From: Mycoplasma mycoides subsp. capri | GTDB taxonomy: Bacteria > Bacillota_I > Bacilli_A > Mycoplasmatales > Mycoplasmataceae | Direction: 5' to 3' | DNA length: 32,000 nucleotides | Assembly: GCF_018389705.1 (NCBI RefSeq) | Contig: NZ_CP065581.1 | Coordinates: forward strand, 30,001-62,000 | Part shown: in pieces, positions 1 through 32,000 of the stretch | Layout of the letters: the number at the start of each line of letters is the position of its first letter | Position numbering within the stretch: the first letter of the stretch is position 1 | The notes under the pieces: generated by a model | What the model was told of the DNA's origin: nothing | The model's input: only the letters and a program-made list of their open reading frames with translations | Databases searched by the model: none | Program-made: the position numbers and the translations under genes

Positions 1-662
1 AAACTACATCCTCTTTTTAAAGGAACTTTATTAATATAGTATTGTTTAACTTCACTTTCTTTAATATTTAGTTTTTTAGCATATTGTGGGATTAAGCTTT
101 CAAACATTTCTGAATCTAAAAGATTACCTAACATCAGTGAGTTAACTCTAATATTATGTTCAGCTAAATCTAAAGCTAGACTTTGAGTTAATCCAACTCC
201 ACCAAATTTAGCTGCTGAATAGCCTGAATTATATTTAGAACCAACTCTTCCTGATTTTGAATTAATTTGAATTATATTACCTTTTGTATTGTTTTTAATC
301 ATTATTTTTGCTGCTTGTTTTGCTGTTAAAAAATATCCATCTAAATTAATTTTTAGACTTGTAATAAAGTCTTGATATTCAAATGAAGTAATTTTTGTTG
401 ATTTTGCTCATCCTGCATTATAAACTAATGTATCAATTGTTTTGTATTTACTTTCAATTTGTTCAAAAACATTAATTACATCTTTTTCATTGGTTAAATC
501 ACATACAAAAGTATCTATTTGTTGATTTTCTTCTTTTAATTGATCAAGCTTTTCTTTATTTAAATCTAAAACAACAACTTGATAATTATTTTTATCAAGA
601 CCAAGTGCTAGAAATTTACCTAAACTTTTAGCTCCACCTGCAACAATAGCAACTTTTTTCAT
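1..662 (-). CDS. srlD: Sorbitol-6-phosphate 2-dehydrogenase-like short-chain dehydrogenase (SDR); the C-terminus runs off the left edge of the window
   Basis: Track ORF 408-662 continues through TGA at 408-410 in the same frame down to position 1. The N-terminus MKKVAIVAGGAKSLGKF is a Rossmann glycine motif. Catalytic YSAAK is present. The stretch IIQINSKSGRVGSKYNSGYSAAKFGGVGLTQSLALDLAE...KVPLKRGC closely matches E. coli SrlD as I remember it. Confidence 0.8.
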
Positions 663-2221
663 TATTTTTCTTCCTTAGTTTTTTGTTGTTTATTTTCAAT
701 TAATTTATATAAATCATCGTATGTATTTTTACCAATAAATTGTTCAACAGGATATATTAAAGCGTTTGGAGCTTTTTGAGACGCAAAATCTTTAAAACTT
801 TTCATAGTTATAACAACATCATATTCATCTTTTAAATCTTTAACTGCTATATTTGATACTTGAATATCATAATTATTGTTATTAACTCATTTTCTAATTA
901 AACCAGCAGCCATTGCAGAAGATCCTACTCCTGCTTCACAACAAACAACAATTTTTTTAATATTGTTATTATTTTTTATTGTTTTTTGATCTGAGTCTTG
1001 TTCATTAAATTCAATACCTTCATCAGTGATTTTAAATCCTTGATTTGATTCAGATTGTAGATTTTTTCTATTTTTTAATAACAATAAAACACTAACTCCA
1101 AATGCTATTAATGTACCAACAACAAATGCTAATAAATTAATTAATAAAGCATGTGTTCCATTAGATAAAGCAATTAGTGAAATTAAACTACCTGGACTTG
1201 GAGTTCCTATAGTTCCTCCTCCTAAATAAGAAGTAATAAATTGTGCACCAACTACACCTAACATTGTAGCTAATAGCATTTTTGGTTTTTTAATAATAAA
1301 TACAAAATATACTTCATGAATTCCACCAATTGTATGAATTAGTGAACTAGCAGCTGCATTATATCTATCTTCTTTTTTAGTAAAAATAATATAAGCTAAT
1401 AATAAGCCTAAACCAGGACCAGGATTTGGATCATATAAGAAAAAGATTGATCTAGGATTTGCAACTCCATTTGATCTTTGAATTTGAATTTCATTATAAC
1501 CAATAGGTCCTAAAACACCATGATTTAAAGCATTATTTAAAAATGATACTTTAATTGGTTCAGTAAAAAAACCTAATAAAGGAGCAACTCATTTATTATC
1601 ACCAAATAATTTAATAATTGAGATCATTACAAAAGTAATACCTCACATTATTCATCCTCAGCTTCAAAATACAGCTAAACCTAATAATATAGCATAAATT
1701 GCTAATCCAAAATTTTTAACTAGCATTTCTAGGCCTGGATTAATTTTATGTAAATATAATTTTTCTACTTTTTTTAAAAATAATGCTGATAAAGGTCCAA
1801 CTATCATAGCACCAATAAATTGGTTTGGTGAACCAGGATGAACCCATTTATCTCCTACTTTTTGTCAAATATAATGACTATAAATATGATCAGTACCAGT
1901 GATTGTTGCAACTATAATAAAAGTTGCAATCATTCCACCTCTTAAACCATAAACTAATCTACCGCCATTAAATGCAATTAATATTGGTAAAAGTCATTTA
2001 ATTCCTGGTTCAACTAATCTTCCTAACATTGGTACATCAAATCAACCTAGTTTTTTATTATGATCAAAATCATATAAAAACATAGCTGTTCAAAGTCCTC
2101 AAGCTAGTAGAACACCAATTGATGGCATAATCATACCAGCCATAAAAGACCCAGTTTTTTGAACTTTAAGTTTAAATTTATTTGCTCATTCTTTGTGAGT
2201 CATCTGAACTTTTGAATTCAT
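662..2221 (-). CDS. mtlA: PTS mannitol-family EIICB component (519 aa)
   Basis: A single code-4 ORF of 1560 nt in frame with track ORF 887-1279. The N-terminal part is a multi-TM EIIC domain. The C-terminal EIIB loop is VVCCEAGVGSSAMAA, the mannitol-type phospho-Cys motif. GGAGG lies upstream of the ATG at 2219-2221. The stop TAA (662-664) overlaps the srlD ATG (660-662). Confidence 0.8.
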
Positions 2222-2256
2222 CAAACATTCGCCTCCTGAAATTATATTAACTCAGG

Positions 2257-2293
2257 TTGTAAATATTTACAATATGTTGTAAATATTTTTACA
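2257..2293 (-). promoter_or_regulatory. Two operator-like palindromes upstream of mtlA
   Basis: TTGTAAATATTTACAA (2257-2272) is a perfect 16-bp palindrome. TTGTAAATATTTTTACA (2277-2293) is near-palindromic. Both lie just upstream of a minus-strand TATAAT (2241-2246). The half-sites TGTAAA/TTTACA resemble LacI/GalR-type or cre operators but lack the central CG. Confidence 0.4.
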
Positions 2294-2304
2294 TCAGAAA
2301 ATTA

Positions 2305-2331
2305 TTAAAATAAAAAAGCGCTTTTGGCGCT
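2305..2331 (-). terminator. Intrinsic terminator candidate downstream of the COG2865 gene and left repeat array
   Basis: The hairpin AGCGC-TTTTG-GCGCT (2317-2331) is followed on the minus strand by a T-run (plus-strand A-run 2312-2317). Confidence 0.45.
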
Positions 2332-2334
2332 GCT

Positions 2335-2450
2335 ATTATATCTTTATTATATCTATATTATATCTTTAGACAAATGTATTATATCAATAATATATCTTAT
2401 TATTTCTTTATTATATCCTTATTATATCTTTAATATATCTTATTATTACG
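2335..2450. repeat. Left array of ~10 tandem units, consensus ATTATATCTTT, period ~11 bp
   Basis: Units read by eye are:
- attatatcttt
- attatatctat
- attatatcttt
- agacaaatgt
- attatatcaat
- aatatatctt
- attatttcttt
- attatatcctt
- attatatcttt
- aatatatctt
- attattacg. Confidence 0.85.
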
Positions 2451-2492
2451 TTTATTTTTTTTAAGATATACAAATGATATATAAAAAAGATA

Positions 2493-3875
2493 TTACTTGT
2501 CAATGCGTACTCAGTAACCTGTTTTATTTGAACCAACTCTTTTTAATATATTCTTTTTAACTAATTTACTAACTGCTCTTTGCATTGTTATTCAAGCCAT
2601 GTCAAACTCATCAGCTAATTCTGCTAATGATGAAATTTTTTCATTTTTATCACAATAGTTTAAAATATTTTCTTCTAAAGAAGTTAAGTTCATATTTTTT
2701 ACTATATTTTTATTTTCAAATTCTATATTTTTACTATTTTCATGAACACTTAAAAATTCATTATCAGTTTTTTTTCTATAAAAACTAAAAGTGAAACCAA
2801 AATTTGAAATATCATATGAGTATTTAATATTATTTTTTTCACATAAACTAAATACAGTTTGAAAACCTGTTCCAAAATTTTCTACAAGGTTATTTCTATA
2901 TAATGTAGTAGCTATAAGTGGATTCATTGGTTTTGATGAAATTTTACCTTCAGCGAAATTTGCTGGAATAGTATTTAATGGAAAATGACCAGGATTATAA
3001 ATTCTTACTTCACTTGGAAAAATAGATATTTCGTTATAATCACCACTAGTTATTCTCATATGAACAAAACTATTAACTACAATTTCACGAATTGCCTTAA
3101 CTGGAATTTCTGGGCGAGGCACTCTTCTTAAATCTTCATAAACATAAACTTGATTTATGTTTTTTAATATGTATTCAATAGATCTATTAATGCATTCAAA
3201 AATATTTCCTTCAAATCTAATATTATCAATTAGAGTTATTCTTTCATCTGTTAAAAATTTTCCTAGCTTTACAGTTATCGGTTTATTTTTTGAAAATAAA
3301 TAATAACCAGCATTATTTAATCTATTGTTTTCCATCAAGTCTAATCTTATTAAGGATTCCTTGACTGAATTAAAAAGATGAGGAAACTTTCCTAAATCAT
3401 ATGCTTTTCTTACATAGTTAATTAAAAGTTGTTCATCAACTTCATCTTCACCATATTTTGTTAATTCTTTTTCTCAAGTTAAGTTAGTAAATTCATTAGT
3501 TTGAAATAGTTTTCTAAGTTCATTATTATCAATAACTTGATCTTGTTCATCAACTCTTGTGTAATATTTTCCATATGCTGAATATGGTCTTTCAGTACCA
3601 TTTACTTCTACAGAAATATAATTTAGGTTGTTTTCTTTTAAAACAACAATATTAGGATATATATTTGGCTTTATATGATTTTTTATTTCATTTGCAATAT
3701 CAGTTGTTGATGTTTTTCCAATTTGTTGACCAACAATTGTTCCATCGTTTTTAACTCCAAAGTAAACAGATCCACGGCCACTTTTATTTAACATTCCACA
3801 CAATGAAATCACAGCTTCTTTTAGTTCTGCTGTACTTTTTTTAAATTCTACTTGTTCACCTTCTCTGCCAAACAT
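2493..3875 (-). CDS. COG2865-type protein (460 aa): N-terminal Schlafen/AlbA_2 domain, central HATPase_c_4-like region, C-terminal winged HTH. Putative regulator, often annotated as RecG-C-terminal-like.
   Basis: Track ORFs 3474-3875 and 2592-3338 are in one frame and are joined by TGA codons at 3471-3473 and 2592-2594; a third in-frame TGA lies at 2511-2513. The true stop is TAA at 2493-2495. The N-terminus is MFGREGEQVEFKKS...GSVYFGVKNDGTIVG, the AlbA_2 signature. The C-terminus LAELADEFDMAWITMQRAVSKLVKKNILKRVGSNKTGYWV is HTH-like. The RBS is AAGGGG. Confidence 0.75.
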
Positions 3876-3917
3876 ATATAACCTACCCCTTAAATTATCT
3901 ATTTTAATAAAGAATTT

Positions 3918-4056
3918 ATTATATCACTATTATATCTTTAATATATCTTTATTATATCATCTATATCTCCATTATATCTTTAATATATCTATAAATAGTC
4001 TTATTATATCTTTATTGTATCTTATTATATCACTATTATATCTTTATTATATCATC
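3918..4056. repeat. Right array of 13 tandem units of the same ATTATATCTTT consensus, in the same orientation as the left array
   Basis: Units begin at 3918, 3929, 3940, 3951, 3962, 3971, 3982, 3993, 4003, 4014, 4024, 4035 and 4046. Segment 3918-3961 is re-duplicated at 4024-4056. On the minus strand each unit reads AAAGATATAAT and so contains TATAAT. Confidence 0.85.
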
Positions 4057-4232
4057 TTAATATTATTAAAAGAATTAGTAAAACATTGCCAAAAAGCCTT
4101 TTTAAAAAATATATAGCATATTTTAAAAGCTTGTGATAAACTAAAATTGCTGGCAACAGCAAACTTTGATATTAATCTTTGTTTTTAAAAGGTTATTATA
4201 CTATTTAGCTAAAGTCTGATTTATTAAACATG

Positions 4233-4262
4233 CAAAAAAGCTGCCTTTATGGCAGCTTTTTG
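4233..4262 (-). terminator. Intrinsic terminator after rpsR (bidirectional shape)
   Basis: The hairpin AGCTGCC-TTTAT-GGCAGCT (4239-4257) is flanked by an A-run and a T-run. Confidence 0.7.
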
Positions 4263-4282
4263 CTTTATATTATTTTATTAAA

Positions 4283-4510
4283 TTATTCAATTACGTATGG
4301 TAATAAAGCCATTTGACGAGCTCTTTTAATTGCTAAAGCTAGTTGTCTTTGATCTTTTGGAGAAGTTCCTGTAATTCTTCTTGGTAAAATTTGACCATTA
4401 GGTGAAATGAATTTTTTTAGTAATTCAATATCTTTGTAGTCGATGTATTTAATATTGTTTTTTTGGAAAAAATTAACTTTTTTTCTTTTTTTAATTTTTT
4501 TAACTTGCAT
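4283..4510 (-). CDS. rpsR: 30S ribosomal protein S18
   Basis: A 75-aa ORF ending ...[32 protein letters not shown], in the conserved rpsF-ssb-rpsR order. Confidence 0.95.
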
Positions 4511-4529
4511 GAAAACTATACCTTTCTAC

Positions 4530-4970
4530 TTATTCTCATAAAATTGAAAGTTCATCATCATCTGAAACTACTAAATCATCAAATGATGAATCGCTATTTT
4601 GTTGAGTAGGTTGGTTAGGTGTGAAATTATCGTTTTGTTCAGTTGTCATATTATTTCTATTTTTAGATGGTTCTAAGAAATTAACTCTTTCAGCTAATAC
4701 ATTTACAATTGTTTCAAATTTACCATCAGGTGTTTGATTGTTTCTAGTTGTAATTCTTCCTTCAACTGAAATTAAACTTCCTTTTGATAAATACTTAACC
4801 ATATTTTCAGCAGTTCTATCAAATGCAGAACAAGGTATATAATTAGTTTTTTCTTCTTTAGTTGAAAATTCAGAAACAGCAACTGTAAAAAAAACAAACT
4901 TAGATCCGTTTTTTGCTACTCTTAATTCTAAATCTCTTGTAATTCTACCTACCAAATTTACTCTATTCAT
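4530..4970 (-). CDS. ssb: Single-stranded DNA-binding protein (146 aa)
   Basis: The N-terminus MNRVNLVGRITRDLELR is an OB fold, and the tail is acidic. The track stop at 4536-4538 is TGA (Trp). The ORF continues W-E to TAA at 4530-4532. Confidence 0.9.
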
Positions 4971-4981
4971 AATTTCCTTAA

Positions 4982-5395
4982 TTATTTGCTTTCTTTTACA
5001 GCGGCTTCTTCTCTTTTAATAAATGGCTTTCTAAAGTTTTTCTTTTCACGTTGTTCTTCTTCATATTTAGTCATATCAGTTTTTGAAAGAACAACTGATT
5101 GTTCATAATTTTGGATATTTTCTGTATTTAAAACTAGTGTTCTAACAACGTTTTTATCAATTTTTGCAATACGTTCAAATTCTTTAATTGCTTGAGTTGT
5201 AGCTTCAACAATAACTACATGATAAAAACCTTTTTTCTTATGATTGATTTCATAAGTAAAATCTAATAAACCTAAATCATTAGATTCTAGAATTTTTCCA
5301 TTTTCAGCTAAAATAGCATCTAATTTAGTCACTAATTCTTTTGTATCTTTTACATCTTGATCCAAAATATACATTACTTCATATTTTTTAATCAT
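4982..5395 (-). CDS. rpsF: 30S ribosomal protein S6
   Basis: A 137-aa ORF beginning MIKKYEVMYILD, in the position of the first gene of the rpsF-ssb-rpsR cluster. Confidence 0.9.
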   Translation of the reverse strand: MIKKYEVMYILDQDVKDTKELVTKLDAILAENGKILESNDLGLLDFTYEINHKKKGFYHVVIVEATTQAIKEFERIAKIDKNVVRTLVLNTENIQNYEQSVVLSKTDMTKYEEEQREKKNFRKPFIKREEAAVKESK

Positions 5396-5403
5396 TTAGA
5401 TTA

Positions 5404-5442
5404 TTCCTCCTTATGGTCTTTTGGGCTAAACAGCCAAGGAGC
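5404..5442 (-). promoter_or_regulatory. Candidate rpsF (S6:S18-binding) leader hairpin that sequesters the RBS
   Basis: The minus strand reads GCTCCTTGGCTGTTTAGCCCAAAAGACCATAAGGAGG. CTCCTT can pair with the Shine-Dalgarno AAGGAG, and GGCT/AGCC forms an inner stem. Confidence 0.4.
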
Positions 5443-5468
5443 TAATTACTTTAAATTAACTCATATGA

Positions 5469-5497
5469 ATTATATAAAAAACATACTACTAATACAA
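5469..5497 (-). promoter_or_regulatory. Sigma-70-type promoter candidate for rpsF-ssb-rpsR
   Basis: On the minus strand, TTGTAT (5492-5497) is separated by a 17-nt spacer from TATAAT (5469-5474). Confidence 0.5.
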
Positions 5498-5549
5498 CTT
5501 AAAAACATAAACAAGAATATAATTATAACTAAAATATTTTAATTAGAAA

Positions 5550-5578
5550 ATAAAAAATATCAGATACTATCTGATATT
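5550..5578 (-). terminator. Intrinsic terminator after the cold-shock gene
   Basis: The inverted repeat ATATCAGATA/TATCTGATAT (5557-5577) is followed on the minus strand by a T-run. Confidence 0.7.
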
Positions 5579-5599
5579 TGATTAACTATTGATAAATAA

Positions 5600-5809
5600 C
5601 TATTTATTTGTGATTGAAACGTTAAAAGCTTCTAGTCCTTTTATACCCTTATTTAATTCATAAGTTACTTTTTGACCTTGTTCTAAAGTTTTATAACCGT
5701 TTACATTAATATTTGAAAAATAAACAAAAACATCTTTATTATCAGAATCATTAGTTATAAAACCAAAACCTTTTTCATCGTTAAATCATTTAACTATACC
5801 AGTGTTCAT
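5600..5809 (-). CDS. Cold-shock protein, CspA family (69 aa); missed by the ORF track
   Basis: The translation is [34 protein letters not shown]... It carries RNP1 (KGFGFI) and RNP2-like (VFVYF) motifs. The conserved Trp is TGA at 5786-5788. The stop is TAG at 5600-5602, and GGAGGT lies upstream of the ATG. Confidence 0.9.
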
Positions 5810-5995
5810 ATTACCTCCAATCTAAATTATTAATAGATCGAGTAATACAACTTAAATCTTTTTTAATAATATCTTGATTATACATTAAATAATAAATTAT
5901 ACTAGTAATAAAATATAAGTTAGGAACAATTATTAAGTTAATAATTAACTAACAAATTATTGATATTAACTATAAAATAACAATAGGGGTAAAAC

Positions 5996-6595
5996 ATGAG
6001 TAAAGTTCTTGTTTTAAAAACAACTGCTCAAGCAGATGAAGTATCTAATTCTGTTGCTTTAACTAATAGATTTTTAGAAGAATATAAAAAATTTAACCCA
6101 GATGACGAAATTATTATTGTTGATTTAAATAAAGATGAAGTTGGAACTAGTATTTTAACTTCAGAAACATTTTCAACTTTTTATCAACAAGAAGTTACTA
6201 AAAAATATATTAATTTATTAAAAAGTGTAGATAAATTAGTTATTGCTTGTCCAATGTATAATTTTTCAACTCCAGTAACATTAAAATCATTTATTGATCA
6301 CGTTTCAGTTGCTAATGAAACATTTTCATACAAATACTCTAAAAAAGGAGATGCAATTGGTTTAATTACTAATTTAAAAGCTCAAATTTTAGGAGTTCAA
6401 GGAGCACCATTAGGATGATATCCTTGAGGTCAACACACTCAATATGTTGAAGGTGCTATGAGATTTTTAGGAATTGAATTTAACAAAACTGTTTTACTAG
6501 CAGGAGTAAAAGTAGCTCCACTATTACAATTAACTCCAGAACAAAGAGTAGAAACAATTATTGATGAAGTTATAGAAGCTGCTAGAACTTTTTAA
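5996..6595 (+). CDS. azoR: FMN-dependent NADH-azoreductase / flavodoxin-like fold protein (199 aa)
   Basis: Track ORF 5996-6418 continues through TGA at 6416-6418 and a second TGA to TAA at 6593-6595. The N-terminus [32 protein letters not shown] and the motif [20 protein letters not shown] are typical of AzoR/AcpD. Confidence 0.8.
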
Positions 6596-6605
6596 TAATA
6601 AAAAA

Positions 6606-6633
6606 CAAAATGCACCAGGTGGTGCATTTTTTT
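6606..6633. terminator. Bidirectional intrinsic terminator between azoR(+) and the ABC ATPase(-)
   Basis: The hairpin TGCACC-AGGT-GGTGCA (6611-6626) has A-rich sequence on its 5' side and a T-run on its 3' side. Confidence 0.75.
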
Positions 6634-7666
6634 ATGATCATTCAATAGTTTGTGGATCTGCTGGGTTTGGATTATGTTCTAAATTATCAATAATTCCGTT
6701 TTTAATATGAATTACAGTGTTTGCAATTTTTGCAATGTTTGGGTTGTGAGTAACTACAATAACAGTAGTTTTATACTCTTTATTAACTTTAACTAAAATT
6801 TCAAGAACCTTACGTCCCATTTCTTCATCTAATGCCCCAGTTGGTTCATCAGCAAATAAAATATCAGGATTTTTAGCTAGAGCTCTTGCTATTGAAACAC
6901 GTTGTTGTTGTCCTCCTGACATTTGGTGAGGATATTTATGCATTTGATCTTTCATACCAATTGTTTCAAAAATTTCATCAATTGACATTCCATTTTTTTT
7001 ACTTGAAAGATTTTCTCCAACTTCAGCGTTTTCTTTAGCAGTTAAATTAGTTAATAAATTATATTGTTGAAAAACAAAACCAACAGTTCTTCTTCTAAAC
7101 TTAGTCATATGAGAGTCTTTTAGTAAAGAAAGATTTGATCCTAAAACAAAAACATCTCCTTGACTAGCTTTATCTAGACCTGAAATAATATTTAAAAAAG
7201 TAGTTTTTCCAGATCCAGAAGGACCTAAAATAACAATAAAGTCTGATTTGTCTAACTTAATATCAATTCCTTTTAAAACAGGAGTTTCTAGATCACCAGT
7301 AATATAAGATTTTTGAACATTTTTTAATTCTATAATGTGTTTATCTAAATTTGGTTTATAGTTTTGAGTTGTGATTATATGTCCTTTATTTAAAATGTCT
7401 TTTGAATATTTATTAGTTAGTTGTTTTTGAAGTTTTTGTTTTTGTTTTAATCCTTTAATACCTGGTTCAAATTTTTGATCATTTGGAATAACAATATATT
7501 CTCTTTGATCCATTTGTTCTAATAAAACAGGTTCTGATTTGATAGTTTTAGTTTTTTTAGGTTTTTTTGATGATTTTATTTCTTCAAAATCAGGGTCTTT
7601 TTTACTAATTGGTTGGATTTGTTCAATGTTAATAGACACTTCAGTATTTTTCTTGTCTTTAGCCAT
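6632..7666 (-). CDS. ABC transporter ATP-binding protein, MacB/LolD/FtsE-like, with a ~110-aa Lys-rich N-terminal extension (344 aa)
   Basis: Motifs present are Walker A GPSGSGKTT, Q-loop FVFQQYNLL, signature MSGGQQQRV and Walker B ILFADEPTGALD. The track stop at 6638-6640 is TGA. The ORF continues W-S to TAA at 6632-6634. Confidence 0.9.
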
Positions 7667-7713
7667 AATTACCCTCTTTATAAAACAATAATTCTAATAG
7701 ATTTTAACATAAT

Positions 7714-8580
7714 TTAATTTAATAATGTTATCACGTCTTGTATCTGTATTTGGTATTTTTGATTACAAAAATCACATACAACTTCTACAGGTTTATTATC
7801 TTTAATAATATCTTTTAAATCATTTTGGTTTAAAAGATTTAATGTTGATAAAACTTTTTGATAAGAACAAGTACATTCAAAACTAATTGTTGATTGATCT
7901 AAAATAGTTGCATCATTATCAATTTCTTTAACAATAGCATAATAATTAGTTGACTTAACTAGTACATCTTTAACATAACTTGTATTACCTAATTTTTGTG
8001 AAATATAGTCTAAATCTTCTTTTGTATGATTTGGAAGCATTTCAACTAAAATTCCAACTACTTTTTTAATTTCTAAATTATCATCAAATTTTACTTCAGT
8101 TGTTATAAATGATTTAGTTTGATTTGATTGATTAAAATACTTCATAAAATCATAGTCAATATTTCCATATTCAATTTCTATATTTGAAACATATGGTTCT
8201 TTTAAATTTAAATCTCTACTTACTATTAAATCACCTTTATTAGAAGCAATTAAACAAATAATTTCGTTAAGATCTTTATTATTAAAATTGTCAATATTTA
8301 CATTTTTATTTTGTATATAAGCTCTAATTTTACTATCATGATATTCAGCTATCATAGTTTTAGTTAAAGAAGCGGGTGCATTTCAATTAACATAAGTTTT
8401 TTCTTTATTTTTAAACTGCATTCCAATTAAAGTTGAACAACAAACAAACTTAGAAAAAACCATATTAGCTAATGTGTTTGATTGTTGTAAATCTGTAATT
8501 TCTTTTATTGTTTCAGAAATATCAACTATTGAAATTCTTAAGTTATGTTTATTACTAATTGCTCTTATTTTTAGATCCAT
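7714..8580 (-). CDS. hslO: Hsp33-family redox-regulated chaperone (288 aa)
   Basis: Track ORFs 8383-8580 and 7714-8355 are in frame and are joined by TGA at 8383-8385. The C-terminal zinc-centre motifs are CTCS...CDFCNQKY (CxC...CxxC). Confidence 0.8.
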
Positions 8581-8655
8581 AAAAACACCTTCTAACTAAT
8601 AAATTATACCAAAACCATTATATTGACTTATAGAAAAAATAAAGTAGTTTATAAC

Positions 8656-8682
8656 TATAAAAAAACAGCTTTAAGCTGTTTT
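8656..8682 (-). terminator. Intrinsic terminator whose hairpin loop is the stop codon of paralogue A
   Basis: The hairpin AACAGCT-TTA-AGCTGTT spans 8664-8680. It is followed on the minus strand by a T-run (plus-strand A-run 8659-8665). Confidence 0.6.
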
Positions 8683-11600
8683 GTAATCAAGAGCAATAAT
8701 TCTATTAATTGATCAATAAGAATTGTTTTTATTTTTTAATAATTTAACTTCAAATTTAGTTCCTAGTTGTTTTGATCTAGTTGTATTTGAAGTTTTTAAT
8801 CTTATTAATTGATAATTAATTTCTTTTTCACTACTATTTAAGATTTTAGTTGATCAAGCATTTTTATCATAATATTTAGTTGCAATTTGATCTTCTTGTT
8901 TTTTAAGTTCTTTATCTTTTTTATCTAGTACAAAATTAAAGACATTTAAAATAGAAACTGCATCTTTTTTATTTTCAATTGATAATTCATAGTTTGGATC
9001 ACTTGATGATAATCCACCAAACAAAGTACCAAATACATAACCTAATGAATCTTTAATATAAGAAGTTTTATCAGGGTTTATTCCAAATAATATATGTAAA
9101 GGAGAATAAGATAAATCGTTTTTTAAATTAGTTCTATTAACAGTATAAGCAATATTTGAACCATTAGTATAAAAATGAATTTTATCTCAATTATAATATG
9201 ATTCTTTTGGTCTATGATTTAAGGCATCTTTTGATACATCACTACTATTATCATGAGTATCAAATCCATAAGCTAATGCTTTTAAAATAGTTTTTCTATT
9301 ATCTTGATCTGAAAGTTTATTGTACATAAAATCATACTTTTGTAACTCTTTTTTATATTCAACACCAACTTTTGTTGTTAAAGCAGTAAGAATTTTTCCA
9401 ATACTTGATATGTTTAATCCAATCGATCTGTTAGGATATTTAGTTAAATAATCATTAAAGTATTTAGCTAAAATTTCTAAAAGTTGAACTACAGTTCTAT
9501 TATTTAAACTTTCTATTTTGAATTGTTTTAATAATAGTTCTGGAAGTGTGATTTTTAGATCTCTTATTTTTGATATGTTTTCAAAATCTTGTATTTTTTT
9601 AGCAAAAGATTGAATTTTAGAATTTCATTTTTCTTTTATTGCTTTTAAATTTTCAAGGTTTTGATTTTTTATTACTAGTCTAATTATAGATAGTAGTGGG
9701 TTGTTATTATCATCAGTTTTTTGAAGTAAAAAATTAATTCATTTATAAACAAAGTCTAGTATTACATTACCATTATATAAACTTTCTGATAAGTTAAATT
9801 TCAATTCAGTTGAACTATTATAAATTTTTAAATGCTCTTGTAAATTATTTAAGTATTTTGAAAATTCTTCTTTTATCTTTTCTTCTTTTTGTATAAATTT
9901 ATTTTTTACAAGAGTTTGATTTACAGATCTAATTTTATTTAATAAAGGATTAATTTTATCTTTTGCAAATGTCTGTAAAATTCATTTTAACGCACTACTT
10001 TTATAAGGCATTTCTAATATGTCATAAACTTTTTCTATATTTAATAACACAACAGAAAAAGGACCAAAGACCTTAACACTTATTAAATTTTTATTCTCTA
10101 AAATATTTTTAAAACTATTAATAACTTCAGATATGTTTTTTACTATAATAGACAAATCTAAATTAATATCATTTGATAAAAAGAAAATTTCTTTTCAGTA
10201 TTTTGAAATATTTAAAGACAAACTATTTAGTGAAATTTGTACATTTTTAATAGTGTTTAAAATAGTTTTTAAAATTCCATTTTCACCAAATAATTCAATT
10301 TTTGCTGTAATACTTGCTAATCTTCATCATTGTCAACCAGCTGATATTTCTAGTGTGTTATTTTTAACTTTAACTTCTCATTCACCTAGTGGTTTACCTA
10401 GTTCATTAACTTTTGTTTTAACAATATTTATTATTTTTTGTTCAATTGTTTTTTTAAGAGATTCATCACTTAATGAATGTTCTATGAATTTTACTAATAT
10501 ATCTAATGAATTTGAAATTGTATTTAGTTTACTTTCAATTCAATTGATTAAATCAAAAATTAAATTACCAGTACCAATATTTGAAAGTATAGAATTTGAA
10601 TCATTAAAAATCTTATTCTTATCAAAACGTCTAAAAATAAAGTCATAAAACCTATTAAAACTATTTTTATCTTTTAAAACTTTTAAAACACCATTTATTA
10701 AAATACTTAAATCTAGTTTGTTTTTAGTTAGTGCTAAAAAATGATTATTGTCTAATTTTTGATCTAATAAAACACTAGGATCTTTTATTTCTTCATGAAC
10801 TGTATAATATAAACCAAAAAAGATTTCAGAATATAAATAAGTTGCTATATAAGGCATAGTTTTATCAATTAATTGCAGTGCTTTTTGTTTTAGTTGTTTT
10901 ATATTATTTGAATCAAAAATAAATTTAATTTTTTCTAAAAGTTTGTCTAAGTTTTTAAGATCTAATTGGCTAGTTGCTAGATCACTTAAAATTTCACTTA
11001 AAGAATCCAAACCTAAATCTGTTAAAACATAATCTAAAGCTTCAGGTATTTTATCTGCTTCTATTTCTTTACTAAATTCTTTTTTATTAGAAATAACAGC
11101 TGCTATTTGATTAATATTTTTAATTAATGCTTGTTGTACAGTTAAATTATTATAATGATCTTTTTCTAGTTGTTTTGGAGTTAAAATTTTTCCTAAATAA
11201 CTAAATAAATCTTTATTATTTTCAATTAGATCAGCAAATTTAGTTAATCCATTTTTATAGTTTATAAAATTAGGATCATCTCTATTATTTATAACTGTAT
11301 TTTGTATAAAAGATAATCCTAAAGAAGCTAAAGAGGGTGCAAAACCGTTTAAAAATTTTTCAAGAGATTTGCTTATACTAAATAAAAAATCAATGTTTTG
11401 TGGAGTAATTTCTCCTTTTGAATTTTCTATATTCTTATATTCATTATTATTTTTATATTGTATTTGTAAATTTTTATCTAATACATTAGTAGATGAACCA
11501 AAATAAGTGTTTCAAAGATCAGAAACAGTATCAGTTGAAGTTGTTTTAGTATTATTAGGTCGTCAAATAAAATCGTTACTAAACTCATCTAATAAAGATT

Positions 11601-11832
11601 TTTTTCCGATCTTTTGATTAAGATAATCTTCATTAAGATTTTCTGTTTCTTTTAAGATTCTAGATTGAACTGCATATGAGCTAGCTTGAACGTAGTTTTG
11701 AACTTTGTTAACTATTTTTTGTTTGTTTGAATCAACATAGCTTTTTGCAAAAATTCCAAAACTACTTAAAAAGATAGCAAAAACAGAAATTATAGCTACT
11801 CATCACTTATTATTTTTAATAAACTTTAACAT
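8671..11832 (-). CDS. Large membrane-anchored hypothetical protein, paralogue A (1053 aa)
   Basis: The 3162-nt code-4 ORF is in frame with track ORF 10540-11010. The ATG at 11830-11832 is preceded by AAAGGTGA. The N-terminal anchor is KWWVAIISVFAIFLSSFGIFA, with no lipobox Cys. The rest looks Lys/Asn/Leu-rich and helical. I verified several stretches codon by codon, but not the whole ORF. Confidence 0.7.
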
Positions 11833-11942
11833 TTGGTTCACCTTTAATTAATTACAACCAACAAACACAAATAAATAGAATTTATCTATTGACATTACTA
11901 CTATGTTTAATATAACACAATTTTAATTTTTTAAAAGTTTAT

Positions 11943-11966
11943 AAAAAAACAGCTTTAAGCTGTTTT
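11943..11966 (-). terminator. Intrinsic terminator with the stop codon in its loop, copy for paralogue B
   Basis: The hairpin is identical to the paralogue A copy: AACAGCT-TTA-AGCTGTT at 11948-11964, with an adjacent A/T-run. Confidence 0.6.
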
Positions 11967-14900
11967 GTAATCAAGAGCAATAATTTTATTAATTGTTCAA
12001 TAAGAATTATTTTTATTTTTTAATAGTTTAACTTCAAATTTAGTTCCTAATTGTTTTGATTTAGTTGTATTTGAAGTTTTTAATCTTTTTAACTGATAAT
12101 TAATCTCATTTTCATTACTATTTAAGATTTTAGTTGATCAAGCACTTTTATCATAATATTGAGTTGCAATTTGATCTTCTTGGTTTTTAAGTTGCTTATC
12201 TTTTTTATCTAAAACATAATTAAAGACATTTAAAATTGAAGTTGCATCAGTTTTATTTTCAATTGAAAGATTATAATTTGGATCACTTGCTGATAATCCA
12301 CCAAATAAAGTACCAAATACATACCCTAATGAATCTTTAATATAAGAAGTTTTATCAACATCAATACCTAATAAAATATGTAAAGGAGAATATGATTGAT
12401 CTTCTTTTAAATTAGTTCTATTAATAGTAAATGGTTTATCTGAACCATTAATATAAAAATCAATTTTATCTCAATTATAATAAGATTCACTAGGTCTAAT
12501 ATTACTAATATTAACTATATTATCACTATAATTATCATGAGTATCAAATCCATAAGCTAGTGCTTTTAAAAGAGTTTTTGATTTATCTTTTAATGGATCT
12601 TTATCATATAAAAAGTTTTTATTTTTATTTTTAGTATTATATTCAACACTAACTTTTATTGTTAAAGCAGTTAATATTTTTCCAATACTTGATATGTTTA
12701 ATCCAATTACTTTATTAGAATTTATAGATAAATAATCATTAAAGTATGTTGTTAAAGTTTGTATAAGTTGATAGATTGTTTGAGTGTTTAAGCTTTCTAA
12801 TCCAAATTGTTTTAAGAAATCTTCAGGTAAATTAATTTTGATATTTTTAATTTTTGTGATGTTTTCAAAGTCTTTAATTTTATTTGCAAGTTCAGATATT
12901 TTAGTAGTTCACTTATTTTTAGTTTGTTCTAGTTTTTCAAGTTTTTCATCTTTAAAAATAGCTCTTAAAATAGGTAATATTGAGTTGTCTTCTTTATTAA
13001 TGTCTTTTGTTAAAAACTCAATTCATTTTAAAGCAAAATCAGAAATTATATTTCCTTCATAAAGACTATTTAATAAGTTGAAATCAGTGATTTCTATTTC
13101 TTCATATTTTTTAATATATTTAGATAGATTTTCTAAATATTGTGGGAATTGCTTTTTTAGTTTTGTTGGATCAGTTATGAAATTATATGTTTTTAAAGAT
13201 TCTAAAAAAGTTTTAAACTTTTCTACTGCTGGTTTTATATCATTTTCAGCCCTTTTATAAACTAGTCCATTTAAAAATTCTTTATTATAAGGAAGAGTTA
13301 AAAAATCATATATAGTTTTTATTTCTACATCTGGTTTTCCAAAAGGTCATAGGGTTGTTAGAGTTTGAGCAATTGTTATATGTATATTCTTATTATCTTT
13401 TAGTAAAGCATCTATATCATTTATTAATTTTTGTAATAAAGACACTGATAGTTTATCTGAGCTTTTTAAATAAAATGTATTTTTTATATATTTAAAAAAT
13501 CAGTCAGATAAATAATCTACGAAGTTATTTAATGATTTTAAAATATTAATTACTTGACTCAATAATCCTGTTTGTCCAAATAAATTAGCTTTTAAATATA
13601 AAGGGGTTCTGATTCCTAAAAAACTAAGAGATATTTCAATTGATTCAGATTTGAATTCAACTTTTCATGTCCCACTATCAATTTTTGGTAATTTTTCTTT
13701 TATGAAACTAACTATTTTTTCTTGTATAGTTTTTATAATATTAGAATCATTTAAAGCTATTTCAGCAAATCTAATTAATATGTTTAATCCATTTGAAAAA
13801 CCATTTAGTTTGTCTTCTAATCAATTTAGTAAGTCATAAATTAAATTACCAGTTCCTTTATTTGAACTTATATTATTTAAATTATTAAAAATTTTATTTT
13901 CATCAAATCTTTTAAAAATAAAATTATAAAATCTTTCAAATCCTTTTTTATCCTTTAATATTACTTCTATTCCATTTAATAAAATACCTAAGTCTAATTT
14001 ATTATTAGTTAAAGCTAAAAATTTATTACTATCAACTTTTTGAACTAACAATTCATTAGGGTCTTTAATATGTTGGTTAGCTGCATAATACAAACCAAAA
14101 AAGATTTCAGAATATAAATAGGTTGCTAAGTGTGGTGTAATTCTATCTAATAGTTCTAAAGCTTTTGTTTTTAAATTCTCAAAGTTTTTTAACGTGAATA
14201 TGTTTTTAATTTTATTAAAAGTCTGTGTTAAATTTGTAGAACCATTTTGACTATTAATTAATTCACCAATAATTTCACTTAAAGAATCTAGACCAAGTTC
14301 TGTTAGAAATTTGTCTAAAGCTTCAGGTATTTTATCTTCTTTTACTTCTTTACTAAATTGATGATCATTTGAAATAGCAGCTGCTATTTGATTAATATTT
14401 TTAATTAAAGCTTGTTGCACAGTTAAATTATTATAATAATCTTTTTCTAGTTGTTTTGGAGTTAAAATTTTTCCTAAATAACTAAATAAATTTTTATTGT
14501 TTTCAATTACATCAGCAAACTTATTTAATCCATCTTTATAGTTTTTAAAGTTAGGTTTTTCTCTATTATTTAAAACTGTATTTTGTATAAAAGACAATCC
14601 TAAAGAAGCTAAAGAGGGTGCAAAACCATTTAAAAATTTTTCAAGAGATTTGCTTATACTAAATAAAAAGTCAATATTTTGAGGAGTAATTTCTCCTTTT
14701 GAATTTTCTATATTTTTATATTCATTATTATTTTTATATTGTATTTGTAAATTTTTATCTAATACATTATTAGGTGAACCAAAATAAGTATTTCAAAGAT
14801 CAGAAATAGTATCAATTGAAGTTGTTTTAGTATTATTAGGTCGTCAAATAAAATCATTATTAAACTCATCTGATAAAGATTTTTTTCCGATCTTTTGATT

Positions 14901-15113
14901 AAGATAATCTTCATTAAGATTTTCTGTTTCTTTTAAGATTCTAGATTGAACTGCATATGAGCTAGCTTGGACATAATTTTGAACTTTGTTAACTATTTTT
15001 TGTTTGCTTGAATCAACATAGCTTTTTGCAAAAATTCCAAAACTACTTAAAAAGATGGCAAAAACAGAAATTATAGCTACTCATCACTTATTATTTTTAA
15101 TAAACTTTAACAT
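11955..15113 (-). CDS. Large membrane-anchored hypothetical protein, paralogue B (1052 aa)
   Basis: The 3159-nt code-4 ORF is in frame with track ORF 13821-14597. Its N-terminus (MLKFIKNNKWWVAIISVFAIFLSSFGIFAKSYVDS) and C-terminus (...ALDYKTA) are the same as in paralogue A. Confidence 0.7.
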
Positions 15114-15198
15114 TTTGATTTACCTATTAAATTGAATAAAAAATTTATAGTTGTAATATTAAATCACATTTTATTATTATATTATATTATTATGGTTC

Positions 15199-15220
15199 AC
15201 TATGCTCAATATGGCATAGT
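15199..15220. promoter_or_regulatory. Inverted repeat in the divergent control region between paralogue B and the permease
   Basis: The arms are ACTATGC and GCATAGT (7 bp each) separated by 8 nt. TTTTGACT follows immediately. Confidence 0.3.
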
Positions 15221-15259
15221 TTTTGACTTTTAATAATTAACAATAGAAAAGAAGTTGTC

Positions 15260-18200
15260 ATGAAGAATTTATATCTAATGTTAAAACAAGGGGTTAAATG
15301 AATTTTAAAATTTAAACTTCAATTAGTTGTAATTGTAGTTTTGACTTTCATTGCTTCAAGTATTTTAACAATTTCTTTTACTACTAATAAAAGATTAAGC
15401 TCAGCTTATGATCAAGTTGTTAATAACCAAAAATCGCCAAAATTTGACTCAACATATCAAATAACAGTTGGAAGTAAAGCCAAACCTGAAAAAGGAGATC
15501 CTTTATTTATTCCTATATTTGATTTTGTAGATAAGCAATATACTGGTTTTAAAGATGAAGGTTATGATAATTTTAATTTAGCTTTTAATGATATATACAA
15601 AAACAAAGACCTTTTAATAATAACAACAAGTTCACAAGAATTTAAAGATGCTTGAGCAAAGAAAAAAGAGGTTTTTGAGTACAAAGAAAATCTTGATGAT
15701 ATAAAACAATTATCTAAAGAACAAGAACAATTTGACTTTGCTATAAATGATGCATTTTTTAATACAATGGCTGAATTATTATCTAAGAATGATCCAGCTA
15801 TTAAAAATACTGTAATTGGAAGATACACTTTATCTAATCCAGATTGATATAAACATTTTTATAATAAAGAAAAAAATATTAAAAGTAACTGATCAGAATT
15901 TATTAAAGATAAACAAAGAATTGAAAATTTAAAAAAATCTAATCCAGATGATTTAAAAACTTATTTTTATTCATATTATGCATTTGAGTCACTTTCTCAA
16001 TATTTCTTTAAAACAATTCAAACATTTTTACAAAATAAAGATAGTGAATTAGCTCAACAATCAAATATTAATAAAGACAATATTCATAAATATTTTTATG
16101 AATTCTTATTTGGTAAATATTTTGATAATAACAAAGCTTCATATAAAGAAGAGTACATTGCAAATAATAATAATCTTTATACTTTAACTTTTGATTCAAC
16201 AGTTTCAAGCAATGAATTTAACAAAATGAATTTTTTAATAAGTTCAGAAAATAAAGAACAAAATTCACAAGATCAAAACTTTTTTAATGAGTTAGTTAGA
16301 AAAGGATTTAAAGGAATTTTAAGACCACTTCAAATCACTTATCAAAATTTTGGTGATCAAGTTGATATAAAAAACGTTGTTCAATATAGTGAAACTCAAG
16401 AACTAAGAGGTTTTGTTTCAAATTCAAATATTTATTCTCAGAATGTAAAAGAACTACCTGAAATATTTAAAAATAATAGTTTTGTAGATATATTAGCTAT
16501 GAATGCTGATCCGTTTGCAAACATTGGTGAAAAATCTGTTAATTTTTATACTAGTAAAACAAATGATCTTGAAACAACAGTTGCTTCAGATTTTCCAATC
16601 ACAGCTGCATTTTTAACTCATCATAAACTGACTGCTTTAGCTAATGGTTATGATTTATACATTAGACCTGAAACTATATTTAATGACCCAATTACTAAAA
16701 AAACATTTAGAATTGTTGATATTACTAATAAAGACTTTACTAATTACATAATTTTAGATGGACAAACTCCAAGTAGTGCTAGTGAAATAACAATAAGTAA
16801 ACAATTTGCAAAAGCTAATAAAATTCAAATTGGTGATCGTTTAACTTTAGGTAATGCTAAAGGATTAATTGTTACAGGTTATGCTGTTGATACATATTCA
16901 TTTTTTCCAACTTCAGATCCAAATGTTCCTTTACCAAAATCTGATTCTGGTGGTTTAATATATGCTGACTTTGCAACTATTAATCAAATTTTAGGTGATG
17001 GAAATTCAGCAACAGGAAATGATCAAACTTCAACATTTAATTTCTTTTTAATTAAAAAAAATAATTCTTTAAATATTAAAAATGTCTTTTTTGATCATTT
17101 TTCAGTAGCAAATAGAATCAGAGATAATATTTTAGCTAAACAAAAAGGAACTGAAATTCAAACATTTTATCAAGAACATGAATTTAGTAACTCTTGATAT
17201 TCTTTAAACTGAACTTTATATCAAAAAATTGCATTTTGATATTCATTAGCTACATTTCTAACGGCTAGTTTAATCGCTCTTGTTTCAGCATTAGCTGTAT
17301 TTGTTGGAGTTATTAAATCAATTCAAGCAAACTCTAAACAAATCGGTATTTTAAAAGCAAATGGAGCTTCAAGTGCAACTATTTCATGATCATATGTTTC
17401 ATATGCTGTGATTTTAGTTTTTATAGCAATACCTTTAGGTTGAATGGCTGGAACAATGTTACAAGTTCCATTTGTTGCTATTTTTAAAGATTATTTTAGT
17501 TTTAAGACAAATGTATTAATTTATGATTGATTAGCTCCTTTAATATCTATTATTATTTTTGGAGTTTTAATTGGAGTATTTTCATTTTTAGTTGCTTTAT
17601 TTCATATTAAAAAACCAGTTCTAGATATTATAAAAAGTTCTAAGAAATGATCTAAACCAAAAATTACAGATTGATTACATAAACGTATTTTTAAAAAACC
17701 TAGATTTGCTACTTTATTAATGTTAAAACTAACTGAATCTGGTAAAAAACCATTTAGTTTGTTATTAGTATTAGTGTTTGTTGGAACTTTATTTGTTTCA
17801 GCTGGTGTAGCTATTCCTAGTGTTACTAAATATGCTAAAGATAATTACTTTAAAAAAGTTAATTATGATAATCAGTATGAAATTTATAATAGTTTATCAA
17901 ATAGTCCATTAGGAAAAGATGTATTTAATTTTTGAAATGGTCATGAACAAATTGATAATACTTATAAAGAAATTAAAGATCCTAGTGGAACTATTAATTA
18001 TTATGAAAATCCAAATAGTTATACTTTATCAAATCAAAACTCTTCAGTTCTACCTCAACTAATTTATAAAATTAATACTAATAAAGACAATGATTCTAAT
18101 AATGCTGAAATCCTTACTCCATATAAATCAATTATTAAAGAATATTTAAAAACTGGAGTTTCTAATTTATATAAAAACTTATTAGATTGAGCTTCATATC

Positions 18201-20647
18201 AAATTAGTATTTCTAATGGTAAAAGTATTTCAATTGGTACAATAGAACAACTTTATGCTTATATTTTAAATGATGCTGATTTAAACGAACGTTTTAAAAA
18301 TGACATAGATAAAGTTAAAGAAACTAATAATGTTACTCAACCTTTAACTCAGTTTGTTGGAGAACTTTTAAAGACTATTTTTAAAGATAAAGTGCAAACT
18401 ACAGGTGAATGAAAAGAAAAAATTTTAAATTTAATTTTAGGTTATTCTCCTTCATTTATTAAATCTTATTTAACAAGTGAATCTAGAAGAAGTCAATTTT
18501 CTTTTGGTTGACAAAAACAAACTATAATTCCACAAAAAGATCAATTAGCAACTATTTTTAAACCTAAATCAAATAATGTTGAAACTAATTATAGTATTTT
18601 AGGATTAGATAAAAATCAACAAACTTATAAGTTAAGTGATAAACAAAAAAATCAGTTATTTTTATCAAATAATCAAGTTCAAAAACTTTATCAAATTATT
18701 AATAATCCTTATGATAAAAATCAAAACAATGATATTTATTTAAATAATATTAAAGTTTATGATCACAAAACAAATACTTTAACTATTCCAACCATTGTTA
18801 ATAAAAACTTAAATTATAAATTAAATAAATTTGGTGATAATATCATTTCAAATTTATCTGCAAACAATATTCAATTATCATATAAAACAAGAAATAATGA
18901 TTTTAATGTTTTACCAAAACAAGCTTGAATATATGATGATTCAGATTATTTAAAAACTGAATATGTAAATAAACATACTAAATGAGAAGATCAACCAATT
19001 CAAATTATTAATAATAAAAACAACAGTTCTTCTTATGGATATGAAGTGGTTGAAAATGATAATGAAAAATACTACTATTTAAATCCTTATAATTTAGATG
19101 TTAATAAATTTACTCAAAGACAAGTTATAGATATTTGATCTAATAATTCAAATAATTCTTTAGTTGCAAAACAACATGAAAATATTGTTGATGAGTCTCC
19201 TTTATTTGGTGATTTTGTAGTTAATAATAATGGACAAATTACAAAATCATTTATAAGACCATATTATCAATTAAGAAACTTATTATTATTTGTTCCAATA
19301 ACTAATCAAGTTAGTTGAGAAGACTTTGCTTTATATGCAAGTGGATGAAGTGAAAGCGCAGAACACGGATTAGATATTAAAAGAGTTATTAGTGATTTAG
19401 ATAAAACTGATGATCATACAAGAAACTATAAATATCCAGCTATTAAAAAACTAAATGCTAGTTTAGTTCCACAATCAGTTAAAAATGGTTGACAATCAGT
19501 AATTAAAGATCTTAAATCTGATACAGCTTATTTAGCTATTAGACCTTATGATTTTTCTATTCAACAAGAAAAATGAGCAAATAATCATTATGAGTATTTT
19601 ATTTTAGATAATAATACTAAAAAAATTCTTGGAGTTAATCCACCTTCAGCTGATAAATCTATTCCAAATATTTTATTAAATTCAGTTCCTCATTTTTATA
19701 GAAGAGCTGTTGGAAAAAGAAAAAGTATTCCAGCAATTTTAAAACTACAAGATAAAAATGTTAGTTATGTAAATAAAGATTTAAAAATCAAATTACAAAA
19801 AGTTGATGATATTGATATTTATGGAAAAGCTTATGCTTTAGTTGATTCTGATTTAGCTAATATGTTGTATGGATTTGATATTAGTAGATCAACTAATTAT
19901 GACTATCGCCCATTTGATACTTCTAAAATTATTAAAAAAGGTGAGTTATTTAATACTTATAAAACTACAAATTGATTAAAAGTAAATAATAAGGATCCTT
20001 GAAAACAAGCGTTTATTAATCAAAAAGACACGTTTAGTTATTCACCACATTATTATTACAATACTATATTTTCAAATTCTAGTGAGCCTTTAATTATTAC
20101 TAGTTCAGTTTCATTAATTTCAGAACAAAGATTAGGAATTGCAATTTTAGATCTAATGAATCTAAGTGATTATAAAGCAGGTATAGTTGATGTTGATTTT
20201 ACTTTTGAAACTAAACAACTATTAAATCAAATAGCTAAAACTGCTATTTATATAGCAATAATTATAATTACAGCCATTATGTTATGTGCTTCATTATTAA
20301 TCATGCTAATAACTGATATTTATATTTCTCAATATAAATCATTTATGATAATGTTAAGATCAATGGGTTATACAAATACTCAAGTAATGTTTTACACACT
20401 TGGAATAGCTACTATATTTAGTTTATTAATTTCATTTATTACAACAATAATTGTCTTTAGTAGTACTTCAATAATTGATAAAGTCTTTTCAGCAAATGGC
20501 TTTTCAATTCCAATTAATGTATATTGAGTATCAGTAGTATTTTGTATTTTACTAATTTTAGTATCATTCTTTACTTCTTTATGAGTTTCAACAAAAAGAG
20601 TAAGAAATGCTGAACCAAGTACAATGCTAAGCGAAGTTGATGAATAA
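15260..20647 (+). CDS. Giant ABC transporter permease with two FtsX/MacB-type membrane modules (1795 aa)
   Basis: Track ORFs 15341-15655, 16226-17197, 17720-17935 and 20156-20527 all share the frame of the ATG at 15260. The stop is TAA at 20645-20647. The layout is TM1 (LQLVVIVVLTFIASSIL), a large loop, an FtsX-like cluster near 17220-17620, then TM (LLLVLVFVGTLFVSAGVAI), a ~780-aa loop and a second FtsX-like cluster at 20230-20600. A MacB-like segment is ITISKQFAKANKIQIGDRLTL. Confidence 0.8.
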
Positions 20648-20656
20648 TAAAAGATT

Positions 20657-20686
20657 AAACCAAATACATTGTGTTTGGTTTTTTAT
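20657..20686 (+). terminator. Intrinsic terminator after the permease
   Basis: The hairpin AACCAAATAC-ATT-GTGTTTGGTT is followed by a T-run. Confidence 0.7.
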
Positions 20687-20692
20687 TTACTA

Positions 20693-20722
20693 TTGAAAAA
20701 AAAAAAAAAAAAATAATATAAT
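20693..20722 (+). promoter_or_regulatory. Promoter whose -35/-10 spacer is a poly(A) tract
   Basis: TTGAAA (20693-20698) and TATAAT (20717-20722) are separated by 18 nt. An uninterrupted run of 18 A spans 20696-20713. AGGAG lies before the ATG at 20773. Confidence 0.6.
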
Positions 20723-20772
20723 TTGCATACTATAAAAAATGTTTTTCAAATAAGTAATCAGGAGTAAATTTA

Positions 20773-32000: not shown

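Follow-up and report, generated by a model that had tools for sequence, protein, structure and literature searches.

The ~11-bp arrays that flank a Schlafen-type gene in Mycoplasma mycoides subsp. capri are, on comparative evidence, a local expanded version of a short repeat that accompanies this gene family across bacteria. We think it probable that these arrays are operator sites of the wHTH domain that the gene itself encodes, one site overlapping the promoter and an auxiliary site lying within or downstream of the gene. The original prediction had cast the arrays as a platform for cooperative binding or autoregulation by the adjacent wHTH protein, and comparisons between species argue for this idea: the arrays are kept in unrelated contexts, their units change with the protein clade, and the motif is repeated within the gene, in one case inverted.

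Two arrays around a Schlafen gene

The locus was analyzed within a 32-kb stretch of DNA, the whole of which is referred to here as the window. Its features are listed below.

2317..2331 (-), intrinsic terminator, AGCGCCAAAAGCGCT followed by a T-run, from a terminator scan; closes the gene and the D array
2335..2450 (-), downstream array D, ~10 units, with the consensus and orientation of P
2493..3875 (-), Schlafen gene, 460 aa, an ORF under genetic code 4 with in-frame TGA read as Trp
2505..2681 (-), C-terminal wHTH, residues 399-457, from AF2 secondary structure
2694..2762 (-), disordered linker, residues 372-394, AF2 pLDDT <50
2823..3032 (-), HATPase_c_4 (GHKL / histidine-kinase-like ATPase), residues 282-351, Pfam PF13749
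3534..3863 (-), Schlafen/AlbA_2 nuclease-type domain, residues 5-114, Pfam PF04326
3882..3891 (-), Shine-Dalgarno-like AAGGGGTAGG, 6 nt 5' of the ATG and kept in all strains
3894..3901 (-), -10-like TAGATAAT, of such boxes the closest to the start codon; candidate functional -10 read from the sequence
3918..4056 (-), upstream promoter-side array P, ~13 units of ~11 bp, AAAGATATAAT on the gene strand

Tandem Repeats Finder, pattern counts, and a PWM, each applied to the 32-kb window, confirmed that two ~11-bp arrays in the same orientation flank the gene. Tandem Repeats Finder placed P at 3915-4053 (period 11, 13.0 copies, 73% matches) and D at 2334-2446 (period 11, 10.5 copies, 74% matches). 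Both follow one consensus, ATTATATCTTT on the + strand and hence AAAGATATAAT on the gene (-) strand. The + strand of the window contains ATTATATC 16 times, 14 of them within the two arrays, and a three-unit pattern matches five times, always within the arrays, where 100 shuffles gave an expectation of 0.00. The PWM built from the units has 22 gene-strand matches in the window, 19 in the arrays, and none on the opposite strand. By these three methods, no further arrays of the 11-bp unit were found in the rest of the window. A scan of a genome collection with the three-unit pattern returned at least 120 scattered loci in unrelated taxa, with no Mollicutes among the matches listed. Also among the matches listed were unrelated GATATAAT-type arrays at other loci.

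Most units are spaced by 11 bp, some steps being 10 or 9 bp, for a mean of 10.7-10.8 bp in the window, and the end of the last strong P unit lies 42 nt from the ATG. The higher-order duplication suspected in the right-hand array is real (3916-3960 versus 4022-4066, 87%). D aligns ungapped to part of P (2337-2428 to 3962-4053) at 79%, compared with 61-65% in other registers, and by this alignment the D array is a block paralog of part of the P array. The terminator scan bore out the position of D between the stop codon of the gene and the terminator at 2331..2317(-). Intrinsic curvature, which had been offered as one role for the repeats, found no support: a wedge model puts the arrays at the 26th to 56th percentile of the window, with end-to-end/contour ratios of 0.886-0.928, where the window has a median of 0.921 and its 1st percentile is 0.749 (wedge parameters from general knowledge). 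A σ70 promoter scan of this AT-rich Mycoplasma region found no enrichment of full -35/-10 matches over shuffles. Rfam returned only sub-threshold matches on 2200-4300, mainly over the hairpin of the rpsR terminator, the others being isolated and low scoring.

By domain content, the 460-aa product is a prokaryotic Schlafen of the "pSlfn-HisKinase-HTH" architecture, with 98% identity to an M. mycoides protein and 79% to an M. capricolum protein. SLFN_AlbA_2 (PF04326) scores 60.6 bits against a cut-off of 25.3, and HATPase_c_4 (PF13749) scores 41.7 bits against a cut-off of 26. The fold of the N-terminal domain matches the N-domains of SLFN12, SLFN13, SLFN5, and SLFN11, and that of the ATPase domain resembles histidine-kinase catalytic domains. 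Within the AlbA_2 domain is the motif E5-x4-E10-x-K12 (E5-GEQV-E10-F-K12), whose E5, E10, and K12 are invariant in 34 homologs; Ex4(E/D)xK is described as catalytic (PMC13056530). The likeness to pSlfn-HisKinase-HTH proteins lies in the domain order (Slfn/AlbA_2, GHKL-type ATPase, HTH) together with this motif. Prokaryotic Schlafens are widespread antiviral RNases (PMC13056530, Nat Microbiol 2026). HisKinase-HTH is their second most common composition (19.2% of 5,930 proteins); it was outside those tested in that study, which mentions no associated DNA repeats (PMC13056530).

The C-terminal domain is, as modeled, a canonical wHTH with a recognition helix at ~428-440 (...WITMQRAVSKL...) and a beta-wing at 444-457 (AF2), and it superposes on MecI (1SD6) with an rmsd of 1.9 A over 69 residues. 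Its profile matches are weak and of GntR/MarR/SarA type, and a PDB sequence search with the protein gave one weak match, to an Lrp/AsnC-type wHTH. In the linker, a faint ENxKNI/ENKNI duplication remains where orthologs have an in-frame 12-bp array; a PWM of the array unit has 0 matches inside the Mycoplasma gene.

In the window, the gene is neighbored by a PTS EIICB gene and by rpsR-ssb-rpsF, and the locus, which is chromosomal, keeps this synteny with rpsR and the PTS operon across 12 genomes. PADLOC gave only weak partial matches, and a search of viral contigs yielded a single distant code-4 homolog. The M. mycoides gene, between rpsR and a sugar-PTS operon with no obvious defense island, differs in these surroundings from the defense-island pattern of pSlfns (PMC13056530).

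Across the mycoides cluster, comparison of the rpsR-side locus showed the gene and arrays to be present and copy number to be polymorphic between strains. Arrays were found in 12/12 mycoides-cluster loci examined, with ~6-11 P units per strain at a loose PWM threshold and 5-10 at a strict one. M. capricolum has an intact gene, a degenerate D array, and a P array of ~33 units when counted by spacing, or 28 at the loose PWM threshold, with a mean unit spacing of 10.6 bp, dominated by a variant core. The unit GATATAAT accompanies a ...QRA... recognition helix in M. mycoides, and GCTATAAT accompanies ...QRT... in M. capricolum. Higher-order repeats measure 53 bp in M. capricolum and 69 bp in the distant ortholog locus L154. 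Array erosion is greatest in the two strains with a broken gene; this is not decisive, because M. capricolum pairs an intact gene with a degenerate D array. In strain CP065584.1, an IS is inserted within the terminator hairpin. Neither gene nor arrays are found after rpsR in the outgroups, so the two arrived or arose together. The proposal that the arrays mark the edges of an inserted cassette therefore holds for their joint absence from outgroups; the arrays themselves are better described as parts of the control region of the gene than as insertion borders.

Upstream arrays of distant orthologs

The distant ortholog set spans 34-51% identity, unrelated neighbors, and GC contents of 26-53%. 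Tandem 12-bp arrays lie against the start codon in 76% of 72 ortholog upstream windows, compared with 1.1% of 661 controls, and the signal is specific to lag 12. The hosts are Mycoplasmatota and uncultured gut or rumen contigs whose nearest named relatives are in Bacillota, and the flanking genes are unrelated (135 ORFs fall into 105 clusters). The expected tie between arrays and orthologs of the gene is thus seen in many unrelated contexts in which such arrays are retained. Helical phasing stands only for the ~11-bp units of the mycoides cluster; the family period is 12 bp, and ~11 bp is a lineage-specific derivative. About one-quarter of the orthologs lack an upstream array by the criterion used, one of which (L142) has an inverted-repeat arrangement. 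Arrays placed like D, between stop codon and terminator, recur in L192/L197 and L168, with downstream arrays in only ~10% of loci overall. The downstream array of L192 has 8 nt of flank in common with its upstream array.

The best σ70-type promoter, predicted with a promoter PWM, overlaps or abuts the array in 39 of 57 ortholog loci. The P array of the mycoides cluster corresponds to these 12-bp arrays. In the typical layout, TTGnnA lies ~5 nt before the array, unit 1 forms the 17-nt spacer, and unit 2 supplies an extended -10 (tgaTAAGAT, tgaTACAAT, or tgaTATAAT). Two-unit arrays fall wholly within the predicted core promoter. The best predicted promoter of four-unit arrays uses the first two units, which could place the distal ones in the transcript. 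Arrays of the TGACA clade end in a unit that supplies a -35-like GTGACA, 17 nt before TATAAT. The Mycoplasma units do contain TATAAT, as the original prediction of a ladder of -10 boxes stated, but the ladder is best read as a by-product: what the ancestral unit matches is an extended -10 (tgaTAnnAT), or a -35-like TGACA in the other clade. The main-class unit can also be read as a mini-ORF, ATG-ATA-AGA-TAA. We take this as coincidence because it is absent from the TGACA clade and Mycoplasma and because two-unit arrays lie inside the promoter.

One reading of these data is a promoter-strength device without a dedicated binder, in which reiterated -10/-35 elements recruit RNA polymerase and slippage tunes or phase-varies expression. 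Mollicute promoters rely mainly on the -10, which favors such a device, as do the extended -10-like main-class units (tgaTAnnAT), the TATAAT of the Mycoplasma units, and a variable copy number (roughly 6-11 among strains at the loose threshold, ~33 in M. capricolum). We nevertheless regard it as quite unlikely. It leaves unexplained the downstream arrays abutting terminators as well as two observations described below, an in-frame internal array under nucleotide-level constraint and an inverted array in Mycoplasmopsis arginini. The units also diverge with the protein clade, although the σ70 consensus is universal.

Unit classes shift with the recognition-helix motif across 13 clades, a pattern suggestive of co-variation between unit sequence and protein clade. 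This link is confounded by phylogeny, with few independent changes among the 13 clades and no simple code. A tandem paralog in L189 has its own, different array. The shift of the unit with the protein clade and the presence of paralogs with arrays of their own make it very unlikely that the arrays are operator or architectural sites for another host protein, such as a nucleoid protein or other regulator, instead of the encoded wHTH. Nucleoid-associated proteins typically target phased repeats rich in AT, which counts for such a host factor; counting against it, the arrays move with the gene through unrelated hosts, neighborhoods, and GC contents of 26-53%, and distant Bacteroidota homologs retain the in-frame linker array only.

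In-frame copies of the motif in the linker

Inside the gene, an in-frame 12-bp array is present in 50/74 ortholog loci (68%), where it encodes the linker before the wHTH (residues ~365-387) as a tetrapeptide repeat: NDKI, NDTI, NDSI, NERV, and similar. In the more distant Bacteroidota homologs, this is the only array. The internal consensus agrees with the upstream unit of the same locus at 11.5/12 overall. With one representative per class, upstream/internal agreement is 10.8 versus 9.3 ± 0.3, a value that 0/20,000 permutations reach. Codons of the internal array are strongly biased (Ile-ATA, 99% versus 27%; AAG, 90% versus 27%), and the bias is uniform across loci, not merely within them. 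This codon choice shows nucleotide-level constraint on the internal array. An internal promoter for a wHTH-only isoform was rejected, as there is no conserved start codon or RBS after the linker arrays.

The uniform codon bias across loci also bears on whether the repeats have any function. They might be non-functional minisatellites whose likeness is maintained by slippage and gene conversion, or recombination substrates, in effect cassette borders, through which the gene or its wHTH module is moved or swapped. Several observations fit such a history, namely, the block paralogy of P and D (79% over 92 nt), the higher-order repeats of M. capricolum (53 bp) and L154 (69 bp), the 8 nt of flank common to the L192 arrays, and the very diverse contexts of a gene that is missing from outgroups. 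We judge it most improbable: besides the codon bias, neutral 24-60-bp repeats would not stay positioned at the start codon across orthologs of 34-51% identity, paired borders are not general because only ~10% of loci have a downstream array, and deletion between direct repeats would be irreversible. A deletion/inversion switch between the arrays was rejected as well; it would be irreversible because the arrays are directly oriented in most loci.

In M. arginini, the TAGTGACA units upstream of the gene are on the + strand, whereas the units within it are on the - strand; the spacing is exactly 12 bp in each array. It follows from this inversion that double-stranded DNA is what is conserved. The M. 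arginini Schlafen gene is located in a type I R-M locus, a setting that agrees with the association of pSlfns with defense islands (PMC13056530).

This inversion counts against an element acting at the level of RNA, to which we assign a low probability. Repeats in the transcript would then be where the Schlafen RNase or the wHTH binds or cleaves, giving post-transcriptional autoregulation or a repeat RNA of the type III toxin-antitoxin kind that neutralizes the nuclease. The N-terminal Schlafen-type RNase fold with its intact catalytic motif would suit such a role. Internal arrays are always within the transcript, downstream arrays before the terminator form 3' UTR (Mycoplasma, L192/L197, and L168), and the distal units of longer upstream arrays may fall after the predicted start. 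The upstream and internal arrays of M. arginini, being reverse complements, would nonetheless give unlike RNAs, two-unit arrays, being confined to the predicted core promoter, would stay outside the transcript, and there is no Rfam match. A tandem repeat ahead of a nuclease gene does resemble ToxIN: type III toxin-antitoxin systems (ToxIN and CptIN) likewise have tandem direct repeats immediately 5' of a nuclease gene. ToxI-type units are ~36 nt long and transcribed, with a terminator between them and the toxin gene, whereas the units here are 11-12 nt and the orthologs have no terminator between array and gene. We therefore rejected a type III system, as the 11-12-bp units overlap the promoter and abut the RBS, and the motif is inverted in M. 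arginini.

A candidate operator and its known counterparts

In the operator model that we favor, the C-terminal wHTH would recognize the arrays of its own gene as cognate sites in double-stranded DNA, with several protomers binding the direct repeats head-to-tail. Occupancy of the promoter-side array would switch off transcription of the probably toxic Schlafen RNase, a negative autoregulation that we propose because this array overlaps a predicted core promoter hexamer. The second array would serve as an auxiliary operator, probably bridging or looping to the promoter array via the oligomeric protein, from in-frame linker DNA in most relatives and from just past the stop codon in the mycoides cluster. 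In the mycoides lineage, the 12-bp unit aaaTGATAtAAT may have lost one base to become aaaGATATAAT. The arrays would have grown by slippage to ~13 and ~10 units, with ~33 in M. capricolum, and the internal copy would have decayed.

Auxiliary operators within coding sequence are familiar from lac O2 in lacZ and gal OI in galE, which act by repressor-mediated looping. The present layout resembles them in having a putative primary operator over the promoter and a second copy in the transcribed or coding region some hundreds of base pairs away. It differs in that the sites are tandem direct-repeat arrays instead of single palindromes, that looping is something we infer, and that the internal site lies within the regulator's own gene, accommodated as a tetrapeptide-repeat linker. 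MecI and BlaI, the former providing the closest solved fold for the C-terminal wHTH, are autoregulated repressors. These are small dimers with palindromic operators, whereas the Schlafen wHTH is joined to effector domains and its candidate sites are direct repeats.

Arrays of 11- to 12-bp direct repeats 5' of the gene for the candidate binder recall plasmid partition systems. In ParR-parC of plasmid R1, ten direct repeats of 11 bp surround the par promoter, and in TubR-tubC the wHTH protein TubR binds 12-bp repeats; in both, the arrays double as an autoregulatory operator and a multi-protomer nucleoprotein assembly. A partition NTPase (ParA, ParM, or TubZ) is absent from the neighborhood in the window and from the ortholog flanks, and the setting is chromosomal; a partition centromere of the parC/tubC type was rejected on these grounds. 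In contrast to parC/tubC, the putative binder forms one domain of a large protein with nuclease and ATPase parts, and an array copy lies in frame within the gene. Plasmid iterons share direct repeats, a wHTH protein, and autoregulation of the binder's gene, the last of these proposed here. They are 17-22 bp long and belong to replication origins, alongside DnaA boxes and an AT-rich unwinding element. The units here are 11-12 bp, at a chromosomal syntenic locus with no rep gene or origin context, and a plasmid origin was rejected. Literature searches on COG2865, AlbA_2 + HATPase_c_4, the 12-mer, and M. mycoides tandem repeats found no description of the arrays, in agreement with the earlier statement that no described system pairs a COG2865/Schlafen-like protein with them.

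A further possibility, which we consider rather unlikely, is that the arrays and the linker copy form a docking scaffold. On it, the Schlafen RNase-ATPase would be stored in inactive form, as an oligomer tethered to DNA across its own gene, until infection-linked signals release and activate it; these would be sensed by way of the GHKL ATPase or through a loss of supercoiling or DNA integrity. The stored dose would be set by copy number, which per array is 2-5 units in most bacteria and 10-33 in the mycoides cluster. If this were true, a sequence that is both binding site and protein linker would represent a new kind of coding/regulatory overlap, one conserved across bacterial phyla.

The conserved cis-element offers a concrete, testable handle on the HisKinase-HTH Schlafens. 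A promoter-overlapping array that is mirrored in frame points to the probable target of the HTH, to the way a potentially toxic nuclease stays silent, and to the positions to mutate. The linker array is also a clean natural case of dual constraint, as protein linker and as DNA motif, which is relevant when genes are annotated, codon usage is analyzed, or sequences are recoded synthetically. The locus is also a strain-variable repeat with a likely regulatory role, which matters for the minimal-cell chassis based on M. mycoides.

Two repeat arrays around a Schlafen gene

Translation of the window (24% G+C; genetic code 4) with table 4 gives a clean 460-aa Schlafen ORF, which is bracketed by two arrays detected with Tandem Repeats Finder (TRF):

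2334-2446: left (downstream) array, period 11, 10.5 copies
2493-3875, minus strand: Schlafen gene
3915-4053: right (upstream) array, period 11, 13.0 copies
2331-2317, minus strand: terminator

Both arrays are built from the unit ATTATATCTTT on the plus strand, which reads AAAGATATAAT on the gene strand. Across the 32 kb searched, 14 of 16 plus-strand occurrences of ATTATATC fall within the arrays, as do 19 of 22 hits to a PWM of the unit, with no hits on the opposite strand; a three-unit pattern matched five times (0.00 expected). TRF, motif counts, PWM, and ORF thus confirm in all particulars the bracketing arrays of the original prediction. The left array occupies the interval from stop codon to terminator, and the right array ends 42 nt from the ATG. 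The proposed internal duplication of the right array was confirmed (45 nt, 87%). Moreover, a 92-nt stretch of the left array matches the right array without gaps at 79%, compared with 61 to 65% in other registers, indicating that the two arrays are block paralogues. Unit spacing is mostly 11 bp, with 10- and 9-bp steps too (mean, ~10.7 bp). The suggestion of intrinsic curvature was not borne out, as a wedge-model prediction was not elevated at the arrays.

The protein contains the expected SLFN_AlbA_2, HATPase_c_4, and C-terminal wHTH domains. Residues E5, E10, and K12, which do not vary among 34 homologues, fit the Schlafen RNase catalytic motif Ex4(E/D)xK. Mean pLDDT of the AlphaFold model is 80.8. 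Its structural neighbors differ by region: the whole protein matches the uncharacterized DIP2311 (3LMM, E = 4e-20), the N-terminal domain matches SLFN12, SLFN13, SLFN5, and SLFN11, the middle domain matches histidine-kinase ATPase domains, and the wHTH matches MecI (1.9 Å rmsd across 69 residues). This architecture is that of the "pSlfn-HisKinase-HTH" class, which makes up 19.2% of 5,930 prokaryotic Schlafens in a 2026 survey that did not assay the class and does not mention repeats (PMC13056530).

In all twelve mycoides-cluster loci examined, the gene lies between rpsR and the PTS-EIICB/mannitol operon with both arrays present. Neither gene nor array occurs at this position in the outgroups Mycoplasma sp. 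HU2014 and Mesoplasma syrphidae, where rplI-dnaB comes next after rpsR. The Schlafen protein is 98% identical to an M. mycoides protein and 79% identical to one from M. capricolum; its next relatives, from uncultured Firmicutes, reach only ~52%.

Array variation in the mycoides cluster
Upstream intergenic region: 341-408 bp; five-unit block missing in one strain; exactly one unit differs between two strains
M. capricolum upstream array: ~33 units, arranged as a 53-bp higher-order repeat of five 10.6-bp units; altered core, GCTATAAT
Downstream array: length constant; substitutions change sequence

Two strains carry the gene in three fragments of 163, 203, and 86 aa (CP011263.1, L125 6570-7949; CP144021.1, L128 6582-7961). 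The two strains differ from each other by exactly one repeat unit. Their arrays are shorter and more degenerate and are the most eroded, with 2 to 3 and 4 strong units compared with 5 to 10 and 6 to 9 in intact-gene strains; array identity is 74 to 76% versus 89.5% for the gene. Because array sequences change rapidly even otherwise, this erosion alongside gene breakage is no more than suggestive. In strain CP065584.1 only (L001 11550-13040, the same as L127 8203-9614), an IS with an rve-type transposase lies inside the terminator hairpin directly after the downstream array and splits the Schlafen gene from the PTS operon.

Other features of the window were as follows:

2257-2294: palindrome TTGTAAATATTTACAA, twice in tandem, just upstream of PTS EIICB ("mtlA"); kept in all strains and M. 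capricolum; likely operator for the RpiR-type (HTH_6/SIS) regulator that this operon encodes
4060-4235: rpsR terminator to upstream array; 99.5, 97.4, and 92.1% identity among M. mycoides strains, above the Schlafen gene (97.8, 96.6, and 89.5%); recognizable in M. capricolum; no match in Rfam
4060-4235, minus strand: TAGTATAAT, then ~30 nt on a terminator-like hairpin TTGCTGTTGCCAGCAA (4147-4162) and T-run; the element could be a ~50-nt small RNA or a second terminator
8671-11841 and 11955-15113: tandem paralogous genes (~1050 aa) with near-identical N termini; counterparts in related strains have a Pfam hit to Mycopla_NOT_gsn
20696-20713: intergenic 18-base poly(A), of the kind of homopolymer tract that phase-varies mycoplasma surface proteins, before a gene at 20773 with a signal-peptide-like N terminus (MKKLLAMLSISSSIFLITTG...)
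24596-24655: 23-bp tandem repeat ACAAATTTGGTAAACTTTTAATA (2.6 copies, TRF score 92), ~65 nt upstream of 24722-26008 (AAA_14 and DUF4143), another ATPase gene after direct repeats

A 12-bp array on the predicted promoters of distant orthologues

We compared 80 metagenomic loci (L133 to L212) whose orthologues have 34 to 51% identity. These loci range from 26 to 53% G+C and have unrelated neighbors (135 flanking ORFs in 105 clusters). Both TRF and motif-free autocorrelation identified a short tandem array directly 5' of the orthologue genes, with a period of 12 bp, 2 to 7 units, a consensus near AAATGATAAGAT, and its end 12 to 45 nt from the start codon. Under a fixed criterion, the array was found in 76% of 72 upstream windows and 1.1% of 661 control windows, and the signal was specific to lag 12 (≤7% at other lags in 9-15). 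The helical phasing originally proposed therefore fits the mycoides cluster but is limited to it. Among the closest relatives, L134 has the 12-bp AAATGATATAAT and the 11-bp AATGATAGAAT in alternation, whereas the unit of L163, L165, and L167 is AAATGATACAAT; as these bridge both forms, the Mycoplasma 11-mer is the family unit minus one base, expanded.

In metagenomic locus L154 (88-355), the upstream array has expanded to 268 bp (69-bp higher-order repeat, 3.9 copies), indicating that mycoides-like large expansions arise independently elsewhere. The main-class unit also reads ATG-ATA-AGA-TAA, that is, a start, two codons, and a stop, with ATG and TAA in its conserved part. We judged this mini-ORF coincidental, as the arrays are located in the promoter and neither the TGACA clade nor Mycoplasma has it.

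Within 220 nt, the best σ70-type promoter either overlaps the array or adjoins it directly (39 of 57 loci). In the usual layout, TTGnnA lies ~5 nt before the array, unit 1 forms the 17-nt spacer, and unit 2 provides an extended -10 (tgaTAAGAT, tgaTACAAT, or tgaTATAAT), so that two-unit arrays lie wholly inside the core promoter. Predicted promoters on the array include TTGACA-17-TACAAT (L144) and TTGATA-17-TATAAT (L140). A second clade (L199, L208, and M. arginini) has GTGACA in its unit, and here the final unit acts as a -35, 17 nt before TATAAT. Judged from sequence, this placement on predicted promoters is operator geometry. It also accounts for the proposed "-10 ladder": slippage that amplifies an operator coinciding with a promoter hexamer copies the hexamer into every unit. 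The start site of the window's Schlafen gene was not placeable computationally.

The same repeat in the linker-coding sequence

Alignment of the C termini revealed a linker made of tandem tetrapeptide repeats ahead of the wHTH, in which AAT-GAT-AAG-ATA, encoding NDKI, is the upstream 12-mer. Of 74 loci, 50 have this internal array in frame (residues ~365 to 387; under a fixed criterion, 68% at lag 12 versus 1 to 14% at other in-frame lags), and its position coincides with disorder in the AlphaFold model of the Mycoplasma protein (residues 372 to 394). The variable triplet of the upstream unit and the linker peptide agree locus by locus.

Sequence contained in the upstream unit and linker peptide
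ACA: NDTI
TCG: NDSI
AGA: NDRI
AAAGTA: NDKV

Upstream and internal consensuses within loci are identical at 11.5/12 positions. With one representative per class, the match is 10.8 versus 9.3 ± 0.3 permuted, a level that none of 20,000 permutations attained.

Codon use in the repeat and in the rest of the same genes
Ile ATA: 99% and 27%
Lys AAG: 90% and 27%
Asn AAT: 96% and 69%
Asp GAT: 93% and 73%

This bias shows that constraint acts on nucleotides, and such constrained internal arrays argue against a pure promoter ladder or phase variation. Bacteroidota homologues of only 26% identity keep a 12-bp in-frame linker array, as (NERV)4 and (TTVK)n. The Mycoplasmopsis arginini units have exact 12-bp spacing in both arrays:

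1409, 1421, and 1433, plus strand: upstream units, TAGTGACA
2610, 2622, 2634, and 2646, minus strand: internal units

This inversion indicates that the conserved entity is a double-stranded DNA motif tolerated in either orientation, unlike the expected behavior of an RNA motif or peptide requirement. Together with the two-unit arrays inside core promoters, it is the strongest point against the arrays being an RNA element. On M. arginini NCTC10129 "plasmids" 3 and 2 (L219 and L220), a type I restriction-modification locus surrounds the homologue: hsdS diverges from it on the upstream side, and hsdR follows after 13 nt. Another record has a second, fragmented copy, whose wHTH is annotated as a small regulator in its own right.

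The internal array of the M. mycoides gene has degenerated (PWM scan), and its role may have passed to the array 3' of the stop codon. Other lineages (L192/L197 and L168) likewise have an array between stop and terminator.

Candidate operators of the gene's own wHTH

The best-supported reading of these patterns is that the arrays are putative operator sites of the gene's own wHTH. The wHTH would bind the direct repeats head-to-tail and occlude the promoter; the second array, intragenic or just after the stop, would be an auxiliary site, plausibly bridged via oligomeric protein. Binding, repression, and looping are what we infer from sequence. Across 13 clades, the unit changes with the recognition-helix motif; this correlation, like that of the L189 paralogue below, is confounded by phylogeny.

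Unit core and recognition helix
TAAGAT / TAGAAT: ...T-x-x-R-H
TACAAT: ...R-D
T(C/T)CGAT: ...Q-R-A
GTGACA / TGTCGT: R-T-[IV]-Q-R
GATATAAT (M. mycoides): ...QRA
GCTATAAT (M. capricolum): ...QRT

In L189, a second Schlafen/AlbA_2 paralogue lies in tandem directly downstream of the orthologue (gene from 3440), with its own different array at 3336-3376 (3.9 copies of ATAGTGAAGTT), after which the ATAGTGAAGTT motif recurs in inverted copies. Co-inheritance of array and gene across phyla speaks against binding by a foreign protein; selfish or recombinational repeats are a further rival to the operator reading. Searches of Rfam, PDB sequences, PADLOC, and a viral collection returned nothing that alters this picture.

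In a Parvibaculaceae locus (L031), a gene (484-1545, minus strand) encodes a Fic-domain protein that ends in a wHTH, and immediately 5' of it, in matching orientation, is a TGGATATAAT tandem array (1565-1690). As a second effector-wHTH fusion whose promoter bears a direct-repeat array, it hints at a more general design. Long tandem arrays sharing the GATATAAT / GCTATATT core of the window's arrays, with a 10- to 11-bp period, were also seen in unrelated genomes of Bacteroidaceae, Bartonella clarridgeiae, and a gammaproteobacterial MAG (L053 7499-7800, L120 ~430-720, L074 4035-4090, and L024 ~330-630), with no adjoining Schlafen homologue; we draw no inference from these, since the search pattern itself selected them.

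Autoregulatory direct-repeat operators, auxiliary intragenic operators, and cooperative wHTH-repeat complexes are already known kinds. Our literature search found no description of such repeats tied to the abundant "pSlfn-HisKinase-HTH" class, nor of an auxiliary operator that doubles as in-frame coding sequence for the protein's tetrapeptide-repeat linker and co-varies with the promoter array. If the operator role is true, these arrays would be of high interest for bacterial immunity and for overlapping codes.

Follow-up and report, generated by a model that had tools for sequence, protein, structure and literature searches.

A poly(A)18 tract between the -35-like and -10 hexamers of a DUF285/PARCEL surface-protein gene of Mycoplasma mycoides: a candidate phase-variation switch

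The ruminant pathogens of the M. mycoides cluster, agents of contagious agalactia and of bovine and caprine contagious pleuropneumonia, have in the DUF285/PARCEL proteins one of their largest families of surface proteins. In the DNA analysed here (the window, a stretch of 32,000 nt from M. mycoides subsp. capri), one gene of this family is preceded by a run of 18 consecutive A, which takes up most of the distance from a -35-like to a -10-like hexamer just 5' of the gene. The locus raises the question whether this tract is a switch for the display of a surface antigen, or whether its length has no consequence for the gene.

The window belongs to the M. mycoides cluster, with a GC content of 24% and genetic code 4 (UGA = Trp). 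Translation table 11 broke the DUF285 gene into fragments, while table 4 gave one ORF. The window is readable with code 4 only, so the DUF285 gene must be translated with UGA as Trp. The gap of 125 nt between the upstream FtsX-type gene with its terminator and the RBS and ATG of the DUF285 gene holds TTGAAA, the A18 tract and TATAAT (Table 1). The terminator hairpin begins 10 nt after the end of the FtsX-type gene. It was the sole terminator-like site found by scanning 20000-22400 and the one stable helix in the fold of 20645-20775, and it is kept in all orthologous loci. This terminator shields the DUF285 promoter from read-through. Another, weaker hairpin follows the DUF285 gene; it falls below the G-C-pair requirement of the terminator scan and was recognized from its sequence. 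Its position suggests that the DUF285 gene may be monocistronic.

Table 1. Coordinates of the features at the DUF285/PARCEL locus (positions in the window)
Feature	Position	Strand	Description
FtsX-domain membrane protein gene (upstream)	15260..20647	+	code-4 ORF, 1795 aa; PF02687 FtsX on the orthologous product
Stop codon of the FtsX gene	20645-20647	+	read from the sequence
Intrinsic terminator of the FtsX gene	20657..20689 (hairpin 20657-20681)	+	11-bp stem AAACCAAATAC / GTGTTTGGTTT, 3-nt loop, T-rich tail
-35-like hexamer TTGAAA	20693..20698	+	last 3 bases are the first 3 A of the tract; identical in 18/18 orthologous loci
Poly(A)18 tract	20696..20713	+	18 consecutive A; candidate hypermutable element
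TAA linker	20714-20716	+	between A18 and the -10 hexamer
-10 hexamer TATAAT	20717..20722	+	unchanged in every orthologous locus; the poly(A) promoters of paralogs have it too
Predicted transcription start (A)	20729	+	placed 7 nt past the -10 hexamer by the usual sigma-70/sigma-A geometry
RBS AGGAG	20760..20764	+	8 nt 5' of ATG; conserved in most orthologs, one allele is TTAGGAGC
DUF285/PARCEL surface-protein gene	20773..21969	+	code-4 ORF, 398 aa, ATG at 20773
Weak terminator-like hairpin 3' of the DUF285 gene	21972..21995	+	ATACAAG-AAAT-CTTGTAT, then a T run

The two hexamers were assigned by sequence and conservation. Re-reading of the letters gave exactly the positions that the first-pass annotation had assigned to TTGAAA, TATAAT and the 18 consecutive A, as well as its distance of 18 nt between the hexamers. 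This spacer (20699-20716) consists of A at 15 of its 18 positions. The terminator hairpin is followed after 12 nt by TTGAAA, and TATAAT is followed after 37 nt by AGGAG and after 50 nt by ATG, which places the 3' end of the A run 59 nt from the start codon. A consensus scan of 20000-22400 for promoter-like sites ranked 20693-20722 first, the consensus being matched at 11 of 12 positions. Such matches occur at chance frequency, however. The same region holds 17 promoter-like hexamer pairs, against 20.4 expected in shuffled sequences, and 43 sites with at least 10 of 12 hexamer matches were found in the whole window, most of them inside genes. The hexamer match was therefore rejected as stand-alone evidence; since hexamer pairs are common by chance in DNA of 24% GC, the promoter is identified only by its position and its conservation.

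The homopolymer itself is a different matter. It is the sole A/T run longer than 8 nt in the 32 kb, the next longest being 8 nt, and a first-order Markov model predicts 0.002 A-runs of at least 18 nt in a window of this length. The A18 homopolymer is beyond chance. Two other readings of the region were tried. An RNA element in the leader was rejected, because Rfam gave no match near the gathering score in the leader and promoter region and the fold of 20645-20775, terminator hairpin aside, was no better than that of shuffled sequences (z = -1.27). The A tract as half of a bidirectional terminator was rejected too: the A run lies 3' of the T tail of the hairpin on the + strand, and the absence of a convergent minus-strand gene also rules this out.

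The product of the gene matches DUF285 in Pfam (PF03382, E=9e-34, aa 86-210) and the PARCEL repeat in NCBIfam (TIGR02167, 38.1 bits against a cut-off of 30), and its C-terminal part (aa 351-386) is a MyrrCad anchor (51.7 bits, cut-off 33). Hydropathy in 19-aa windows showed two hydrophobic segments, at about aa 4-24 and 355-376, with segment starts at about aa 3-7 and 355-358. A low-complexity linker rich in S, T, N and E connects the DUF285 repeats with the anchor. The single Cys of the protein is at aa 79, so there is none in the first 78 residues and no lipobox, and lipoprotein status was rejected for the lack of an N-terminal Cys. The membrane targeting of this protein is thus by transmembrane segments without a lipoprotein signal. 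It is most similar to proteins of M. mycoides that bear the names BspA-family, MyrrCad, PARCEL or "variable surface protein"; the ortholog of strain 95010 is named "Variable surface protein" in UniRef. The description of the product as a membrane-anchored repeat protein in the first-pass annotation is borne out by the DUF285/PARCEL repeats, the MyrrCad anchor and the hydrophobic segments, and surface exposure is predicted.

The first-pass annotation had named length heterogeneity of the tract among strains and lineages as the thing to look for. A scan of genome contigs with the DUF285 protein gave only distant matches in non-mycoplasma MAGs and no genome of the M. mycoides cluster. Orthologous loci were reached through cluster representatives and members of the orthologous protein, which yielded 18 syntenic loci from M. 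mycoides assemblies with the gene order FtsX gene, DUF285 gene, 2-hydroxyacid dehydrogenase gene. Both hexamers were unchanged in all of them, and the tract between was found in nine states (A5, A8, A10, A15, A7TA7 and A16-A19; Table 2). Tract length equals spacer length in every allele but A8, where the linker is TA and the spacer 7 nt.

Table 2. State of the tract at the window locus and its orthologs (assembly consensus calls)
Locus	Assembly or strain	Tract
Window		A18
L006	GCA_000339035	A18
L005	GCA_000590435	A5
L001	CP065579	A18
L002	CP065577	A17
L003, L004	two independent Logan assemblies	A7-T-A7
L007, L008, L010, L012-L015	seven GM12-derived LS4835xx genomes	A16
L011	JCVI-syn1.0, CP002027	A15
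L009	Logan SRR15032653	A15
L025	strain 95010, FQ377874	A10
L022	CP068010	A8
L026	JAUYZC01	A19

Several of these differences lie between close relatives. The loci of GCA_000590435 and GCA_000339035 are identical to the window over 4.2 kb, and the single gap event of the former is the tract (A5 versus A18). Within the GM12 lineage, the derivatives have 16 A, whereas JCVI-syn1.0 and Logan SRR15032653 have 15. The loci of CP068010 and JAUYZC01 carry the same divergent coding allele, with a protein about 62% identical to that of the window, yet their tracts are A8 and A19. Tract length is thus out of step with phylogeny. The other A/T runs of 6-7 nt within these 4.2 kb, 19 in number, served as the control and were compared over 8 assemblies; they were invariant or showed a single lineage-specific step, whereas the tract had 7 states among the same 8. 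The expected heterogeneity was thus found in public assemblies, next to control runs that were nearly invariant.

All of these tract lengths are assembly consensus calls, in which homopolymers are error-prone, and the A5 of a draft assembly is the most suspect. Thiaucourt et al. 2011 cautioned that a tract size read from a genome sequence is that of a cloned stock. All seven GM12-derived assemblies have 16 A at the window locus, and nine all have 18 A at a paralog. The assemblies show no sign of very fast switching, and they give no estimate of its rate. The GM12-derived genomes share a recent yeast-cloned ancestor. The differences of 15 versus 16 in the GM12 lineage and of 18 versus 5 in the window background are suggestive only of possible switching within a clone. 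The nominal optimum of 17 was seen in one assembly, and several strains have 5-10 A with the gene intact, although under a strict ON/OFF model that depends on the -35 such lengths would leave it permanently off.

The sequences on the two sides of the start codon have diverged to very different extents. Leaving out the tract, strains share 94-99% identity in the intergenic region, which is about the level of conservation in the last 600 nt of the FtsX gene (98%). In contrast, the DUF285 coding sequence falls to 72-76% nucleotide identity in two strains, although its C-terminal anchor stays 93-95% identical in these divergent strains and the promoter region keeps an identity of 95-98%. This is how a conserved expression cassette in front of a diversifying ectodomain would look. 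Only fragments of the ortholog are left in M. leachii, which fits a gene that may be a dispensable contingency gene.

The same layout exists on paralogous genes. DUF285 genes of M. mycoides subsp. capri, M. mycoides subsp. mycoides and M. capricolum carry TTG(A/C)AA-A(n)-TATAAT with n = 13-21. A DUF285 cluster of three genes in GM12 begins with a gene whose promoter reads TTGAAA, an A18 run, C and TATAAT, with a spacer of 16, whereas a neighbouring gene in this cluster has a plain TTGACA-spacer-TATAAT promoter without the tract. Such tract-free paralogs mean that canonical -35 boxes do occur in the DUF285 family. In the tandem array of "variable surface protein A" genes of MmmSC, TTGCAA-A(n)-CAA-TATAAT is present on every copy, and n depends on the strain: two strains have 18, one has 13/14 and one has 20/21. 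M. capricolum has two genes with the TTGCAA/TATAAT poly(A) layout, with A14. Spacers in the paralog arrays range from 15 to 22 and are rarely 17. A third type of promoter in paralogs has a poly(T) of 9, 16 or 17 nt located four nt upstream of a TTGACT or TTGATT -35. The tract of the window is thus one instance of a family-wide feature. The reading as a candidate phase-variation switch is supported in silico by the variation of tract length among strains and lineages, by the stable control runs and by the layout on paralogs.

On this evidence we consider it probable that A18 is a simple-sequence contingency locus in the promoter of a monocistronic, membrane-anchored DUF285/PARCEL gene whose expression depends on spacing. 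Three of the six -35 bases and almost all of the spacer belong to the tract, and the number of A is therefore equal to the -35/-10 spacing. Slipped-strand mispairing at replication would add or remove A in steps of 1 nt, and each gain or loss would change both the distance and the helical phase between TTGAAA and TATAAT, and with them the use of the promoter by the sigma-A RNA polymerase holoenzyme. Lengths near 17 would allow expression, and 16 or 18 would give reduced expression or none. In vlp of M. hyorhinis, the ON state is a tract of 17 nt. By analogy, the allele of the window, with n = 18, would be one step above the optimum, weak or off, and one deletion away from full activity. In the A5, A8 and A10 alleles TTGAAA could not align with the -10 hexamer and the short tracts would slip rarely, so these are probably locked states with rare reversion. 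The display of one surface antigen would then vary in a heritable, stochastic and reversible way, and paralogous genes with like switches would presumably add to this. We infer the use of this promoter, the effect of tract length on expression and the rate of switching, and the link to expression is drawn by analogy with vlp and Vmm.

The intact gene, RBS and -10 hexamer in the strains with A5, A8 and A10 could also be read in another way: the tract may be hypermutable through its length alone and have no function, with transcription starting from the -10 hexamer by itself or from another start and the polymorphism being neutral. In many mollicutes, -35 elements add little to promoter strength. 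The A10 allele has an alternative hexamer with 4 of 6 matches, TTTACT, at 17 nt by chance, and promoter-like matches are frequent by chance in general. Neutrality does not account for a homopolymer of 18 nt where 0.002 are expected per 32 kb and the next run has 8 nt, however, nor for its placement exactly between TTG(A/C)AA and TATAAT, which recurs on many paralogs in at least three taxa. The full TTGACA boxes of the tract-free paralogs also speak against it, and the Vmm promoter of M. mycoides is known to respond to the number of repeats in its spacer. We regard the neutral reading as unlikely.

The poly(T)9-17 paralogs bear on a further explanation, since a tract four nt upstream of the -35 cannot act through spacing. 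The A tract may likewise act without it, by A-tract bending, by a UP-element-like contact or by the phasing of a bound protein, and would then be a graded rheostat rather than an ON/OFF switch. The report on H. pylori sabA (PMC4081817) describes a poly(T) rheostat that these paralogs resemble, and the seldom-17 spacers of the paralog arrays point in the same direction. In the window, however, the tract is the spacer, so any change in its length alters the distance between the hexamers; the effect of spacing is the simplest and best-precedented consequence, and no regulator or binding motif was found. A spacing-independent action is in our view decidedly unlikely. That the length differences are sequencing or assembly artefacts of a tract that is really stable is very improbable: long homopolymers are miscalled by several platforms, the extreme A5 was called in a draft whose sequence is otherwise that of an A18 assembly and the seven GM12-derived assemblies agree with each other, but the range of 5-19 is far past typical errors of +/-1, the interrupted A7TA7 appears in two independent Logan assemblies, finished genomes have 10 (95010), 15 (JCVI-syn1.0) and 17-18 (CP0655xx), and the paralog arrays differ consistently by strain (13/14, 18, 20/21).

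The spacing-dependent contingency locus thus remains our preferred reading, and the locus belongs to a larger set of candidate switches on the DUF285 family. A broader idea, which we put forward tentatively as possible, is a genome-wide combinatorial system. In the M. mycoides cluster, a homopolymer switch would then sit at most of the DUF285 genes with a MyrrCad anchor, as poly(A) inside the spacer or as poly(T) a short way 5' of the -35. The PARCEL proteins, a dozen or more and antigenically divergent, would be shown by a clonal population in subsets that shift, and the A5-A10 alleles would be phase-locked in evolution. If the switch is true, vaccine and serodiagnostic candidates from the DUF285/PARCEL family would be unreliable targets, comparisons of proteome or virulence between clones would need the tract lengths recorded, and a homopolymer length called in an assembly from the M. 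mycoides cluster would be biologically meaningful. The conceptual gain is small, the mechanism being well precedented in mycoplasmas. The main value of the locus is that of a clean and directly testable example, which is present in GM12 and in JCVI-syn1.0 (A15 there).

Contingency loci made of homopolymers in promoter spacers are already known, and their link to PARCEL/DUF285 was noted in 2010 in the sister species M. capricolum. The idea is less new than the first-pass annotation implied, because the 5' poly(A) tracts of PARCEL/DUF285 genes were tabulated for M. capricolum in that year. Our literature search brought up neither an experiment in which a poly(A) tract switched a DUF285 protein nor an account of this locus in M. 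mycoides subsp. capri. Nothing relevant was found on slippage within the laboratory in JCVI-syn1.0 or in the paper on capsule phase variation of GM12. Poly-TA tracts and GC(T)7-20 motifs were described in strains 95010, GM12 and PG1 (Thiaucourt et al. 2011).

Among the known systems, spacer tracts of poly-G/poly-C or TA set the level of surface proteins, often in a graded manner, at porA and opc of Neisseria meningitidis and at hif of Haemophilus influenzae. These differ from the window locus in their Gram-negative hosts, in their unrelated genes and in their tracts, which are G/C and not A. In vlp of M. hyorhinis (Yogev et al. 1991; Citti and Wise 1995), insertions and deletions in the poly(A) between -35 and -10 switch transcription ON and OFF, as summarized in reviews. 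The vlp genes share with the window locus a promoter poly(A) 5' of a variable surface-protein gene. The Vlp proteins, however, are lipoproteins that have a signal peptide and a repeat region of their own, whereas the window protein is a DUF285 protein without a lipobox. Its sole Pfam match is DUF285 and its N-terminal part holds no Cys, so the likeness to Vlp is one of mechanism, not of homology. The hosts also differ, the one belonging to the Hominis group and the other to the Spiroplasma/mycoides clade, and switching has been shown experimentally for vlp, whereas the window locus is known from its sequence.

Vmm and Vmc are closer in host. According to reviews, insertions and deletions of repeats in the promoter spacer control the transcription of these surface proteins (Persson 2002; Wise et al. 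2006). Vmm is found in the same species cluster, hence with the same RNA polymerase, and it has a simple repeat in the promoter spacer. The repeat of Vmm and Vmc is (TA)n with a step of 2 nt in front of small lipoproteins, whereas the window has an A tract with a step of 1 nt in front of a 398-aa DUF285 protein anchored by transmembrane segments. The mononucleotide tract and the 398-aa non-lipoprotein place the locus outside the Vmm/Vmc family. A (TA)13 tract of the Vmm type is located near a DUF285 cluster in GM12.

The PARCEL genes of M. capricolum were tabulated by Röske et al. 2010 (PMC2996958, Additional file 7), who listed a "contingency locus VNTR" of 5' poly(A) on the transmembrane PARCEL ORFs MCAP_0735, 0736 and 0738 and a "5' poly(T)" on MCAP_0737. 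The tracts were tabulated there without a switching assay. The M. capricolum array that we fetched shows the same mixture of poly(A) and poly(T) as their table. The M. capricolum arrays are tandem arrays, whereas the window has a single gene between the FtsX and 2-hydroxyacid dehydrogenase genes. The hexamers and linkers also differ, with TTGAAA...TAA-TATAAT in the window and TTGCAA...CAA-TATAAT in the arrays of M. capricolum and MmmSC. In the paralogs of both species the tract lies between TTGCAA and TATAAT, as that of the window lies between TTGAAA and TATAAT. The PARCEL ORFs of M. capricolum subsp. capricolum Kid are like the window gene in their DUF285/PARCEL domain, transmembrane anchoring, membership of the same cluster and 5' A tract, and the window locus in turn has what defines the PARCEL genes with 5' poly(A): the repeats, the transmembrane targeting and the A tract in the 5' flank.

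Two assemblies, GCA_000590435.1 and GCA_000339035.1, were compared with the window, and both matched it over 4.2 kb, the sole difference being the poly(A) tract of the DUF285 promoter, which was A5 in the former and A18, as in the window, in the latter. The A5 reflects a genuine loss of 13 nt in one of the stocks or else a collapse during assembly. Besides the tract, the only indels in the intergenic region were small ones next to the promoter, in the terminator T-run (T6 or T7) and in the leader (A6-TG or A6-TTG), and both were lineage-specific by strain.

A similar promoter architecture was observed in M. mycoides subsp. mycoides, in which the genes of 405-aa 'variable surface protein A' are near-identical and arranged in tandem (four loci, L037-L040). 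The motif TTGCAA-A(n)-CAA-TATAAT was present 5' of every DUF285 gene in these loci. The strains differed in copy number (2 to at least 5) and tract length (n = 13/14, 18 or 20/21) alike.

The coding sequence of the DUF285 gene was also compared with its counterparts in CP068010 and JAUYZC01. Its identity was 72-76% at the nucleotide level and about 62% at the protein level between these M. mycoides strains. Identity stayed at 93-98% in the genes on either side, in the promoter region and in the anchor at the C terminus of the protein. This pattern suggests that allelic replacement or diversifying selection has been limited to the ectodomain. In M. leachii, nothing more than short pieces of the ortholog (39-245 aa) was present, and the gene is thus a pseudogene there.

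Elsewhere in the window, two tandem paralogous genes encode proteins that share 64% identity and whose hydrophobic segments at the N terminus are almost the same; a Pfam scan of one of them, the 1052-aa protein, gave no match. Three further genes carry domains that look defence-like or mobile, and they were dispersed among housekeeping genes (ssb/rpsF-like, ftsH-like and tilS-like).

Features in the window and in the compared loci
Feature	Source	Coordinates or handles	Strand	Size or content
DUF285 gene	window	20773-21969	+
Terminator T-run	window	20679-20684
Leader indel	window	20734-20739
Tandem paralog	window	8671-11841	-	1056 aa
Tandem paralog	window	11955-15113	-	1052 aa
Schlafen gene	window	2493-3875	-	AlbA_2 + HATPase_c_4
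AAA gene	window	24722-26008	+	AAA_14 + DUF4143
DUF3800 gene	window	28226-29071	+	DUF3800
DUF285 protein fragments	M. leachii	P0123, P0128, P0131, P0134, P0136, P0138
(AT)13 tract	L027 (GM12-derived locus)	19621-19646
Poly(T) promoter	L023 (DUF285 paralog locus)	~2390-2500
Poly(T) promoters	L024 (DUF285 paralog locus)	~890-995, ~3870-3972

In GM12 derivatives, an (AT)13 tract was observed about 35 nt 5' of a 278-aa gene. This tract is probably a TA-repeat promoter of the Vmm/Vmc type, as described for M. mycoides.

In other DUF285 paralogs, from M. feriruminatoris and M. capricolum, a poly(T) run (17, 9 or 16 nt) was observed outside the spacer, with 4 nt between it and the TTGACT/TTGATT -35 box that follows. 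This is a second type of homopolymer-bearing promoter. Lying upstream of the -35 box, the run cannot exert an effect through altered -35/-10 spacing. It recalls the poly(T) rheostat of H. pylori sabA (PMC4081817).
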